In this document: piece after piece, positions 1-64,000 of the stretch
How positions within the stretch are numbered: the first letter of the stretch is position 1
How the letters are laid out: each line of letters starts with the position of its first letter
Virus record (IMG/VR): IMGVR_UViG_2934051868_000003
Span: 29,878-93,877 of that record
DNA: 64,000 nucleotides
Source of the DNA: a virus
Lineage: Duplodnaviria > Caudoviricetes
Strand: one strand, 5' to 3'
Program-made: the position numbers and the translations under genes
The notes under the pieces: generated by a model
The model's input: only the letters and a program-made list of their open reading frames with translations
The model's database searches: none
What the model was told of the DNA's origin: nothing

Positions 1-269
1 TCGTCCGGTTCGTTCCGGACGCCGGCCGGCTTGCCCGTTTTGGTTGTGCAGCGGGTCACACGTGTTGGCTGGCCTGCGGGTTTGGGTGTCGGCTGCGTGA
101 CAGTTGTTTCCCATATCGGTACAACACGCGGCGGTGTGACGTGGGCCACTCGCGTTTTCGGTGACGCGGTGTATCGGCCGCCCCTGTTTGTCCACATTCT
201 CGCCGCTGCCGTCCGCGCCCTTTGGGCGGCCGGCGCTTCCCAGTCCGCGTTTCCCCTGCTCAACGGCCG

Positions 270-298
270 TAGACCATGCAGCGCTAGCGCTGCATACT
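270..298 (+). promoter_or_regulatory. Putative promoter TAGACC-N17-CATACT with a perfect 20-bp palindrome (ATGCAGCGCTAGCGCTGCAT, 276-295) as likely operator
   Basis: Palindrome read directly; spacing fits a sigma70-type promoter upstream of the 332 ORF. Confidence 0.55.
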
Positions 299-331
299 AG
301 GTGGATTGCCGCCACACCCCAGGGAGCCGAC

Positions 332-538
332 ATGGTCACCGCCGAGGACATCCGCACCGCCACCAACGCCGACGACATCCGCGCCCGCCTCACCGCCATG
401 ACCGTCCCGCAGCTCAACGCCCTCGCCGGACAACTCGACATCTGGGTGTACGGCAACAAGGGCGACCGGGTCCGCGAGATCGCGACGCACGGCGTGCAGC
501 GCCGGCTCACCGCCGCCGTCCTCTCCCGCCCCCGCTGA
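332..538 (+). CDS. Small hypothetical protein (68 aa, helical, HeH/Rho-N-like)
   Basis: RBS AGGGAG before ATG 332; MVTAEDIR...; followed by a terminator. Confidence 0.7.
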   Translation: MVTAEDIRTATNADDIRARLTAMTVPQLNALAGQLDIWVYGNKGDRVREIATHGVQRRLTAAVLSRPR

Positions 539-552
539 ACCACCCCCACACA

Positions 553-608
553 CAAAGAGAGCCGCCCCGCCCCCTCGACAGTGAGGGAAGCGGGGCGGCT
601 CTTTCTCT
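553..608. terminator. Bidirectional intrinsic terminator between convergent genes
   Basis: Stem AGAGCCGCCCCGC / GCGGGGCGGCTCT with A- and T-rich flanks. Confidence 0.75.
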
Positions 609-621
609 GCGCGGCGGCAGT

Positions 622-996
622 TCAGGCGGTGCGCTCCACCTGCGGGGCGGTGCCCTTCGACGGCACGCCGTTGTCCGAGACGGCCGGGGCGACGACGACG
701 CCGAGGGCCTGGCCGGCGGTCAGCAGCAGCAGGATCCACTCGTTCGAGTCGAGCCCACCCAGGATCAGGGTGGCGAGCACCTGAAGGACCGCCAGCAGCG
801 TGTTGACGGCCGTCTTCCCCCACCGGTACTCCGGGGCCAGCGGCACCACGAACGTACCCAGCGCGCCCGCGAACGCGATAGCCACCGCCACCCACTCGGT
901 GGGCTCGATGTGGTTGTCGCCCGAAGATGCCGCATAGACGGCGACGAGGGCGGCGAAGAACGTGGAGGCGATGGCCTTGCCGTACTTGTTGAACAT
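622..996 (-). CDS. Putative holin (4 TM, internal two-fold repeat)
   Basis: Hydrophobic helices; repeats EPTEW..AGALG..VP and DSNEW..GQALG..AP; RBS GAGGAGG; end of lysis module. Confidence 0.7.
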   Translation of the reverse strand: MFNKYGKAIASTFFAALVAVYAASSGDNHIEPTEWVAVAIAFAGALGTFVVPLAPEYRWGKTAVNTLLAVLQVLATLILGGLDSNEWILLLLTAGQALGVVVAPAVSDNGVPSKGTAPQVERTA

Positions 997-1093
997 GACC
1001 CCTCCTCAGGGGTTGAGCTGGTGGAAGGAAACCGGCCCCAAACCTGAACGGTCCGGCCGGGCATTCAAGGAAACGGCCCGTAGCCTGAACGGC

Positions 1094-1516
1094 ATGGGCG
1101 ACAAGCCGAGCCAGCCGTGGAACACCACCGGCATCCGCCGTGTGCAACGGTGGCGGCGAGGACACGCCAACGCCTACGACACCGCGACGATCACGCTGAG
1201 CATCACCCCGGGCGGGCAGTGGCTCGTCGAGCAGTCCCGGGTCACCGCAGGCGCCCGCGCCTACGACAGCGAGCAGGACGCCCGCCATGCGATCGGGCGG
1301 CTACAGGCCGGCGGCGGCTGGGTGGAGACACCCGCCAACTACGACGCCCGGCACCAGCCCACCGAGCCGGGCTGGACCAAACGCGGCGGCCAGTGGATCC
1401 GCGAGCCGGTCAGCAACGATCCGACGGCGGCGGAGGCGGCGGCAGCGTCGCCCGCAGCTTCTCCTGCTCCTCCAACGTGTCCCGCCACCGCTTCAACGCC
1501 ACCCGAACCTCAGTGA
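1094..1516 (+). CDS. Hypothetical protein, probably leaderless
   Basis: -10 TAGCCT at 1081-1086 just before ATG 1094; GC3-rich codons. Confidence 0.6.
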   Translation: MGDKPSQPWNTTGIRRVQRWRRGHANAYDTATITLSITPGGQWLVEQSRVTAGARAYDSEQDARHAIGRLQAGGGWVETPANYDARHQPTEPGWTKRGGQWIREPVSNDPTAAEAAAASPAASPAPPTCPATASTPPEPQ

Positions 1517-1562
1517 TGTAATCGGACAGCATCTGGACACGCGCCCATCGAGCGCAAGGAGA

Positions 1563-2204
1563 CTAGACGGCCTGGCTCGGCACAACCTGTCGCCTCTGCT
1601 TACGCCGTTCCTCCGAAGCCCTATTGCAAGCCCGGCACTGCCAGACCCCCGTTGACGGCACCACGTACAGATTCTCACCTGCGTACGGGTGCCCGCGGCG
1701 ACAGTGGGACGGGCGTGGCTTCGGCGGCTTGTTGGTCCGCGCATGTGCGCGAGCGGCCGACCGCGCGGAGTTCTTGCGCTGATAGCGGCACGTCCGACAG
1801 GTCCGCTTCTCGTATCCGCCTTCAACGCGGATGTGAGTGTTCACCGCAGTGAATTCGTGACCTTGTACGCAGTGGGTCTTACGAGCGGGATATGCCCGGC
1901 TCACGTTCTCAGGACCGGAGAGCGGAACAAGATGCTGGGGGCGGACGCATCGGCGGTGGAGGCATCCGGTTCCACCGCGGCACGTCGGATCAGCGGTGTG
2001 GCAGATGTGCTCGATGGTCATGCCAGCCGGGATCGGCCCCACAAAGTGCTCGTAGGCGAAGCGGTGCGCGGAGACAGACTTCCCGTAAGCGCTGAACCGG
2101 GCATAGCCGCTCTTGGTGACCTGCTTGGTCCAGAGCCAGCAGCCGCCGTCGGCCTGCTTGACCTTGCCCATGAAGCGGTCGGTGATCGGTATAACCTTGC
2201 CCAT
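1563..2204 (-). CDS. HNH homing endonuclease with C-terminal Cys/His repeats
   Basis: CWLW, AHRFAYE, HIC...RRCVRPQHL...N; repeats THCVQGH..C..C and SHCRRGH..C..C; RBS GAAGGAG. Confidence 0.85.
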   Translation of the reverse strand: MGKVIPITDRFMGKVKQADGGCWLWTKQVTKSGYARFSAYGKSVSAHRFAYEHFVGPIPAGMTIEHICHTADPTCRGGTGCLHRRCVRPQHLVPLSGPENVSRAYPARKTHCVQGHEFTAVNTHIRVEGGYEKRTCRTCRYQRKNSARSAARAHARTNKPPKPRPSHCRRGHPYAGENLYVVPSTGVWQCRACNRASEERRKQRRQVVPSQAV

Positions 2205-2293
2205 GCGGGCTCCTTCATCTCGCTGGCAGTCCGTCAGGTCCCGGGCGTTCGCAGCGCGCCGGGACCACCTATTTTCGCACGTCGTGGCTAGTT

Positions 2294-2779
2294 TCATCCA
2301 TCTTGCCGAGTCGGCCCTCGTTGGGCAGCAGGGTCTTCGTCAACGACCTCATCGCCTTCGGCGGTCACCATCACCCGCAACTGCTGCAACGCCGTACCCG
2401 GATCCTCTGCCGCAGCGGCACGCACGATCGCCGACCGCCACGACTTCAACATGCGCGTCAACTCCCGCACGGTCGCCCGCAGATCACCGATCTCAGATTG
2501 CGCCGCCTCCGCCTGCTCCCGCGCCGCGTTCACCTGCGTGCGGGCGCCCTTCACCTCCACTTCCAGTTCGGTGACCCTGGCGCGCAGTGGCTCCACCAGC
2601 GTCAACGCGGTGTCGGTGATGACATCCGCCGCATCAGCTTTGATCTTCTTCCGCTGCATGATCGTCGCCACCAACGCGGCAACACCACCCGCCCCACCCA
2701 CCAGGCCGATGATTGTGATGACGGTTGACACCCACGAGCCGCCGACAGGTGGCGCTTCGGCAGCCCACAACGCGGTCAA
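2294..2779 (-). CDS. Membrane-anchored coiled-coil protein (lysis cassette)
   Basis: N-terminal TM then heptad coiled coil; TTG start overlaps the upstream stop. Confidence 0.7.
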   Translation of the reverse strand: MTALWAAEAPPVGGSWVSTVITIIGLVGGAGGVAALVATIMQRKKIKADAADVITDTALTLVEPLRARVTELEVEVKGARTQVNAAREQAEAAQSEIGDLRATVRELTRMLKSWRSAIVRAAAAEDPGTALQQLRVMVTAEGDEVVDEDPAAQRGPTRQDG

Positions 2780-3243
2780 CGTTCCCTCTCCATCAGCAGC
2801 GGCACGTCCGCGGTCAAACCCTGCTCGGCGGCCCGCGCCACCCGCCGAAGGTCGCGGATGATCTGCCCGACACGCGCCCACGACGCGACCGCCACCGCGA
2901 CGATGAACGCCCCCGCAGCGATCGCATTCATGCCCGACACCACATACAGGGCGACGGCGTACATGCTGGTGGAGGTACCCAATGCGACCATCGACACCAG
3001 CTCGACACCCATGGAGGTAGGCAGGCTACCCGGCCACGCAAGCGCGGCCAAGCCGATCACCCCTGCGACGACCAGCCCGACCTGCCAGGCCGCCTGCACT
3101 CCGGCAGGCATGGCCGCGGCGACGGATGCGGGCCGCCGGTCGGTGACCATGAGGACGACCCCGCAGATCAGGACGGCGAGCAGAACGGCGATTTCGAAGG
3201 GGTGCCGTCCGGACACGATCTGAACGGGGCGGGCCCGGTTCAC
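2776..3243 (-). CDS. 4-TM membrane protein (lysis cassette)
   Basis: Four hydrophobic segments; directly after the endolysin. Confidence 0.75.
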   Translation of the reverse strand: MNRARPVQIVSGRHPFEIAVLLAVLICGVVLMVTDRRPASVAAAMPAGVQAAWQVGLVVAGVIGLAALAWPGSLPTSMGVELVSMVALGTSTSMYAVALYVVSGMNAIAAGAFIVAVAVASWARVGQIIRDLRRVARAAEQGLTADVPLLMERER

Positions 3244-4952
3244 GTGGCGAGCCGGCGGGACAGTTCGTCAGCCACGTCCTGGGCGAGCTGCGCGGGGATC
3301 GCGGCGGCGATCTTCTCCGGAGGCAGTCCGGCCAGCACACCCGCCACGATCGCCTGCTCATCCACGTCACCCGGCTTCGGCAGCGCGGCCAGAGCAGCAG
3401 CCAACTCGGTCGGGTTGACGCCTTCCGCGCCGATCAGGGCAGGAAGCTTCCCCAGCAGCGTCGACACCGCCTGAACCTGCGCGACCAGCCACATCGGCTG
3501 CCCGCCGCCCTTCAAGTCCGCGCGCACCACCGGCCGCCCGTTCGCCGCGGCTTCCATCCGCGCGTCCGTGTACGCAGTCTGCGACAGCAAGGTGGGCAGC
3601 GCCGCGGCGAGCTGGTCGAGCACCGCCGCATGCTTATCGGTGAAGTTCGCCATGTCGTCCTCCAGAATTCCGATCTCGGTCAGGTAGCGGCGGAACACCG
3701 CGGACTGGTCAGCGCCCGCCTTGATGGCGTCCCGGTGATAGCTGATGTGCGTGTGCCACCTGTGGGAGTCATCCCCCGTGCGTCGCTTCCCGAGGCGGTC
3801 CCAGCGGACCACCGTCCGCCCGTCCAGCGAGTAGATGACCTCCCGAACGTCGCGGGTGTCGGCGGTGCCCTGCGCGCACTGCGACACCAGCCAGGCGGAC
3901 AGGTGCGGCAGGTCGTAGCGTCGCCCGCCGACGGTCACCTCGAACTGGCCGATGTCGAGGGCGCACGCGAACGACGACAGGCCGGTCCGGTCCCGGGATG
4001 ACTCGACCACGCTGTAGTCGTTGCCGACCACCCGGTCGGCGCCGCAGTGGTAGCCGCCGCGGTGGGCCGGGTCCCCGACGATGCCGACCTCGGCGGGCTC
4101 CAGGTCGGCGTCGACCACCTTGCCCGGGTTGATGTCGAGGTAGGTCAGCAGCAGCCGGCGGGCGTCGAGCAGGGTTTGTGGTGCGGTGGTAGCCATCGCC
4201 GCCTCCTCCACGATCAGGGTTTGCCACGCCGCCATGGCCGTCTCCGACCCGGATGCCATCAGGTCACAGCCGCCCTTGTGGAACCACGCGACCGCCAGGC
4301 CGCCGTCGGCGCGCACGGCGTCGACCATGGCCCGCATCCACGCCGACCGGCCCGACCCGTCGGCGTCGCCGGCAATCTGCACCGCCCCCAGTTCGGCGAC
4401 CGCGTACGGAACACCCAGCTCGGCGGCGACCGCCCGCGGAATCGACAGCAGATCATCCGCGCCGCGGTACGTTTTGCCGTCGTTGTAGATGTCCCAGCCC
4501 ACAAAGTCGGGTCGCACTTTCGGCATCCACCTGCGGTCCCCGGCCCACTTCTGCCACCAATAGCGGGTGTAGATGGGGCCGATGAGGATTTCGTCGCGGA
4601 GCGGGTGCCCCTCGAACACATCCATCAGGGCGGCCTGCTGGGTGTGGTAGTCGTCCAGCGGCGGGTCGCCGGTTTCGGGGCCCTGCTCCGGTTCGTGGTC
4701 CTCCGACAGCATCAGCAGCATGCCGGGCGGCTTCAACCCCGCCCAGGCGGCGACGTCTGACGGTGGGTTCGTTTTGTAGGACAGCCACACCACCGGCACC
4801 CCGGCGGCAACGACCGGACCCAGAACGGGGCCGTCCCAGGCGGGCAACGGTTTCCCGGCCTCAACGAAGATCCGGGCCACGGTGGTGCCCTGGTAGGCGT
4901 CGAGCATGACTTTCGTGGCTCGGGCGCCGGGGCACCAGCCCAGCCAGGTCAT
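3240..4952 (-). CDS. Endolysin: GH26-like TIM-barrel domain fused to a His-dependent peptidase-like domain
   Basis: DHEPE, VGWDIY and VAELG (clan GH-A); GYH...ALD...HxWHTHIS metal ligands; position before membrane genes. Confidence 0.7.
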   Translation of the reverse strand: MTWLGWCPGARATKVMLDAYQGTTVARIFVEAGKPLPAWDGPVLGPVVAAGVPVVWLSYKTNPPSDVAAWAGLKPPGMLLMLSEDHEPEQGPETGDPPLDDYHTQQAALMDVFEGHPLRDEILIGPIYTRYWWQKWAGDRRWMPKVRPDFVGWDIYNDGKTYRGADDLLSIPRAVAAELGVPYAVAELGAVQIAGDADGSGRSAWMRAMVDAVRADGGLAVAWFHKGGCDLMASGSETAMAAWQTLIVEEAAMATTAPQTLLDARRLLLTYLDINPGKVVDADLEPAEVGIVGDPAHRGGYHCGADRVVGNDYSVVESSRDRTGLSSFACALDIGQFEVTVGGRRYDLPHLSAWLVSQCAQGTADTRDVREVIYSLDGRTVVRWDRLGKRRTGDDSHRWHTHISYHRDAIKAGADQSAVFRRYLTEIGILEDDMANFTDKHAAVLDQLAAALPTLLSQTAYTDARMEAAANGRPVVRADLKGGGQPMWLVAQVQAVSTLLGKLPALIGAEGVNPTELAAALAALPKPGDVDEQAIVAGVLAGLPPEKIAAAIPAQLAQDVADELSRRLAT

Positions 4953-5398
4953 CAGACCCGCTCCACCATCATCAGGTTGGTTTGCCGGGCGTCACCGAAC
5001 GAGGTGATGCTGCCGGTGCCGGTGTCACGCACGGCGAACACACCCACCGTGATGTCACCGGACAGGCCGGTGATCGTCGCGATGGACGTGCACACCTGCC
5101 CCTTCCCGGCGATGTCGGCGTTGGGTAGCTGCGACATGATCTCGGTGCTGCTGCTGTTGGGGTTGCCGAGGCCGGTGGTGTAGCGCAGCCGCACCCGGAT
5201 CAGGTCACCGGCGACGGACGACTGCACCGACTGCAACGCGGTGATCTTGTACCGTGCGGCGGGGTTCGCGTTGAACGACACCGTCTGCAACAGCGTTTCC
5301 GTCGTCGTGAACGTGCCCACCGACGTGTTTCGCAACGACTCCGCCACCCAGCCGGGCAGCAGCGCGGTGTAGACGGTGTCCCCGGCAGCAAGCGGCAT
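4952..5398 (-). CDS. Minor tail protein
   Basis: Beta-rich 148 aa after the tail tip gene. Confidence 0.6.
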   Translation of the reverse strand: MPLAAGDTVYTALLPGWVAESLRNTSVGTFTTTETLLQTVSFNANPAARYKITALQSVQSSVAGDLIRVRLRYTTGLGNPNSSSTEIMSQLPNADIAGKGQVCTSIATITGLSGDITVGVFAVRDTGTGSITSFGDARQTNLMMVERV

Positions 5399-5417
5399 GG
5401 CAGCCTCCCGATCGTGG

Positions 5418-8192
5418 TTAGAGGGCGATCACGGCCGGCTGCCACACCGTCACCGGCGCCCCGGCAGGGTGGGCTTTGACGACACCGTTCACGGACCGGG
5501 CGGCGACGGTCGCGGTTTGCGGGCTGGACGTGCCGGTGATCGCCGACACCGTCACCCGCTCCCCGTTCACGTCCAGGTCGAGCGGAAACGAGGCCGCTTT
5601 CGTGGTCCACAGACCGGACGAGCCGACCGTGGCGAGCGACAAGGTGGTGGCCGCTGCTGTCGCCGATGCCGCCAGGGTGGCCCCGGTCGGCGCGACCCGC
5701 TGCGGGCCGTCGGCGACGGCGACGTCCCACGGCTGTGCCGGTTCCGGGTCGAACCGGACCAGCCACTGCCGCGGGCCAAGGGTTTCCGTCCAACCCATGA
5801 CGATCCGGTCCAGCGCACCTGGCCGGTACTGGGCGGGCGGGTTGATCCGCACCACCCGCGCACCGACCCGGCACGACAGCCACCCGTCGACCATGCCGGG
5901 GTTGGCGGCCAGATCAACCGGAACACTGTCCTCACGCAGGTCGACGACACCGCCGAGGTGCACCCGCCACGACGCCTGGTCGATTAGGTCGGCGTCGTAG
6001 GCGAGGTTCAACTCGACGCTGTCCGAGTAGACGCCCCGCCGCTGCGAGTCCACGTCAACGTCGATCGCGAACGACCCGTTCCGCCGGTCGACCTTCCACT
6101 GGTTGCGGATCAACTGGTCGTCGTAGGTCGGGGCGAGAACATCCGTGGCGCTGGTCTGGTCGGAGCGGCGCAACGTCGCCAGGTCGACCGTCAAGTCCGC
6201 CGGCTGGTTGTAGCGGTCGGCGCGGGGCAGGTACGCCACCCCGAAACTGCGCTCATACAGGGTGCCACCGTCAACGTCTACGCATTCCTGCGCTAGATCA
6301 ATCAGGCTGCCTGCGGGCTGTGAACCCATCCGCTGCACCGCCAGCGCGGGCACCGCCGGCACGTCGGCAGACACGCTGTTCTCGGCGAACAGGCGGGCGA
6401 GGCGGATCGTTGCGGCCTCCCGCTGCCACGAGTCCAGGGAACCAAGCACGACACGGCCGTACACATCCGGCGACGCCGGCTGAACCGGCGTGCGCTGGGC
6501 GGCCCACACGGCGAGGTGACCAAACGGAAGCTGCGTGTTCTGCGTGGTGCGTGTCGTGTTCAAACCCACCGATGCGACCCCCGTGAGGGTGCCGCTCAGC
6601 GAGCCGGTCAGATAGTACGACCCGGTGAAGGTCAAGTATCCGACGTTGATCGTGCCGCCGGACTGCCACACCCCAAAGTCGTAGCTGACGATGCTCCCTC
6701 CGGTCACACCACCGGAGTCGATAACGGTCGTGGCCGCACCGGACTGGTCGTAGGCGACGATTTGCTCTCGTAGCAGAGTCTTGCGGTAGATGAGCTGCCA
6801 CTTCACGTATGTGCCGCCGGGGGTGTTGACCTCGGCCAGCACGATGTCGGCTGCCGCTGTGAGGTAGTCGGGGGCCGCTACGAGACTTACCGCCCACGCC
6901 GTCGCGGTGGCCTTGGTGACGTCGCTGGGCAGCGCCGCCGATACTGTGCCCCCGCCTGCGAGGTTGAGCAGCGCGAGCGTGCCGGCCTGCAAGTAGAGGA
7001 ATGAGCCCGATTGCAGGACGGTGTCTTCGATCGCCACGAACTGGGATGCACCTGTGACCCGCAGCGGCGGAGCGTTGGTGATCGCGCCGCCTTGCTGGGA
7101 GGTGGCGCCGTCTTCCAGCGGCCAGTAGGCGACCGGTCCGGCGGCGCGGATGGTGCGGCGCATCGGCGATTCGGGGTCGCGTGCGCCCTGCTGGATGCGG
7201 CGTAGCACCCCCGAGCAGGTCACCTCCACCGCCGACGACATGTTCCCCACCTCGCCGGTGGGCAGGTAGGTGGGCTTCCACTGGTCTGCGTACCCGGCGA
7301 ACCGCTCCACCCGCACCGCGTAGTTCCGGTGGTAGGCGTAGACGGGCAGGGTGTTGGTGTTCCCGACGACCAGCCACGACTGGACACCCGTGGCGCCGGC
7401 GGTGGTGAGGGTGTTGTCGGTGGCGGTCAGCTGCCAGCCGGACGGCTCCGGCCCGGCCGGGTTCCACACCTTGATCGCCAGTTTCGTGCCGACCACCGAC
7501 GCCCGGACCCGCAGGTACGTGTTGGCGGCGTAGGCGAGGCCGGGCACGGGGTCGAGGACGGCCAGGTCGGTGAAGCTGACCCCCGCAGCGCGGGTGATCT
7601 TCAACATGACCCCGGTGCCGCCCGCTTTCATCTCGCACCGCAGCCAGTAGAAGTTCGTCCCGTCGAACCGGAACACCAGCCCCGTCACCAACGCCGCACC
7701 GGTCAGCAACGCCGACGGGGCGACGTCCACGGTCTGCTCGCAGTCCAGCAGCGACGTGTTGAGGGTGGTGCGGCGGACGGCGTTCACCGCCGCGTGGGTG
7801 TGCCGGCCCGCCCCGCCGGTGACCGCGTAGTTGGACAGCGCGCCGGAGCTGCTGGTCCACACGTGCCCCGACTCGGTGGTCCCCCACTCGTTCGACACCG
7901 TCCGGGCGAACGTGTCCTCAGCCCTGCGTAGGCGTACCCGCAGCGGCGTGCCCAAGTCCACGTTCGGCCAGTACGGCGACATCGGGTGCAGGGGGGTGAG
8001 CGCCCCGTCGTCGTTGTGCAACGTCACCGAGCAGGTCGACGGGGTGGGGAACACGTTCTGCCGCACAGTGATCGGATTCGCCCGCAGCCGCGACGTCAGG
8101 TCCGTCCACGCCCACGTGCCCGGGTCGGCGGTGAGGGTGGCACCGAACGCCGCCTCCACCTCGACGGGCAGGTCACGGTCATCCGGCCACAC
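5418..8192 (-). CDS. Large tail tip/baseplate protein with LamG/concanavalin-like domains
   Basis: Immediately after tape measure; PVAYWPLED motif; beta-rich. Confidence 0.8.
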   Translation of the reverse strand: MWPDDRDLPVEVEAAFGATLTADPGTWAWTDLTSRLRANPITVRQNVFPTPSTCSVTLHNDDGALTPLHPMSPYWPNVDLGTPLRVRLRRAEDTFARTVSNEWGTTESGHVWTSSSGALSNYAVTGGAGRHTHAAVNAVRRTTLNTSLLDCEQTVDVAPSALLTGAALVTGLVFRFDGTNFYWLRCEMKAGGTGVMLKITRAAGVSFTDLAVLDPVPGLAYAANTYLRVRASVVGTKLAIKVWNPAGPEPSGWQLTATDNTLTTAGATGVQSWLVVGNTNTLPVYAYHRNYAVRVERFAGYADQWKPTYLPTGEVGNMSSAVEVTCSGVLRRIQQGARDPESPMRRTIRAAGPVAYWPLEDGATSQQGGAITNAPPLRVTGASQFVAIEDTVLQSGSFLYLQAGTLALLNLAGGGTVSAALPSDVTKATATAWAVSLVAAPDYLTAAADIVLAEVNTPGGTYVKWQLIYRKTLLREQIVAYDQSGAATTVIDSGGVTGGSIVSYDFGVWQSGGTINVGYLTFTGSYYLTGSLSGTLTGVASVGLNTTRTTQNTQLPFGHLAVWAAQRTPVQPASPDVYGRVVLGSLDSWQREAATIRLARLFAENSVSADVPAVPALAVQRMGSQPAGSLIDLAQECVDVDGGTLYERSFGVAYLPRADRYNQPADLTVDLATLRRSDQTSATDVLAPTYDDQLIRNQWKVDRRNGSFAIDVDVDSQRRGVYSDSVELNLAYDADLIDQASWRVHLGGVVDLREDSVPVDLAANPGMVDGWLSCRVGARVVRINPPAQYRPGALDRIVMGWTETLGPRQWLVRFDPEPAQPWDVAVADGPQRVAPTGATLAASATAAATTLSLATVGSSGLWTTKAASFPLDLDVNGERVTVSAITGTSSPQTATVAARSVNGVVKAHPAGAPVTVWQPAVIAL

Positions 8193-8213
8193 GAGCGCCC
8201 ACCACCCTCCCCG

Positions 8214-11210
8214 TCACCTTCCTGCGGCGAGCGCCGCCGTCGGAGCACGCCCGAACGCCGCGTTCGCGTCGCCGCCGTGATAAACCCGCACGTTGTCCCG
8301 CACCCAGCGGGTGAACGAACCTGGCGCGTCACCCACCCAGGCGATAGCGACCTGCTGCCCGCCGGTGGTAGGTGCCGCGACGGCGGCCCCACCGGCGTAC
8401 GGATCCGCGACCGGGGCGATGCGCAGCGCATACGAATCGGACACGTCCGGCACCGCCGCCGCGATCATCCGATCCCGCGCGGCCTCCACCGTCCCGACCG
8501 CCGAATCCATGCCCTTCGCCAAACCGGGGGGCAACCACCGGCCCACCTCGGTCGCCATCAACTTCGACGGAGACCCGATAGAAAACCCGGCGCGGAACTG
8601 GTTGACGACGTAGCGGGCGAACCCGCGCACCCGATCACCCAGCCAACTGCTCAACGACACGATGCCGTTCCACAAGCCGATGACCAGGTTGCGGCCGGCG
8701 TCGTACATGTCCCGGCCCGTACCGGACAAAGCACCCCGGATCCGGGCGGCTGTGTTCGACGCGGCTGTGCCCGCCCGACCTGCGAGGGTACCCAGCACCC
8801 CGGCGGCGCGGTTCACCGCCGACTGGAACAAGCCGGCGAGCTGCCCCGGCAGGCCACTCAACGTCGTCGTCACCCGGGTACGCACCGACGTGAACTGCGT
8901 CGACACCCGCCCCAACCAGCCTGCGACCGTCGTTGTCGCCCGACCGGTAGCCGACGTGAAAAACCCGCCGACCGTGTCCGGGATCGACGACAGCCAACCA
9001 CCGATCTGGCCGGGCAGCGCCGACAGGGTGCCGCCCACCGAGGCCGCCCACCCGTCGACCGTCTCCCCGATGTCGGTGAAGAAACCCTTCACCGTGTTGT
9101 ACGCGCCGCTGATCTTGTCGGCGAGGTCCTGCACCGCGAACACGAACCCCACCACCGCGGGGATGACGTCCTGGAGCAGGATCCGGCCGAACTCCTTCAT
9201 CTTCGCGATCCACTCGGCGATCTGCCGCCGGTTCTCCGGGTCGTTCAGGAAGTCGGCGATGCCCTGGAACGTCTCGACCACGCCGGAGCCTTTACCGGCG
9301 TCGGCGCCGAACAGGATCACGGTCAGGGATTTGAAGATGGACCCCACCGACCGGCCGATCTTGAAGAAGTCCCGCAGATACCCGCCGGTCCTCTCGAAAA
9401 ACGACTCCAACTTGCCCGACTTGTCGGCCGCCGCCACCCACGCCGAAAAGTCACGGACCAGCTTCGACACCTCATCGCCGAACGCGTCCACGAACGGCTT
9501 CGCCGCCCGCGACAGCCGGCCGAACGCGTCGACCAGCGGACCGGACACCGCATCACCGATGCGGGACAGTGCCTGCCGGATCGACTCGGCGCCTGCGCCG
9601 ATGTTGCGGATGAACTGCGGTTGCGAAATGTTGGAGCCCAGGTTGCGGAAGAACCGGTTGAACGTGTCCGCGTAGCTTCCGAGGGTGGTCCGCAGCTGCG
9701 GCAGCCACGCCGACCCGACCTGCCGGACCGTCTTGTCCAAGCCCTTGAACGCCCGCTCCTGCACATCCAGACGCAGGCTCTCGAACGCCGGCTTCAACCC
9801 CTTCACCGCGTCCACGAACGCCAACGCCGCCGGGCTGAGCTTCGTCAGCTCCTTCGCCACCCCACCCGCCGACGCGCCCGTCTTCTCCTGCGCCGCAGCC
9901 AGGGACTCGTTCGCCGCCACCAAACCCTCTTGCGCCGACTTCAGACCGTCCGCAGCCGACAACAGCGCGTCGTTCGCGGACCGCTGCCGATCGAGCGCAG
10001 CCACCACCTCGTCGGAGCCCTCGACGCCCTTACGGTCCGCCTCAACCTTCGCGTCGGCGGCGTCCTTCGTCGCCTGCGCAGCCTCCTCCGCCGCGAACTG
10101 CGCCTGCTCCAAATCGAGCACCGCCCGCTTGATCGCGAGAGGGTCACCGGAGCGGTACGCCTCCGACAGCGCCTTCTGCGCCTCCTCCACCCGCAACGCC
10201 GCGTCACGCTCATCCAACGCCGCCCCACGCAGAGCGCGCCCAAGGTCTTCGATCCGGCGCACCGCCGCACGGCGGGCCTCCGACACCGCCCGCTGCGCCC
10301 GCAACGACTCGCCCAAAGCGTTCGAGTAGTTGCGTTCCGCCGCCGCCAGGCCGCGCTGCGCCTGCGCCACACCCCGCTGAGCGGCAGCGATCTGACGGCC
10401 CGCCGCAGCCGCCGACTGCCCGGCCCCACCGGCGCCCTTCGCGGTCTCCTTGAACCGCTCCCCGACACCCTTCAGGGCGAGCCCAAACGTCGCCACGGTT
10501 GCGCCCAGACCGGCGAACCCGGCCGGCACCGCACCCAGCGCACCGGCCACGACACCGATCGCACCTGCGGCAGCTGATGCGGCCGGGCCGATCGTAAACA
10601 GCGCCGCGACCGTCCCGCCGATCGCCACCGCGGCGAGGGTCGCCGGGTTGACCACCGAGGCGAGTCCGGCGCCCATCTGCGCGCCCGAGGTCGCCACCGA
10701 CTGGCCCAGCGCGCTGAACGACTGGCCGACCCGCTGCACCGGACCCGACAGCAGCCCCGGAACCTCAGCCGCGACCTGCGCGAACGCCTGCCGGAACCGG
10801 TCCCGGTCCACATCCACCGACACCCGGGCGGTCACACCCCGCGAACCGGCCGCCACGGTTTCCCGCAGCCGTGCCGCGAACGCCGCCGACGAGCCGGCCT
10901 CCACCGGCACGGTCACCTTGACCTGCCGGCCGATCGCCGCGGCGGCGGCAGCGACCTGGGCGCGCATCCCCGACGTGTCCGCCTGCACCGGAATTTTCGC
11001 GTTGGGACGGCCGGCGGTGAGGCTGCGGGTGTTCCAGTCCGGCTCGACCGGAATTTTGATCTTCCGCTTGCCGAGGGCGTCGGCGAGTGCCTTGTCCAGC
11101 CCGGCCGACTTGAACTCGGCAACCACGGCCTCACGCAGACGGCGGGCGAACCCCCGCGCCGACGCCGATACCTCTACGCCAACCTGGCCCACAATGATCG
11201 GAGACGTCAC
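8214..11210 (-). CDS. Tape measure protein
   Basis: 998 aa Ala/Gly-rich helical protein, periodic W/F residues, SPSK motif, after the chaperones. Confidence 0.9.
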   Translation of the reverse strand: MTSPIIVGQVGVEVSASARGFARRLREAVVAEFKSAGLDKALADALGKRKIKIPVEPDWNTRSLTAGRPNAKIPVQADTSGMRAQVAAAAAAIGRQVKVTVPVEAGSSAAFAARLRETVAAGSRGVTARVSVDVDRDRFRQAFAQVAAEVPGLLSGPVQRVGQSFSALGQSVATSGAQMGAGLASVVNPATLAAVAIGGTVAALFTIGPAASAAAGAIGVVAGALGAVPAGFAGLGATVATFGLALKGVGERFKETAKGAGGAGQSAAAAGRQIAAAQRGVAQAQRGLAAAERNYSNALGESLRAQRAVSEARRAAVRRIEDLGRALRGAALDERDAALRVEEAQKALSEAYRSGDPLAIKRAVLDLEQAQFAAEEAAQATKDAADAKVEADRKGVEGSDEVVAALDRQRSANDALLSAADGLKSAQEGLVAANESLAAAQEKTGASAGGVAKELTKLSPAALAFVDAVKGLKPAFESLRLDVQERAFKGLDKTVRQVGSAWLPQLRTTLGSYADTFNRFFRNLGSNISQPQFIRNIGAGAESIRQALSRIGDAVSGPLVDAFGRLSRAAKPFVDAFGDEVSKLVRDFSAWVAAADKSGKLESFFERTGGYLRDFFKIGRSVGSIFKSLTVILFGADAGKGSGVVETFQGIADFLNDPENRRQIAEWIAKMKEFGRILLQDVIPAVVGFVFAVQDLADKISGAYNTVKGFFTDIGETVDGWAASVGGTLSALPGQIGGWLSSIPDTVGGFFTSATGRATTTVAGWLGRVSTQFTSVRTRVTTTLSGLPGQLAGLFQSAVNRAAGVLGTLAGRAGTAASNTAARIRGALSGTGRDMYDAGRNLVIGLWNGIVSLSSWLGDRVRGFARYVVNQFRAGFSIGSPSKLMATEVGRWLPPGLAKGMDSAVGTVEAARDRMIAAAVPDVSDSYALRIAPVADPYAGGAAVAAPTTGGQQVAIAWVGDAPGSFTRWVRDNVRVYHGGDANAAFGRAPTAALAAGR

Positions 11211-11231
11211 GGGGGATCACCCCCGCCCACG

Positions 11232-11654
11232 TCACGTACCGGCGTCGGCCGCCGGAATCAACCCGAGATTGCGCAACCTTTGCGCCACATCATCACCAGA
11301 CACCACCGGGCGCTGCTGCTGCTCACGCGGCTTCTCACCCGGCAACAACACCGGCTCCGGACGTTTACCCTTACCGCCGCCGTTCTGCCACACCAACTGC
11401 GCCGCACGCAACTCCACCCGACGCAGCAGATACGTGTCCAACGACAACTCGGCCGCCGGACCCAACACCGCCCGCCGAAACGCCGACTCGCGCGGCAGAT
11501 GCTCGATGTAGCAGATCAGCTCCCCGACCGGGATCCGCTCTTGCGGCGGCCCGAAGAGGGCTTTGCCGAGGCGGATGCCGTGGAAGCGGTGGAGATCGGC
11601 GGCGACGGCTCCTCCGTGCTCGGCGAGGAGCCGTCGGAGCCCGGCGCTTCCCCC
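11232..11654 (-). CDS. Tail assembly chaperone, -1 frameshift extension (gpGT-like)
   Basis: Open -1 frame entered at GGGGGAA; LPRESA motif. Confidence 0.75.
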   Translation of the reverse strand, partial: GGSAGLRRLLAEHGGAVAADLHRFHGIRLGKALFGPPQERIPVGELICYIEHLPRESAFRRAVLGPAAELSLDTYLLRRVELRAAQLVWQNGGGKGKRPEPVLLPGEKPREQQQRPVVSGDDVAQRLRNLGLIPAADAGT

Positions 11655-11941
11655 GGCCGCATACCGGAATGCTCCAGCCACGCGTCGAACAGCTTCAACA
11701 TCGCCGGCGCCGGCTGCGGGGTGTCCTCCCACTCGGCGGCCCGCTCACCCATACCGGTGCGCAGCACCTCCTGAATGGCGGGCAGGTCCATCTCGTCGGC
11801 GAGGGCAACCATCCGCCAGTCGATGTCACCGAGGTGCGGCAGCGTCCACCGCGACCCAGCCCACGTGAACGTGAACGGGGTGCGCTGTTCCTCAGCCCAT
11901 GCGGCGTCGAGGTCGAAGCCGTTGTTGATGTCGTCAGCCAC
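11516..11941 (-). CDS. Tail assembly chaperone (gpG-like)
   Basis: GTG start; contains PGE slippery site; upstream of tape measure. Confidence 0.8.
   Translation of the reverse strand: MADDINNGFDLDAAWAEEQRTPFTFTWAGSRWTLPHLGDIDWRMVALADEMDLPAIQEVLRTGMGERAAEWEDTPQPAPAMLKLFDAWLEHSGMRPGEAPGSDGSSPSTEEPSPPISTASTASASAKPSSGRRKSGSRSGS
11648..11654 (-). other. Programmed -1 ribosomal frameshift site G GGG GAA
   Basis: Frame arithmetic links ORF 11516-11941 to ORF ending 11232 by a -1 shift. Confidence 0.75.
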
Positions 11942-12203
11942 GGTCGTCCACCTCCGCCCCGTGCTCCTCAGCGCCGATGACAACACGCTTGGCGAACAGG
12001 GTGAGGGTGACAAGCACCGCGTCGTGCTCCCGAAGCTCCAGCTCGTGCACTGTCACAGGAGAGTTCGCTGGTGCCAGCAGCCGTTGTCCGTTGATGCGGA
12101 TTTCGTTCGGGACGACGACGTCACCGGCCGCGTGGTCCGGGTTGGTGGGCTGCGGACGCCGCTCGATGATCTCGATGACGGCGCCGACGGGGCGGTCAGC
12201 CAC
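11934..12203 (-). CDS. Hypothetical beta-rich protein
   Basis: Coupled ORF between major tail and chaperone genes. Confidence 0.65.
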   Translation of the reverse strand: MADRPVGAVIEIIERRPQPTNPDHAAGDVVVPNEIRINGQRLLAPANSPVTVHELELREHDAVLVTLTLFAKRVVIGAEEHGAEVDDRG

Positions 12204-12540
12204 GGCCGGTCACCTCCGGATCGGTCGGCGGCTCCCAGCCGGGGATGCCAGCACGCGGATCAGTCGGCGCCGGCTCCCACACCCGAACCTTGCCCCGACC
12301 AGCAGGCTTGGCCGCCGGCTGCCGCTGCGGACCCGACGCGGCCTCGCCCACCTGCACCGACGACACACCCACCGTGAACGTGAGATGCGCGCCATGCTCC
12401 GTAGACGCGACCTCATAGGCGTACACGGGCGCCGCGACGTCCACGCCGTCCAGCGACACCGAGTAGCCCGTTACCGGGCCGTCCGGCTCGCGTAGCTCCG
12501 TGATGACGGCGGACACGCCCACCGCTGCGTTCTCTGACAT
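12196..12540 (-). CDS. Hypothetical beta-rich protein
   Basis: RBS GGAG before ATG 12540. Confidence 0.65.
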   Translation of the reverse strand: MSENAAVGVSAVITELREPDGPVTGYSVSLDGVDVAAPVYAYEVASTEHGAHLTFTVGVSSVQVGEAASGPQRQPAAKPAGRGKVRVWEPAPTDPRAGIPGWEPPTDPEVTGRG

Positions 12541-12569
12541 GCGGGGTTCTCCAATACACGCATGCGGGG

Positions 12570-12626
12570 TTAAAAAGGAAGAAGGCGCTGGCGGGTAAAC
12601 CCCGCATGGAAAGACCCGCCAGCGCC
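12570..12626 (-). terminator. Intrinsic terminator after the major tail gene
   Basis: 13-bp stem GGCGCTGGCGGGT/ACCCGCCAGCGCC then TTCTTCCTTTTT on minus strand. Confidence 0.75.
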
Positions 12627-12639
12627 AGCACAAGGGGCG

Positions 12640-13200
12640 CTAGGCGGCCATGGAGCTGTCCAGGTAGTACCGGTAGCAGGCGACCGAGTTTCCGTCGAGG
12701 TACGCCGACAGGGTCCATTGGTACACGGTGATGTCTTCGGCGTTCCACACCACGTCACCGCGCTCCGTGACCTCGCCCTGCGGCACCACGATCCGCTGCG
12801 CGCGGGTGCCATCCGTGCCGTGCAGCACCCACGACCGGATGTCGGTCGTGGGTGGCTTCTCCGCCACAGAGGCGCCCTCCGACGTCTGCGTGATCGTGGA
12901 GCCCGGGAACTGGACCCCGAGCGTCAGCAGGCTCGTCTCGGCGGCGGCGAACGTGAAAGTCTTGGTGTACTGGCCCGGGATGCGACGCACCAGCGCCGCC
13001 CCCTGCCAGGCGAAGATGTCCGTCCGGTCCTGGCTCGTGGCCTCCGAGATGCCATCGGAGGTGACCGTGCCGATGTCGAAGAAGTCCGCTGAAAGGCCGG
13101 CAGAGGCCGTGGTGGGCAGCGTGACGGACGTGTCTCCCGCCGCCGTCACAGCGACTAGTCCGTTGGTGTACGCACGGATGAGGCTGACGTTGAGCGCCAT
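12640..13200 (-). CDS. Major tail (tube) protein
   Basis: G...DG...I.AWQ motif typical of actinophage tube proteins; RBS AAAGGA; synteny. Confidence 0.85.
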   Translation of the reverse strand: MALNVSLIRAYTNGLVAVTAAGDTSVTLPTTASAGLSADFFDIGTVTSDGISEATSQDRTDIFAWQGAALVRRIPGQYTKTFTFAAAETSLLTLGVQFPGSTITQTSEGASVAEKPPTTDIRSWVLHGTDGTRAQRIVVPQGEVTERGDVVWNAEDITVYQWTLSAYLDGNSVACYRYYLDSSMAA

Positions 13201-13264
13201 CTCAAATCCTTTCGAGGGCAGCGGTTGACGCCCGGCGGTCAGCCGGGTTGACCTGGGGAAATGG

Positions 13265-13293
13265 TGGAGTGGGCGCTACCAATCTGGTAGCAT
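13265..13293 (+). promoter_or_regulatory. Promoter TGGAGT-N17-TAGCAT overlapped by inverted repeat GCTACCA-ATC-TGGTAGC (13275-13291)
   Basis: Read directly; -10 lies 7 nt before GTG 13301 (leaderless). Confidence 0.7.
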
Positions 13294-13300
13294 CTTTGTT

Positions 13301-13459
13301 GTGGTGCGAGGGGAGCCGAAGGCGTCGCTGAACCTGCGCGTATCGCCTGAGCTGAAGCGTCAGATCGAGGAGTACGCCGCGCGTGCCGGCCTCTCGATCA
13401 CCGCTGCGGCAGTAGTGCTCCTCGCCGAAGGTCTCCGCGCGGAACGACGCAAGCGATGA
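13301..13459 (+). CDS. Ribbon-helix-helix (Arc/HicB-C-like) repressor, 52 aa, absent from the ORF track
   Basis: MVRGEPKASLNLRVSPELKRQIEEYAARAGLSITAAAVVLLAEGLRAERRKR; stop overlaps tnpB start (ATGA). Confidence 0.85.
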   Translation: MVRGEPKASLNLRVSPELKRQIEEYAARAGLSITAAAVVLLAEGLRAERRKR

Positions 13460-14724
13460 GGCGAACCTTCAAGTTCCTGATCCGGCCGACCGCCCGCCAG
13501 GAATCCGCGCTCGCCGCGATGCTCGCGGATCACTGCGACCTCTACAACGCGGCTCTCGAAGAGCGGCGCGCAGCCTGGATCAAGAGGCGAGTCAACGTCA
13601 GCTGCACCGCCCAGCAGGCTCAGCTTCCCGCCATCCGGGCCGCCGACCCCGACCAGGCAAGGTGGGGGTTCAGCTCGCAGCAGGCCACAGTAAGGCGCGT
13701 CTACGAGACTTACGCCGCGTTCTTCCGACGCGCCAAGGCAGGGAACAAAGCCGGGCTGCCGCGCTTCAAGGCTCGCGCCCGCTTCAACACCGTCACATGG
13801 CCCAGTAACCGCGACGGCTGCCGGTGGGACTCCACGCCCGGCGGTCAGACGCGCGTCTATTTGCAGGGCGTGGGGCACGTAAGGGTCCACGCCCATCGGC
13901 AAGTTCAAGGGCGGGTCAAGACGCTGACTGTCACCCGGCGACGCGGCCGGTGGTTCCTGGCGTTGTCGTGCGATGAGGTGCCCGCCGCGCCGCTGCCTTC
14001 GACAGGCCGAAGCGTGGGCATTGACTTAGGCGTGGCAAGCTTGGTCACCACTTCAGCCGGATACATGGTCGGCAACCCGCGATTTGAACGGACGCTCGGC
14101 CCCGACCTTGCCGCGGCGCAGGCTGCCATTGCGAGATGCCAACGTGGCTCTCGGCGTCGGGAGACGTGGGCCAGAAAGGCCGCTGCCCTGTGGGCCAAAG
14201 CTGCGGCCCAGCGGGCGGACCATCACCACAAGCTCGCGCTTCGGCTTATCCGCGACCACGACCTGATCGTTCACGAGGATCTTCGCCCCGAGAACATGGC
14301 ACGACGGTCCAAGTCGTCGTTCCGGCGTGCGCGGTCTGGTCTGAGTCGATCTATATATGACGCCGGGTGGGGTGGCTTCCTGCGCATGTTGCGCGACAAG
14401 GCTGAGAGTGCCGGTCGTGCTGTAGTCGCAGTGAACGCCGCCTACACGTCTCGCCGGTGCGGCTCATGTGGGCACAGCAGCGCCGAGAACCGGCCTTCCC
14501 AGGCGGTGTTCCGCTGCGTGTCTTGCGGTCATGAAGCGCACGCTGATGTGAATGCTGCGATCAACATTCTCAGGGCCGGGCTGGTCCTGCGCGACGCCGT
14601 TCCGGCGATGCGGAAAGCCGCGCCAGCGGCGGAGTCACATGAAGATGTCATTCAGCCGGCGAGCCGATACGCGTTGACTTTCAGCTCGGCGTTGTCCACG
14701 TCGAAGTTGAGCGTGGTGCCGTAA
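13456..14724 (+). CDS. tnpB: TnpB RNA-guided endonuclease, catalytic triad intact
   Basis: HTH start (FKFLIRP..LYNAAL), RuvC GIDLG / HEDL / HADVNAA, zinc finger CGSC..CVSC. Confidence 0.95.
   Translation: MRRTFKFLIRPTARQESALAAMLADHCDLYNAALEERRAAWIKRRVNVSCTAQQAQLPAIRAADPDQARWGFSSQQATVRRVYETYAAFFRRAKAGNKAGLPRFKARARFNTVTWPSNRDGCRWDSTPGGQTRVYLQGVGHVRVHAHRQVQGRVKTLTVTRRRGRWFLALSCDEVPAAPLPSTGRSVGIDLGVASLVTTSAGYMVGNPRFERTLGPDLAAAQAAIARCQRGSRRRETWARKAAALWAKAAAQRADHHHKLALRLIRDHDLIVHEDLRPENMARRSKSSFRRARSGLSRSIYDAGWGGFLRMLRDKAESAGRAVVAVNAAYTSRRCGSCGHSSAENRPSQAVFRCVSCGHEAHADVNAAINILRAGLVLRDAVPAMRKAAPAAESHEDVIQPASRYALTFSSALSTSKLSVVP
14520..14655 (+). ncRNA. Putative TnpB omegaRNA; scaffold ends GGAGTCAC (14638), guide starts 14639; 5' end approximate
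   Basis: CTCAGGGCCGGGCTGG...AAGCC...GGAGTCAC resembles actinobacterial IS605 right ends; omegaRNAs overlap the tnpB 3' end. Confidence 0.65.
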
Positions 14725-14990
14725 ATCGTCGTCTCGAACGGGCCGATGTAGCGGGACGCCCCGGCCGCGATCGAGTAGGTGCGTGGGGTGACGGTCTGGC
14801 CGTCTACGTTGCGGGCGAACCTAACGGTCAGCGTCCGCGCGGTCGAAGAGGCATTCGCGTTTCTTACCAAAAGGCAGGTGCGTCCGTCGTTGGGCATCTG
14901 AAACCCATTCACGGCGTCTCCGTTGACCTCGGCGGTCGGCGCGATGCCCGCCTTGGTGATGTCGGTGACGGCAAGACTGGTGCGGGGCAT
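14652..14990 (-). CDS. Small virion structural protein (beta-rich)
   Basis: RBS GGAGG; NDGR..L.V.N and IGPF...YG motifs; between tail terminator and major tail genes. Confidence 0.7.
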   Translation of the reverse strand: MPRTSLAVTDITKAGIAPTAEVNGDAVNGFQMPNDGRTCLLVRNANASSTARTLTVRFARNVDGQTVTPRTYSIAAGASRYIGPFETTIYGTTLNFDVDNAELKVNAYRLAG

Positions 14991-15067
14991 GAGCAACCTC
15001 CGGGGGCATGACGAACTGGCCGATCCCGAAGGCCGGGCCGGCGGAACAGGGAATGAGGAGGAGAGGG

Positions 15068-15460
15068 CTAGCTTTCGAGCAGCCCGTGGAACCACACCCG
15101 GTACGACGCCGAGCGTTTGAACACCTTCGGATCAGGCGACCAGAACGGCAGCGTCTCGACCCGCACCGCCGACACCGTCAACCCCGACGCCCAGGTGTGG
15201 CCGGGCAGCCGAAGTTGTAGTTCGGCGCGCACCCGGTTGGCGATGTTGCCGGCGTTGTCGGCGCGGGCGGCGTACACGTCCACGTCGAGGATGACGGCGT
15301 CGAGGGTGAGCGCGACTTCGCTACCGGGTCCGGATTGGATGTGAACGAGTGGGGCGGTGAAGTCCCACGGTTGGGGGAGGATCGGGTCGGCCCAGCATTT
15401 GCGTTCGATCCGCGGCTGGAGCCAGCCGGTGACGAGCGCTTCGGGGGTGTTGTCGGTCAT
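15068..15460 (-). CDS. Tail terminator protein
   Basis: Size, DVDVYA motif, synteny. Confidence 0.7.
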   Translation of the reverse strand: MTDNTPEALVTGWLQPRIERKCWADPILPQPWDFTAPLVHIQSGPGSEVALTLDAVILDVDVYAARADNAGNIANRVRAELQLRLPGHTWASGLTVSAVRVETLPFWSPDPKVFKRSASYRVWFHGLLES

Positions 15461-15843
15461 CGGTCGCTCGCGGCGCGGAGGGCGTTGCGGAGGATGTGCA
15501 GGGCGGGGGTGCCGGGATGCTGGACGCGTTTGACGGGGTGGCGGGCGCCGCGCCAGTGCAGTGCCTGCGCGTTCTTAGCCTCGATGACGTGAGGTCGGGT
15601 GCCCTTTTCGAGGATCAGCGAGTGCGGCGCCTTGGCGACCACCCGCACGGTGGCGGTGCGCGCCCCGGTGACCCGTTCGCGGCCGATCTTCGACCGGTAT
15701 TCGTAGGAGCGGACCGGGGCGGTGACCTTCGCCCGGGTGACCACCCGGTCGGCGCGGCCTTCCAGATGCTCGTACATGAAGTCGGCGTGCATCATGCGGG
15801 TGATGCCCGCCTGATCAGCCTTGAACGTCACCTTCACTGACAC
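15457..15843 (-). CDS. HK97 gp10-like neck protein
   Basis: APV.S...E.GT.PH...V.HPGT...LR.AL motifs. Confidence 0.75.
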   Translation of the reverse strand: MSVKVTFKADQAGITRMMHADFMYEHLEGRADRVVTRAKVTAPVRSYEYRSKIGRERVTGARTATVRVVAKAPHSLILEKGTRPHVIEAKNAQALHWRGARHPVKRVQHPGTPALHILRNALRAASDR

Positions 15844-15859
15844 CGGAGCCTCCTCTCGG

Positions 15860-16348
15860 CTAGAGGAGCGCGTCGCCCCAGCTCGGCGCCGAAGGGAACG
15901 ACCACAGCGGCATCAGGTTGTCGCCGCCCGACCCGCCGCCGCCGTTCGCTTCATCGTTCGACACGACCAGCCCGGCCAGCAGCGATTCCATGCGACGTTC
16001 CATGTCGTTCGCCCGCTGCAACGACTGGTCGTCGTGCGGCCACGACCGCTCCACCGCTGCCGCCGCGTACAGGGTCGCGACGAGGCGGGCAGTGTCGTGG
16101 CTGGTCGTGTGCAGCGGGGTGACCCGGGATATCACCCAGGCGATCCCGTCGGCGATGAGCCGGTCCACCGCCCACCCGGTCGGGCGGGTGTCGACGTCGA
16201 ACGTCAGGTAGTAGACGTCCGCCGAACCGGTCGTGGTCGACGGCTGCTGTTTCAGGGTGCGGTGCGGCACGTAATCGGCGACGTTCTCCCGCAGCGGCGC
16301 CCACTCCGGTAGCCCACCGGGGCTGCCCGCACCAGCCGGAATCGGCAT
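15860..16348 (-). CDS. Head-to-tail adaptor
   Basis: Helical 162 aa; synteny. Confidence 0.6.
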   Translation of the reverse strand: MPIPAGAGSPGGLPEWAPLRENVADYVPHRTLKQQPSTTTGSADVYYLTFDVDTRPTGWAVDRLIADGIAWVISRVTPLHTTSHDTARLVATLYAAAAVERSWPHDDQSLQRANDMERRMESLLAGLVVSNDEANGGGGSGGDNLMPLWSFPSAPSWGDALL

Positions 16349-16360
16349 AACACCCCTCCC

Positions 16361-19066
16361 CTAGAAGGTGGTGATGATCTGGACGATGCCGTTCGCGCCG
16401 GCACCGCCCGCGCCGGAGTTGTTGCCGTTGCGGGACGCCCCACCGCCACCACCGCCGCAGCCGTACCGGCCTCCGCCGCCACCCGTACCGGCCGCGGTGG
16501 TGACGCTGGCCGCGCCGCCGCCCGCGCCGCCGCCGGGCAGCGGGGAACCGGCGGGAACGTTGCTGCCGCTGCCGGCCGCAGCCCCGTCGACCACACCCGC
16601 GCTGCCCGACCCAACGCCCTGCGCGTAGGTGAAGTAGCCCTGCGCGCCGCCGTTCGCGGCGACGTTCGAGGTGTTGATGCCACCGCCGCCGGCACCGCCG
16701 AACGCCCCGTTGACGGCGTTACCGGCGGCACCACCTGCGATGGTGTTACCGAACCCGCCGTTCGCGGTGGCCGGGGCGAGACTCGACCCGGCCTGCCCGG
16801 TCGAGTTGTTCCCGCCCCCGCCCGCTAGACCGCCGTAGGCGACGAGGAGCCCCGACACGACGCAGTTGCCGCCGGCCGTGCCCGCGCTGCCGTTCGTGTC
16901 GTCGGTTGTGACCGCCGGGCCGCCCGCCCCACCGGAGCCAACGGAGACGGTGTGGGTGGCCGACAGCGCCGACGCGGGCAGGGTGACGGTGACGATTGCC
17001 CCGCCGGCCCCGCCGCCGCCACCCGAACAGGCGGTGCCGTCCGCGCCTCGCCGGCCGGACCCGCCGCCGCCGCCCGCGCCGATAGCGGTGATCTGCACGG
17101 TGGCGGCGCCGGCCGGTTTCGTCCACGTTCCCGACGAGGTGAACGTCTGGATGTTGGGTGCCCCGCCGGACTCGGTGGAGATGCCGTTCTGGCGGACCCA
17201 GCCGCCGTTGCGCCACTCGTCGCCGTTGACCTCGTCGATGAGGACGTTGTGGGTGGCCGCCGAGTTGATGACGAACCCGGAAGCGCCGGTGCCACCGGAC
17301 TCGGCGCCGCCGAGGTGCACGTACGTGTAGTCGACGCCGGAGGCGATGGTGACGTTTTTGCCCCGGTAGCCTTTGACGCCTTCGATGCGGTTACCGGACT
17401 GGCGGACATCGATGCCGGTGTCCATGAACGTGGTGACGTTTTGGTCGCCTGGAATGATGCCCCGAACGATGTTGCCGCCGAGGTTGAGCGCGGGCGCGGC
17501 CGACTGTAGGCGAACGTAGCTGGTGCCGGTGCCCTGCGCGCCCGACTCCATCTTCACGTCGAAGTACGTGAAGTCGCGGATGATGTTGGTGTTGCCGGCC
17601 AGGGCCAGCAACGTGCCACCGGGGCCGGGGTGCAGGTACTCGTACCACCAGGCGTCGAGGATGTTGTAGCGGGGGGCCCACGGGCTCCCCGGGATCGCCA
17701 CGGTCGTCTTGTTGCTCTCGATGATCGCCGCGCCGGACGCGCCCACATTGTTCGTCGTCGTCAGGGACCGGAAACCGAACCCGTAGAACCGGTTACCGTT
17801 GCACTCGTTGGCGTAGAAGTACGGCACGTCGTTGGCCCCGGCGTTAACGGGGGTGGTCATGACGATGCGTTCGAAGTCGCACAGGTAGACGGCGTCGCCG
17901 GGCGACTCGACGAACTCCATGCACGGGCCGCCGGTGTGCATGATGGCGATGTCGCGGATGGTGCACGATTGCAGCGACTTGAACCGCAGACCCGCATTGT
18001 TTTTGGTGGGGTCGGCGACGTTGCTGCCTTTGATCATGACCCCGGACAGGGGCACGATCTTCGCCATGAAGTTGGAGGGGTCGACGTAGCCGGTGTAGTC
18101 GAGCACCGGCCCCGTCTGCGTCGATGCCTTGATGACACTCGCCAGCGGCGTCGCACCGGACAGGCCCGCTCCGGCGCCGACGATCTGCACCGTCCGCCCA
18201 GCCATCGACAGGCCGTCGCCGACGTCGATGGTCATGCCGGCGGGAATGTAGAGGACCGAGTTGTTGCCCTTCGCCTCGGCGGCGTCCATCGCGTTGATGA
18301 ACGCGGCCCGGGTGCCGGGCGTGCCGAAACGGGTGTCGTTGGCGCGGACCCCGAACGTTTCGATCGCGGCGAGCTGCGCGACGCTCACCGGCTTGGCGGT
18401 GTCGGCGGTGTTATCGACGTTGCCGAGCCCCACATGGCCCTTGGTGACGCCGGAGACGGTGCCGGTGAACGTCGGGCTGGCGGTCGGGGCCTTCGCGTTC
18501 AACGCCGTCTGCGTGGCGGTGCTGATCGGCTTGCTCGCGTCGCTGGTGTTGTCGACGTTGCCCAAGCCCAGGTTCGTGCGGGCCGTCGCCGCGTTGGTGA
18601 GGTCCGCGAGGTTCGACGCCTTCTGCGACGCGCCGGTGATCCGGGCGTCGTCCCCGGCGGCGACTGTGCCCGCGGTCGTGCCGACACTACGGCTCGCCGC
18701 TGACCCCAGCCCGCCCACCACACCGGCCGCGTAGCTGGCCTGCGCGGCGGCGGTGTTGATCCGCGCGTTGTAGTCGGCGTGCACCACCGACGGGACACCG
18801 TTGACGACCACCCACAGCTTCTCGGTGCCGTCGGCCGGCCCCCAGTAGTCGGGTTGCTCCCCGTACGCGTTGAGGGTCACCCAGCGGCGGCCGTCCTCAT
18901 CCAGCGGCACCGGCGGGCCGAGAACGCCATCGACGTCGTAGTACACCTCCGCCGGGGTGGTGAGAGAGTCGTCGGCGTACAGGTAGGCGCGGGCGTTGAC
19001 GGCGGGCTTGCCGGACGGCAGGAGCACGTAGCGGGTGCCGGTGTCGGGGAAACGCAGCGACGGCAC
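16361..19066 (-). CDS. Fibre/spike protein with GLGNVDNT repeats, beta-helix domain and glycine-rich C-terminus
   Basis: Two LGNVDNTxD.xKP repeats, LYIPAG beta-helix entry, FTSSGTWTKP..GAGGGGG domain. Confidence 0.8.
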   Translation of the reverse strand: MPSLRFPDTGTRYVLLPSGKPAVNARAYLYADDSLTTPAEVYYDVDGVLGPPVPLDEDGRRWVTLNAYGEQPDYWGPADGTEKLWVVVNGVPSVVHADYNARINTAAAQASYAAGVVGGLGSAASRSVGTTAGTVAAGDDARITGASQKASNLADLTNAATARTNLGLGNVDNTSDASKPISTATQTALNAKAPTASPTFTGTVSGVTKGHVGLGNVDNTADTAKPVSVAQLAAIETFGVRANDTRFGTPGTRAAFINAMDAAEAKGNNSVLYIPAGMTIDVGDGLSMAGRTVQIVGAGAGLSGATPLASVIKASTQTGPVLDYTGYVDPSNFMAKIVPLSGVMIKGSNVADPTKNNAGLRFKSLQSCTIRDIAIMHTGGPCMEFVESPGDAVYLCDFERIVMTTPVNAGANDVPYFYANECNGNRFYGFGFRSLTTTNNVGASGAAIIESNKTTVAIPGSPWAPRYNILDAWWYEYLHPGPGGTLLALAGNTNIIRDFTYFDVKMESGAQGTGTSYVRLQSAAPALNLGGNIVRGIIPGDQNVTTFMDTGIDVRQSGNRIEGVKGYRGKNVTIASGVDYTYVHLGGAESGGTGASGFVINSAATHNVLIDEVNGDEWRNGGWVRQNGISTESGGAPNIQTFTSSGTWTKPAGAATVQITAIGAGGGGGSGRRGADGTACSGGGGGAGGAIVTVTLPASALSATHTVSVGSGGAGGPAVTTDDTNGSAGTAGGNCVVSGLLVAYGGLAGGGGNNSTGQAGSSLAPATANGGFGNTIAGGAAGNAVNGAFGGAGGGGINTSNVAANGGAQGYFTYAQGVGSGSAGVVDGAAAGSGSNVPAGSPLPGGGAGGGAASVTTAAGTGGGGGRYGCGGGGGGASRNGNNSGAGGAGANGIVQIITTF

Positions 19067-19100
19067 AGGGAACCTCCCCCAGGGGTGGGTCGAAGAAATT

Positions 19101-19676
19101 TCAGGAGAGGGCGATCCACCACTCGAACACCGACGCGGTTTGCGCGCCGAGCGTGGCCGGTGCGGTGGTGGTCAGGCCGGTGTTCGCCGACGCCATGTCG
19201 AAGTTCGGCGCGGACAGGCCAACGTTGGTGAGCGCCGCGCTGACCGTGCCGGAACGGACGATCGCCGGACCGGTCGTGCCGTTGAACCACAACCCGACGT
19301 AGTAGTCCCCGCCGGTGACCTGGTAGGGCCCGCCGGCGAGGGGCATGACTTTCAGACCGATGCTGGCCCACGCGGTCGACTGGTCGCCGGTCTGCGCGAC
19401 GAGGGCACCGGCGGCGGTGTAGAGGGCCGCGAAACACTGCCCGGCTGTGAGCGACGATCCCGCCACCGTGAGGAACGTGACGATGTTCGTTACCTGACCG
19501 GCCGGTACGCGACGCAGCCTGCGTAGTTGCAGCGTTCCGGCGGGTGCGAGCGCTGACCCGGCGACGAGCACGTGCGGGGGCTGCGTCCATGCCAGCCAGC
19601 CGCGGTCGGCGGGTACCTGCGCCTGGTAGACGCCGCTGCCGCTGCCGCCGTAGAAGGCGCGGGCTGCCACCGTCAC
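19101..19676 (-). CDS. Virion structural/fibre-associated protein
   Basis: Beta-rich; GTG overlaps the upstream stop. Confidence 0.65.
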   Translation of the reverse strand: MTVAARAFYGGSGSGVYQAQVPADRGWLAWTQPPHVLVAGSALAPAGTLQLRRLRRVPAGQVTNIVTFLTVAGSSLTAGQCFAALYTAAGALVAQTGDQSTAWASIGLKVMPLAGGPYQVTGGDYYVGLWFNGTTGPAIVRSGTVSAALTNVGLSAPNFDMASANTGLTTTAPATLGAQTASVFEWWIALS

Positions 19677-20746
19677 CACGCCCTGACGGACACGGTGGGG
19701 GTACCAGCCGACTTGACGCGCACGACCGTGTTGCCGGTGGTGGCGTCCCGCACTTCGAGGGATGAGATCGCGGCGGGCAGCACGTAGCAGCCGTCCCCGC
19801 CCACAGTGGCGGCGGTGTTGTCGGTGGTGAAGTAGACGGCGGCGGCGCCGTCCACGTTTAGGACTTCCACCCATCCGTAGTTGCCGTCGAAGGTGAACGT
19901 CTTCTCGGTGTTCGCGGCGAGCGTGTAATGCTGCACGGGCAGGGCCACCGCCGCCTCCCATCCCGGTGTCGGGGCGACAGCCCAGCTTGTAGTGACAGAA
20001 CCTTGGGTCTGCTGCCGCACACCCCAGGTGGTGGCGGTCGAGCCGGTTGCGGTGGCGGCGACATTCCAGGTGGTCGCGACGGCGCCGGTGACGGTAGAGC
20101 TGGCGGAGGTGACCTCGACCAGCAGGCCGACCATGGAGGCGGGCTGGTCGGCGGTGACCTGCTCCCCGCCGTACGCGCCGGCGGTGCTGACGGTGCGGTA
20201 GGCGACACCCATCCGCACATTCGCTGACCCGGTGGACCGGGACGTCGCCTGATCGGGTGGGGTGGTGTACACGCCGTCCCAGCCCAACGAGCCCGGAATC
20301 GTGCCCGACGAGACGCGGGCGTGCGCCGCAGCCACCAACGCCGACCCGGCCCCAACCCCGGCCAGGGAGGCGAGGGTGAGCGGTGACGCGGCGGCCGTGG
20401 ACGGGACCGCCTGGGCGATCGTTCCGGCGCCCCGCCAACACGACATCGACCAGCCGCCCGTCACCGACCCGGACAGGCCGAGACTGAACCCGCCATCCCC
20501 GGATTGCAGGACCCGCGTCCACGCGTACAGGCGCGAGCTGGAGCCTTCATTCACCGGCCAGGTGACCCCGTCGAGGAGGTCCCAGCCGGTGGGGGTGGTC
20601 GCCGTCAACGACCCGCCGGAAATGTGCACCACCAGCAGGGCGCGGTCCCCGGCCTGCCAACCAGACGGCAGGGTGATCGTGAACGTGGTGGAGGTGGCCG
20701 TACCGGTGTTGTCGGCGGTGGGGGCGCCGACGATGGCTACAGGCAT
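19673..20746 (-). CDS. Virion structural protein (Ser/Thr/Gly-rich beta-sandwich)
   Basis: LPSGWQAGD..TPTGW motif; synteny. Confidence 0.65.
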   Translation of the reverse strand: MPVAIVGAPTADNTGTATSTTFTITLPSGWQAGDRALLVVHISGGSLTATTPTGWDLLDGVTWPVNEGSSSRLYAWTRVLQSGDGGFSLGLSGSVTGGWSMSCWRGAGTIAQAVPSTAAASPLTLASLAGVGAGSALVAAAHARVSSGTIPGSLGWDGVYTTPPDQATSRSTGSANVRMGVAYRTVSTAGAYGGEQVTADQPASMVGLLVEVTSASSTVTGAVATTWNVAATATGSTATTWGVRQQTQGSVTTSWAVAPTPGWEAAVALPVQHYTLAANTEKTFTFDGNYGWVEVLNVDGAAAVYFTTDNTAATVGGDGCYVLPAAISSLEVRDATTGNTVVRVKSAGTPTVSVRAW

Positions 20747-20780
20747 CAGCGGTCACCTCCGCGCCGCAGGTGTGGTTCGG

Positions 20781-21314
20781 CTAGAGGGTGTCGCCGGACC
20801 AGGCGAGGGTCACCCCGTCGGAGGCGAGCGGGGACGACGCGGCGGCGGTGCGGCGCACCCAAAACGCCCGCACCTGCCCCGCCCCGATGTCGCCGAGGCT
20901 GATACCCGCGCCGGCGGTGGTCGGGGATGTGAACGTCACACCGGCCGGGGCGGTCGTCGCCGACGCCACCGTGACCGCCTGGACGGAGGACGCCCCGACA
21001 GCGGACGCCGCCGTGCCATCCACACCCACCGCGATCGACGTGCCACCGGCAACCTCCCCCGACAGGTACACGCGTGCGCCCTGCAACGTCAGCGTGGCGT
21101 GGGTGTTGTGGAGGAACACGCACGCGTAGTCGACCTGCGAGGCGGCGTTCTGGGCCCCGGTGACGTCGGGGAACAGGGTGTTCGCCCCCGCCGTGACTTC
21201 CGTGGTGGCTACGTATTTGCCGAGGGACGCGCCCACCGCTCCGGCGAGGGTGTTACCGGCGCTGCCCGCAGTCGTGGACAGTTTCAGGCGCACATCAGAC
21301 GCCACGATCGGCAT
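20781..21314 (-). CDS. Virion structural protein
   Basis: SLGKY..LFPDV..DY.C.F..N, FWVRR motifs. Confidence 0.7.
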   Translation of the reverse strand: MPIVASDVRLKLSTTAGSAGNTLAGAVGASLGKYVATTEVTAGANTLFPDVTGAQNAASQVDYACVFLHNTHATLTLQGARVYLSGEVAGGTSIAVGVDGTAASAVGASSVQAVTVASATTAPAGVTFTSPTTAGAGISLGDIGAGQVRAFWVRRTAAASSPLASDGVTLAWSGDTL

Positions 21315-21389
21315 CGCAGCTCACCACCTCACGCGGGTAGAGGAGGAATGGCCTGGCCGCTCGGGAGGAGACGGCCAGGCCACACCCGG

Positions 21390-21965
21390 TCAGGACTGGC
21401 GAGACTTCACCATCGTGAGGAGATCCGACTTCTCGGCCTTCGCCACGTCGTCGTAGTTCGAGCCCTGGCCCACCAGGTACTCCACCAGCACGTCCTTCGA
21501 CGCCCGCCCGTCCGGGGCAGCGCCGTCGAGAGCGGCCAGCTTCTCCTGAGCCGCGGCCCGTCGCGCCGCGACATCAGCGGCGGCCTTGTCCCGCGCCGCC
21601 TGCTCACCGCTCGGGTCGGCGGCCTTGTCGATCCGGCCCTCCTCGGACACCACCTCGGCGACCTTCTCGGCGACATCCGACGACGGACCGTCCGGGTCTG
21701 CCGGCTTCTCGCCGCGCAGCTCGCCCTCGGTCACCGAGTCGGCGCCCCGCCGCGGATCCTGGGCCACGGCAGCGTTCGGGGCCACCGCCACCTCACCCTC
21801 CGCGGCGACAAACCCGCCGTCGAGCAGGAACTTCAGCCGCTCCGGCTCCACATCGGCGGGCAGGAACGCCCCCTTGTACAGCAGCACCTGCGAGCGGACA
21901 CCCGTCGTCGAGGTGACGACGTGCGCGCACTCGGCGATCACCTGAAACCGCTTCGACTCGGTCAT
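21390..21965 (-). CDS. Capsid-associated protein with C-terminal HeH-like motif
   Basis: Directly after the capsid gene; ASKDVLVEY...KSDL. Confidence 0.7.
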   Translation of the reverse strand: MTESKRFQVIAECAHVVTSTTGVRSQVLLYKGAFLPADVEPERLKFLLDGGFVAAEGEVAVAPNAAVAQDPRRGADSVTEGELRGEKPADPDGPSSDVAEKVAEVVSEEGRIDKAADPSGEQAARDKAAADVAARRAAAQEKLAALDGAAPDGRASKDVLVEYLVGQGSNYDDVAKAEKSDLLTMVKSRQS

Positions 21966-21967
21966 GA

Positions 21968-22906
21968 TCAGGTCCCCGAGATCTTCCGGCCCGCCAGCGG
22001 GTCCGTGATCACCGGCACGGTGATGCGACGCGCCCACATGTGCCACACGTCCCGCTCCGCGACCCGGCGGGTCTGCACCTGCACGCCGTTCTCCGCCGTC
22101 GCATACCCGGGGTCCAGCTCGGTTTCGTCAGCCATGCCACCGAGGGCCTGCGAGTCGAGGACGTACACGTCGTCGGCGCCACCGGGCATGTTCGCCAGCG
22201 GGGTGGTCAGCACCTTCAGACCGGCGATCTTTTCGATCTCGCCCCCGTAAACGGGGTTGTCGGACGTCTCCCGCCGCCGCAGGGTGGCGATCTTGTCGTC
22301 GGACACCATGTACGCGTACTTGGTGTTCGTCATCAGGATCGTGTCGGCCTTGTAGCCCATCTCCTGCCCGTCCACCGCCGCCTTGGCAAGCTCGATGTCC
22401 CGCAGGATCCCGGCGCCGGAGTTGTTCCACGCCGCAGGGGCGTTGATCGGGGTGGCGGTGATACCGGAGGCGACGGCGGCGATGGCCAGCCGGTCGATCT
22501 TCTGCACGACCGTGTTGATGACGATGCGCAGCGCCCAGTCCACGGCCGAACCCATCGGCACGCTGCGCTTGATGCGCTCGTCGGTCAGCTCGGTGGCCTG
22601 ACCCCACTTGCTGACGTTCGCCAGCGCGGCGGTGCCGGACTGGGGCAGTGCCCGCGGGTACTCCGAACCCGGCGACACAGCGGTGATGCTGCGGTTGGTG
22701 AACAGCGGCTGGTCGTTGATCTCGTAGCTGACGGCGCCGCCGGAGGTGCGGTACTTCGCCAGGAGCAGCCGGTCGGCGATGAACTGGATGTCTTCGAGCT
22801 GCCGCAGCCGACGCTGGATGACGTTCGGGTTGGCGAGCATCCGGTTGATGGTGATCAGGTCACCCGACAGGCTCGCGGGAGCCGGCGGGTACGTCTGGAG
22901 AGGCAT
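21968..22906 (-). CDS. Major capsid protein
   Basis: About 312 aa; V.PGSEYP, KWG...TDE motifs; synteny. Confidence 0.85.
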   Translation of the reverse strand: MPLQTYPPAPASLSGDLITINRMLANPNVIQRRLRQLEDIQFIADRLLLAKYRTSGGAVSYEINDQPLFTNRSITAVSPGSEYPRALPQSGTAALANVSKWGQATELTDERIKRSVPMGSAVDWALRIVINTVVQKIDRLAIAAVASGITATPINAPAAWNNSGAGILRDIELAKAAVDGQEMGYKADTILMTNTKYAYMVSDDKIATLRRRETSDNPVYGGEIEKIAGLKVLTTPLANMPGGADDVYVLDSQALGGMADETELDPGYATAENGVQVQTRRVAERDVWHMWARRITVPVITDPLAGRKISGT

Positions 22907-23013
22907 CAGCCTGTCCCCTTTCGCCCTGCGTTTGGGCATGAAAAAACCCCGCACGCAGGGCGCCGGGGGTGACTGTCTTCGAGGGTGTTACGGGGTGGTG
23001 CGGGGAAAGCGGG

Positions 23014-23382
23014 TCAGCATTCCATCCACGTGACCAGCGCCGTGTCGGCGGCGGTGGTCAGGGCGATACCGACGTTGCCGACACCGGCGGTGGCGGAGGC
23101 GACGGTGCCGTTCGCGGCGGCGTTGAGCCGGGCGGCGGCGGTGATCGCACCGGCGGCGGTGGACACGTGGACCTGCCCGCGGCCGTGGTAGGTGACGTTC
23201 GCGCCCGAGGCGGCGTCGTGGGCGGCGACACCGACCACGGCGTTGCTGTCGGCGGTGGCGTGCCCGACGGTGCCGTTGCCGGTCACCATCAGCAGACGGC
23301 CGCCGGTCACGGCGGCGGAGGTGACCCCGGTGATGACGTCACCGGGCATGTACAGCGGCGCGTAGTCGGCCATGTCAGGCAC
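23014..23382 (-). CDS. Capsid decoration/cement protein
   Basis: Ala/Gly/Thr-rich, VGVA..DAASG, GIALT motifs. Confidence 0.75.
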   Translation of the reverse strand: MPDMADYAPLYMPGDVITGVTSAAVTGGRLLMVTGNGTVGHATADSNAVVGVAAHDAASGANVTYHGRGQVHVSTAAGAITAAARLNAAANGTVASATAGVGNVGIALTTAADTALVTWMEC

Positions 23383-25639
23383 CCGCCTTCTCGGTGTTGA
23401 ACAGACGCTCGTACTCGGCGTCGATCGGGTCCGGGCCGGCGGTCTCGGCGTCGCCGGTGTAGCCGGACGCGGCGACCGGAACCGCCGTGTTCGGGGCGAT
23501 CGACGCCAGGATCTCCGTGATGACCTCGGGAGCCTTGTCGTAGCGGGCCTCCCAGCCGTCCCGGTCGGCCGGCTTCAGCTTCCCGTCGCGGACGGCACCG
23601 TCGAACAGGGCCTTCTTCGCGTCGGCGGCGGCCGAGGCGTTGATGCGGGCGAGTTCGCCGGACAGGCGGGCGATCTCGTTCTTCATCTCGTCGCGGTCGG
23701 CCGCGGACGCGTTGACCTGCTCGGCGGTGTGGTCGGCCTTGGACTGGAGGTCGGCGAGCGCGGCCAGCACGGCGGCGTCGTCGGCGTCAGTCGGGAGGCC
23801 GAGCCGCGAGCGCACATCGGTGCTCAGAGTGGACACGTGGTCCTCTCCCTTCGGTTCGGTGGATGGTGCGTTGTCCGGCTCGGCGGCCGGGGGTACAGGG
23901 ATGCCCCCGTCGGTTTCGGCGGGGGCGTCGGGGGTGGCGTCCGGCTGGGCGGTGGGCTCCGGCTCGGGTGCGGGCGGTGGCGGCGGCTCGGGCCGTGACT
24001 CTTCCCGCGACGCGTACGTGGCGACGGACGCGGCAACCTTGTCGGCGGGCACGTAGTCCAGGGCGACCGGGGCGGGCTGCCCGAATGTCACCTGATCGCC
24101 GTCGAGGGTGACGGGCACCAGATAGGTGGCGCGGTCGGTGTCATCCATGACGATCACGTCGGAGGCGCGTACCTGCACGATGTACTGCTGCACGGGGGCG
24201 GTGGCGTTCCACGCCTGCTTGATCCGGTCCGCCACATCCGGCTTCGGGTTGGGCATTGTCTCTCCTTCGAGGTGGCCGGCGGACGCTGCGGTCTTGCGGT
24301 GCCGCCGGTCGCCGGGCCAGTAGCCGAACACCCGGTGAAACCATGCCGAAGCTATTCGCTTCGCCCGCTCGGAGCCGACGTGGCGTCGCAGAATGCGGTA
24401 CAGGGCCGACCAGGGGTGAGCTTTCTTCGCCCACCGGGCAAGGCCCTTCGGGTTGCGGGTGAAAAACTCCCGCAGGTTGTTCTCGTCGCCCGCAGCCGCA
24501 GCGACCGCCGCCTCAACCTCGGCGTCCTCGGGCTCGTCGTCGACCGGATCCGGATCGCCGATGAGCGGAATGTCAATGCGCTGGCCGCCGAAGGCGATCC
24601 GCAGCCGGTCGAACCGCACAGGCCCGGTCCGGTCCGTCATCGCACGGAACCGGTCAAGGTCGTCGGTGTACGCCAGCGTGGCGTGAGCGTGCCACGGAGC
24701 GTGCTGCTGCGGCGTGGCCACGTCTGCGTAGTTGAGGGCGTCGCCCACCAGGGTGTGCACGGCGTCGAGTAGGTCGCCGCCCATGAGCAGGACCACACAC
24801 GAGTCGCGGTCCTTGCCGTCAGGCTGCCCGGCTCCGGGCGGGTTGAACAGGCCGAGCCCGAATCCCTCGGCGTCCACCGCGGGGAAGCCGTTGACGGCCG
24901 ATGAGACGGCGTCGATGATGTCCTGCCGGGCCGCGTCGGACAGGTCGACGGCGTCGCCGAGGTAGGCGAGCGTGACGTGTAGTTCGTCGGCCGGTTCGCC
25001 GCCCTCAACGGCGAGCCGTTCGGCGTCCTCGGCGCGGGGGATCAGCGCGACCATCGCACCCGTGTGCTCGACCTGATCGGACGGCTCGGCGGCGGTCACC
25101 CGAGCGGAGATTCGCACCTCACCGTCCTGCGGCCCGTCATCACCCGACGCGGCCAGCCCGTACAGGGCGCGAACATCATCCAGGGACTGCAACGACCGCA
25201 GCGTCCCCACACCCGGCCGGGTCACCCCCAGCAGCGCCACCCCGTCCAGGATGAACGGGTGCGTGTGCCCGAGCTGGCAGCGCCGGTTGTAGGCGCCCTC
25301 GATGGACCGGTCCGGGTAGGCGGACGCCATCACCTGGTCCAGCCACGCCGGCACACCCACGTAGTCGCCGATCAGCGTGTGACCGCCATCGGCGAGACGC
25401 ATGTTCTCGATCCAGCCGATGGTGGGCTCCCCGTCCCCGCCGCGGGGGGTGAACCGCTCGTCGGTGTGGCCGATCCATAGCACCGGCCGGCGAACAGCCG
25501 GACAGTGAGAAGCGGCGACAGCGGCAGCGAGGTCGGCGGGGGACGCGTCCCAGCGGCCGGTGGACAGTGCCCACGATCCGGCGCGCACCAACTCCACGCC
25601 GTTGCGGCGGGCGAGCACGGCAGACTCCGGCACCGTCAT
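23375..25639 (-). CDS. Prohead protease / 2H phosphoesterase / scaffold fusion
   Basis: GH..GWI..YPDRSIE..VALLG..PGV (Mu gp32-like); LHVTL and AHATL; C-terminal coiled coil. Confidence 0.8.
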   Translation of the reverse strand: MTVPESAVLARRNGVELVRAGSWALSTGRWDASPADLAAAVAASHCPAVRRPVLWIGHTDERFTPRGGDGEPTIGWIENMRLADGGHTLIGDYVGVPAWLDQVMASAYPDRSIEGAYNRRCQLGHTHPFILDGVALLGVTRPGVGTLRSLQSLDDVRALYGLAASGDDGPQDGEVRISARVTAAEPSDQVEHTGAMVALIPRAEDAERLAVEGGEPADELHVTLAYLGDAVDLSDAARQDIIDAVSSAVNGFPAVDAEGFGLGLFNPPGAGQPDGKDRDSCVVLLMGGDLLDAVHTLVGDALNYADVATPQQHAPWHAHATLAYTDDLDRFRAMTDRTGPVRFDRLRIAFGGQRIDIPLIGDPDPVDDEPEDAEVEAAVAAAAGDENNLREFFTRNPKGLARWAKKAHPWSALYRILRRHVGSERAKRIASAWFHRVFGYWPGDRRHRKTAASAGHLEGETMPNPKPDVADRIKQAWNATAPVQQYIVQVRASDVIVMDDTDRATYLVPVTLDGDQVTFGQPAPVALDYVPADKVAASVATYASREESRPEPPPPPAPEPEPTAQPDATPDAPAETDGGIPVPPAAEPDNAPSTEPKGEDHVSTLSTDVRSRLGLPTDADDAAVLAALADLQSKADHTAEQVNASAADRDEMKNEIARLSGELARINASAAADAKKALFDGAVRDGKLKPADRDGWEARYDKAPEVITEILASIAPNTAVPVAASGYTGDAETAGPDPIDAEYERLFNTEKAGA

Positions 25640-26040
25640 CCCTCCCGCTCCGGCCAATGCCAACTCCCGCCGGCCCGCTCGTTTTCCTGGTGGTGGCAGC
25701 CGCCCGCCGCCAGGGAGTGGAAGAACTGACCGGTCGGGTTCAGCACGCACAGGCCCACGACGTCGTTGTCACCGACCTCGGTGACCACAGCGGCGCGGCA
25801 CTGGGCGGTGAACGCCTGCGAGCCGTCACTACGCGGCGGGGTTCCGTGACTGACGTAGTGAACGATCCGTCCGACGGTCGGCTTCATCTGCGTGCCGCCC
25901 CTTTCTGTCCGATGGTGGGGTGGCAGGCAGCCGCAGGTGCGGTGCCAAAGGTAGAGGGCTTTCGCGGCGACCTGATGCCAGTTGTCGTCGGCTTGCACGG
26001 CGACGGTGTGACCAGCGGCGCTGATCTCCACCCGGGCCAT
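25636..26040 (-). CDS. Hypothetical protein(s); PTVGRIVHY family domain with likely internal start near 25887
   Basis: ATG at 26040 in frame with MKPTVGRIVHY...WHWPER; internal RBS AAAGGGG. Confidence 0.6.
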   Translation of the reverse strand: MARVEISAAGHTVAVQADDNWHQVAAKALYLWHRTCGCLPPHHRTERGGTQMKPTVGRIVHYVSHGTPPRSDGSQAFTAQCRAAVVTEVGDNDVVGLCVLNPTGQFFHSLAAGGCHHQENERAGGSWHWPEREG

Positions 26041-28058
26041 CAGCCCACAAGCGCGTAGATGAACCCGCGGCAGCGCAGCCCGCCCGCACAGGCTGGGTTG
26101 CGGCCCGTCGGCCGCGCAGCGAGCGCCCCGTCCAACGACGGGTATTCGGTGCCGTCCGCCTCCCGGCACGCCACGCACGTGTTCTTGTCCCGAGTTTCGC
26201 CGGCCTTGAAGCGGGTGCCGTCCGGCAGCGCACCCAACACCTGCTCCCGGCCCACACCCTGAGCGGTCAGCGCCGCATCCGACAGGCTGCCCGCCACCAA
26301 ACCCGCAGACTTGGGCTGCGACAGGTCGGTGAGCGCGTCCGCGACGGCGGCCCGCACCTGGCCTTCGTCGGCGCCGCTGTGCGCCATCGCCACCCGCGAC
26401 GCCGCCGACCGGTACCCGCCGACGATCAGATCCACAACCCCGCGGGCCAGATCGCCGAGCCGGGCGCGGGTGGCCGCGTCGAGCGTGGCGTCGACCTGCC
26501 GGATCGGCGCCACCTCGACGGCAGTCATCGCCGCCGCCGACGTCGCCGCCGCCAGCAGCCCCGCCGACACCACCCCCGTCAACGCCGCCGTCGCCGAGGC
26601 AGGCACAGCCAACCCGGCCAACCCGGCGAGAGCACCACCGGCTGTCTCCGCAGCAACCGCCGCGGCGAGCGCGGTAACCAGCGGCCCGGACGCGTTCTGC
26701 CACCGTCCGGTCATCTCCGTGACGGCCTGGTCGTGGGCGGCGTCCAACGCCTCTACATCCGTTGGCGGCTGGGATGGTGCCGCAGCAGCCACCGCCTCAC
26801 CCCGCGCGGGCACCTTCGCAGGCGGCCCCGCCGGGAGCGGCTTCGGCGCATCCTGCCGCTCAGGTAGCCGGTACTCGCGGCGCACCCACGCTTCAAGCCC
26901 CGGATCCGCGGCGAGGGCACCCGAGTTCAGCAGTAGTTGCAGCGACTCGGCGGTCACCTCACGACGGGACCCGATACCCGACACCACCACACGCGGTACC
27001 GGCTCGTCCTCGCCCCAGTTCCAGTCGACGATCCGCGCCGCCGCCTGCCGGGTGGTCGCGTCGGCTACGGACTCCGCCTCGGATTCGAGGGCCAACGTCC
27101 AGGAGTCGATGAACGCTGTGCCCAACGCTCGTGACCCCGACTCCGACGTACCCAGGTCGAGGTGCGGCATCAGCACCGATGTGGCGATTTCCTGGTTCAG
27201 GAACCGGATGAACGCCACCGTGTCAGGCACGGACCCCGTCAACCCGACGATCTTCATCGTGAAGTTCGGGGGAACCGCCGCGCCGGCCTGGTCCCCGGCG
27301 CGTGCCGCCGACGCCATGCGCTGCGCCTCGGCGAGCTGCCCCGGCGTCGGGTTGGTTCCCGGCAGCGCCTCAGCGACGGCTACCCCTGCACCCCACCGCC
27401 GGTTCATGATCGCGGCGACGCGAAGCATCTCCGCTTTCAGCAGCCACGGCCGGTACGCCGCCCGCAACAGCGAGACACCCTGCCAAGAGGCACCCTCACG
27501 GTTCCGGGAGTAGAACACCAGCCGGTCCGCCGGAATCTGCGGACCCCGCCGCCGCAGCCCCGTCACCTGCTGGTCGATACCCAACAGCGCGCCGGTGCGC
27601 GGGTCGGCGTGAATGTTCGAGATCGTCGCCGGGATCCGCTCCGCCAACGCGGCAAGCCGCGCCCGCCCGTCACCGTCGACCTCGGCCTGCATCTCGAAGG
27701 CGTAATGCCCGAACACCTGCGACAGCAACGCCGACCGCAGATGATCATTCCAGGACACGCCCCGGCGCCGGAACCCCGACGGCCGATCCTGGCCGACCAC
27801 GTTCAAACCGAGGCAGTCGGCGACGAGCTGCGTCACCTCGGGCCGACAACCCGACCCGTCGAGCTGCCACTGCGCCCGCCGCAACTGCAATGCGTATCCG
27901 TCGATGATGGCGCGCAGCCGCGAGTCGGTGCGCATCTCGCTGTACACGGACACAGACGCCGGGTACAGCAGCGACGGAATGTGCTCGTAGACGTCAACGA
28001 CGAGGGTTCCGAACTGCCGGTCGTCGACCATGCCGAGCAGTGAGGTGGGGGCAGACAT
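26040..28058 (-). CDS. Portal protein (DUF935/Mu gp29-like) fused to a MuF-like C-terminus
   Basis: G.SLLR.AY..W..K, GSRALG; C-terminal D.NTC..C...C.GG.RCRG. Confidence 0.85.
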   Translation of the reverse strand: MSAPTSLLGMVDDRQFGTLVVDVYEHIPSLLYPASVSVYSEMRTDSRLRAIIDGYALQLRRAQWQLDGSGCRPEVTQLVADCLGLNVVGQDRPSGFRRRGVSWNDHLRSALLSQVFGHYAFEMQAEVDGDGRARLAALAERIPATISNIHADPRTGALLGIDQQVTGLRRRGPQIPADRLVFYSRNREGASWQGVSLLRAAYRPWLLKAEMLRVAAIMNRRWGAGVAVAEALPGTNPTPGQLAEAQRMASAARAGDQAGAAVPPNFTMKIVGLTGSVPDTVAFIRFLNQEIATSVLMPHLDLGTSESGSRALGTAFIDSWTLALESEAESVADATTRQAAARIVDWNWGEDEPVPRVVVSGIGSRREVTAESLQLLLNSGALAADPGLEAWVRREYRLPERQDAPKPLPAGPPAKVPARGEAVAAAAPSQPPTDVEALDAAHDQAVTEMTGRWQNASGPLVTALAAAVAAETAGGALAGLAGLAVPASATAALTGVVSAGLLAAATSAAAMTAVEVAPIRQVDATLDAATRARLGDLARGVVDLIVGGYRSAASRVAMAHSGADEGQVRAAVADALTDLSQPKSAGLVAGSLSDAALTAQGVGREQVLGALPDGTRFKAGETRDKNTCVACREADGTEYPSLDGALAARPTGRNPACAGGLRCRGFIYALVG

Positions 28059-28084
28059 CAGTCACCCCCACAACAGCCAGTCTT

Positions 28085-30136
28085 CTACAGCGGCTCGCTC
28101 GCCCAGTCCACGTCCCGAACCTCCGGCAACTCCACCCGGTCAACCGCTGGTTGGGGATGCGCCTGCACCGGCGGCGGTGCCCACTGCGTCGCCGACGCGA
28201 ACACAGCCAACGCCAGCGCCGTCACCGACCCGTCGAATCGGCTACTCGGAAACGCCAGGAACTCCGACGTCCACTGCTCCCGCCAATCCGCCTCACCTGG
28301 CAGCCACACGCGTCCCGCAGAGACGGCGGACGACGCCGGCAACGCCCGGCCCAGCCGGTCCGGGTCGATGTCCAGCGGTGTCACCACCACACCAGGAAGC
28401 GACAAACCCGCCTTGATGAGCGACGCGAACTGCTGTCGGGTCACGTAGGTGGCGTCCACAGCCCAACCGCGCGCCGCGTCGGCGACCACCTGAAGTGGGT
28501 TACTGTCACCGACTCGGCAGCGTTCACGGGCCAGCAGCAGCAGGTGCCCTTCAAGGGTGCGACCCCACACGGCAGCCACAGTGAAGTCGGCGCCGCCGTC
28601 CTCGCCCGCCGCGATATGGGCGGTGGCAAACAGCCACATCGACGCGACAGGCCACGTCCGGCCGCCGTACGCCACACCGCGGCTACCGTCGTCGGCTCGC
28701 GCCCACGACCAGTACCGCCAGTACATGCGGCCGAACAGATCCCCGCCAGCCGGAGCGACGGCGGTCAGCATGAGCGCGTCAGCGCGGTCCGGGGACGGCA
28801 TGCCCCGCTTCCGCATCTCATCCTTCGACTCGATCTGAATCTGACCGCGCGACGTGAACCGATACTTGATCGCACCCAACTGCGCGGCCACACCCTCATC
28901 GGCGGGGTCCAAGTCGATGTCGCCGTCCTCGAACCGGCTGCGCAACGCCCAAAACCATTCGGAGCGGGCGTTGAGGAACCGTTCCCGATCCGACGCGGCG
29001 GCGCCGGCCTGCATGTCCAGCACCCCGTAGCCAAGCTCCGTCAACCGGTCCACAACCCCGGCGCCGACGCCGACACCGTCCACGCGGATCTCATCCGCGC
29101 CCGTCTCCCGTTTCGCGTCGATAACTCGGCCGGTGGTTTCGGTGGTGGCCTGTTTCGTGTACTCGCCGACCAGCCTTGCGACCGGGCCGTTGCGGACGTA
29201 GATGACGGTGCGGTCGGAACCGAACCGGGCCACGTCCACACCCAGGATGCCGCGGCCGGCCCGTTCGAGGCTGCGCTGTTGGGCGGCCTCAATCCAGGCG
29301 GGCGGGATGAGAACGTCTTCGCCGATCTCCGGGAACTCGCCGAGCACCTTCGACACGTAGCGGGGGGAGTCCTCACCCCAGCGGCGTTTCTTGTCCTCCA
29401 CCCACTCGGGGTCGAGCATCAGCGGACGCAGATCGTCGGGAAACGGCTCGTCGGTGAAGTTGGGGGTGTCAAACGCTGAGATGCCGATGACGTTCCAACC
29501 CGAGCCGGGCTTGCACACGTCACCGAACTCGGTGTTCGGATCGTCAGGATTCGCGACGGCAAGGATCCGGCAGTCCTTGTTCGTCGTGATCGCTTCAACA
29601 GCCGTCCACAGCTGTCGAGGCACGCCGCATGCTTCGTCGATGATCACGAGAACGTATCGGCGGTGGATGCCCTGAAAGCCGTGGACATCGGTGTCAGCGG
29701 GCTTGCGGCCCCAGCCGATGAGCGTGCCATCCGCAAGCTGCCACTGGTCGGACAGCAGGACTCGGCCTGGTAGAGGGTTGCCCCTGCCGGCTGCCTTCTT
29801 CGCGGCACCCCTGATCTCTTCCCAGAGGATGCCGTGTATCTGCTGATAGGTCGGCGCTGTGCTGACGACAAACGCCTCACCGGGCGGGTGAACATCCAGC
29901 CAGTACGAGGCAATGCGGGAAGCGAGGAACGACTTCCCGGAGTTGTGGCAACTGCGGACGGCAGTCCGCCTGTTGTTGACGACCGATAGGGCGATTTGCT
30001 GCTGCTTGCTCCAGAGATGTTCGCCCAGCCGGTCGGCGACCCAGCCGGCGGGATCACCAGAGAATGGGTGCGGGGCCGGCGGTTCGAATGCTCTGGCGGC
30101 CAACTCGAACGGTGACACGACAGCGGTCACCGTCAC
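28085..30136 (-). CDS. terL: Terminase large subunit with an extra C-terminal nuclease-like domain
   Basis: Walker A SCHNSGKS, Walker B IIDEA, GVDVARFGSD, SPDRADA. Confidence 0.93.
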   Translation of the reverse strand: MTVTAVVSPFELAARAFEPPAPHPFSGDPAGWVADRLGEHLWSKQQQIALSVVNNRRTAVRSCHNSGKSFLASRIASYWLDVHPPGEAFVVSTAPTYQQIHGILWEEIRGAAKKAAGRGNPLPGRVLLSDQWQLADGTLIGWGRKPADTDVHGFQGIHRRYVLVIIDEACGVPRQLWTAVEAITTNKDCRILAVANPDDPNTEFGDVCKPGSGWNVIGISAFDTPNFTDEPFPDDLRPLMLDPEWVEDKKRRWGEDSPRYVSKVLGEFPEIGEDVLIPPAWIEAAQQRSLERAGRGILGVDVARFGSDRTVIYVRNGPVARLVGEYTKQATTETTGRVIDAKRETGADEIRVDGVGVGAGVVDRLTELGYGVLDMQAGAAASDRERFLNARSEWFWALRSRFEDGDIDLDPADEGVAAQLGAIKYRFTSRGQIQIESKDEMRKRGMPSPDRADALMLTAVAPAGGDLFGRMYWRYWSWARADDGSRGVAYGGRTWPVASMWLFATAHIAAGEDGGADFTVAAVWGRTLEGHLLLLARERCRVGDSNPLQVVADAARGWAVDATYVTRQQFASLIKAGLSLPGVVVTPLDIDPDRLGRALPASSAVSAGRVWLPGEADWREQWTSEFLAFPSSRFDGSVTALALAVFASATQWAPPPVQAHPQPAVDRVELPEVRDVDWASEPL

Positions 30137-30143
30137 CGCCCCC

Positions 30144-31247
30144 TTAGACCGGCACCATCCCCGAGCCTGCCAGGAACATGCCAGCAACCTTGACCGCACG
30201 CACGCGTCGACGTGTGACTGCCTCTACCGACACCACCGTTCGGTGGGTGTGGCGGCGATCAGCCTCGCCCGACCATCGTGAAGCCTTCCGGGGTAGGGCG
30301 AACGGGCATTCGGTCGGTGTGAAGTTCACGTGCCAGTAGTGGTAGATATCGCCTGGCCGGTTCGGGTGCGGTCGGGACTGCGCGGTCATGAACGCCCGCC
30401 AGCCGAGACTGCGAACCAACTCCACCAAGCCTTCGGCGAGGACGCGGTCACGTTGCTCGACTGCGGCGGATCTGGCGCCCATCCAGAAACCGTCGGTGTC
30501 CATGAACCCGCGTAGGAGGTCCAGCCTCTGCTGGCGGCTTCCCCGCAGGTATCCCTGGGGAAAGTGCTTGTTCTGGAAGACGCCGGCAGCCTTCAACTGC
30601 GTCTTGCCCCTGCCCTTGTGGTCGGGCAAATTGAGCACTCCGTCATCCGGGCGGAACCCGAAGTCAACGCTGCGGTCCCTCACTCGCGCGGCACGCATCG
30701 ACACCGCCATGCCCTGCCGGCGGAACTCTTCGATCATCCACTGGTCGCACGTCGTCATCGTGGCGCTGTCCTTGCACCCGTCACCCAGCCATGCCCCCAG
30801 CACGTACGGCGGAAGAGGCAAGTCGCCGTCGCCGAGTTCAAGTGGACGGCAGAGGGGGATGCTCCAGTTGCTCGCGCTCGACGCGCCGATCTTCGAACGT
30901 CGTTCGAGAGCCGGCCCGAGAACCCGCTCCGCTAGATCCCATCGGTCGCGCCAGTCGACTACACCTTGGCGCGCTCTGGCCCGCCGACCAGAGTTGATCG
31001 CAGACCAGGAGTTGCCGGAATGTGCGATCAGCTCGGCCCCATCATCGAAGCGCACCTTTTGGCAGGTTCGGTACGTGGTGGGGTCTGTGACCGCGAGAAC
31101 CGGCGTCGCGTATCCGCGCTCATCCAGCAGCTCCACGCCAGGCCGAAGATCAAGAATCGTCGTCCACCCGGTCGGGGTGGCAAGAGGCGTGTCGAGTGTG
31201 AACGCCTTGAACCCTGGATCGGCGAGGTCCCCGCTGATACAAACCAT
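30144..31247 (-). CDS. Free-standing degenerate intein (Hint + LAGLIDADG endonuclease)
   Basis: AFTLDTPLATPTGW start; LGAWLGDG and LRGFMDTDG; ends MVPV-stop without His-Asn. Confidence 0.85.
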   Translation of the reverse strand: MVCISGDLADPGFKAFTLDTPLATPTGWTTILDLRPGVELLDERGYATPVLAVTDPTTYRTCQKVRFDDGAELIAHSGNSWSAINSGRRARARQGVVDWRDRWDLAERVLGPALERRSKIGASSASNWSIPLCRPLELGDGDLPLPPYVLGAWLGDGCKDSATMTTCDQWMIEEFRRQGMAVSMRAARVRDRSVDFGFRPDDGVLNLPDHKGRGKTQLKAAGVFQNKHFPQGYLRGSRQQRLDLLRGFMDTDGFWMGARSAAVEQRDRVLAEGLVELVRSLGWRAFMTAQSRPHPNRPGDIYHYWHVNFTPTECPFALPRKASRWSGEADRRHTHRTVVSVEAVTRRRVRAVKVAGMFLAGSGMVPV

Positions 31248-31253
31248 GTCGCT

Positions 31254-31304
31254 AGTTTACCCAACACTGTTGGGTAGATGGGCTTCGCCCTACGCTGTTG
31301 GGTA
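31254..31304. promoter_or_regulatory. Divergent leaderless promoters with palindrome TACCCAACA-C-TGTTGGGTA (31258-31276) and a half site at 31295-31304
   Basis: -10 TAAACT (minus) and TACGCT (plus), each 6-7 nt from an ATG. Confidence 0.7.
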
Positions 31305-31498
31305 TGGAGGGATACCTGACCACCGCCGAGGCGGCCACCAAGCTCGGGCTGACATCCCGGACCATGTACTACTACGCCCGCGACCACGCAGACTTCCCTC
31401 AACCCCAGCGATTCGGACGCGCGCTCATGTGGCCCGCCGCAGCGCTCGAAGCGTGGCGCACCAAACACCCCGCGCGGCCCCGCCAGCCGAACGGCTGA
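31304..31498 (+). CDS. AlpA/excisionase-like HTH regulator
   Basis: YLTTAEAA..LG...T.Y.Y...FPQP..FGR...W. Confidence 0.85.
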   Translation: MEGYLTTAEAATKLGLTSRTMYYYARDHADFPQPQRFGRALMWPAAALEAWRTKHPARPRQPNG

Positions 31499-31543
31499 CT
31501 ATCTGGCCCATTCAGGGGTGCAACCCCTCATCGGCCGAACGGA

Positions 31544-32134
31544 CTAGGCGACCGCCCGCAGATGCCGGGGAACCACCGTGCCGACCTTCGCCTGCTGCTC
31601 CGGCGTCAAATCCAGATCCCCCAGGATCGCCTTGATGACGCCCGCCAGCATCGCGCCCTGCTGCTCGGCCAGCCGAACCTTCCGCTCCTCAATCCCGGCG
31701 GAGATCGCCTCCTTGGCGACCTTCACCAAGTGGGCGCGTTCGCGCTGCCACAGCTGCACCCAGATGTTCACCTCGGCGGCGCGGGTGGTGTCCACGCCGG
31801 GGAACTCGCCCGCGTCCTTGGTGACCTCTTCGGTGACACCCCAGACGACTTGGTCCGCTTGGAGGGCCTGCACCTGCTGGTGCAGCCAGTCGACGGCCCC
31901 GGCGGTGCGGTACACCTCTTCAAGGAGCGCATCTCGGGGGTCAATCTCGCGGGGCAGGCCGAACGTCGCTACAGCCTTCTCGGCGAGCACGCGTTCTGCC
32001 GCTTTTCGGTGCGTCGGGGTGTTGCCGCCATGAAGACGGCACCGGCCAGACTTATTTGGCGTTCCCCAACCTTGAGGCTTCCGGCATGTATCGCCGCCCC
32101 TCTTTGCCGCTCCGCAGCGCTCCGTCTCGGGCAC
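31544..32134 (-). CDS. terS: Terminase small subunit (HGGxxP motif)
   Basis: CGA...C...GRCRLHGG.TP; helical body; upstream of terL. Confidence 0.75.
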   Translation of the reverse strand: MPETERCGAAKRGGDTCRKPQGWGTPNKSGRCRLHGGNTPTHRKAAERVLAEKAVATFGLPREIDPRDALLEEVYRTAGAVDWLHQQVQALQADQVVWGVTEEVTKDAGEFPGVDTTRAAEVNIWVQLWQRERAHLVKVAKEAISAGIEERKVRLAEQQGAMLAGVIKAILGDLDLTPEQQAKVGTVVPRHLRAVA

Positions 32135-32936
32135 GTCTCACCGCCTTCAGCGCAGACAGCGACGCGGATGTGTTGGCAGCTTCGAGGGCCGCTTCGATCT
32201 CATCCCAGTGGTCGGCCGACAGCCAAACGCCAAGACGACGGTTTGCGATCTGCTGCGAAGGGGTCGCCCACCGACAGTTGTCGGGGGTGTAGTTGCCATC
32301 CACGTTGATGCGATCGAGTGTCATGCCTTCCGGGCGTTCACCCATGTCGTGAAGGAAGGCGCCGAAGTTGTCGCGCCATCGGTCGCAAACCTCGATCCCC
32401 CGGCCGCCAAAGCTGGCGTAGCCGTTGGTGCTCGGGCGGTAGCAGCGATCACGCATCGCTTGCCATGACCGATAGGTGGGTGACGGGGTCGGCCGCCGGT
32501 GCCCGTGCTCCCTGTTGCTCTTGCCTACCGCGGACCAGCGAGCCTTGCTCTGGCATCCGCAGTGGTCCCACCCTGGTAGGCGCTGCTCAAGTTTGAGTAT
32601 CGAGATGACCTTTGAGCCGCCGCAGTCGCAGTCGGCGCGTACCTGAAGATTGCCGGATCGAGCTACCGGCGGGGCTTCTTCCCTGACGGTGAGAGCGCCG
32701 AAACGCCGCCCGATTAGAGGCGCGATCTTCGCGGCACGTTGCTCAGCACGCGTGTCGATCTCGTGGCGCTTTACTGCCCGCTGCACTGTTGACGGGCCGC
32801 AACCGATCTCAGCCGCAATCTGGCGCACCCCTCGGGTGCCTACTTGGCGGCGGAGCCAGTCGCGATCCGCGAGCTTCCTACGCCAAGGTTCCCCGGTCGT
32901 GCCTTCCATGGCCAACTTAACGCTGTGTTTTTCCAT
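32052..32936 (-). CDS. HNH homing endonuclease with N-terminal HTH
   Basis: GGRGI.VC.RW..F..DMG.RP...LDRI.VDGNY...NCRWAT; -10 TATACT just upstream. Confidence 0.85.
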   Translation of the reverse strand: MEKHSVKLAMEGTTGEPWRRKLADRDWLRRQVGTRGVRQIAAEIGCGPSTVQRAVKRHEIDTRAEQRAAKIAPLIGRRFGALTVREEAPPVARSGNLQVRADCDCGGSKVISILKLEQRLPGWDHCGCQSKARWSAVGKSNREHGHRRPTPSPTYRSWQAMRDRCYRPSTNGYASFGGRGIEVCDRWRDNFGAFLHDMGERPEGMTLDRINVDGNYTPDNCRWATPSQQIANRRLGVWLSADHWDEIEAALEAANTSASLSALKAVRRARDGALRSGKEGRRYMPEASRLGNAK

Positions 32937-33041
32937 TTACGCAGTATAAGGCCAATACCGGAATGACTCGTACCTGCCCGGGGGTGTTCCCGGCCCGCGC
33001 CCGGGGAGTGGGCGGTGCGGGCCGGGAACGTTGTGGGGCCG

Positions 33042-33431
33042 TCAGCGGAAGGTGTCGGTGCCCGGCTCGGTCGGCTCCTCGACGGGCGGGACCGGGGTGT
33101 CGGAGCCGTCGGCGTCGCCGACCTCCACGTCCAGCTCGCCGAGGGCGGCGGTGTGCCGGTCGAGGGCGGCGTTGGCGCGGTCGATGGCGGCCTGCTCCGC
33201 CTCGGTGGGGTTCTCCCGGTCGGCGATCATGGCGTCGCGGAAGGCGCGGAAGTCGGCGAGGACGTCGGCGGTGACGGTGGACAGGCTGTCAACCTTGGCG
33301 GTGACCTGGTCGAGCTGTTCGGCGGTGGTGGCCACTTGCTGCTCCATTCGATCGAGTTTGGTGTGGATGCTGTCGTCGCGGAGATAGGACGTCAGCCAGT
33401 CTCGGAAGGTGATCCGTTCGGGGGTGGGCAT
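33042..33431 (-). CDS. Hypothetical coiled-coil protein
   Basis: RBS GGAG; GC3-rich. Confidence 0.65.
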   Translation of the reverse strand: MPTPERITFRDWLTSYLRDDSIHTKLDRMEQQVATTAEQLDQVTAKVDSLSTVTADVLADFRAFRDAMIADRENPTEAEQAAIDRANAALDRHTAALGELDVEVGDADGSDTPVPPVEEPTEPGTDTFR

Positions 33432-33461
33432 CAGGTATCTCCCGACGGGTGGGGGCTGGTG

Positions 33462-33806
33462 TCAGGTGCGTAGTTCGATGAGCGCACTACGCGGACCGGG
33501 ATAGCGCTCGTTCGCGTGGGAAGCCGGCTGAATTTGGAAGTCGATGGGCAGGCCGGTCATGGCTTTGCCAAGCGCTGCGAACGCGAGGGTGACTGCGGCG
33601 AGTTTCGGGTTTGTTTCGGCGCTCTGGTTCCGGTCGCCGAAGCGTTCAGTGAACTCGTCGTCGGGCAGGATGAGGCGCACATCGACGTCGCGCCAGTCTT
33701 TGCGGTCGAGTGATGACCCGACGTGGTAGGGGACGTGGCCGAAGTAGTCGGTGACGATCACGCCGAACTTGGTCAGCCAGATCCCGGCGGGCATGCCTGT
33801 GCTCAC
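33462..33806 (-). CDS. Minimal Pol-beta-type nucleotidyltransferase-like protein
   Basis: VGSS...DVDV...IDFQ motif. Confidence 0.6.
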   Translation of the reverse strand: MSTGMPAGIWLTKFGVIVTDYFGHVPYHVGSSLDRKDWRDVDVRLILPDDEFTERFGDRNQSAETNPKLAAVTLAFAALGKAMTGLPIDFQIQPASHANERYPGPRSALIELRT

Positions 33807-34048
33807 TGGTCGTCTCCCCGCTCGGCGAGTGCCCGTTCGATGCGGTCGAGGCGGTCGCACACGTCCCGGTCGTCGGCCGCCTCGGAGGTGGCGAGTTCGC
33901 TCGCGAAGTTCGCGTACAGGGACACCAGGATCACGAACAGGATCGACTCAGCCCACCAGAGAGCGGCGGGGATGGCGAGCAGCACCCACATGCTGGCGAG
34001 CCCGCGGTGGATCCACACTTTGCGGCGTTGCCGGCGGCGCTTGTCCAT
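33803..34048 (-). CDS. Small 2-TM membrane protein
   Basis: RBS GGAGG; two hydrophobic helices. Confidence 0.7.
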   Translation of the reverse strand: MDKRRRQRRKVWIHRGLASMWVLLAIPAALWWAESILFVILVSLYANFASELATSEAADDRDVCDRLDRIERALAERGDDQ

Positions 34049-34164
34049 GCCCGCCTCCTGCCGCGGACAGGCAAAGGCCCCGCCGGACCGAAGTTGGACG
34101 GGGCCTATAAGAGATGTGGAGACAATGCTCCGCGGCCAATGTAGCCCGGCCGGGGCAGGATCCG

Positions 34165-34581
34165 CTAGCCGGGGCGTTCGGCGTGTCGCGCCCGGAGCAG
34201 GGCGGCTTTGGCGGCGAGGACGTCGCGGGCTAGGTAGGTGCGTTGCCGGCCGCGTTTTTTGAACTTGGGTAGCAGCTTCTGGTGGGGGTTTTCGGGGTGG
34301 TCGAGGTATGCCCAGTTGTGGATGGTTTTGGGGGCGACGTTGACAAGCTGGGCGGCTTCGATGGCGGTGAGTTCTTGGTGGGGTTCGACGACTTCCTGTC
34401 GTTCGAGCATCCACGTTTCGCCGCGGTCGCGGGCTGTCTGGTCGGCTTGCTGGCAGAGGTCGGGGCGGGCGGTGTTGAGGAGCGCCCGGTACATGGAGGC
34501 GATGCGGCGGGCGCGTTGGGTGGGGTCGTCGATGGGGTTGGGCCAGCGGGGGTTGGTTTGCTTGTCGTAGTCGGGTTTCAC
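34165..34581 (-). CDS. HTH DNA-binding protein (possible late regulator)
   Basis: LTAIEAAQLVNVAPKTIHNWA. Confidence 0.7.
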   Translation of the reverse strand: MKPDYDKQTNPRWPNPIDDPTQRARRIASMYRALLNTARPDLCQQADQTARDRGETWMLERQEVVEPHQELTAIEAAQLVNVAPKTIHNWAYLDHPENPHQKLLPKFKKRGRQRTYLARDVLAAKAALLRARHAERPG

Positions 34582-35384
34582 GCTGTCACCTGGCCGGGCC
34601 ATTCCAGGGCGGTCATGTACTGCTCGTAGTCGGTGTAGGGGCGGGTGTGGTGGCAGGCGGCGCAGTAGACGGTGGGTTGGTCTTCGGCGTGTCGGGGGGT
34701 GTCGCGCCAGAGGGGTCCACCTTCGGCCCATTCGGGGTCGCGGTCGCGAGCGGGGCAGTGCCAGCAGTCGCCGGGGATCCACGGTCGGGGGTGGGTGCGG
34801 CCGAGCATGCCGCGGGCGCGTTGGTGTAGCTGGGTGAGGTGGCCGATGGCGTCGGCGCCAGTCATGTCGGTGGGCTGGTCTTCACAGCCGGCCGGAAACA
34901 CGGTGGTCGCGGGCAGGCTGGCGAGGGTGCCGATGTGGGCGGCCAACAGTGTGGCGGCGCGTTGGACTTGGTGGCCGGGCCGTCCCGCACCGGTGGGGGT
35001 GGGGTGGGTGATGGTGGTGTGCCAGGCGGCTACCGGGGCGGCTTGTTCGGGTTGGGTGAGTCGGGCGGCTGCGCGGACTTCCTGTTCCCAGGTGGTGGCG
35101 GCGTGGACGATCTCAGCTTGCAGCGCTTGAACCTGTCCGGCGATGAGGAGTGGGGATTCGTGGCTGCCGGTGGTGCGGTCCCGCAGCGCCTGCGACAGGG
35201 ACGCCTCATGCAACTGTGCGAGGTCCAGGTAGTCGAGGGTGAGGGCGCGGATGTCTCGGGCGGGTAGGTCGAGGCACGGGGTGCACCAGGGGCCGGCGGT
35301 GGCGGGGCTGGCGGCTCGGGTGTCGGGCTGGTAGCCGTGGCATCGGGTGCCGTTGACGCAGAGGCTGGTGGTGGTGTCGTCCAT
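34578..35384 (-). CDS. Zinc-finger protein (possible late transcription regulator)
   Basis: C..C pairs at both termini; last early genes before packaging. Confidence 0.6.
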   Translation of the reverse strand: MDDTTTSLCVNGTRCHGYQPDTRAASPATAGPWCTPCLDLPARDIRALTLDYLDLAQLHEASLSQALRDRTTGSHESPLLIAGQVQALQAEIVHAATTWEQEVRAAARLTQPEQAAPVAAWHTTITHPTPTGAGRPGHQVQRAATLLAAHIGTLASLPATTVFPAGCEDQPTDMTGADAIGHLTQLHQRARGMLGRTHPRPWIPGDCWHCPARDRDPEWAEGGPLWRDTPRHAEDQPTVYCAACHHTRPYTDYEQYMTALEWPGQVTA

Positions 35385-35502
35385 GAGGGTGATCTCCTCC
35401 GTGCCCGGGTGCGGCTACAGTTGCGGGGAGATCGACCAAGCCTTGGGGGGTTGGGGGGTCTTCGGTGGCCGGGCCTGGGACGGGGCCCGGCCACCGGCGT
35501 TT

Positions 35503-35865
35503 TCAGCGGCGTTGTCGGCGGCGTCTGGGGTCGAGTGGTGGTGCGGCGGGTCCGGTGTTGCGGTTGCGGCGGTGTTCCAGGGCGCGGGCCACCGGGTCGG
35601 CCAGCGGCTCGTCTTCAAGGTCGGGATACACGATGTAGTCGACGCCTTCGCGCGCCCCAGCCGCAGCGAAGATTGCTGCCTCCCGACGGTTGACGAGCGC
35701 GCCCATGAATGCGGGTGTGGTGCCGTGCTCGTCGTGCAGGCGGCGCAGGTAGTCGTGGACCTCGCCGCCCTCTGAATTTGGGGCAAAGTGGGGCGTATAG
35801 GGCAAATTTTTGGTGTCGGCCCGGGATTCGCCGCACTCGAACCCGCCGGTAACGTCGACTGTCAC
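35503..35865 (-). CDS. Hypothetical protein
   Basis: Coupled GTG start. Confidence 0.5.
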   Translation of the reverse strand: MTVDVTGGFECGESRADTKNLPYTPHFAPNSEGGEVHDYLRRLHDEHGTTPAFMGALVNRREAAIFAAAGAREGVDYIVYPDLEDEPLADPVARALEHRRNRNTGPAAPPLDPRRRRQRR

Positions 35866-36263
35866 GGCTGCTCGCCCCCGCCGCTGATCCAGCGGCGGTC
35901 GTCGTGGATCGCAGCGACGGTGGCCGCGAATCGGGGCTGCTCGGTGGCGCGGGTGCCTGCACTGCCGGCCATGAGCGCATCCGATTCCTGCCATTCGGCT
36001 TCGTCGAGCACGTCGGCGGGGATGTTCCCGGCTTCGTAGATGGCGTGGTAGACGCCGCCGGCTACGAGCGGCCAAGGAATTTCGCCGTGCGGGGTGGCGC
36101 CGGCGAGGCGGGCTGCGGTGATGATGCGTCGGGCGGTGTTGGCGGCTTGCATGGACCATGCGCCGTTGGCGGCGCGGTTGATGGCTTCGTTGAGGTCGTT
36201 CCACAGGTCGGATTGTTCTTCGCGCACCCATGCGGTGAGCTGGTCGACCGTTGGTGTGGTCAT
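35862..36263 (-). CDS. Hypothetical protein
   Basis: Coupled ORF, RBS GGGAG. Confidence 0.65.
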   Translation of the reverse strand: MTTPTVDQLTAWVREEQSDLWNDLNEAINRAANGAWSMQAANTARRIITAARLAGATPHGEIPWPLVAGGVYHAIYEAGNIPADVLDEAEWQESDALMAGSAGTRATEQPRFAATVAAIHDDRRWISGGGEQP

Positions 36264-36688
36264 GGCTTCTCCCGGCGGCTAGGTGGTGCGAGGAACGGGC
36301 GGATGGGGCGTGCGGGCTGCCGCCGCCAGCCACGCCACGGGATGTGCACCCATTCGCGGCCGTCCGGGTCGCGGTAGCCGCCTTCCCATCCGCCCCCGTC
36401 GGACAGAGGGATGAACCGGCCAAAAGCCGTGTTGGGTCCGCCAACCCGTTGGGCGGTCATGTTCGCCCAGTCGACCTGGTAGTGCTCGCTGTCGGATTCG
36501 TCGTGGGCGCGCTGGTGGTCGGCATCCCCTAGGTGCCAGAGGGGGCAGCCGCGTCCGTCGTTGCGGAAGCGGATGCCGACGTTTTCTTCGTAGGTGAAGG
36601 ACCAGCCGATGGCCTGCGCGCACCCGGCGGGGTCGATGCGGTCGGCCGCGAAGCGTAGCCGTCGGGCGAGCCGCTGTCGCAGGGTCAT
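36260..36688 (-). CDS. Hypothetical protein
   Basis: Coupled ORF. Confidence 0.6.
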   Translation of the reverse strand: MTLRQRLARRLRFAADRIDPAGCAQAIGWSFTYEENVGIRFRNDGRGCPLWHLGDADHQRAHDESDSEHYQVDWANMTAQRVGGPNTAFGRFIPLSDGGGWEGGYRDPDGREWVHIPWRGWRRQPARPIRPFLAPPSRREKP

Positions 36689-36874
36689 GCCGCATCCTTC
36701 CGGTAGTCGGGGTGCACGGCGTCGGGGTCAGCGAAGCGGGGTGAGCGCCAGCCCGGCCCGACCGCATCCGGGTGGTAGCCGCCGCAGGGCACGCATTGGG
36801 CGCGGCGTGTCCAGCCGCCGTCGAGGGACACGGACACCCAGCGGGTGGAGTCGCAGCGGGGGCAGCGGGGCTTG

Positions 36875-37219
36875 TCAGGCACGGTCGGGCCCCCACTCCG
36901 GGCGGTAGCCGGGCCGGTCGGCGTAGATCGCCACGTCGTCACGCACGTCAGGGCACGGCCAAGACTGGTATGCGCCCACCTGCGGCGTGGAGCACCAGCG
37001 GCAGATCACCCCGTGGAGGAAGTGCGTGTCGGGCTGGTGCCGTTCAAGGCGCCGTCGCTTAGCAGCGAGTTCGGCTCTCGCCCGGCGTTCGGTCATCAGC
37101 ATGGTCGACCCTTGGTGCCACCATCGGCTAGACGCGGGCGGTAGGGATGGATAGGCGTAGGACAGGTCCCGCTCGTCCCAGTCGAGCTGTTCGGTCAGCC
37201 ATGCGGTGAAGTCATCCAC
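36875..37219 (-). CDS. DUF6221-like protein
   Basis: WPCP..R..A.YADRPGYRPEW.P C-terminus. Confidence 0.7.
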   Translation of the reverse strand: MDDFTAWLTEQLDWDERDLSYAYPSLPPASSRWWHQGSTMLMTERRARAELAAKRRRLERHQPDTHFLHGVICRWCSTPQVGAYQSWPCPDVRDDVAIYADRPGYRPEWGPDRA

Positions 37220-37898
37220 GAGCGGCCTCCGGCGCCCACTCGGGCTGGTAGCCGGGCCACGTTGCGTACTTCGAGGCGATAAGGCGCAGCGTCGTGCACA
37301 TGTCTTCCTCGGTCAGCCAGGTGCAGTTGTCGACCTCGCCGTGCTGGTCGACGGTTGAGCACTCGTGAGATCGGGCGTGCAGCGTGAGGATGGCACGGTC
37401 TGCTGACACGTCGTCGAGGATCTGCGCCGGATCGTTGAACGCGATGTGGTCGGCCTGCTCCGGGCTCGGCCTGCCGTCGCCGTAGACGACCAAGGCGGAG
37501 GCGTTGGCGTCGTCCACTACGCAGCTGGCGAGGTCGCGCCGCCATCGAGCGTCGGGGCCTCCGGCTTCGTGGGCCGCGTTTTCCCGCCGGTCGAGTACCC
37601 CGTTAAGCCATTCGATCATTTCGTTCACGGTCACTCCCTTGCCGCGAAGTTCCGGGCATTCTTCCACCCCGGGATTCCCGCCGACACGGTGGGCGTCCAC
37701 CCTGAGCAGGTCGAACAGGGACTCGCCTTCCTGCCGGGCGGGGTGGAGGCGGGAAAGGCTCGACGCGGTCACGCCCTGCTCGCGCGCGCAGCCGCTTCCC
37801 AGCCCCTGCCGGAGTGGGCCTTTCGGCACGAGCCTGCCGCACGCCTCGCAGCGGCGAGGGCACTCCGATTGCGGCAGTAGGGGCAGCGGTTCATTCAT
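37212..37898 (-). CDS. DUF6011-like zinc motif in frame with a DUF6221-like domain
   Basis: C..CGR...GLG..C; HIA..DP..L; C.TLR..A..YA..PGY..EW.P. Confidence 0.6.
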   Translation of the reverse strand: MNEPLPLLPQSECPRRCEACGRLVPKGPLRQGLGSGCAREQGVTASSLSRLHPARQEGESLFDLLRVDAHRVGGNPGVEECPELRGKGVTVNEMIEWLNGVLDRRENAAHEAGGPDARWRRDLASCVVDDANASALVVYGDGRPSPEQADHIAFNDPAQILDDVSADRAILTLHARSHECSTVDQHGEVDNCTWLTEEDMCTTLRLIASKYATWPGYQPEWAPEAARG

Positions 37899-38137
37899 GC
37901 GTCGCCTGCCTCTCGCCGTTTCCTGCCGGGTCGTGCGGGCGGCCATCGGAAGCCGGCCGCCCGCAGGTCGCGGAGCAGGTTCGCGCCGCCACGATGGTCG
38001 GACGGTGTGGCGGGGGTGGTGGTGACCAGCCGTCCTGACGGGTTGCTGATTTTCCAGTGTCCGGAGCCGCCCAACTCGACACGCCACCGCGCCCGCCGCA
38101 GGTCGGCGAACAGGCGGCGGCGTTTACTCGCGTCCAC
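37895..38137 (-). CDS. HicA-like dsRBD-fold protein
   Basis: W.VE..GSGHWKI..P.G...TPSD.R...N...LR..G. Confidence 0.6.
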   Translation of the reverse strand: MDASKRRRLFADLRRARWRVELGGSGHWKISNPSGRLVTTTPATPSDHRGGANLLRDLRAAGFRWPPARPGRKRREAGDA

Positions 38138-38405
38138 CGGCACCGGCCTGGCCGTCGTGCTGCGGGCATCCGCGCTGCACGGCCCGCACATACCCGGAGA
38201 TGCTGGGCAGTAGCAGGCAGTGCCCGCAACGGTCCCGAAGGTTGCCGCCACCGTCTCCGGGCAGCCATCCGGCTTCGAGTAGGGCGGGGAGAACGGCGGT
38301 CACGATGGTGCCGACGTCGCCTGCCGACATGGGCCAGCCGATGACAGTGCGGACGTACGCGGTGAGCTGGTCCACGTCGGCGTTGGTGTACGGCTGGCTG
38401 GTCAC
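38124..38405 (-). CDS. Hypothetical protein
   Basis: Coupled ORF. Confidence 0.5.
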   Translation of the reverse strand: MTSQPYTNADVDQLTAYVRTVIGWPMSAGDVGTIVTAVLPALLEAGWLPGDGGGNLRDRCGHCLLLPSISGYVRAVQRGCPQHDGQAGAGGRE

Positions 38406-38812
38406 GGCTTCTCCTCCACCGGCTCCCACGGGGTGGTGTGCTGCTGGCGGCGCACCACCGTGCAGTCGACGCGCCAGTCCGGATCGACGGCGCGCTGCAC
38501 GTTGTTGCCCTTGACCAGCACATCGGCTCCCTGCCGCGTTGTTGCCTCCGGGTAGGGCGAGACGATTTCGCCGTTGAGCGTGTACATGGCTGCGAACTGT
38601 TCCTCCGTGCGGGTGCCGGCGGGCAGCAGCGAGCGGTAGAGGGCGATGTCGCCGTCAAACAGGTTGATGATTTCGGCGGCGATCCGCGACCCGATGTGGT
38701 CGGCGTGGGCGACCGTTCCGTGGCTGGTGATGCTGTCCCCGTATTCGCGTTGGGCGACGGCGGCGATCATCCGATGCAGCACGTCCCGGGGCGACTCCGG
38801 CTGCCCGCTCAC
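38402..38812 (-). CDS. Hypothetical protein
   Basis: Coupled ORF. Confidence 0.6.
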   Translation of the reverse strand: MSGQPESPRDVLHRMIAAVAQREYGDSITSHGTVAHADHIGSRIAAEIINLFDGDIALYRSLLPAGTRTEEQFAAMYTLNGEIVSPYPEATTRQGADVLVKGNNVQRAVDPDWRVDCTVVRRQQHTTPWEPVEEKP

Positions 38813-39177
38813 CGCTGCCCCCTAACCTGCCACACCTTGTCGTAGGCGGCCGTCATGCACTCGTTGCCGTCGCACAGGAACACCCCGGCGACCCCGTCCG
38901 CGACCGTCGCCTGCCCGCCACAGATGGCGCACGTCTTGCCCGCGAACAGGTCACTGACCGGGTGGCTGACGTCCCCGAGCTGGCTGGCGACGTGTTCCCC
39001 GACAGCGGATGCGGCGACGGCGGCGATCCGGTCCACGTCGCCTACGCAGATCGCGCAGTCGGCGTTGAACTGGTGCCGGTTGTGCGCGGAGATGGCGTGG
39101 ATGGCGTGGTACTCGGGCGGTGTGTGCCATTGGTGGGTGCGGAGCCGGTCGGCGATCCGCTCGGCCAGCCCGCTCAC
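38809..39177 (-). CDS. Hypothetical Cys/His-rich protein
   Basis: Coupled ORF; two CAIC motifs. Confidence 0.6.
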   Translation of the reverse strand: MSGLAERIADRLRTHQWHTPPEYHAIHAISAHNRHQFNADCAICVGDVDRIAAVAASAVGEHVASQLGDVSHPVSDLFAGKTCAICGGQATVADGVAGVFLCDGNECMTAAYDKVWQVRGQR

Positions 39178-39708
39178 GCCGACACCGCCGATCCGGCGTC
39201 CTTACGCCGCGTTGCATGGAACCGGGCCCGCATCTCGTCCGGGGCTTCGGCGAGTAGCCAGTCCCGCTCCGCCTCCGCCTCCCGGCGCAGCTCGTGCGGC
39301 GACCGGCCGCCGGGCTTCATGAACAGGATTACGTACCGGTCCCCGGATTCCCGGTCGATGACGGTCTGCTCGACGTAGTTCTGCGCGCCGGGGTTGGCGT
39401 CGAGGAACGTCTTCGCGGCCATCACCAGCCCGGCGGCGGTCTCCCGGGCCATGGTTACCCGCAGGTCCATGCCCTTCGCCGACATGTCCCAGCCAGCGAT
39501 GCGGGCCTCTGCTACCTGCTGGTCAACGAACGCGGCCCGGTCTGCGTCGTACACGTCCCCGGCTGCGCGGATCGCAGCCTCCGCCCAGCGACGGGCGACG
39601 GTCGGGGTGAGCATCCGGGCGAGGAACGGCATCCTGGCGGCAGCGTCACGAATGGCAGTGGCGCCGGCCCTGATGGCGCGGGCGTCGAGGTCGTCTCGGT
39701 CGGTCATG
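39174..39708 (-). CDS. Hypothetical protein
   Basis: RBS GAGGAGG; A.NYVE...G.SPHELR motif. Confidence 0.65.
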
Positions 39709-39717
39709 GTCGCCTCC

Positions 39718-40002
39718 TCAGGCATTGAAGTCAGTTTGTCGATCACGTGAGTACTGCGCCCTGCGTCGGCCGCGTCGCAGATCAGTGACGAGCCAGCGGG
39801 CCGCCCGTGCCACCTCCCCGATCAGAAAAACCGCGACCAGGGCGAGCAGCACCGTCGCCCCATCCCGGTTCCACGACCGCTGGGCGGCGGCCAGCACGAG
39901 GACAGCGGCCACGCCGGCGAGCAGCCCGACCGTGAAGGCGTGGGCGAGCTGGCGGGGCGTCCACGGCAGACGGGCCAGCAGCGCAGCGATCCGGGCGGTC
40001 AC
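39718..40002 (-). CDS. Small 2-TM membrane protein
   Basis: Two hydrophobic segments; coupled start. Confidence 0.55.
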   Translation of the reverse strand: MTARIAALLARLPWTPRQLAHAFTVGLLAGVAAVLVLAAAQRSWNRDGATVLLALVAVFLIGEVARAARWLVTDLRRGRRRAQYSRDRQTDFNA

Positions 40003-40340
40003 AGCCCCTCCCCGCAGATGAACACGGACGACGCGTCCAGGAACGCCATCGGACGGCCCCGCTTGAAGAACCCGACCGGCACGCCGAGCACGTCGGCCAG
40101 TCGTTCCACCTCGTACGCTTTCGGCCCGGTCACGTGCGACTCCCACTGCACGATCTGCCACGGCGCCACACCTGCCTGCTCGGCCAGTTCGGCGCGGCGC
40201 AGGCCGGCGAGGTGGCGTGCCTGCACCAGCCGGTACGGCTCAAACTCGGCTGCCACCTCCACCGCGGTCACAGCGGGTGGGGTGGGCTTGCGGCGGCCCG
40301 GCAGCGACCGGAACGGGCGAATGTTGTCGGTCACCGCCAA
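39999..40340 (-). CDS. XRE-family HTH protein
   Basis: L.QAR...GL...ELA...GV....I.QWE.....P......LA..LGV. Confidence 0.8.
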   Translation of the reverse strand: MAVTDNIRPFRSLPGRRKPTPPAVTAVEVAAEFEPYRLVQARHLAGLRRAELAEQAGVAPWQIVQWESHVTGPKAYEVERLADVLGVPVGFFKRGRPMAFLDASSVFICGEGL

Positions 40341-41092
40341 CCCCCCTCGTGCACCACCAACGCCGGACGCCCGCGCGACACCGACACCGGCTCGGGCAGG
40401 TCGTCGTCGGTGACCAGCAGCCGCAACGTCGGACGCTCAAACCGGCGCCCCTCCGGCGGCGGCGACCACTGCGGGTCAACGTGCCGCCACACCGCCCACC
40501 AGTCGATCTCCGGCAGATGCCGCTCCAACACCCCGCCCGTATTCGCGGGCGGAACCGGCGCGGGGTGGGCGGCCAGCTCGGCGCGGTTCCGATCGAGCAA
40601 GTCCGTGAACCATTGCTTGCAGGCAGGCTGAGAACAGTGACCAATCCACCTACGCTGCCCGGTCGCCGGGTCGGTGAGCCGGCGGGCGTTCGACGACGCG
40701 GACCGTCCGCACAAGCCTTCCCGCCGCACCATCGGACGACCGCATGTCACGTTCGCCCACGACCGGTCGCCGTCAACGTCCGGGCAGTAGCGGCGCCGGT
40801 CGGCGAAGAACACGTCACGGATGCGGCGTCGCGGGCGGCTGTCGCCCCGGTCGTGCAGATGAACCGACCCGAGGATTCCCCCCTGAAGTCGGCGGTTGCC
40901 GTACACCGCGTCGGCGATCAGCTTCATCTGCATGGATCCGGTTTCACTCCACGGCGGGTCGCCGAGGTCGACGCAGCGGGCCATGCCGATACCGACGAGC
41001 AGCAGTTCGCCGACGCATTCGGGGTCGGCGAGCATTCGGGTGACCCGCTGGTTGTGGGCGTGCAGGTCCGCGAACGACGGCTGGGCGGTCAC
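40331..41092 (-). CDS. Hypothetical Cys-containing protein
   Basis: Long coupled ORF, GC3-rich. Confidence 0.65.
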   Translation of the reverse strand: MTAQPSFADLHAHNQRVTRMLADPECVGELLLVGIGMARCVDLGDPPWSETGSMQMKLIADAVYGNRRLQGGILGSVHLHDRGDSRPRRRIRDVFFADRRRYCPDVDGDRSWANVTCGRPMVRREGLCGRSASSNARRLTDPATGQRRWIGHCSQPACKQWFTDLLDRNRAELAAHPAPVPPANTGGVLERHLPEIDWWAVWRHVDPQWSPPPEGRRFERPTLRLLVTDDDLPEPVSVSRGRPALVVHEGGWR

Positions 41093-41724
41093 GGCTTCAC
41101 CACCTGCGTGCCGTCGGCGTGCCGCACCAGCGTGTGCCGATCCAACCCGCCCGCCACCACCCGCACCCGCGACTGCGGCCGAGACGCATCCACCCCGCCA
41201 TCAGGCAGCACCGGCACACACACCGCCCGCACCCCATCAGTCCACTCCACCCGCACCAGCCGGCACCCGCCACGCCGATCCTTCGACGACCACACCTGGT
41301 CCACCGCCACCGCCGGCGCCACCGCAGCGTCCATGCGGCCCGCCGGCGGCGCCACCGGCGTGTCGAACACCGCAGCCCGCCACACCGCCAACGCCGACAC
41401 CAACTCCGGCCGCGGATCAACCTCACACCACGCCGCCGCACCCACCAGCAGCGCCTGCAACTGCTCCGGGGTGAGGTCGAGCAGCGGCATGATGTGATCG
41501 TCAACCAGGGCCACGTTCAAGCCGACCGCCTCCGCGACCTCGATCAGCGTGCCCGACAGAACATCCTGGCCGCCGTGTTCGATCGCGGTCATGGTGCTTT
41601 TGCCGGTGCCGATGTGCGCGGCCACGTCCTCAGCGTTCAGGCCGGACGCGATACGCCGGTAGCGGATCTTCTTCCCGTGGGCTTGCCGCTGGGCGACCGC
41701 GCGGGTCTTCCGGACGCCGCTCAC
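41089..41724 (-). CDS. XRE-family HTH protein with C-terminal extension
   Basis: IRYRRIASGL....VA...G......IEHG. Confidence 0.75.
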   Translation of the reverse strand: MSGVRKTRAVAQRQAHGKKIRYRRIASGLNAEDVAAHIGTGKSTMTAIEHGGQDVLSGTLIEVAEAVGLNVALVDDHIMPLLDLTPEQLQALLVGAAAWCEVDPRPELVSALAVWRAAVFDTPVAPPAGRMDAAVAPAVAVDQVWSSKDRRGGCRLVRVEWTDGVRAVCVPVLPDGGVDASRPQSRVRVVAGGLDRHTLVRHADGTQVVKP

Positions 41725-41957
41725 GCCGCCTCCCTCATCGTGGTGCCGGCAACAGCCGGACGAACTTCTGTGCTGTGCTGCATCGGACGCAGCACCGGCA
41801 ACCCCACCTGCGCCACATGCCGGTAGGCAGCCGCCAAATGCTGATCACAGGGGTAGCGGGTCAGGCCGTCACCCGGAGCGCCGTGCGACACCTCCCACCG
41901 GGCATACACGCCGGTAGCCAAACCGCAGTAGTCACACTCCACGCAGCCCCTCCTCAC
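41721..41957 (-). CDS. Small zinc-binding hypothetical protein
   Basis: C..C...C..H; coupled to dnaB. Confidence 0.5.
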   Translation of the reverse strand: MRRGCVECDYCGLATGVYARWEVSHGAPGDGLTRYPCDQHLAAAYRHVAQVGLPVLRPMQHSTEVRPAVAGTTMREAA

Positions 41958-43312
41958 ACGATCGCCATGTCAACAAACCGGGACAGATGCAGTTGGGCCG
42001 CCACCGTCACCGTGTCCGTCGGCCCATTCCGGTGCTTGGCGACAATCACGTCCGCCTCCCCCGCGCGCGCGGACTCCTTGTCGTAGTAGTCATCGCGGTG
42101 CATCAAAATCACCACGTCGGCGTCCTGCTCCAGCGACCCCGACTCGCGAAGGTCACTGAGTTGCGGCAGCTTGTTCTGCCGCTGCTCCGGGCCACGATTC
42201 AACTGACACACACCAATGATCGGAATGTGCAGCTCCTTCGCCAGAAGCTTCAGCCCGCGGGACAAGTCCGCGACTTCCTGCTGCCGGGACTCGCTGCGCT
42301 TCGGCGACGTCATCAACTGGAGATAATCGACCACCAGCAGTCGCAGGTCATGGCGCTGCCTCAACCGCTGCGCCTTCGACCGGATGTGCATCAGGTTCAT
42401 CGACGGGGTGTCATCCACGAACAGCGGCGCATCGGCGATCTCACCCATGCACTTCGCCAACTTCGACCAGTCGTCGTCCGACAGTTGCCCGGACCGCAGC
42501 ACGTGCAGCGGCACCCGCGCCTCCGCCGACAGCAGCCGCATCACAATCTCGACCTTCGACATCTCCAGCGAGAAGATCGCCGAAGCCTGCCCGGCGCGGA
42601 TCGCCGCATGCCTGGCCACGTCAGCGGCGAGCGTCGACTTCCCGAGCCCAGGCCGGCCGGCCACCAACACGAGCTGGCCGGGTGTCAAACCGTTGAGCAG
42701 ACGATCCAAGTCGGTGAACCCGGTCGGTACGCCAACCATCTCTCCGCCCCGCTTACCGGCAGCCTCAATCTCCTCCACCGTCGGCTGCAACATGTCCGCC
42801 AACGCGTTGAAGTCCTCGGCCTGCTCGCGGGCGGTCACCTCAAACACCGCCTGCTGCGCCAACGTCGCCAGATCATCGGTAGACCGACTCGTCCCCCTGG
42901 AGCCCGTGTAGCCGAGCTGCACCAGCCGGGTGCCGGCCTCAATCAGCCGCCGCTCCACCGCCCGGTCATACACCGAACGGGCGTAGTAGGAGGCGTTCGC
43001 CGCCGTCGGCACCGAGGCGATCAGCGTGTGCAGATACGCGCCGCCGCCCACCCGGGACAAATCACCGGACTCCATCAACGCCGTATGCACCGACACCACA
43101 TCCACCGGCACACCGCTGCCGAACAAATCCTGGATGACGCTGAAAATCCGCTCATGCACCGGCCGGTAAAAGTCGTTGCCGCGCAGAAACTCCAACACCT
43201 GCGCGCACGCATCCTTCGACAGCAGCATGCCCCCCAAAACGGCCTGCTCCGCGGGCACATCCTGCGGAACCTGCCGTCCGCCCGCCTCCAGCGCCTCGTC
43301 CGGTTCGGTCAT
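41954..43312 (-). CDS. dnaB: Replicative DNA helicase
   Basis: AEQAVLG, GRPGLGKS, FSLEM, VDYLQL, DLRESGSLEQDAD, KHRNGP. Confidence 0.97.
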   Translation of the reverse strand: MTEPDEALEAGGRQVPQDVPAEQAVLGGMLLSKDACAQVLEFLRGNDFYRPVHERIFSVIQDLFGSGVPVDVVSVHTALMESGDLSRVGGGAYLHTLIASVPTAANASYYARSVYDRAVERRLIEAGTRLVQLGYTGSRGTSRSTDDLATLAQQAVFEVTAREQAEDFNALADMLQPTVEEIEAAGKRGGEMVGVPTGFTDLDRLLNGLTPGQLVLVAGRPGLGKSTLAADVARHAAIRAGQASAIFSLEMSKVEIVMRLLSAEARVPLHVLRSGQLSDDDWSKLAKCMGEIADAPLFVDDTPSMNLMHIRSKAQRLRQRHDLRLLVVDYLQLMTSPKRSESRQQEVADLSRGLKLLAKELHIPIIGVCQLNRGPEQRQNKLPQLSDLRESGSLEQDADVVILMHRDDYYDKESARAGEADVIVAKHRNGPTDTVTVAAQLHLSRFVDMAIV

Positions 43313-43752
43313 TCCACAACCTCCCCACCCACGTCAGCAGGACCAGCCGTCAACTCACGCAACTCATCCATCGCCGACGGCAACTCCGGCCGCGACCGCG
43401 CCACATGCTCCAGCAGCGGCCCCAACACCTCCCGCACCGACGCCGAACCACGCTCCATCCGCACCTCACGGTTGATGTCGTCCTCGAAGCGCGACGGCAA
43501 CGCACGCACCTCCGACGGTGCCAGCCGCCGTCGCTCCGCCGCGATTTCCCGCACCCCAGCCCGGATGTGGCCCGGCATGATCCGGTCCGTGTTCACCGCG
43601 TAGTAGCGGCGCACGGCCTCCACCGCGTCATCTGCGGCCAGGTCACCGATCGCCGCATGCCATGCCTTTAACACATCCTTGTTGGGGCTGCCGAAGCGGT
43701 ACTCGAACACCGCTACCGCGGCCATCACACGGCGCATGTCGTCTAATGTCAC
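43309..43752 (-). CDS. Helicase loader/inhibitor-like protein
   Basis: AWH...DL.......AV..YY......IMPGHI; between initiator and dnaB. Confidence 0.65.
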   Translation of the reverse strand: MTLDDMRRVMAAVAVFEYRFGSPNKDVLKAWHAAIGDLAADDAVEAVRRYYAVNTDRIMPGHIRAGVREIAAERRRLAPSEVRALPSRFEDDINREVRMERGSASVREVLGPLLEHVARSRPELPSAMDELRELTAGPADVGGEVVE

Positions 43753-43774
43753 CGGCGTTCACCTCCCTCCGTGG

Positions 43775-44872
43775 TCATGCTTCGACCTCCATCCAGCCGC
43801 GGGCGTTGCGGCTGTTCGAGTTCTCCCGGGCCGGCACCTGCCGATCCGACTGGGCGGCGGTACCGCGCGATTCGTAGCCGGACGGCAGCGCTAGTTGCTG
43901 GTCGTTGGCAATCAACCGCGCCTGGGCTAGTGCCCGATCCATCTGCTTTGCGGAGGGGATGCTTTCCCCGATCCGCTTCAACGCGTTCTTGATCTCGATG
44001 TCGCCGTAGTCGGCCGTGAAGGGCTCGATCAGGCTTCGCAGCTTGTGCAGGGAGACGTCCTTGCCCTTGACCTTGGCCACAACGGGGATGTTGTGTTCCT
44101 TGCGGTATTGGATCCAGCCGCGCGCGATGCCGAAAGCCCGCTGCGTCGGGGTCGGTTCGCCAGTGACCGCCTCTGCTTCGTTAGAAGCAGAGGTAGTACC
44201 GGGTACGGGTACGGGGCTCACGCCAGCAAGGAGCAAGTTGCTTGCTTTGCTCACACCGCTTGCTTGACAGCTCGTTTCGGTTTCCGCAGGTGGAAGCCCC
44301 GCGTCTTCGGTGAAGAGGGTCGGTTCGCCGTCGGCTGCCTGGCCGCCGTCGGTGGCACGGCGATTTTGCTTGGGGGTTGCTTGGCCGTTTGCTTGGCCGA
44401 TTGAAGCACTTGCTTGGTTTGCTTGCTCTTGCTTGGCCTCGTCCTGTTTGCGGCGATCTGCTGAGACGCGTCCGCCCTTCCGGCCAGCGGCGCGGCGCTT
44501 CTCCGAAAGGTCAGCGGGCGTGCCAGGAACAACCCTGTCCCGAGCGGGGGGCCGGTACTCGCTCGCGTGATGGAACACGAACCCCGCCGCCGACTCGGGC
44601 AGGTGCGCGTACTCCGTCAGGCAGTCGGCGCATTCCCTGCCGCGCTCGTGCCACAGGCCCGCTCGGACAAGCGCCGCCGCCCACCTGGCCCCCAACTCCC
44701 GGTCGCACAGCAGGGTGGCCGGCTGGTGCGGGGGGACGTAGCCGGGCCACTTCTGCTTGGCGGCCCACGTGTTGGCGAGTAGGTGCAGCGACAGGGCGCC
44801 GGGCTCCTCGAACACCACGCCGGTGACCTTCGGGTTGGTGTCGAAGTGGTCGTCGTATCTCACCCACGCCAC
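43775..44872 (-). CDS. Replication initiator-like protein
   Basis: W...DD.F..NPK N-terminus, LV..GLW, GRKGG, PVPVP linker. Confidence 0.7.
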   Translation of the reverse strand: MAWVRYDDHFDTNPKVTGVVFEEPGALSLHLLANTWAAKQKWPGYVPPHQPATLLCDRELGARWAAALVRAGLWHERGRECADCLTEYAHLPESAAGFVFHHASEYRPPARDRVVPGTPADLSEKRRAAGRKGGRVSADRRKQDEAKQEQANQASASIGQANGQATPKQNRRATDGGQAADGEPTLFTEDAGLPPAETETSCQASGVSKASNLLLAGVSPVPVPGTTSASNEAEAVTGEPTPTQRAFGIARGWIQYRKEHNIPVVAKVKGKDVSLHKLRSLIEPFTADYGDIEIKNALKRIGESIPSAKQMDRALAQARLIANDQQLALPSGYESRGTAAQSDRQVPARENSNSRNARGWMEVEA

Positions 44873-45996
44873 TAGAAACCTCCTCCCCGCCTGTTGTTAC
44901 TCGGCGCGATCGAGGCAACGACGTACGGCGAGCCGGCTACCTGATGCGCACCCGAGAAGATCACTTCGGCAAGGTGGCGGTCGCACCAGATGCGGTGGCC
45001 AGCGCAGTCCTCACTGCGCCAAGGGAAGCAACTGTGGCAGTTGAGAAGCTTGACCCACTGGGCCGCGCGGTTCGTGCAGATGCCGCCATCGTCAGCGGCT
45101 TTACACAAGTCGGCGGGAAGGTCGCCCTCTTGGCGAAACCTTCGCGCGTACCGGCCAGCCACACTGCGGAGATCACCCGCGCCGCCCCAGTGCACGTCGA
45201 GGCTGACAGCCGCCGCGTACCAACGCTGCCGCTCCTTCTCGGGAAGCAGGTCGAAGGACGCGGCGTCCAAGTCGGCGCTGGCGAGGATAGCGAGCCACGA
45301 AAGTGATCCGACCTCGCTTGGATCCTCGCCCGCCTTGGCATGAATCTCTTCAGCTGCCTCCGTCATGCGACTGTTGAAGTCAGTGCTGAACAACGACCGG
45401 AGAAGGCTGTCTAGCGCGTAACGAAGTCGGTCGCGGTCGTAAAAGGCTTGTTTGAAAGCTTCAATCGCGGACATGGCAATTAGCTCGGCCCCCGCGGGTT
45501 CGTCTTCGCCGTCGTCCTCCGCGCTTTCTCGCGCCGCCTGCTCGAACTGGCGATGTTCGGCGGGGCCGTAGAAGTCAAGAATCGTCTCGGCCAGATCCCG
45601 GCGCCCTCGCTCCCAGGACGGCACTTCCACGTGGTCGCGGACGTACGGGTGCACCTTCTGCCAGTTTCGTTCGATCCAGTCGCTGTCGATGTCCTCCGGA
45701 CGAGTGCTGTGCTCGACCCACACGTGTTCGTTGTGTTGGTCGTTGTAGACCGGGCTCTCGTCGCGGATGGCCTTCTTCTCGGCGGCGAGGGCGGCTTCGC
45801 GGGTTTCGAAGGGTTCGATGACGATGTTGGTGACTTGGAGCCACCAGTGCTTGTCCTTGCGGTGCTGCTTGAGGCGGGCGGGAAGGTTCATGGTGATGCC
45901 GACGTAGAGGAGGGCGTCGGTGCGGTCGAAGAACCGGTAGAGGGCGTGCGGCTGGTTGTTGATCGCCAGTGAGGCGGCGCTGACCCGTCGTGGCAT
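44872..45996 (-). CDS. GIY-YIG nuclease with long unknown C-terminal region
   Basis: LYRFF.....LYVGIT.....R..QH...E..AI..E.P..N. Confidence 0.85.
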   Translation of the reverse strand: MPRRVSAASLAINNQPHALYRFFDRTDALLYVGITMNLPARLKQHRKDKHWWLQVTNIVIEPFETREAALAAEKKAIRDESPVYNDQHNEHVWVEHSTRPEDIDSDWIERNWQKVHPYVRDHVEVPSWERGRRDLAETILDFYGPAEHRQFEQAARESAEDDGEDEPAGAELIAMSAIEAFKQAFYDRDRLRYALDSLLRSLFSTDFNSRMTEAAEEIHAKAGEDPSEVGSLSWLAILASADLDAASFDLLPEKERQRWYAAAVSLDVHWGGAGDLRSVAGRYARRFRQEGDLPADLCKAADDGGICTNRAAQWVKLLNCHSCFPWRSEDCAGHRIWCDRHLAEVIFSGAHQVAGSPYVVASIAPSNNRRGGGF

Positions 45997-46068
45997 GTGG
46001 TTCTCCTGTGCGGTCTGAGCTGGTCAAACAAAGTCGTTGGTTGGCGCGCTTGGCGCAGCCTCGATCAT

Positions 46069-46093
46069 CACCTTACACTGAACCTTACAGTGA
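46069..46093. promoter_or_regulatory. Tandem repeat ACCTTACACTGA / ACCTTACAGTGA over the minus-strand -10 (TAAGGT)
   Basis: Read directly in the divergent intergenic region. Confidence 0.55.
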
Positions 46094-46185
46094 AGCTACT
46101 AGCCTAAACGTACGGGAGTGCCATGACCATCACCGCAAGCCCCGACCTGTCCGGTAGCCCTTACGGCGGGCCGTACACTGCCGAC

Positions 46186-46392
46186 ATGGCGAAGCGTCCG
46201 ATCGTTGGTGCCCAGCAGGCACGCGAAAAGTTCAGCGACCTGCTCGACGCTGTCGGGCGCGGCGAGCACCCGGTGGTACTGCGGCGCAGCACTCCGGCGG
46301 CGCTCATGGTTCCGCCGGCCTGGTACAAGCGGGCGGCCGAACTGCTCGGCGACCCCTGGGACGACTGGTCGCCGCCAGCCGAGGGCGACTAG
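46186..46392 (+). CDS. Phd/YefM-family antitoxin-like regulator (orphan)
   Basis: IVGAQQAREKFSDLLDAV..GE..VV.R...PAA.MVP..WY; -10 TACACT just before ATG. Confidence 0.85.
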   Translation: MAKRPIVGAQQAREKFSDLLDAVGRGEHPVVLRRSTPAALMVPPAWYKRAAELLGDPWDDWSPPAEGD

Positions 46393-46404
46393 CGACCTGG
46401 ACCA

Positions 46405-46440
46405 ACCTGACCCGACGCCCCCGCGGTGTCGGGTTTTCGT
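46405..46440 (+). terminator. Intrinsic terminator after the phd-like gene
   Basis: ACCCGAC(G)CC...GGTGTCGGGT then TTT. Confidence 0.6.
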
Positions 46441-46544
46441 GCTGCCGGAGCTTGCGCCCATGTCATCGCCGCCTGTCGATTGCCGGGTGGGAAGGGGTCG
46501 GCGCGGCCCGCCCCGAAAGACGAACCGCGCCCCACAGATGCAGG

Positions 46545-47183
46545 TCAGGCGGCCTCTTGGCCCTCATTCACGGGCATGATCGCGCCGGTGAACCGCTTCC
46601 CGATCGCCACATGCGTCAGCCGAGTCGCCCCGGTGAACGACAACTGCATGGGCGCCCTCGGCCGGACCTTCCCGAAGTCGGCGAGGAACTTGGCGTTGAA
46701 CGCCAGGCCGGCGACCGGCTCGACCCGGTCCGAGTCGGTGAGGAGTTTCCGCACGTCGGGGAACTCGGCGAGCTGGTCGGGGATGTCCAGCCGCAGCGCG
46801 GTGTAGCCGGTGTCGCGGTCGCGGCGGACGGTGACTTGCCCGTTGGTGAAGTCGACGGTGAGGGGGACGCGCTGCTCTTTGGCGGGCAGCTTGAACACCT
46901 TCACGAGTTCTTTGGCGTCGTCGAGGGTGATGGTGGCGGTCCACGGGTCGTCGGCGCCGCCCCACGTGGTGAACAGATCGTCCTGGGATTCGATGTCGGG
47001 GTCGTCGTCGGGGTGCCACGTCGACCAGGCGATGCGGTACCGGTCGGTGGCGAGGGCGTGGAGCATGTCCCCGTCCCATTCGATGCGGACGCAGTTGAGG
47101 GCGGGTAGGTCGGGGTCGGGGAAGACGAAGGGGAGCACGTCGGCGAGGACGCCGGTGAGTTCCCCGGTCGGTACGGTGATCAT
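46545..47183 (-). CDS. Short sliding-clamp-like protein (two-domain beta-clamp homologue)
   Basis: ATDRYRI, FPDVRKL, FNAKFL, IMPV. Confidence 0.75.
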   Translation of the reverse strand: MITVPTGELTGVLADVLPFVFPDPDLPALNCVRIEWDGDMLHALATDRYRIAWSTWHPDDDPDIESQDDLFTTWGGADDPWTATITLDDAKELVKVFKLPAKEQRVPLTVDFTNGQVTVRRDRDTGYTALRLDIPDQLAEFPDVRKLLTDSDRVEPVAGLAFNAKFLADFGKVRPRAPMQLSFTGATRLTHVAIGKRFTGAIMPVNEGQEAA

Positions 47184-47195
47184 GCGGGTCTCCTG

Positions 47196-47837
47196 TCAGG
47201 CGACGAGTTCGTAGGTGGGCAGCGGTCGGGCGGCGATGCGGGTCACCGACCGTGGGGCGAGGTGCAGGGCGGCGGCGAGTTCGGCGGTGGACATGCCGCA
47301 GGCGCGGCCGACGTGTACGGCGTACTGCCGTTCGGCGTCGGTGAGTTGGATGAGGACGCCGGTGAGCGCCCGGTCGACGGCCACCACATCAATGCACGGT
47401 GTGTCGGGTGCCCCTGCGGGTGCGGCATCGGGGTCGTCGATGGCGTTGTCGTCCCAGGCAAGCGGCGGCCGGTAGCCTGCTGCTAGCGCCCGCCGCCGGG
47501 TGATCTCGGATGTGCCGGGGATCATGGCGAGGGCGGTGTAGGCGCGGCGGATGGCGGTGAGGGTCGCCTCGCTGGTGTAGGTGCGGTGCGCGATTTCCTT
47601 GATGTGATGCCGGGACATGTTGGTGCCGGTGGCCTGCCCGATAGTGGTGCAGGAGTGGCCTGCGGCCCACAGGGTTTGGATGCGGCGGCGGACTTCGGTG
47701 CCGTCCAGGCGCAGCGGCTTTGCCCGGTTTTCGCGGCGCCGCTTGTTGTACAGCCGCCAGTCTTCGCGGGCGGCCGGGCAGCGGCAGCCGTGCCGGTAGG
47801 CGCTATAGGTGCCGTGTCGGGTGGCGGTGCAGGTCAT
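47196..47837 (-). CDS. Hypothetical protein with HGT..AY..GCRC..C-like motif and HTH
   Basis: Motifs; PPLAWDD..IDDP. Confidence 0.65.
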   Translation of the reverse strand: MTCTATRHGTYSAYRHGCRCPAAREDWRLYNKRRRENRAKPLRLDGTEVRRRIQTLWAAGHSCTTIGQATGTNMSRHHIKEIAHRTYTSEATLTAIRRAYTALAMIPGTSEITRRRALAAGYRPPLAWDDNAIDDPDAAPAGAPDTPCIDVVAVDRALTGVLIQLTDAERQYAVHVGRACGMSTAELAAALHLAPRSVTRIAARPLPTYELVA

Positions 47838-48973
47838 CGGGACACCCGGATGGGCATGAGCAGGTAGCGGTGCCCGTCTGCCGGGTTGCCGTCCTGGTCG
47901 GCGGTGGTGATGACGGCCGGCTTGTACGCGCCGACCATGGCGATGTGGGCGCGGGCGCCGGTGACGGCGGTGAGCCCGTCGACCAGGTAGGCCGGGTTGA
48001 AGCCGATGGTCACCGGGTCGCCGTCGCAGGTGACCGCGGCGGGGTCGAGGGTTTCCGCGGCCCGTGCCTCCTCCGTCCCGCCGGCCTCGACGACGCAGCC
48101 GTCTTCGTTGAAGGTGAGCAGTACGGGTGTGGTGCGTTCGGCGACGAGGGCGACCCGCTTGACGACCTCGATGAGCGGCGCCCGGTCGACGGTGACGCGG
48201 GTGGTGACGTCCTCTGGCTTGGGGAAGAGGCTGCGAACGGGCGGGTAGTTGGCTCCGTCGAGTAGCCGGGATGTGATCTGCCGGCCGGCGGTGTCGAAGC
48301 CGATCAGGCCCTCGCCGGGGCGGTCGGCGGTGAGCGCGACGGTGACGGTGCCCGCGGTGAGTGTCTTGGCGAGGTCGGCGAGGGTACGGGCCGGGACCAG
48401 CGCGTCCGCGTCGATGTCCGACCGGCCGGGTTTCCAGTCGATGATCCGTTCGGTGAGCCGGTACCTGTCCGTCGACAGGAACGCGATGTGGTCGGGTCGG
48501 AGTTCGACGCGGACACCGGTCATCATGGGCAGGGTGTCGTCGCGGCCCGCGGACACGGCGGCCTGGGTGATGGCCTGGGCGAACACTGCGGCGTCCACGT
48601 CGCCGACGGGCTGGGGCAGGCTGGGGAGGGTGGGGTAGTCCTCGACGGGCATCGTCGGCAAGGTGAACCGGGCGGCACCGCACACGAGTTGAAGGTGGGC
48701 GCCGGTGGTGGTGAGTGTGACTGGCTTGCCGGGGAGCGCCTTCACGATTTCGGCGAGGAGGCGTCCGGACACGAGCACAGTGCCGGGCTCCCCGCTGGCG
48801 GTGGCCTGCACGCGGGTGGAGGTGTCGTAGTCGTATGCCTCGCCGGTGAGGGCGGTGCCGTCGGCGGACAGTTTGATGCCGGCGAGTACGGGGACGCTGG
48901 GCTTGTTGGGGAGGGTGCGGGCGACTTGGGTGACGATGTCGACCAGGTCGGCGCGCGGGATGGTCAGGTTCAT
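47834..48973 (-). CDS. dnaN: DNA polymerase III beta sliding clamp
   Basis: PVLAGI, VLVSGRLL, YP.LP, TDRYRL, IGFNP.YL, YLLMPIR; 379 aa. Confidence 0.95.
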   Translation of the reverse strand: MNLTIPRADLVDIVTQVARTLPNKPSVPVLAGIKLSADGTALTGEAYDYDTSTRVQATASGEPGTVLVSGRLLAEIVKALPGKPVTLTTTGAHLQLVCGAARFTLPTMPVEDYPTLPSLPQPVGDVDAAVFAQAITQAAVSAGRDDTLPMMTGVRVELRPDHIAFLSTDRYRLTERIIDWKPGRSDIDADALVPARTLADLAKTLTAGTVTVALTADRPGEGLIGFDTAGRQITSRLLDGANYPPVRSLFPKPEDVTTRVTVDRAPLIEVVKRVALVAERTTPVLLTFNEDGCVVEAGGTEEARAAETLDPAAVTCDGDPVTIGFNPAYLVDGLTAVTGARAHIAMVGAYKPAVITTADQDGNPADGHRYLLMPIRVSR

Positions 48974-49106
48974 GCGGTTGCCTTCCTGGGCGTGGTCGTG
49001 TGGGTGGGGCCGGGGATGTTGCAGAGGGTGCAGCCGCGGCCTTGGGCGAGGTGCCGCCGCCGGGCGGACTCGGAGGGGCAGGGCAGCCGGTCGTTCGGTC
49101 CGGGCC

Positions 49107-49383
49107 TCACGCGGCCACCCCCGGCGGTGTGCCGGTGAACGGATCCGCGACCGCCGTCAGATGCGCCCGCAAACGCCACGCCCGCCCAGCGGTGGTGACT
49201 TCCACCCGGCCGTCGTGGTGCAGCAGCAGCCACCCCCGGTCTTCCGCCTCGTACACGTGGCTGTCGACGTCGCGGAGCCGGTGGTGTTCGTCCGTGTACA
49301 GCCACGTGTCCGGGGTCCCGGCAGATGCGGCCGTCGTCGACGGCGTCGATGAGCCGCTGAAAAACCCGGTTGTCGACGCTCAC
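49107..49383 (-). pseudogene. Small hypothetical gene with an apparent one-base frameshift near 49312
   Basis: VSVDNRVFQ...CRDP continues as DTWLYTDEHH...VAA-stop only in another frame. Confidence 0.45.
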
Positions 49384-49691
49384 CGGTGGACCGCCCGGTT
49401 CACGCGCAGGCCGCGGCGGCGCATCTCCTGCTCCCGCTCGGTCTCGGACATGCCGCCCCACACGCCGTCGGCGACTCCGCGGCTGATGGCCCACTCGCCG
49501 CAGTCGGTTTGGACGGGGCAGCGGCGGCAGACGGCCTTGGCCTGGTCGATCTGCATGAGGGACGCGCCGGAGGTGCCGACGGCGAAGAACAACTCTGGGT
49601 CTTCGTCGCGGCAGACGGCGTCGTGTCGCCAGTCGGCTCCCTTGTCTGCGGAGGTGCCGTTGGACAGGTCGTATGCGGATCGGCGGCTCAT
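49380..49691 (-). CDS. whiB: WhiB-family Fe-S transcription factor
   Basis: W...A.C...DPELFF...AK.VC..CPV...C...GVWGG. Confidence 0.95.
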   Translation of the reverse strand: MSRRSAYDLSNGTSADKGADWRHDAVCRDEDPELFFAVGTSGASLMQIDQAKAVCRRCPVQTDCGEWAISRGVADGVWGGMSETEREQEMRRRGLRVNRAVHR

Positions 49692-49857
49692 CGGGCCACC
49701 TCCTTCTTCGTGTCGGCGGTGTTGGGTCGGGTGGGCCACTGCTCGCCGTCGCGGCAGGGAATCCGGTCGGGGTGCCGGTAGCCGTACTGGTGGTCCGGGC
49801 CGAGGTCGGGGTCTACGACGGGCAGCGGGCGGGGCGGGGAAGTCTTGGCGTCGGCGC

Positions 49858-50052
49858 TCACCGAGATTCACCGCCGTCAAGGCAGCACGGCTTACCGGCC
49901 GGGGCGGGACAGCCGTGCAGGCAGGTGCCGCAGCCGCGGGCCTCGCAGTGCTCGCCGGTGGTGTCGGCGGCGCAGACGGCGCGGTCGCAGGTGCAGCACG
50001 GAGGGATGCCGGCGGGCTTTCCGGTGGGGGTGAGGTAGACGGTGACACTCAT
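49858..50052 (-). CDS. Small Cys-rich protein
   Basis: About 10 Cys in 64 aa. Confidence 0.5.
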   Translation of the reverse strand: MSVTVYLTPTGKPAGIPPCCTCDRAVCAADTTGEHCEARGCGTCLHGCPAPAGKPCCLDGGESR

Positions 50053-50255
50053 GCGGGCACCTCCCGGGTGCTGGCGTTGAGGACGTCGTTGACAGCGCGG
50101 GCGAGCGCGCACGACAGGTCAAGGGCGTCGACCGGCCTGAGCGGCACGGCGTTGAGGTAGATGACGCCGCCCGCGACAGTGACGGTGTGGCCGGTGCGGG
50201 TCGTGTACGGCAGCGGTGTACGCGGCAACACGTCGGCGAGCAGGTCAGTGGTCAT
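50049..50255 (-). CDS. Hypothetical protein
   Basis: Coupled ORF. Confidence 0.5.
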   Translation of the reverse strand: MTTDLLADVLPRTPLPYTTRTGHTVTVAGGVIYLNAVPLRPVDALDLSCALARAVNDVLNASTREVPA

Positions 50256-50610
50256 AGCCGGCCACCACCCGCCCGCGGCGCAGCGCCCGCAGTTCCGTTT
50301 CGATGCGGCCGGAGTCCCAGTCGCGGGGCTTCCACACCGCCACATCCGCGCCAGCCTCGGTGAGCCATTCGGCCCACTTCCGCTGCTCGACGGTGCGGGA
50401 GCCGCGCTCGGACTTCAGTTCGCGGAAGAGGACGCCGCCGGGGCCGACGATGGTGAGGTCGGGCCAGCCTTTGCCGTCGCCGCCCACGGCGGTGCGCCAC
50501 CGGCCGGTTTGGGTGAGGCCGGGCCGGAAGTGGGCGGTGTGGAGTCCGAGGATGCGGCATAGGTCGATGACGCGGGTTTGTAGCGCGTCTTCCGGCTTGC
50601 CGCGCGTCAC
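50245..50610 (-). CDS. VRR-NUC domain nuclease
   Basis: GWPDL......FRELKS..G.....Q..W. Confidence 0.85.
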   Translation of the reverse strand: MTRGKPEDALQTRVIDLCRILGLHTAHFRPGLTQTGRWRTAVGGDGKGWPDLTIVGPGGVLFRELKSERGSRTVEQRKWAEWLTEAGADVAVWKPRDWDSGRIETELRALRRGRVVAGYDH

Positions 50611-50978
50611 TGCTTCGCCGCCTTGCGTGCGGCTTCGATCGCGTCGGCCCACGTACCGGAGCCTTCGTAGTAGTCGACCGCTTCGGCGTGCTTCTCGATG
50701 ACCTTGACGGCGGCTTCCACCCCGGCGTTGAACGCTCCGGTGATGGCCGGGTCGTCGGCCCGGTACAGGCGCACCACCTGCTGCCCCTTCGCCTCCGCGA
50801 GCGACAACACGTCCTCCCACCGGTAGGGGTGCTCGTCTGCCACCCCGTACCACTGCTCGCCGAGGGCCGTGACGCAGCTTTCGTCCCGCTCGAACACGAG
50901 GGGGATGAGGTCGCCGGTGGGGTCGAACAGGCCGACCACGGCGCGGTCCGGCGGCTCAGACATCTGCACAGCAGTCAT
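50607..50978 (-). CDS. Hypothetical protein
   Basis: Coupled ORF. Confidence 0.6.
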   Translation of the reverse strand: MTAVQMSEPPDRAVVGLFDPTGDLIPLVFERDESCVTALGEQWYGVADEHPYRWEDVLSLAEAKGQQVVRLYRADDPAITGAFNAGVEAAVKVIEKHAEAVDYYEGSGTWADAIEAARKAAKQ

Positions 50979-51634
50979 GCCGTCACCTGCTCGGCAGTCG
51001 CCTCGGTGAGCGGCCCGTCGGCAAGCAGTTCCATCCACAGAATGGGCAGGCCGTTGCCGGGCTTGCCCTGCCACCACAGGTCCGGGCCGTTCGTGTACCG
51101 GGCCCGCACCCACAGCCGGCCACGCCGGTCACGCAGCCGCTCCACGCCGTCCGGCTCGACAGGCAACGACCACGACCCCGCCGTGTCGGGCTGCACGACC
51201 TGGCCGGCGTCGAGGGCGGCGTACACCACCCGGTACTCCTCGAACGCGTCATACAGGGCAGCCAGCGCAGGAACCGGCGCACCTGGGCGGCGGAAGAGTT
51301 GCACGTCACGGTCCGAATGCGCGTCGGCCCACGCCTCAACAGCGGTGATAACCGGGATGGCGGCGTAGCAGCGGTCAAGGAGCCGCGTGTTGGCGGCCTT
51401 CAACCCGGCGATCTCGGCGCGCGCGGCGGCCAGTTCGGTGTTGCTGGTGTCGTCCGGCCAGATCAGGTCGATGCCCGCCTTGCCGATCAGGTCAACCACC
51501 TCGTCGGCGAACGACGCGTCGATGCCCGTGGTGTCGTACGCCTGCCCGATGTGCGCCCACACCTCGGTGGTGGTGACGTCGCGGGCGTTGCCGGTCATGA
51601 TGTCGGCGGCGACAGTCTTCGCGTCGATGGTCAC
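50975..51634 (-). CDS. Hypothetical protein
   Basis: Coupled ORF; RD..G..W...W.EL....GPL.E C-terminus. Confidence 0.65.
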   Translation of the reverse strand: MTIDAKTVAADIMTGNARDVTTTEVWAHIGQAYDTTGIDASFADEVVDLIGKAGIDLIWPDDTSNTELAAARAEIAGLKAANTRLLDRCYAAIPVITAVEAWADAHSDRDVQLFRRPGAPVPALAALYDAFEEYRVVYAALDAGQVVQPDTAGSWSLPVEPDGVERLRDRRGRLWVRARYTNGPDLWWQGKPGNGLPILWMELLADGPLTEATAEQVTA

Positions 51635-52032
51635 AGCGCCACCCCCGCCCGCGCCTCGGCCAGCACCCGGCGGATCTCACTGAGGGGAATCGCGATGCCA
51701 CGGTCACCCAGCGGGTCGCCGTCGGTGATCGCGAGCAGCGACTCGACCGCGAGGATTTCGGCGCGGGCGGCGTCGAGTGCGTCGCAGAGCTGCGGTACGA
51801 GAGTGCGGGCGGCGGCGATGAACTCGGCGTTCGCCATCGGGCACTCCGACGCCGACGCCACATCGTCCTCGATGACCGCGGCCACCTCACGGCGCGCGCC
51901 GGACGCGGAACGGATGACGGTCAGGGGCCAGCCGCTCGGGTTGTCGTCCGCCAGTGGGTGAGTCTCGCTGATCCACGGGCCGTCTTCGGCGGCGTCGGCC
52001 AGCTTGCGGGCGGCGTCGATGTCGAGGCTCAC
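51631..52032 (-). CDS. Ead/Ea22-like protein
   Basis: A..GPW...NAEFIAAAR..VP.L. Confidence 0.65.
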   Translation of the reverse strand: MSLDIDAARKLADAAEDGPWISETHPLADDNPSGWPLTVIRSASGARREVAAVIEDDVASASECPMANAEFIAAARTLVPQLCDALDAARAEILAVESLLAITDGDPLGDRGIAIPLSEIRRVLAEARAGVAL

Positions 52033-52376
52033 GACGACACCCCCACCGACTGGCTCTTCCGAGCGAGGTAGGTACGGGCGACGGTCAGAGCGTGGAAGGT
52101 GTTGCCCATCCGCGCCTCGAAGTCGAGCCAGTCGGCAACGGCCAGCGCAACGACCGGCGACCAGCCGGCGAGGTGGGAACGGTTGGCCTCCGACATGGAC
52201 TCGCCGATGAGGTGACCGTCGTAGCCGTCGTGCTCGGGGTGCCCGTCGGTGGGCTCGGCGACCATGCCGCCGTAGCGGCTGGACTTGCCGGTGGTGAAGT
52301 ACGGGCCGGGAGTGGCAGCCTCGGCGCGCTCGCGGATGAGCCGGGCTGCCTCGCGGATGGTGTCGGTAGCGTTCAT
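52029..52376 (-). CDS. Hypothetical protein (ATPGP family)
   Basis: AEAATPGP...P.VALAVADWL. Confidence 0.65.
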   Translation of the reverse strand: MNATDTIREAARLIRERAEAATPGPYFTTGKSSRYGGMVAEPTDGHPEHDGYDGHLIGESMSEANRSHLAGWSPVVALAVADWLDFEARMGNTFHALTVARTYLARKSQSVGVSS

Positions 52377-52391
52377 GAGTGACCTCCCAGG

Positions 52392-52922
52392 TCAGTGGTT
52401 GGCGGCGTCATCACGCCGCGCAGAAAGATCAGTGACCGGCGCGGCCACAGCCAGCGCCTCATGCAGAACAGCCGTGTAAAACCGTGTGGTGGGGATACCT
52501 GCATGCTCGGCTAGGCCAGCGCAATGCTCGGCACCATGTGAGCCATGCAGCGGCTTGTTCCGGCACTTCGGCTTGATGCAGGCGTCGATGAACGCCGCGC
52601 AGCGGTGGGCGCCCAGGCTTACGAGAAGTTCATTGCGGATGAACCCGGCCCGCTTCTGGTACTTGCGCCACTGCGCCTTGTGCCGCTCCGACACGACAGG
52701 CCAGCCAGCGGCACGACGCTCCTCAGCCCACCCGTCCGCCACCTTGTCGGCACCCTCAGAACAGGCACCCTGCACGACAATCAGGCCAGCGTGTCCGGCC
52801 CTGGCGGCGTCGACAGCGGTTGCGTCCAGAACATCACCAACAGTCCGCCCATCCCAGGTGGTTGTGCGCGGACCAAACGTTCGGGAGCCAGTAACCAGAA
52901 GCCTCGTCTCGGTGGCCATCAC
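52392..52922 (-). CDS. SLOG/YspA-like (DUF2493) protein
   Basis: LVTGSR, V.GAC..GAD..A..WA, AGFIRN, SHGA..C. Confidence 0.8.
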   Translation of the reverse strand: MMATETRLLVTGSRTFGPRTTTWDGRTVGDVLDATAVDAARAGHAGLIVVQGACSEGADKVADGWAEERRAAGWPVVSERHKAQWRKYQKRAGFIRNELLVSLGAHRCAAFIDACIKPKCRNKPLHGSHGAEHCAGLAEHAGIPTTRFYTAVLHEALAVAAPVTDLSARRDDAANH

Positions 52923-53572
52923 TCGGTCCTGCTGCCGGCGCTAGCAACCAGCGAGGCCACCAGTTCACTGTCTGCGCCGGTTGTAAGAGACCGCTCCACC
53001 GACCAGCCGCGCCACAGGCGAACGCCAATCGTGCTCGCGTTCACACCGAGAATTTCCGACCACTCGCCGACTGTGAGTGTTCGCCCGAGCCAAGCGACCT
53101 GACGAGTATTCCGCTTATTGCGATGCTGCTCCTTGCGGGTGGCCCAGCGGCAGTTCCCAGGCTCATAGTCGCCGTTCACGTCGATGCGCTCCAGCGACAG
53201 CTCCGGACGGAATGTCGATCCCATGTCGTCAGCGAAATTCTCAAACGAACGCCACCGAGGGCACACCTTGATACCTCGGCCGCCGTAGTTCTTGTAGCCA
53301 GCCCAGTTCGAGAGGGTGGTCCTGCCTACCATCGCGAGCCACCTCTTATAGAGGGGAGTGCCGGTCTGCCCGTGTGTCTTGCTGGGCTTCGGCCTTACGC
53401 ATCCGCAGCAGGTGGACCGCCCAGCGGTTAGTTGGCTGCCGCGGACAGCAACGACAGCGCCGCATGCGCATCGGCAGGTCCATGTCAGCGAACCCCACTT
53501 GTCCAGCCCGTGCTGGCCGGTCACGGTCCACAGGCCGAAGGTGCGGCCGGTAAGATCAATTCGATTGGGCAT
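52919..53572 (-). CDS. HNH homing endonuclease (same family as 32052-32936)
   Basis: DLTG..FG, W.C.C.CG, YGGRGIKVC.RW, ERIDVNGDYEPGNCRWAT. Confidence 0.88.
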   Translation of the reverse strand: MPNRIDLTGRTFGLWTVTGQHGLDKWGSLTWTCRCACGAVVAVRGSQLTAGRSTCCGCVRPKPSKTHGQTGTPLYKRWLAMVGRTTLSNWAGYKNYGGRGIKVCPRWRSFENFADDMGSTFRPELSLERIDVNGDYEPGNCRWATRKEQHRNKRNTRQVAWLGRTLTVGEWSEILGVNASTIGVRLWRGWSVERSLTTGADSELVASLVASAGSRTE

Positions 53573-54089
53573 GGCACACCTCGAAATCTCCGTCGGCAGC
53601 CAGCAGCACCCAGCCGCCGTGCGCGGCGTGCAGCACTGGCACCTGCGCCGGGTCATCCGACTGCCGCACCGCCCAGCCGAACTCGCGGGCCTCCACACGA
53701 TGCCGCTCCACATAGTCGTGGCATCCCGTCGTCGCCGACCCGCACAACACGATCAGCGACTGCGGCCCGTTCGTGTCCGCACGCCGAGTGCCGCCAGCAC
53801 CCCGGGCCCGCCTGTGCTGGATTGAGAAGTCACGGCCCCGCACCCCGCCAGCCACATGCCGGCCGCAGCGGGCACAGCAGCCGCGGTCCCGCTCGATGAC
53901 CAGCGCGACAGTCGCGGCGGTGGACCCGGTGTCGCGGGCGGGCTTACGGTCACGCTGCCCTTGGCGGGCGGTGTCGCGGGCCGGGCTGAACGGCACCCTG
54001 GCGAGCGTCGACCACACGGTGCGGCCCTGCTCCGCCAGCTCGGCGCGCTTCTTCGCCGACATCTGGTTCAGCGGCTTACGGCGCTCCAT
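53556..54089 (-). CDS. HNH nuclease
   Basis: RD..CC..CG...QHR.....GG......LCG.....CH. Confidence 0.75.
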   Translation of the reverse strand: MERRKPLNQMSAKKRAELAEQGRTVWSTLARVPFSPARDTARQGQRDRKPARDTGSTAATVALVIERDRGCCARCGRHVAGGVRGRDFSIQHRRARGAGGTRRADTNGPQSLIVLCGSATTGCHDYVERHRVEAREFGWAVRQSDDPAQVPVLHAAHGGWVLLAADGDFEVCHAQSN

Positions 54090-54436
54090 CAGTGCCCCGC
54101 CACCGAATACATCGACCGCACCGACGCGTTCACCGACTGCCAGGCGCGCAACTCCAACTCCAACGCCTTCGCCTGACGATCCGCATACCGGTACGCCACA
54201 TCCGCCGCGTCCCGGGCCGCACGCTCGTCCGCCGTCGCCAACTCGGCCGCGTACCGCTTCTCGTGACTTGGGCCGGCGTGCGCCATGTAGGCGCGGGCGT
54301 ACGCCTGGTCGTAGGCGGCGTCAGCGGCCAGGAACGCCGCGTACCGCTCGGAGCACACCCGCACCCCGTTGGCGATGCGGTCCGAGCAGGACCGGATGGC
54401 GGCCTCAATGTCAACCGGGTTCAGAACGTCACTCAC
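54089..54436 (-). CDS. Coiled-coil recombination-associated hypothetical protein
   Basis: NPVD.E..I...L.A.QS....R.MY; after recT. Confidence 0.65.
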   Translation of the reverse strand: MSDVLNPVDIEAAIRSCSDRIANGVRVCSERYAAFLAADAAYDQAYARAYMAHAGPSHEKRYAAELATADERAARDAADVAYRYADRQAKALELELRAWQSVNASVRSMYSVAGH

Positions 54437-55362
54437 GACGCGGCGCCGTTCGCGTTGGCGGGCTGCGCCGTCTCCGGCCATTCGTGCTCGCCCGCGCCAG
54501 CCGGGGCACCCGACGTCGGCCGCTCCTCTGCCTCGCCGTCGATGATGTCCGGGTGCTGCGTTGCCTCCGCCGGGTCAGCGGTCGGCGTAAGATCCACCCG
54601 CACGCCCTCATCGGCAGCCAGCGCGTACGCCAACTCAGTCGACTTCGGCATGTACTTCGCCAACTGGCGCACACACGTCTTGTGCGCCATGCCCTCGAAG
54701 TGATCCACCCACGGGCCGAACACCCGACCATCGCGGCTCTTCGCCGTCGCGTTCGCATCCCGGTACACCAGCATGTCCTGGTGTGACATGACGTAGAAGG
54801 CGTAGCCGCCACCCACGAACTTCGCGATGGCGTAGTAGGCGATCGGGTCGCCGCGCTCACCGAACAGGTTCGGCTTGTGCACCAGCGTGTCCGCCACGCC
54901 GTAGTCGACGTCGAACTCGTCGCCGCGGTACACGGTCCGGGCGATCAGCGACACGATCTTCCCCGACCGGTGGGCGAGGTCGATGAGCCCCTGGTAGCCG
55001 ATGACGAGCTGCGCCTTGTAGCCGGGGATCCACTTGCCGTTGCTGTCCTGGTGGTGCTTTGACGTCCAGAACGGGAGCAGCCACGCGTGCCCGAGCACAC
55101 CCGGACGCAGGCCGAGCTGCGCGCACGTCATCAGGGAGCCGAGCACCGACGGGGCGTCGCACTTGTCGAGGTTCTTCGTCATCCGCAGCGCGGTGATCGC
55201 GTCCCGGATGAGCTGAGCTGCCTCAGCGCCCTTCGGCATGGCGAGCTGGTATTCCTTCTCCATCGCCCGGATCTGGTTGGCGATGCTGTTCTGGGCGACG
55301 CCGCCGTTCTCCCGCCGGGTGGCGAGAGCGGTCTTCGCGTCGGGCTGGGCCTTCGTCGTCAT
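54433..55362 (-). CDS. recT: RecT-family recombinase
   Basis: C...S..G.....AQLGL.P, IGYQG...L..RSG, PW..HFE.MA.KT..R.L.KY.P.S.E. Confidence 0.93.
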   Translation of the reverse strand: MTTKAQPDAKTALATRRENGGVAQNSIANQIRAMEKEYQLAMPKGAEAAQLIRDAITALRMTKNLDKCDAPSVLGSLMTCAQLGLRPGVLGHAWLLPFWTSKHHQDSNGKWIPGYKAQLVIGYQGLIDLAHRSGKIVSLIARTVYRGDEFDVDYGVADTLVHKPNLFGERGDPIAYYAIAKFVGGGYAFYVMSHQDMLVYRDANATAKSRDGRVFGPWVDHFEGMAHKTCVRQLAKYMPKSTELAYALAADEGVRVDLTPTADPAEATQHPDIIDGEAEERPTSGAPAGAGEHEWPETAQPANANGAAS

Positions 55363-56348
55363 ATCTGCGCGTCCTTTACGTTCAGGGATCGGGTAGCCGG
55401 CTTCCGGTACTCGTCCGGATTCGGCGCTGGAATGCCGTGGGCCTCAACCAGCGCAGCCACCAGCCGCGGCCAGTCGACCTGCCCCTTCTTGTTCGACCAG
55501 GTGGCGATCGGGTGGCCGTCCACGACGGCTACCTCCCGCTCGCCGATCCGCTTCTTCAGCCCCGCCCCGGCGGCTTCCTTCTCCGCCTTCGCCGCGGTTT
55601 CGCGTTCGCGGGCGTCCCGGTAGGCGTGCCACAGGTCCAGGGCGTCCGGGTCGTCGGTCACGTCGACTTCGGCGGCCGGCACGTAGGTGGGGTACAGCTT
55701 CGCCATCGCCGCGTTGTCGACCGGCCCGAACGGCGGCTCCACCCCGCCGACGATGTGGGTCTGATACCAGTCGGACACCTGGGCGACGAGTTCGTGTTCG
55801 ATGGCGATGTCGCGGGTGACGGTGCGCCGCTGCACACCCATCCCGGCGATCAGGGCGATGATTTCGGCGGCGGGCGCGTCCATCACGTACAGCGACCAGC
55901 GGACCTGAAACTCGTAGCCGAGCGGGATCCCGCCGTCGGCCCAACCCGCAGGGGTGCCGAACCCCGAGCCGAGGCCGGCGGTCTTGGCTTCGATCAGCCT
56001 GCCGTCGGCGGTGACACCGTCGGGGGAGCAGCGCTGCCAGCCGTACACCGGATGCTTGTAGGTGCGGTACGCGGTGGTGGTGACGGGAACGTTGAGAAGC
56101 TTCCCGGCCTGCCCGAGCAGCCACGGCTCCAACTCTTTGCCGAGGTCAGCGGCGGCGGAGCCTTCGTCCTGCCAGGACCGGACGCCGGTCTTCTCGGCCC
56201 ACACGTCCCAGGGGGTGCGGTAGGTGGAGAAGCCGAGGACGGCGAGGATGTCGGAGCCGCCGAGTCCGTCGCGGCGGGCGTGGACCCATTCGTCTTCGGT
56301 GGCGTCCCAGCCGACGGCGGGCACGGGGCCGGTGAGCGTCTGCGTCAC
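55359..56348 (-). CDS. YqaJ/RecE-like exonuclease
   Basis: W...R..GLGGSD, G..LEP, SPDG...IEAKT, Y..QV. Confidence 0.9.
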   Translation of the reverse strand: MTQTLTGPVPAVGWDATEDEWVHARRDGLGGSDILAVLGFSTYRTPWDVWAEKTGVRSWQDEGSAAADLGKELEPWLLGQAGKLLNVPVTTTAYRTYKHPVYGWQRCSPDGVTADGRLIEAKTAGLGSGFGTPAGWADGGIPLGYEFQVRWSLYVMDAPAAEIIALIAGMGVQRRTVTRDIAIEHELVAQVSDWYQTHIVGGVEPPFGPVDNAAMAKLYPTYVPAAEVDVTDDPDALDLWHAYRDARERETAAKAEKEAAGAGLKKRIGEREVAVVDGHPIATWSNKKGQVDWPRLVAALVEAHGIPAPNPDEYRKPATRSLNVKDAQI

Positions 56349-56550
56349 TGTCCACACCTCGCGTCGATGGCGGCGTCGTAGTTGTGGTCGGCGCGGCGGC
56401 AGGCCGGTTTGGTGCAGCCCGCCAGCCAGCCCGGCAGCACGCCCATGCAGGTGGGGCAGTAGGCGTGCGCGGGGCGGGGCGGCAACTGCGGCGGCACACC
56501 CGGCACACGGGGCGGATCCGGGGTCAGCGGACGGTCCGCGACGACGGCGG

Positions 56551-56748
56551 TCACGGCGCCACCTCGGCGTTCTTCGGCCGGTACATGGTCTGGTCCTCGA
56601 CAACCACCCACGCCGTGTGCCCGGTCGCCGCGACGTGCTGGCGGACCCTCTCCCGGGTGGCGTCGGTGGGCAGGTTGTCGCAGCTCTCGCACGAGGCGGA
56701 GGGCGGGAACTTGTGGCGGCGGATCTCGACCTTCGCGACGTAGGCCAT
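56551..56748 (-). CDS. Small zinc-finger protein
   Basis: C..C...H...TGH. Confidence 0.55.
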   Translation of the reverse strand: MAYVAKVEIRRHKFPPSASCESCDNLPTDATRERVRQHVAATGHTAWVVVEDQTMYRPKNAEVAP

Positions 56749-56860
56749 CAGCGGCATCCGCCCATGAGCGGCCCGCACACGATCAGGTCGTGGAGGCGGC
56801 AGCCGTCCGAATCGATCTCGCCGCGCTCGTCACGCACACACGAGCACTTCACCCCGGCGT

Positions 56861-57367
56861 TCACGACCGCACCGCCTTCGCGAACGCCTCGATCTCATCC
56901 AGATGCTCCGGCTGCAACCCCACGCTCGCCTTCGGGCGGATCAACAGCGCGCGCCCGTCAGCGATCAGTTCGTCATGCACCTCACCGAACAGCGGAACCT
57001 CGGTGTCATCGGTCCACACCAGCCGCCGACCATCGGCTAGCACCTGCCGGGCCGCCGCCAGCTTCGCGACCGCCGCCGCGTGGCCGTTGATGTCGTCGGT
57101 GAACGCCCGGCCAAGCACAGGCAGCGCCCACAGTCTTTCCAACTGGTCTGCGTACGCGCACCAGGTGGTGCACCAGCGGATCTCCACCACGCCGTCGCGG
57201 TGCAGTCGGCGCATCCGGTCGAGCAGGGCGGGCGCCCAGCGCATGGTGTAGCCGGTGCCGGCGGCGTACGCGGTGGCTTTGCGGGGTGCGGCACCCCAGC
57301 CGGGGCGGGAGGTGTTGATGACGCCGTCCACGTCGAGTAGCCACACGGGGGACAGGTCGCCGGTCAT
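56861..57367 (-). CDS. HAD-superfamily phosphatase-like protein
   Basis: LLDVDGVIN, W.TTW, K, WTDD, GL. Confidence 0.85.
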   Translation of the reverse strand: MTGDLSPVWLLDVDGVINTSRPGWGAAPRKATAYAAGTGYTMRWAPALLDRMRRLHRDGVVEIRWCTTWCAYADQLERLWALPVLGRAFTDDINGHAAAVAKLAAARQVLADGRRLVWTDDTEVPLFGEVHDELIADGRALLIRPKASVGLQPEHLDEIEAFAKAVRS

Positions 57368-57669
57368 GCGGTCACCCCCAACTGCTCCCGCACCCACGCG
57401 GTGTGCTCGGCCGGGTTAAACCCGGCGGCCTCCAGCCACATGCGCTTCGCCGCAGCAACCGCTTCCTTCCGCCACGCCCGCTTGAACGGGCGCGGGTGCA
57501 TCTCCCCGTCCGTCCACGAATCGCCGCAGCCGCAGCACGTCCACGTGGCGCCGTACCAGGCGGCGTCCCTGCCGGCCATACGGCGGCGGCGCTGCTCGAC
57601 GGGGCAGAAGACGATGCGGCGGGGAAGGAACTCGTCCGGCCGGTTGATGTGCACGACGGGGGCGGTCAT
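57364..57669 (-). CDS. Hypothetical zinc-ribbon protein
   Basis: CP...WYG...TCC.CGD.W. Confidence 0.6.
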   Translation of the reverse strand: MTAPVVHINRPDEFLPRRIVFCPVEQRRRRMAGRDAAWYGATWTCCGCGDSWTDGEMHPRPFKRAWRKEAVAAAKRMWLEAAGFNPAEHTAWVREQLGVTA

Positions 57670-57950
57670 GCGGTCACCGCCTGGCGGTTGCGGTCCCAGC
57701 CCGCCGCCACCAGCCGCAACGGACCCGCCACCTCGGCCAGAAACTCCGGCGTCGCCCGACGACCCGAACCATCCAGCGCGATCATCTGACAGGCGGTGCC
57801 GTCGCCCAGGTCGTACACGTCGGCGACGTACTCGACGCCGTGACGGTCCGCCCACACGTCCTGCGCGAGCGGAGGCCAGCCGGGTGTGTCGACGGCACTG
57901 ACGGAGAAGTCGAATGCATATGCGGCGGTGGCACTGATAGTGCTGGTCAT
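57666..57950 (-). CDS. Hypothetical protein
   Basis: Own promoter and RBS GGGAG. Confidence 0.6.
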   Translation of the reverse strand: MTSTISATAAYAFDFSVSAVDTPGWPPLAQDVWADRHGVEYVADVYDLGDGTACQMIALDGSGRRATPEFLAEVAGPLRLVAAGWDRNRQAVTA

Positions 57951-57972
57951 GGGCTACTCGCTCCCGCTCGGT

Positions 57973-58061
57973 TGCATATGCACAGCCTAGACGGAGTGCA
58001 TTTGCACTGCAAGGGTTTCAGGTGGACAGACTTGGACTAGATGCATGTGCACCGCTACGCT
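57973..58061. promoter_or_regulatory. Divergent promoters (minus TTGCAG-N17-TAGGCT; plus TGGACT-N17-TACGCT) with three TGCA-NN-TGCA boxes
   Basis: Boxes at 57973-57982, 57997-58006 and 58042-58051. Confidence 0.75.
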
Positions 58062-58068
58062 CACCGTC

Positions 58069-58278
58069 ATGGCCAAGACGCCGAACCGAGTCATACGAGT
58101 CCCCGACCGCACCTGGGACGCGTACGGTCACGTCTGCGAAGCCGAAGGCGTGAAACGAACCGCCGACCTCATCGCGTTCATGGAGCGCCGGATCAACGCG
58201 TTCATCCGCAAGGGCGGCGTACTCCCCCCGGCCGAAGCGGCTGAGACTGCAAAGCAGGATGAGGGATCCGACGCCTGA
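58069..58278 (+). CDS. Ribbon-helix-helix DNA-binding protein
   Basis: TPNRVIRVPDRTWDAY...C..EG..RTADL..FM; leaderless. Confidence 0.8.
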   Translation: MAKTPNRVIRVPDRTWDAYGHVCEAEGVKRTADLIAFMERRINAFIRKGGVLPPAEAAETAKQDEGSDA

Positions 58279-58283
58279 CCACT

Positions 58284-58469
58284 TCACCGGTCACCGCCGG
58301 CCTGCCCGTCGGCGAGCCGTCCCACCACACCCAGCAACCCCAACACCACCGCCGCCACCCCAAACACGAACAGCGGCACACCCAGCCACGGAAACGGCCA
58401 CACCGTCTCCGCCAGCGGGGCACCAGCCAGCAGCACCACACCGACCGCAAGCCGATCCGTGGCGTTCAC
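58284..58469 (-). CDS. Small membrane protein
   Basis: Two hydrophobic segments. Confidence 0.5.
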   Translation of the reverse strand: MNATDRLAVGVVLLAGAPLAETVWPFPWLGVPLFVFGVAAVVLGLLGVVGRLADGQAGGDR

Positions 58470-59057
58470 GACCGACCCGCAGCCAGCAGGGCAGCCTTCA
58501 CCCGATCCCAGCGCTGGTTGGCGGCCCGCACCTCACCCGGATCCAAAACCCGCTCGCACACCCAGCACCGGTACTGGCGCCGGCCACGCCACGGGCCGCG
58601 CCACAGCGGCAGCGACACCAAAACCGGCGGGCCGCAACCCAGCACACGACACGAGCGACCCGGCTCAGCCACGCGACTCACCTCGTGACTCCGCAACGAC
58701 CAGCAGATGCAGATCAAGGGCCATCGCCAGCCCGTCCGCGATCCCGCGCAGGCGGATAGCCGAGTTGTAGTCGTGGGCGTTCCAGCAGTCAGCGGCCTTG
58801 CCGCGGTGCTCACGCTCCGCCGCGGTGACCCGGCGGGCCAGTTCCAGCCACGCGCCAGCCTCAGCCACGACGCCCACCAGCCACACGTTGGCTCTCGGCG
58901 CGCCTAGCGCCGAGAGCGAGCCAGTACGCTGGCGTCAGAGTGCAGCAGCCGATGCCACCGCAGGGCCCCTCTGGTGAGCCGCTGCTCGGGTCGTTCGGCC
59001 ACCCCTGGGGGCAAGCCCAGGTGCCGTTCAACTCCGACCCGCCGGACGAAAGGTTGC

Positions 59058-59867
59058 TCATACCGCCACTCCGAAATCAGTGAGACAACCGCAGCCGCCC
59101 CAGTCGAAGTCGTCGAACAAGTCGCCCTGCGCCGGGTTCTGCACCCGCTCGCGCAGCACCGTCAGCGTGAGCGGCCGGGTTTCACCGCCGCTGCGGTCCT
59201 TGAGGATCGACACGTCCGCGCCCAACTCGGCGCGCATGCGCTGCTCGTGCGTCTCCTTCGCCGCGTACCGCTCCGGGAAGGTCCGCAGCAACTGCACCCA
59301 CTGCGCCTGGCCCCCACGGACACAAGCACCACCGCAGTTGTTGTGAGGGAAGCCGAGCCGGTTGAGCCGGGGCATCTCAATCCCGCGCGCCCGCAGGTCA
59401 GCCTCAACCTGCCGCTTGTCGATCCACGGCGGCTCCGTCAGAGGGAACTCGACCCGCCACGGCGCCCAGCCCTTCACCACGCCGGGCACACGGTGCTGCT
59501 CCGACCAGTCGATGCCGACGTACAGCACCGTGCTGGCCGGGTCGCAGTTCGCCTCCAACCACTGCCGGCACGGCTTCACCTTCAGCTCTAGCGAGCACTG
59601 GGCGACGCGAGCGTTGGACAGCCACCGCCGGTCGACATCTACCTGTTCGGGGGTGCGGCCGTCGCAGACGCGGGTAACGGGCACGCCAATGTCGGCGGCG
59701 GCCTGGTCCAGAAACCGATGCAGGTCTGGGTCTTCGGCGAGGGTGTCGGCGAACAGCAGCACCAGGTTGCTTGTGCCGTGATTGTCGGCGACGCGTCTGG
59801 CGGTCGCCCAGCTCCCGGTGCCACCGGACATCTGCACGACGTGACGGATCTCAGCCACGACGCTCAC
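59058..59867 (-). CDS. PP-loop / PAPS-reductase-like protein
   Basis: SGG.GS, LFADT..ED.DL.RFL, CS..LK, GF.HNNCGG.CV.GG, GGCGC. Confidence 0.8.
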   Translation of the reverse strand: MSVVAEIRHVVQMSGGTGSWATARRVADNHGTSNLVLLFADTLAEDPDLHRFLDQAAADIGVPVTRVCDGRTPEQVDVDRRWLSNARVAQCSLELKVKPCRQWLEANCDPASTVLYVGIDWSEQHRVPGVVKGWAPWRVEFPLTEPPWIDKRQVEADLRARGIEMPRLNRLGFPHNNCGGACVRGGQAQWVQLLRTFPERYAAKETHEQRMRAELGADVSILKDRSGGETRPLTLTVLRERVQNPAQGDLFDDFDWGGCGCLTDFGVAV

Positions 59868-60159
59868 CGGCCCGCTGCCAGGGGATGAACACCGTCGCAT
59901 CCGGCCGATCGCAGATACGCGGCAGCAGTTCGGTCACCGGCTCCACACGCATCGGGCGTTGCGACGGATGCCACGGCTGCGGCACCCGCACCACACCCAC
60001 CAGCGGCGCCGCCTCCACCGGCTCAACCGGACGGCCACGCAGCAGCCGCGCCGCCAAGCCACACACCGACGGCCACACCGCGTACGCGAGCATCCCCACA
60101 CCGGTCGACAGCAGCACCGCCCCCGCCAGACCACCCCAATGGTTCAGGAACCCGATCAC
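59851..60159 (-). CDS. Hypothetical membrane protein
   Basis: N-terminal TM. Confidence 0.5.
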   Translation of the reverse strand: MIGFLNHWGGLAGAVLLSTGVGMLAYAVWPSVCGLAARLLRGRPVEPVEAAPLVGVVRVPQPWHPSQRPMRVEPVTELLPRICDRPDATVFIPWQRAGERRG

Positions 60160-60449
60160 CGGTCCGCCGCCTCACGGTCAACGCGGCGGTACTGCGGTGC
60201 GTGAACGACCGGCACGCACGGGCGGCTGGCCGGCGTCAAACCAACCGTCGCGTCCTGGTTGCCGCCCTCGCCATCGCCGCCGTCGCCGTCCTCACCGTCG
60301 TGCGAGCAGTCGCACGGCTGCGGAGCACGGAACAGCCACCACACCAGCAGAGCCGCCAGGGCGCACATCAGCACCGACGCCAGCCATCCCCACAACACTG
60401 AGGTGACCGGTGTGCACGCAACCTCCACCGGCTGCACCGTCGCCCTCAC
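60156..60449 (-). CDS. Hypothetical membrane protein
   Basis: One TM. Confidence 0.5.
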   Translation of the reverse strand: MRATVQPVEVACTPVTSVLWGWLASVLMCALAALLVWWLFRAPQPCDCSHDGEDGDGGDGEGGNQDATVGLTPASRPCVPVVHAPQYRRVDREAADR

Positions 60450-60898
60450 CGGGTCACCTCGACCGGCTCCCGGCGAACATCAACCACCGGCCACGCCGCC
60501 GACGGGTAGCCGTGACCGGGCCGGTAGCCGTCCGTCCGGGACGCCTCACCCGGCGCCGCATGACGACCCGACACGTCGTCGAACAGCCCGCCCAGCTCGC
60601 CCGGCCCGGGAACACCCGGCATGCCAGGGCCGGCCGCCTGCCACGCCGACAACTGCGCACCATCACCGGACAGCCACGCCGGCCCCGACACCACCCCATC
60701 GGCGAACGCCCGAGCGGCAGCCAACGTCGGCGCGAACTCGTCCTCCACCGACGCCTTCATCCCGGCGGCCAGCCGCTGCTGCTCTTCCTGCCGGTCATGC
60801 CACCGGCCGACGGCACGCCAGCCGCGCAGCAGCGCAGCCCCGGCGCACACAGCCACCACAGCAACCAGCAGCCACTTCAAGTCCGTCACCGAACCCAT
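60446..60898 (-). CDS. Hypothetical membrane protein
   Basis: N-terminal TM, GRHAA motif. Confidence 0.55.
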   Translation of the reverse strand: MGSVTDLKWLLVAVVAVCAGAALLRGWRAVGRWHDRQEEQQRLAAGMKASVEDEFAPTLAAARAFADGVVSGPAWLSGDGAQLSAWQAAGPGMPGVPGPGELGGLFDDVSGRHAAPGEASRTDGYRPGHGYPSAAWPVVDVRREPVEVTR

Positions 60899-61128
60899 CA
60901 CGCCCACCGTCCGTTCACCTGATCGCGGCGCGGCTGAACATCCGCGGCCACCCGCCCCGAGCCGCGCACACAGCCCTCGCATCCCCGCTGCTCGCCGCCA
61001 TCGCAGTTGCCGCAGACCACACCCCGCCGCACTGCATGTGGCGTCGCCTGCTGGACGAACACGCCCGCAGCAGTCGCAGTAGTACGGACCCACCATCAGG
61101 GCCTCGTCGCTCGCGCCCCAACTCCCGT

Positions 61129-61974
61129 TCATGCCGCCACCCCCACGTCGAAAAGAGACATCTGCCGGGTTGGAGTCCGCCGCGGCGGACGTATGTGCTG
61201 CCGCCGCCACTCAAGGGCGTACGACAGGCAGTTGGCCTCCGACTGCGGCTGCTTGCCGGTGGCGTACGGGGGGTGCTGACACGGCCCGGCGTGCCGGCCG
61301 TCAAACGACCAGGCCATCGAGTCGGCGGTGTGCAGCAGGTTCCAGCACGCCCGCAAACCTTCGATCTTGAAACCGAACCCGTGCAGTCGAGGAATCCCGA
61401 GATCCCGCAGCGCCTGCATGATCTCGATCGCCTCATCCATGTGCTGACGGCGGCACACCGACCCCACCCCCACCAGCGGCTCCCGGGTGAGGTCAATGCC
61501 GGCGTCGGCGTACATGTGGACATGGCGGATGTAGTCCTGCACCCGCTGACCCTGAACCACCGGGATGATCGGCAGTTCCGGCGCGAGACCGCGAAGTTCC
61601 AGCAGGTTGCCGGTGGTCAACTCCTGGTGGATCCGCACCGACAGCCCGGTGCCTTTGAAACGCAGGGGACCGGCCTGCCCGCCCTTGATGACGATGTCCT
61701 CGCACATCCAGTCCTGCGGGGCGGCGAAGTCGAACGGGCCGCACTGCGCCCACACCTTCCGCAGGAACGCCACGTACATCACAGCGGTCGTCTTCCAGCC
61801 GCCGAGCAGTTGCAGCTCGGTGAACCCGCCGGAGTCGACACCGAACGGGCCGTACGCAGGAGGAAAGTCGCCCTTGGGAAACACCCGCCGACTAACGAAC
61901 TTCGCAACATCCGCCAGTTCGGGCCGGGACAGCCAGTAGGCGCGGTGGATGCCCATGTACCAGGTGTCCATCAC
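61129..61974 (-). CDS. DpdA/TGT-like 7-deazaguanine transglycosylase homologue
   Basis: DSGGF, PQDWMCE, IPVVQG, VGVGSVCRR, LHGFG.K, ADSMAWS. Confidence 0.8.
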   Translation of the reverse strand: MMDTWYMGIHRAYWLSRPELADVAKFVSRRVFPKGDFPPAYGPFGVDSGGFTELQLLGGWKTTAVMYVAFLRKVWAQCGPFDFAAPQDWMCEDIVIKGGQAGPLRFKGTGLSVRIHQELTTGNLLELRGLAPELPIIPVVQGQRVQDYIRHVHMYADAGIDLTREPLVGVGSVCRRQHMDEAIEIMQALRDLGIPRLHGFGFKIEGLRACWNLLHTADSMAWSFDGRHAGPCQHPPYATGKQPQSEANCLSYALEWRRQHIRPPRRTPTRQMSLFDVGVAA

Positions 61975-62210
61975 GACGCCACCTGCACGATCTCGATGCC
62001 GCCGGCCCGGGTGTCGTCGCGTCGGATGTAGCCCTTGAGGACCAGCGCACCCAGGGACTCACGGACCCTGTCCTCGGATCGCGAACCGACGGCTGCGGCC
62101 AGCTGCGCGGCGGTCGGCATGTCGCCGTGGTCGGCGAGGTGCCGCCGCAACGCGTCCAGCAACCGCTCCTCCCGAACGGTCAGCGGAGGCCGGCAAGTCG
62201 GATCAGGCAT
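61971..62210 (-). CDS. LexA N-terminal-like winged HTH protein
   Basis: LT.RE..LL..L.......G..PT..QLA.AVG..S...V...L..L..KGYIRR. Confidence 0.8.
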   Translation of the reverse strand: MPDPTCRPPLTVREERLLDALRRHLADHGDMPTAAQLAAAVGSRSEDRVRESLGALVLKGYIRRDDTRAGGIEIVQVAS

Positions 62211-62724
62211 CGGCCAGCACCTCCCGCCGCCGGAACCGGATGACCGCGAGCACCAGCAGGGCCACCACCGTCATCCAGCCCTTACCGACCACCTGGCCCC
62301 AGAAGAACGCCAGCGACCCGAACGCCAAGGCGAGGAACAGCCACGAGTCCACCAGCAGCCCGGCCACGTTCGACGCGGCCACGGCGGTGAGCCAGCGGCG
62401 GCGACGCAGCGGCGTGTAAACCGCCAAGTCGACCAGCTCGGACAGCAGGAACGCCGCCGCAGCCGCGAACGCGAGACCCGGGCCAGCGACCCACAGCGAC
62501 GCTGCCGTTCCGGCGAGGATCGCGGCGACCACCAGCCGCCACCCGGCGGCCTCGTGCAGCAGATCCCGCAGTGTGAACGCCAAGCCGGCGAACAACACGC
62601 CAGCCGGGGCGGCGAGACCGAAACCGACCGGGATGACCCCGTAGTGAGCGACGGCCCAGTTCGCGGCGATGATCGTGCCGACGTAGGCGAGGGTCAGCAC
62701 TGTTGTGAACAGGGTCCGCTTCAC
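62203..62724 (-). CDS. VUT-family (YhhQ-like) queuosine-precursor transporter
   Basis: ANW...G...PAG....G..F..RD, AFL.SE..D...Y, SN......DS..FL..AFG...GQ..GK. Confidence 0.85.
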   Translation of the reverse strand: MKRTLFTTVLTLAYVGTIIAANWAVAHYGVIPVGFGLAAPAGVLFAGLAFTLRDLLHEAAGWRLVVAAILAGTAASLWVAGPGLAFAAAAAFLLSELVDLAVYTPLRRRRWLTAVAASNVAGLLVDSWLFLALAFGSLAFFWGQVVGKGWMTVVALLVLAVIRFRRREVLADA

Positions 62725-63140
62725 GCCATCCACCCCCGGCGACTGCTGCTGATCGGTTTGCGGTCCAGGCGGTCTCGACTCGGCGTAGACGGCGTGTACC
62801 GGCCCACGTTCAACCCGGGCGCCAGCTCGGCAACCCGACTTGCACCCGCTGCGGGAGAAGGCAGCAGCGCGGCGACGAAAGCGGCGGCCCGCTCCCAACC
62901 CGTGTACTCCGGCGCGTTCACCACGCGCGGGGGCCAGCACGACGGGCACGACCGGTGCCACGTGCCGAGCGCCAACGCCGCCGACACCTGCTCCACATCC
63001 GCCCGACCAACCCGGCCGCACGACGCCCGCACCTTGTGAAACAGGGCGGTGTCCACACCGGGCAAGTCCAGGCGGCCGATCCACACCTGGTCGTCCATGC
63101 GCACACCCGCCGGAGGGCGAGGACCAAACCCGCCGGTCAC
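62721..63140 (-). CDS. Hypothetical protein
   Basis: Coupled ORF; H....C...C..CW. Confidence 0.5.
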   Translation of the reverse strand: MTGGFGPRPPAGVRMDDQVWIGRLDLPGVDTALFHKVRASCGRVGRADVEQVSAALALGTWHRSCPSCWPPRVVNAPEYTGWERAAAFVAALLPSPAAGASRVAELAPGLNVGRYTPSTPSRDRLDRKPISSSRRGWMA

Positions 63141-63397
63141 CGGGCACCCCCGAACACGCTGCGGGGAGCGGCACGGCCACCCGACGGCTCCCGCGTCAAC
63201 TGCGACCTGCACCCCTGCCGGCCGTCCGTGTGCAGCCACCGCCGTGCCCGACCCGGAAACACCCGCTGCGGGTCCGGACGCCAAATCGGCTCACCACACC
63301 CACACGTGCCCGTCTCCATCGGAAACTCCGGGCCGCCCACCGGCACCAGCACAACGGCGGGAAGCGCCTCCACCACTGGCGCGGTCACCGCGTCCAC
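63137..63397 (-). CDS. Hypothetical protein
   Basis: C.CG..I...W.H......C. Confidence 0.5.
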   Translation of the reverse strand: MDAVTAPVVEALPAVVLVPVGGPEFPMETGTCGCGEPIWRPDPQRVFPGRARRWLHTDGRQGCRSQLTREPSGGRAAPRSVFGGAR

Positions 63398-63500
63398 CCG
63401 CCCACGAACCGGCGGGCCGCCATCCGACGCCGGTAGATGCGCCGAAACTTGTCGATCACCTCACGGCGGCGCAACGCCCGCCCGAAATCGAAGTCACTGC

Positions 63501-63737
63501 TCATCGGCCGTACACCGCCCCGAACCCGAACCACAACACCGCCAGGCCCACCAACACGACCGCCAGAAGCACCCCGTGGCCGATCAGCCACTCACGGAAC
63601 GGCGACCCGTCCTCCGACCCGTCACGGCGCACCGCAGCCCGCAACCGGTCCACACCCATCGACTCCGGCATGCGGGCCGTATAAACCGGCTCCGGACACG
63701 AACGACGCCGCAGCATCGACACCAGCCGGCGCATCAC
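63501..63737 (-). CDS. Small membrane protein
   Basis: C-terminal TM; coupled. Confidence 0.55.
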   Translation of the reverse strand: MMRRLVSMLRRRSCPEPVYTARMPESMGVDRLRAAVRRDGSEDGSPFREWLIGHGVLLAVVLVGLAVLWFGFGAVYGR

Positions 63738-64000
63738 GCCGCCACCCCCGGCGACACGCCCTCGGCGGCCAGGCTTTCCGCCGCCGCGATGTCCTCCGGA
63801 AGCGCGAACCGCTCCCGCAACACCACCGGATCACACGTGCCGTAACACTCCACCAGCTCGCTACGGGTCATCGGCGTCGACAGGGCACGCTCCACCCCGG
63901 CGGCGATCTCCGCCACCAGGGCGGCAGTCCAGGCATCCGTGTCAGACGGGCCGGGAAGTGTCCGGCCGGGGTAGGGCTGTACCGTTGTCGTTGAAGTCAT
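63734..64000 (-). CDS. Hypothetical protein at the window edge
   Basis: ORF with ATG at 64000. Confidence 0.5.
   Translation of the reverse strand: MTSTTTVQPYPGRTLPGPSDTDAWTAALVAEIAAGVERALSTPMTRSELVECYGTCDPVVLRERFALPEDIAAAESLAAEGVSPGVAA

Follow-up and report, generated by a model that had tools for sequence, protein, structure and literature searches.

The question raised by this locus is whether a nuclease-active TnpB, shorn of its transposase, can be aimed by its guide at a gene of rival phages. TnpB is known as a nuclease that guards its own transposon, with a guide corresponding to its own flank, and, in the form of the TldR proteins, as a nuclease-dead repressor with a retargeted guide. 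In the window, a stretch of 64,000 nucleotides of a virus assigned to Caudoviricetes (positions 29,878 to 93,877 of IMG/VR record IMGVR_UViG_2934051868_000003), a cassette in which an Arc-like ribbon-helix-helix (RHH) gene precedes an intact tnpB and an omegaRNA scaffold with GGAGTCAC at its end lies between two tail-module genes of a Micromonospora-type (actinobacterial) prophage, about 230 bp from a site in the tail gene that resembles its guide. A preliminary description of this DNA had proposed that the guide is directed against the tail genes of related phages; this central idea holds up better than its original arguments.

Anatomy of the cassette

The features of the locus are as follows.

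12640 to 13200, minus strand: major tail (tube) gene, 186 aa (Pfam Phage_TTP_17, E 4.8e-10)
13006 to 13025, plus strand: resident copy of the target site, CCAG at 13006-13009 and then GCGAAGATGTCCGTCC
13230 to 13248, no strand given: native terminator-like hairpin of the phage, GCCCGGCGGTCAGCCGGGT, which includes the left TCAGCCGG copy
13249 to 13300, plus strand: truncated left end with promoter (comparison with elements L049, L052, L053, L054, L035 and L036)
13301 to 13459, plus strand: Arc-like RHH gene, 52 aa, its stop overlapping the tnpB start (ATGA)
13456 to 14724, plus strand: tnpB (Pfam OrfB_IS605, PF01385, and Cas12f1-like_TNB, PF07282, both above cut-off)
14409 to 14638, plus strand: omegaRNA scaffold region ending in GGAGTCAC (14631-14638; 11-element alignment, RNAalifold)
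14639 to 14654, plus strand: guide of about 16 nt, ATGAAGATGTCATTCA; the flank begins directly after GTCAC (empty-site comparison)
14652 to 14990, minus strand: 112-aa structural-module gene (PHROG 38030, unknown function), its stop containing the right TCAGCCGG copy
15068 to 15460, minus strand: tail terminator gene, upstream neighbour in the late operon (PHROG 123 tail terminator, E 1.3e-7)

The tail gene, which holds the guide-like site, matches the PHROG 117 major tail protein (E 6.1e-27) and has 199 homologs at E<=1e-5, mostly of Micromonospora type. In 18 cassette-free loci, a homolog of the 112-aa gene is found between the tail terminator and the tail gene. No homolog of the 112-aa gene appeared among the viral contigs searched, and blastn with 12400-15400 found no match in the INPHARED phages.

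TnpB carries the catalytic residues D190, E274 and D364, the last within HADVNAA as the RuvC-III Asp, together with two CxxC pairs, and it aligns over its full length with the ISDra2 TnpB structures in the PDB (E 2.9e-35). Its closest relatives are actinobacterial, and it groups with ordinary Y1-associated elements, tnpA being carried by L035 and L036. Neither a Y1 transposase (PF01797) nor a serine recombinase (PF00239) was detected in the whole 93,877-base provirus record, outside which the host chromosome lies; the preliminary description had been right about both the three RuvC acidic residues and the lack of a nearby transposase. Homology extends to about 14590, and the frame continues through the guide to 14724 because the usual stop, at which homologs terminate in GCCTGAGAA or GCTTAGCGA, has been lost. 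The RHH gene gives PHROG matches to Arc-like repressors and weak Pfam matches, below cut-off, to HicB and NikA; in six viral loci, an RHH gene 69-80% identical in sequence stands immediately upstream of a TnpB. Arc in IS605 is described in passages of a bioRxiv preprint (10.64898/2026.09.24.754181) as a repressor of the transposon promoter; the RHH partner is this known accessory of IS605 elements and nothing new.

The GGAGTCAC terminus is common to 10 related elements (GAAGTCAC being found in L036), and the flanks diverge right after it. Since the empty site of the L035 element, in three genomes, reads GCGCCAT/TACAGC (the slash marking the cut), the ends of the family can be given as TAM CCAT, left end starting CAG, right end GGAGTCAC, flank. 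The CCAT/CAG junction is kept in six elements; the alternative TAM that might be read from the conserved CCATCAG, namely TCAG, is ruled out by the empty sites, which put the cut after CCAT. The right end proposed in the preliminary description is thereby confirmed, and the CCAN-like TAM suggested there agrees with the family CCAT in three of four positions.

The left end of the cassette retains the GGGGAAAT foot, a palindrome (GCTACCA-ATC-TGGTAGC, 13275-13291) and a -10 element (TAGCAT, 13288-13293), the palindrome, as read from the sequence, overlying the -10 of the RHH promoter; TGGTAGCAT is kept in all six RHH-type relatives. The CCAT/CAG...GGGGAC start of the family and the full hairpin are missing, and the left junction has no CCAT. 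In the omegaRNA alignment of 11 elements (RNAalifold), compensatory changes occur in 16 of the 41 consensus pairs, of which the scaffold in the window keeps 30, the lowest number among the 11, and its terminal stem is shortened to GCCGC-GCCA-GCGGC. A search of 12000-16000 against Rfam returned no relevant family, and for 14500-14654 the predicted fold does not surpass shuffled sequences in stability (z -0.09), a comparison that is uninformative in GC-rich DNA. Erosion has reached both the left end and part of the scaffold, and the cassette is probably fixed in place because the transposase and a functional left end have been lost.

The thirteen nucleotides after the right end

Directly after the right end stands ATGAAGATGTCAT (14639-14651), and beyond these 13 nt the guide consists of the stop region of the 112-aa gene. 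The preliminary description had claimed that the 13 nt are not native flank, and the cassette-free relatives bear this out: in runs X2 and X4, cassette-free contigs connect 13243 with 14652 through 33 different nucleotides, and the 13 nt are missing from 18 of 18 more distant cassette-free loci (those in which the 112-aa gene adjoins the tail gene), where the spacer measures 61-94 nt and the best match is 9/13. In none of these contigs and loci was ATGAAGATGTCAT found as ordinary intergenic sequence. The first 13 nt of the guide are therefore foreign to the insertion site, and they are tail-gene-like. Cassette-bearing and cassette-free forms are both present within run X2, in which a cassette-bearing variant about 6% diverged is colinear over 13176-14963, with 104 substitutions and no gaps. 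The pattern of right end plus guide had no match in the viral contigs; this is a single locus, and no second phage carrying both was found there.

The copies of TCAGCCGG lie at 13239-13246 and 14652-14659, as had been reported, but their interpretation as a duplication bounding the insertion fails. At least 8 nt are shared by 377 of 1687 real segment pairs of equal geometry in the window and by 1432 of 20000 shuffles. Both copies are native, the left one being part of the phage hairpin, whose homolog (CCCGGCG..CGCCGGG) separates the tail gene from its upstream neighbour in cassette-free relatives (3, 6 and 18 loci in three comparisons) and is also present in the cassette-free joint contigs, and the right one belonging to the stop region of the 112-aa gene. 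With the repeat at chance level and both copies native, a target-site duplication is ruled out. The single-copy junction that a duplication implies was not found; the natural cassette-free forms carry a spacer instead.

Match between the guide and tail-gene alleles

The guide was compared with 31 DNA alleles of the tail gene, all from relatives at most 74% identical in tail protein, more distant than the close relatives that are the real rivals. CCA-N precedes the site in all 31 (CCAG in 16, CCAC in 12 and CCAA in 3), and the canonical CCAT in 0/31. Counted contiguously from guide position 1, the match runs to 14 nt in a single allele (L072), to 11 nt in five (L002, L080, L082, L040 and L046), in which position 12 is mismatched, and to 10 nt in one (L076). 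Among 5000 composition-matched shuffles of the guide, one reached 14 nt and 96 reached 11 nt, and the guides of nine other elements reached at most 10 nt against the tail alleles; among GC-rich 20-mers taken from the window, 48 of 4855 gave a 14-nt match. The matched site encodes D-I-F-(I/M)-W in the relatives and adjoins the third most conserved patch of the tail gene. Proteins with N-D-I-F-(I/M)-W, which the preliminary description had predicted, do exist (7 of the 120 tail homologs listed), and tail alleles that fit the guide better than the resident one, preceded by CCA-N as expected there, were likewise found. Taken at the level of sequence, the link between the guide and the tail gene is very probably real.

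The guide is put at about 16 nt on the model of ISDra2, as given in passages of PMC8612924. Because the guide enters the stop region of the 112-aa gene beyond position 14-15, no tail allele can match it over the full 16-20 nt; pairing over at least 12 bp, which is roughly what ISDra2 needs, is available in 1/31 alleles. The ISDra2 protein, according to passages of PMC10097598, contacts the TAM base that adjoins the target. Exact-pattern scans of viral contigs for a TAM plus guide-like target returned 8 and 8 stretches, 11 of them distinct, none in a tail homolog detectable by tblastn and all on contigs of lower GC content (0.37-0.54). When the guides of other elements were examined for second matches in their own loci, those of L006, with a 12-nt seed and no TAM, and of L005, with 9 nt, were the only ones of note.

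The resident site, GCGAAGATGTCCGTC at 13010-13024 with CCAG ahead of it, encodes T-D-I-F-A-W-Q on the minus strand; it matches the guide at positions 3-11 and 14-15 and mismatches it at 1, 2, 12 and 13. At the place where the relatives read ATGAAG, the resident reads GCGAAG, and the Ala before Trp to which the seed difference is due is rare: it occurs in 6 of 120 listed homologs, a count that includes the protein of the window and its two closest relatives, and in 0/31 DNA alleles. The resident allele thus differs in the seed, as had been proposed, and the letters and positions of the 11/15 match given in the preliminary description are correct. That match does not exceed chance, however, since it failed the filter of a scan over +/-6 kb (12/16 matches or an 8-nt seed), which an unrelated site at 15837 passed with 12/16. 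Elsewhere in the window, no site lies within 3 mismatches of the 16-mer, save one with a 3-nt seed. For ISDra2 TnpB, passages of PMC10097598 state that double mismatches at positions 1-12 abolish cleavage and that those at 13-16 are tolerated; by these rules, matching alleles of the relatives are predicted to be susceptible and that of the carrier resistant.

Possible action on rival phages and other explanations

We consider RNA-guided cutting of the tail genes of rivals, for homing or exclusion, the best reading of the locus and give it about an even chance. The first 13-14 nt of the guide copy a conserved CCA-N-adjacent tail-gene site of related phages (codons N-D-I-F-I/M). The RHH protein would hold the operon repressed, and TnpB and omegaRNA, when made in the lysogen or during co-infection, would cut the tail gene of related phages that pairs with guide positions 1-12, the predicted targets being CCAG, CCAC or CCAT followed by ATGAAGATGTC(A/G)TT. 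The carrier would be spared because the change of Ile to Ala in its own allele (ATC to GCC) prevents guide positions 1-2 from pairing. Cutting could destroy the rival (exclusion), or repair of the break from the carrier genome could transfer to the rival both the resistant allele and the cassette close to it, which would amount to intronless homing guided by RNA. That the cassette is expressed and active, that CCAG or CCAC can serve as a TAM, and that homing or exclusion takes place is what we infer from this arrangement. Since the guide fits the tail gene of relatives and not its own site, the cassette could serve phages as a natural RNA-guided weapon against one another or as a homing device. 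The fuller form of this reading, which we hold tentatively, is that a temperate phage has made a nuclease-active TnpB its RNA-guided homing endonuclease of the free-standing kind, or a weapon of superinfection exclusion, immobilised and Arc-repressed, with a captured guide of 13-14 nt against a well-conserved part of the tail gene of rivals and a two-base seed change that protects the carrier.

The main rival to RNA-guided cutting, possible but in our view doubtful, is that the element once sat in the tail gene, or recombined with it, at CCA-N/ATGAAGATGTCAT, and moved with 13 nt of its old flank through aberrant right-end cleavage or illegitimate recombination; the tail-gene likeness would then be a fossil, carried by a selfish element in decay that had not been selected for any effect on other phages. 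The final letters of the 13 nt, GTCAT, are near the true cleavage site GTCAC and could be a pseudo right end, and the truncated left end, the shortened right-end stem and a provirus without transposase fit such decay. The lack of CCAT, the scarcity of pairing over at least 12 nt and the lost stop of tnpB fit it as well and also count against cutting, as do the 30 of 41 scaffold pairs and the restriction to a single locus. Yet a relic would leave unaccounted for the rare Ala at exactly guide positions 1-2 and a TnpB that is intact, without indels in the 6% diverged copy; the intact frame and catalytic residues and the gapless X2 copy are among what we count in favour of cutting. Insertion by TnpA at the tail site would moreover have required CCAT, and a move of 240 bp with exactly 13 nt of flank requires an unusual event. 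If TnpB is active, even a relic guide would still act on matching alleles, and the difference would lie solely in whether that action has been selected.

Other explanations give the guide a smaller part. That RHH and TnpB form an addiction or toxin-antitoxin-like module, or some other prophage accessory without a tail-gene role and with irrelevant guide content, is unlikely: RHH/MazE-TnpB pairs are proposed as toxin-antitoxin modules in passages of PMC10691335 and of the review PMC13565253, and the cassette is retained without a transposase, but the proposed clade is, in those passages of PMC10691335, archaeal with the RuvC-III Asp changed to His, the Asp is kept here, Arc in IS605 is presented in the preprint cited above as a promoter repressor, and the match to the tail gene would be left without explanation. 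An ordinary IS605-type insertion whose guide is native flank and resembles the tail gene by chance, which we regard as very improbable, would predict a cassette-free relative with ATGACATCTTCAT 3' of the stop of the 112-aa gene. A lineage-specific spacer is conceivable, since the spacer between the 112-aa and tail genes is poorly conserved in relatives, and the GC-rich 20-mers of the window that reach 14 nt also speak for chance; against it stand the different spacer in close cassette-free relatives, the truncated left end and its junction without CCAT, the single shuffle in 5000 that reached 14 nt, and a 14-nt seed that falls at the same codons as the resident partial match, with CCA ahead in 31/31 alleles. 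It is more improbable still that TnpB binds without cutting and tunes tail-gene expression as a TldR-like RNA-guided repressor. Domesticated TnpB repressors with retargeted guides do occur in prophages, according to passages of PMC13565253, but the RuvC D-E-D triad is intact here, TldRs being nuclease-dead, the site is within a coding region and not a promoter, and the guide fails to match the resident allele at seed positions 1-2.

Significance and relation to known systems

If RNA-guided cutting of rivals is the correct reading, a live nuclease aimed at a neighbouring gene of rivals would bring RNA-guided nucleases together with free-standing homing endonucleases and their biology, and would represent a step from the upkeep of a transposon towards defence or offence, as is assumed on the road from TnpB to Cas12. 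It would be a one-spacer, CRISPR-like system of phage against phage, and the first natural case in which a TnpB tells self from non-self through substitutions in the target gene and not through the presence of its own transposon. Our literature search found no description of such a case, and section 6.1 of a 2026 review of OMEGA homing (PMC13565253) lists intronless homing for protein endonucleases only. The locus offers a concrete and inexpensive test system, made up of a single protein, a single RNA and a handful of 20-bp targets distinguished by natural substitutions. Even as a relic, the cassette would make the locus informative, because it still records a guide carried to a new place and bears on how retargeting starts.

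With the IS200/IS605 TnpB proteins of the ISDra2 type, the cassette shares the domains, the catalytic triad, an omegaRNA overlapping the 3' end of tnpB, the conserved right-end terminus and a 4-nt TAM family (CCAT, by empty sites), and with the Arc-carrying IS605 elements it shares the upstream Arc-like RHH gene and a palindrome over its promoter. Unlike these elements, it has no TnpA, its left end is truncated and its left junction has no TAM; the first 13-14 nt of its guide match a neighbouring gene of related genomes and not the native insertion flank, and what separates self from non-self would be substitutions and not whether the element is present. The RHH/MazE-TnpB modules (Altae-Tran et al. 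2023) also have a small RHH gene directly upstream of tnpB and no transposase, whereas that clade, in the passages of PMC10691335 that describe it, is archaeal and has a rearranged RuvC-III in which His replaces Asp, and the cassette is actinobacterial or viral with the canonical Asp. TldR is likewise an immobilised TnpB derivative in prophages whose guide fits a gene distinct from the site of its insertion, but TldRs lack the RuvC residues and repress at promoters, in contrast to the intact triad and the coding-region site in other phages considered here. The free-standing homing endonucleases of phages (T4 Seg, Mob), for which sections 3.2 and 6.1 of PMC13565253 provide the framework of intronless homing and localized marker exclusion, resemble the cassette in that a nuclease gene is wedged between conserved phage genes, a conserved gene close by holds the putative target in relatives, the allele of the carrier is a variant one, and forms with and without the gene coexist. 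Cleavage, co-conversion and exclusion are predictions for the cassette, and its recognition would use an RNA guide of 12-16 nt and a TAM in place of protein-DNA contacts.

Setting of the cassette and its cassette-free counterparts

The provirus record that holds the window comprises 93,877 bases of high GC content, and relatives of its major tail gene occur in Micromonospora, related Micromonosporaceae genomes and soil-type metagenomes. It carries one copy of the cassette (1.4 kb, plus strand), which is situated in a minus-strand late structural operon, between the major tail gene and the 112-aa gene; the operon also includes a tail terminator and a tail-completion gene:

12640-13200, minus strand: major tail gene
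13301-13459, plus strand: 52-aa ribbon-helix-helix (RHH) gene
13456 onward, plus strand: tnpB, overlapping the RHH gene by ATGA
14652-14990, minus strand: 112-aa gene, function not assigned
15068-15460, minus strand: tail terminator

At 18 genome or metagenome loci, the 112-aa gene adjoins the tail gene, with a stop codon, an intergenic segment of 61-94 nt and a ribosome-binding site; the intergenic segment opens with a pyrimidine-rich spacer, which is followed by a conserved hairpin, CCCGGCG..CGCCGGG. TnpB and RHH were found at none of these loci (0/18), and the 13-mer that follows the right end of the window cassette (14639-14651, ATGAAGATGTCAT) is absent from 18/18, the best match being 9/13. 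Contigs of the public sequencing runs X2 and X4 have 13243 linked to 14652 by 33 letters of different sequence, which are the remainder of the hairpin and a spacer. A second contig of X2 is colinear over 13176-14963 with 104 substitutions and no gap; therefore, a cassette-bearing variant, ~6% diverged, coexists in that run.

Because the cassette-free forms show this hairpin and spacer, the left copy of the 8-nt repeat TCAGCCGG can be assigned to the native hairpin and the right copy to the region around the stop of the 112-aa gene. The cassette together with its 13 nt replaces the native spacer. The preliminary description, whose strings all lie where it placed them, had argued from the repeat as a duplication that the 13 nt do not belong to the native flank. 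That conclusion holds, since the cassette-free forms lack the 13-mer, but the duplication argument does not: the repeat is at chance level (8 nt or more are shared by 377/1687 real segment pairs of the window in the same geometry and by 1432/20000 shuffles).

The window hairpin (13230-13248) is terminator-like, with a T-run following in the homologous spots of several relatives (L072, L073, L076, L078 and L079), which suggests an attenuator or terminator before the major tail gene; the cassette lies just upstream in the operon sense.

The nuclease, its scaffold and the ends of the family

The window TnpB is a full-length relative of the TnpB of ISDra2 (E 2.9e-35 against solved structures), and both CxxC pairs are present together with D190, E274 and D364, so that all three RuvC acidic residues are kept, as first described. 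The nearest TnpB proteins outside its own record are at most 60% identical. Neither a Y1 transposase nor a serine recombinase was found in the whole provirus (93,877 bases), in line with the initial remark that no transposase lies nearby. RHH-TnpB pairs also occur on six viral contigs, whose RHH proteins are 69-80% identical to that of the window, and passages of a preprint describe IS605 Arc proteins as repressors of the transposon promoter (bioRxiv 10.64898/2026.09.24.754181); the RHH partner is not a new feature.

The consensus scaffold fold (RNAalifold, 11 elements) contains 41 pairs, 16 of which show compensatory changes, including pairs in the stem directly before the terminus GGAGTCAC. 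The window scaffold retains 30/41 of these pairs, the fewest of the 11 elements. Additionally, the family stop codon of tnpB is missing in the window, and the frame reads through its own guide. Past the lost stop (14639-14724), this frame overlaps the 112-aa gene in antisense over 73 nt and lengthens the protein by ~45 residues.

Despite TnpB identities of at most 60%, related elements are readily aligned at their 3' ends: the same terminus is common to L003, L005, L006, L035 and six RHH-carrying viral loci (L049-L054), and that of L036 is GAAGTCAC. The sequence past the terminus is unlike in each distinct element, the right flank being common to L052 and L053. L035 is a TnpA+TnpB element, with a TnpB 57% identical to the window's; its occupied site reads ...GCGCCAT/CAGATTT...GGAGTCAC/TACAGCAAGCAC..., and the empty site in three related genomes reads ...GCGCCAT/TACAGCAAGCAC... 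(slashes mark junctions). The empty site is the decisive evidence on the ends: the family TAM (the short motif 5' of a TnpB target) is CCAT, the left end begins with CAG and the guide begins right after GTCAC, so that the window guide starts at 14639 with ATGAAGATGTCATTCA... An initial guess of a CCAN-like TAM, made from the tail site, agrees at three of four positions with CCAT, measured independently from empty sites. The junction CCAT/CAG is kept in L035, L036, L049, L052, L053 and L054, with unrelated DNA to its left in each. At its left end, the window cassette has neither CCAT/CAG nor the GGGGAC segment nor the complete hairpin seen in relatives; all that remains is a GGGGAAAT foot and the TGGTAGCAT promoter, which is conserved. 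The right-end hairpin is shrunken in the alignments. The cassette is not a clean insertion.

Two related arrangements were also observed. Rightwards from exactly CCAT/CAG, the contigs L052 (at 2907) and L053 (at 770) are 98% identical across the element and a further 1.7 kb of right flank; to its left they are unrelated, so that a breakpoint of recombination or mosaic origin falls exactly at the TAM. In L005 (3021-3230), one tnpB is followed within 200 nt by three GGAGTCAC termini, between which lies a partial second scaffold; a 9-nt word past the third of them is repeated at 1665, to the left of the element. The termini resemble nested or tandem right-end relics.

Guide and tail-gene alleles

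The tail site was compared in 31 DNA alleles (L002, L037-L047, L063-L080 and L082; L081 is without the site) from relatives at most 74% identical in the tail protein. A guide-type site would be CCA-N followed by ATGAAGATGTC, as opposed to the resident copy at 13006-13025. On the strand identical to the guide, each of the 31 alleles has CCA-N directly 5' of the site (CCAG 16, CCAC 12, CCAA 3), and canonical CCAT occurs in 0/31.

Contiguous match to tail alleles, counted from guide position 1
14 nt: L072 (QDTNDIFMWQ, CCAC/ATGAAGATGTCATT; in-frame, verified)
11 nt: L002, L080, L082, L040, L046
10 nt: L076
0 nt: window itself

Only 1/31 alleles gives at least 12 paired bases. In null tests on these 225 kb of loci, 14 nt was reached by 1/5000 shuffled guides and 11 nt by 96/5000, GC-rich window 20-mers reached 14 nt in 48/4855, and the guides of nine other elements reached 10 nt at most. 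The predicted N-D-I-F-(I/M)-W alleles do exist (7 among the 120 tail proteins listed). Among 14-nt patches of the tail gene ranked by conservation, the one adjoining the target is third, and the target itself is 82/562. The resident 11/15 match, previously offered as support, is at chance level and does not stand out within +/-6 kb: under a filter of 12/16 matches or an 8-nt seed, the resident site failed and another site, at 15837, passed with 12/16. Past position 14-15, the guide letters belong to the 112-aa gene's stop region, where pairing with a tail allele is not possible. We are highly confident that the correspondence between guide and tail site is real.

Exact-pattern matches encoding NDIF(I/M)W were also noted in viral contigs of unrelated phages (L093, L094 and L095; GC 0.40-0.51), preceded by CCAT in L095; this motif may be common among tail-tube-like proteins for which tblastn gave no link to the tail-gene family.

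The resident allele reads CCAG/GCGAAGATGTCC, and its codon before the Trp is GCC (Ala), not ATC or ATG, so that guide positions 1 and 2 are left unpaired. Ala occupies this position in 6 among the 120 homologs listed (the window protein, its nearest relatives P0122 and P0123, and three others) and in 0/31 DNA alleles. For ISDra2 TnpB, a native guide of ~16 nt is given in passages of PMC8612924, and passages of PMC10097598 state that ~12 TAM-proximal base pairs are required and that double mismatches abolish cleavage at positions 1-12 and are tolerated at 13-16. By these rules, the resident allele is predicted to be safe, an L072-type allele is predicted to be cleavable if its TAM is accepted, and alleles such as L082 and L040, with a sole seed mismatch at position 12, would be borderline.

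Origin and use of the guide

The 13 nt end in GTCAT, one base off the true cleavage site GTCAC. Aberrant right-end processing may have brought in old flank from an earlier insertion at a tail-gene site, or a short templated patch may have been made during repair; in either case, the source allele would have had to carry Asn AAT, in contrast to the resident lineage. Functional and relic readings alike can accommodate either route.

Similar resemblances were seen elsewhere. In the viral contig L006, a TnpB element lacking its left end carries a guide (4232-4243) that is matched over 12 contiguous nt on the opposite strand (4399-4410), 170 nt downstream within the adjacent 214-aa gene; the letters before the match are CGGC rather than CCAT. 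This could be another example of a guide similar to a nearby gene, or chance (~0.001-0.005 per element; 10 elements scanned). The TnpB cassettes of L050 and L051 likewise lack a left end. At the left edge of the L050 RHH-TnpB cassette (~33 nt before the -10), GGCCGCCCTCC stands after CCAT and resembles the cassette's own guide GGCCGCCTCCTC (L050:4416-4427); the common words are GC-rich and chance is likely, and a TAM with a target-like copy at this edge would also fit end-joining of the cassette into a TnpB cut.

If the guide-tail link is used, the cassette would direct RNA-guided cutting of the tail genes of rival phages, with homing-type co-conversion or exclusion; judged from sequence, we consider the chances of this to be about even. 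It is favoured by the rare seed-breaking resident allele, by an intact nuclease in an immobile, apparently old cassette, by the coexistence of plus and minus forms and by the closeness of the site to the cassette, as co-conversion needs. Counting against a working system are the lack of CCAT (0/31), the single allele of 31 with at least 12 paired bases, the unpairable guide tail past 14-15, the scaffold with 30/41 pairs (lowest of 11), the lost tnpB stop and the derivation of the alleles only from relatives at most 74% identical. A relic without selected function is a possible, rather doubtful account of the cassette, and other roles or chance take up the remaining probability.

The window cassette corresponds to IS605 systems (TnpB, omegaRNA) in its protein and RNA but departs from them in TAM-adjacent insertion, native-flank guide and mobility. 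TnpB, omegaRNA and Arc are already known parts, and guides with new targets have been described for TldRs, which are nuclease-dead. The literature searched on this question yielded no nuclease-competent TnpB with a guide matching a neighbouring gene of relatives. Intronless homing logic is established for protein endonucleases, according to passages of PMC13565253.
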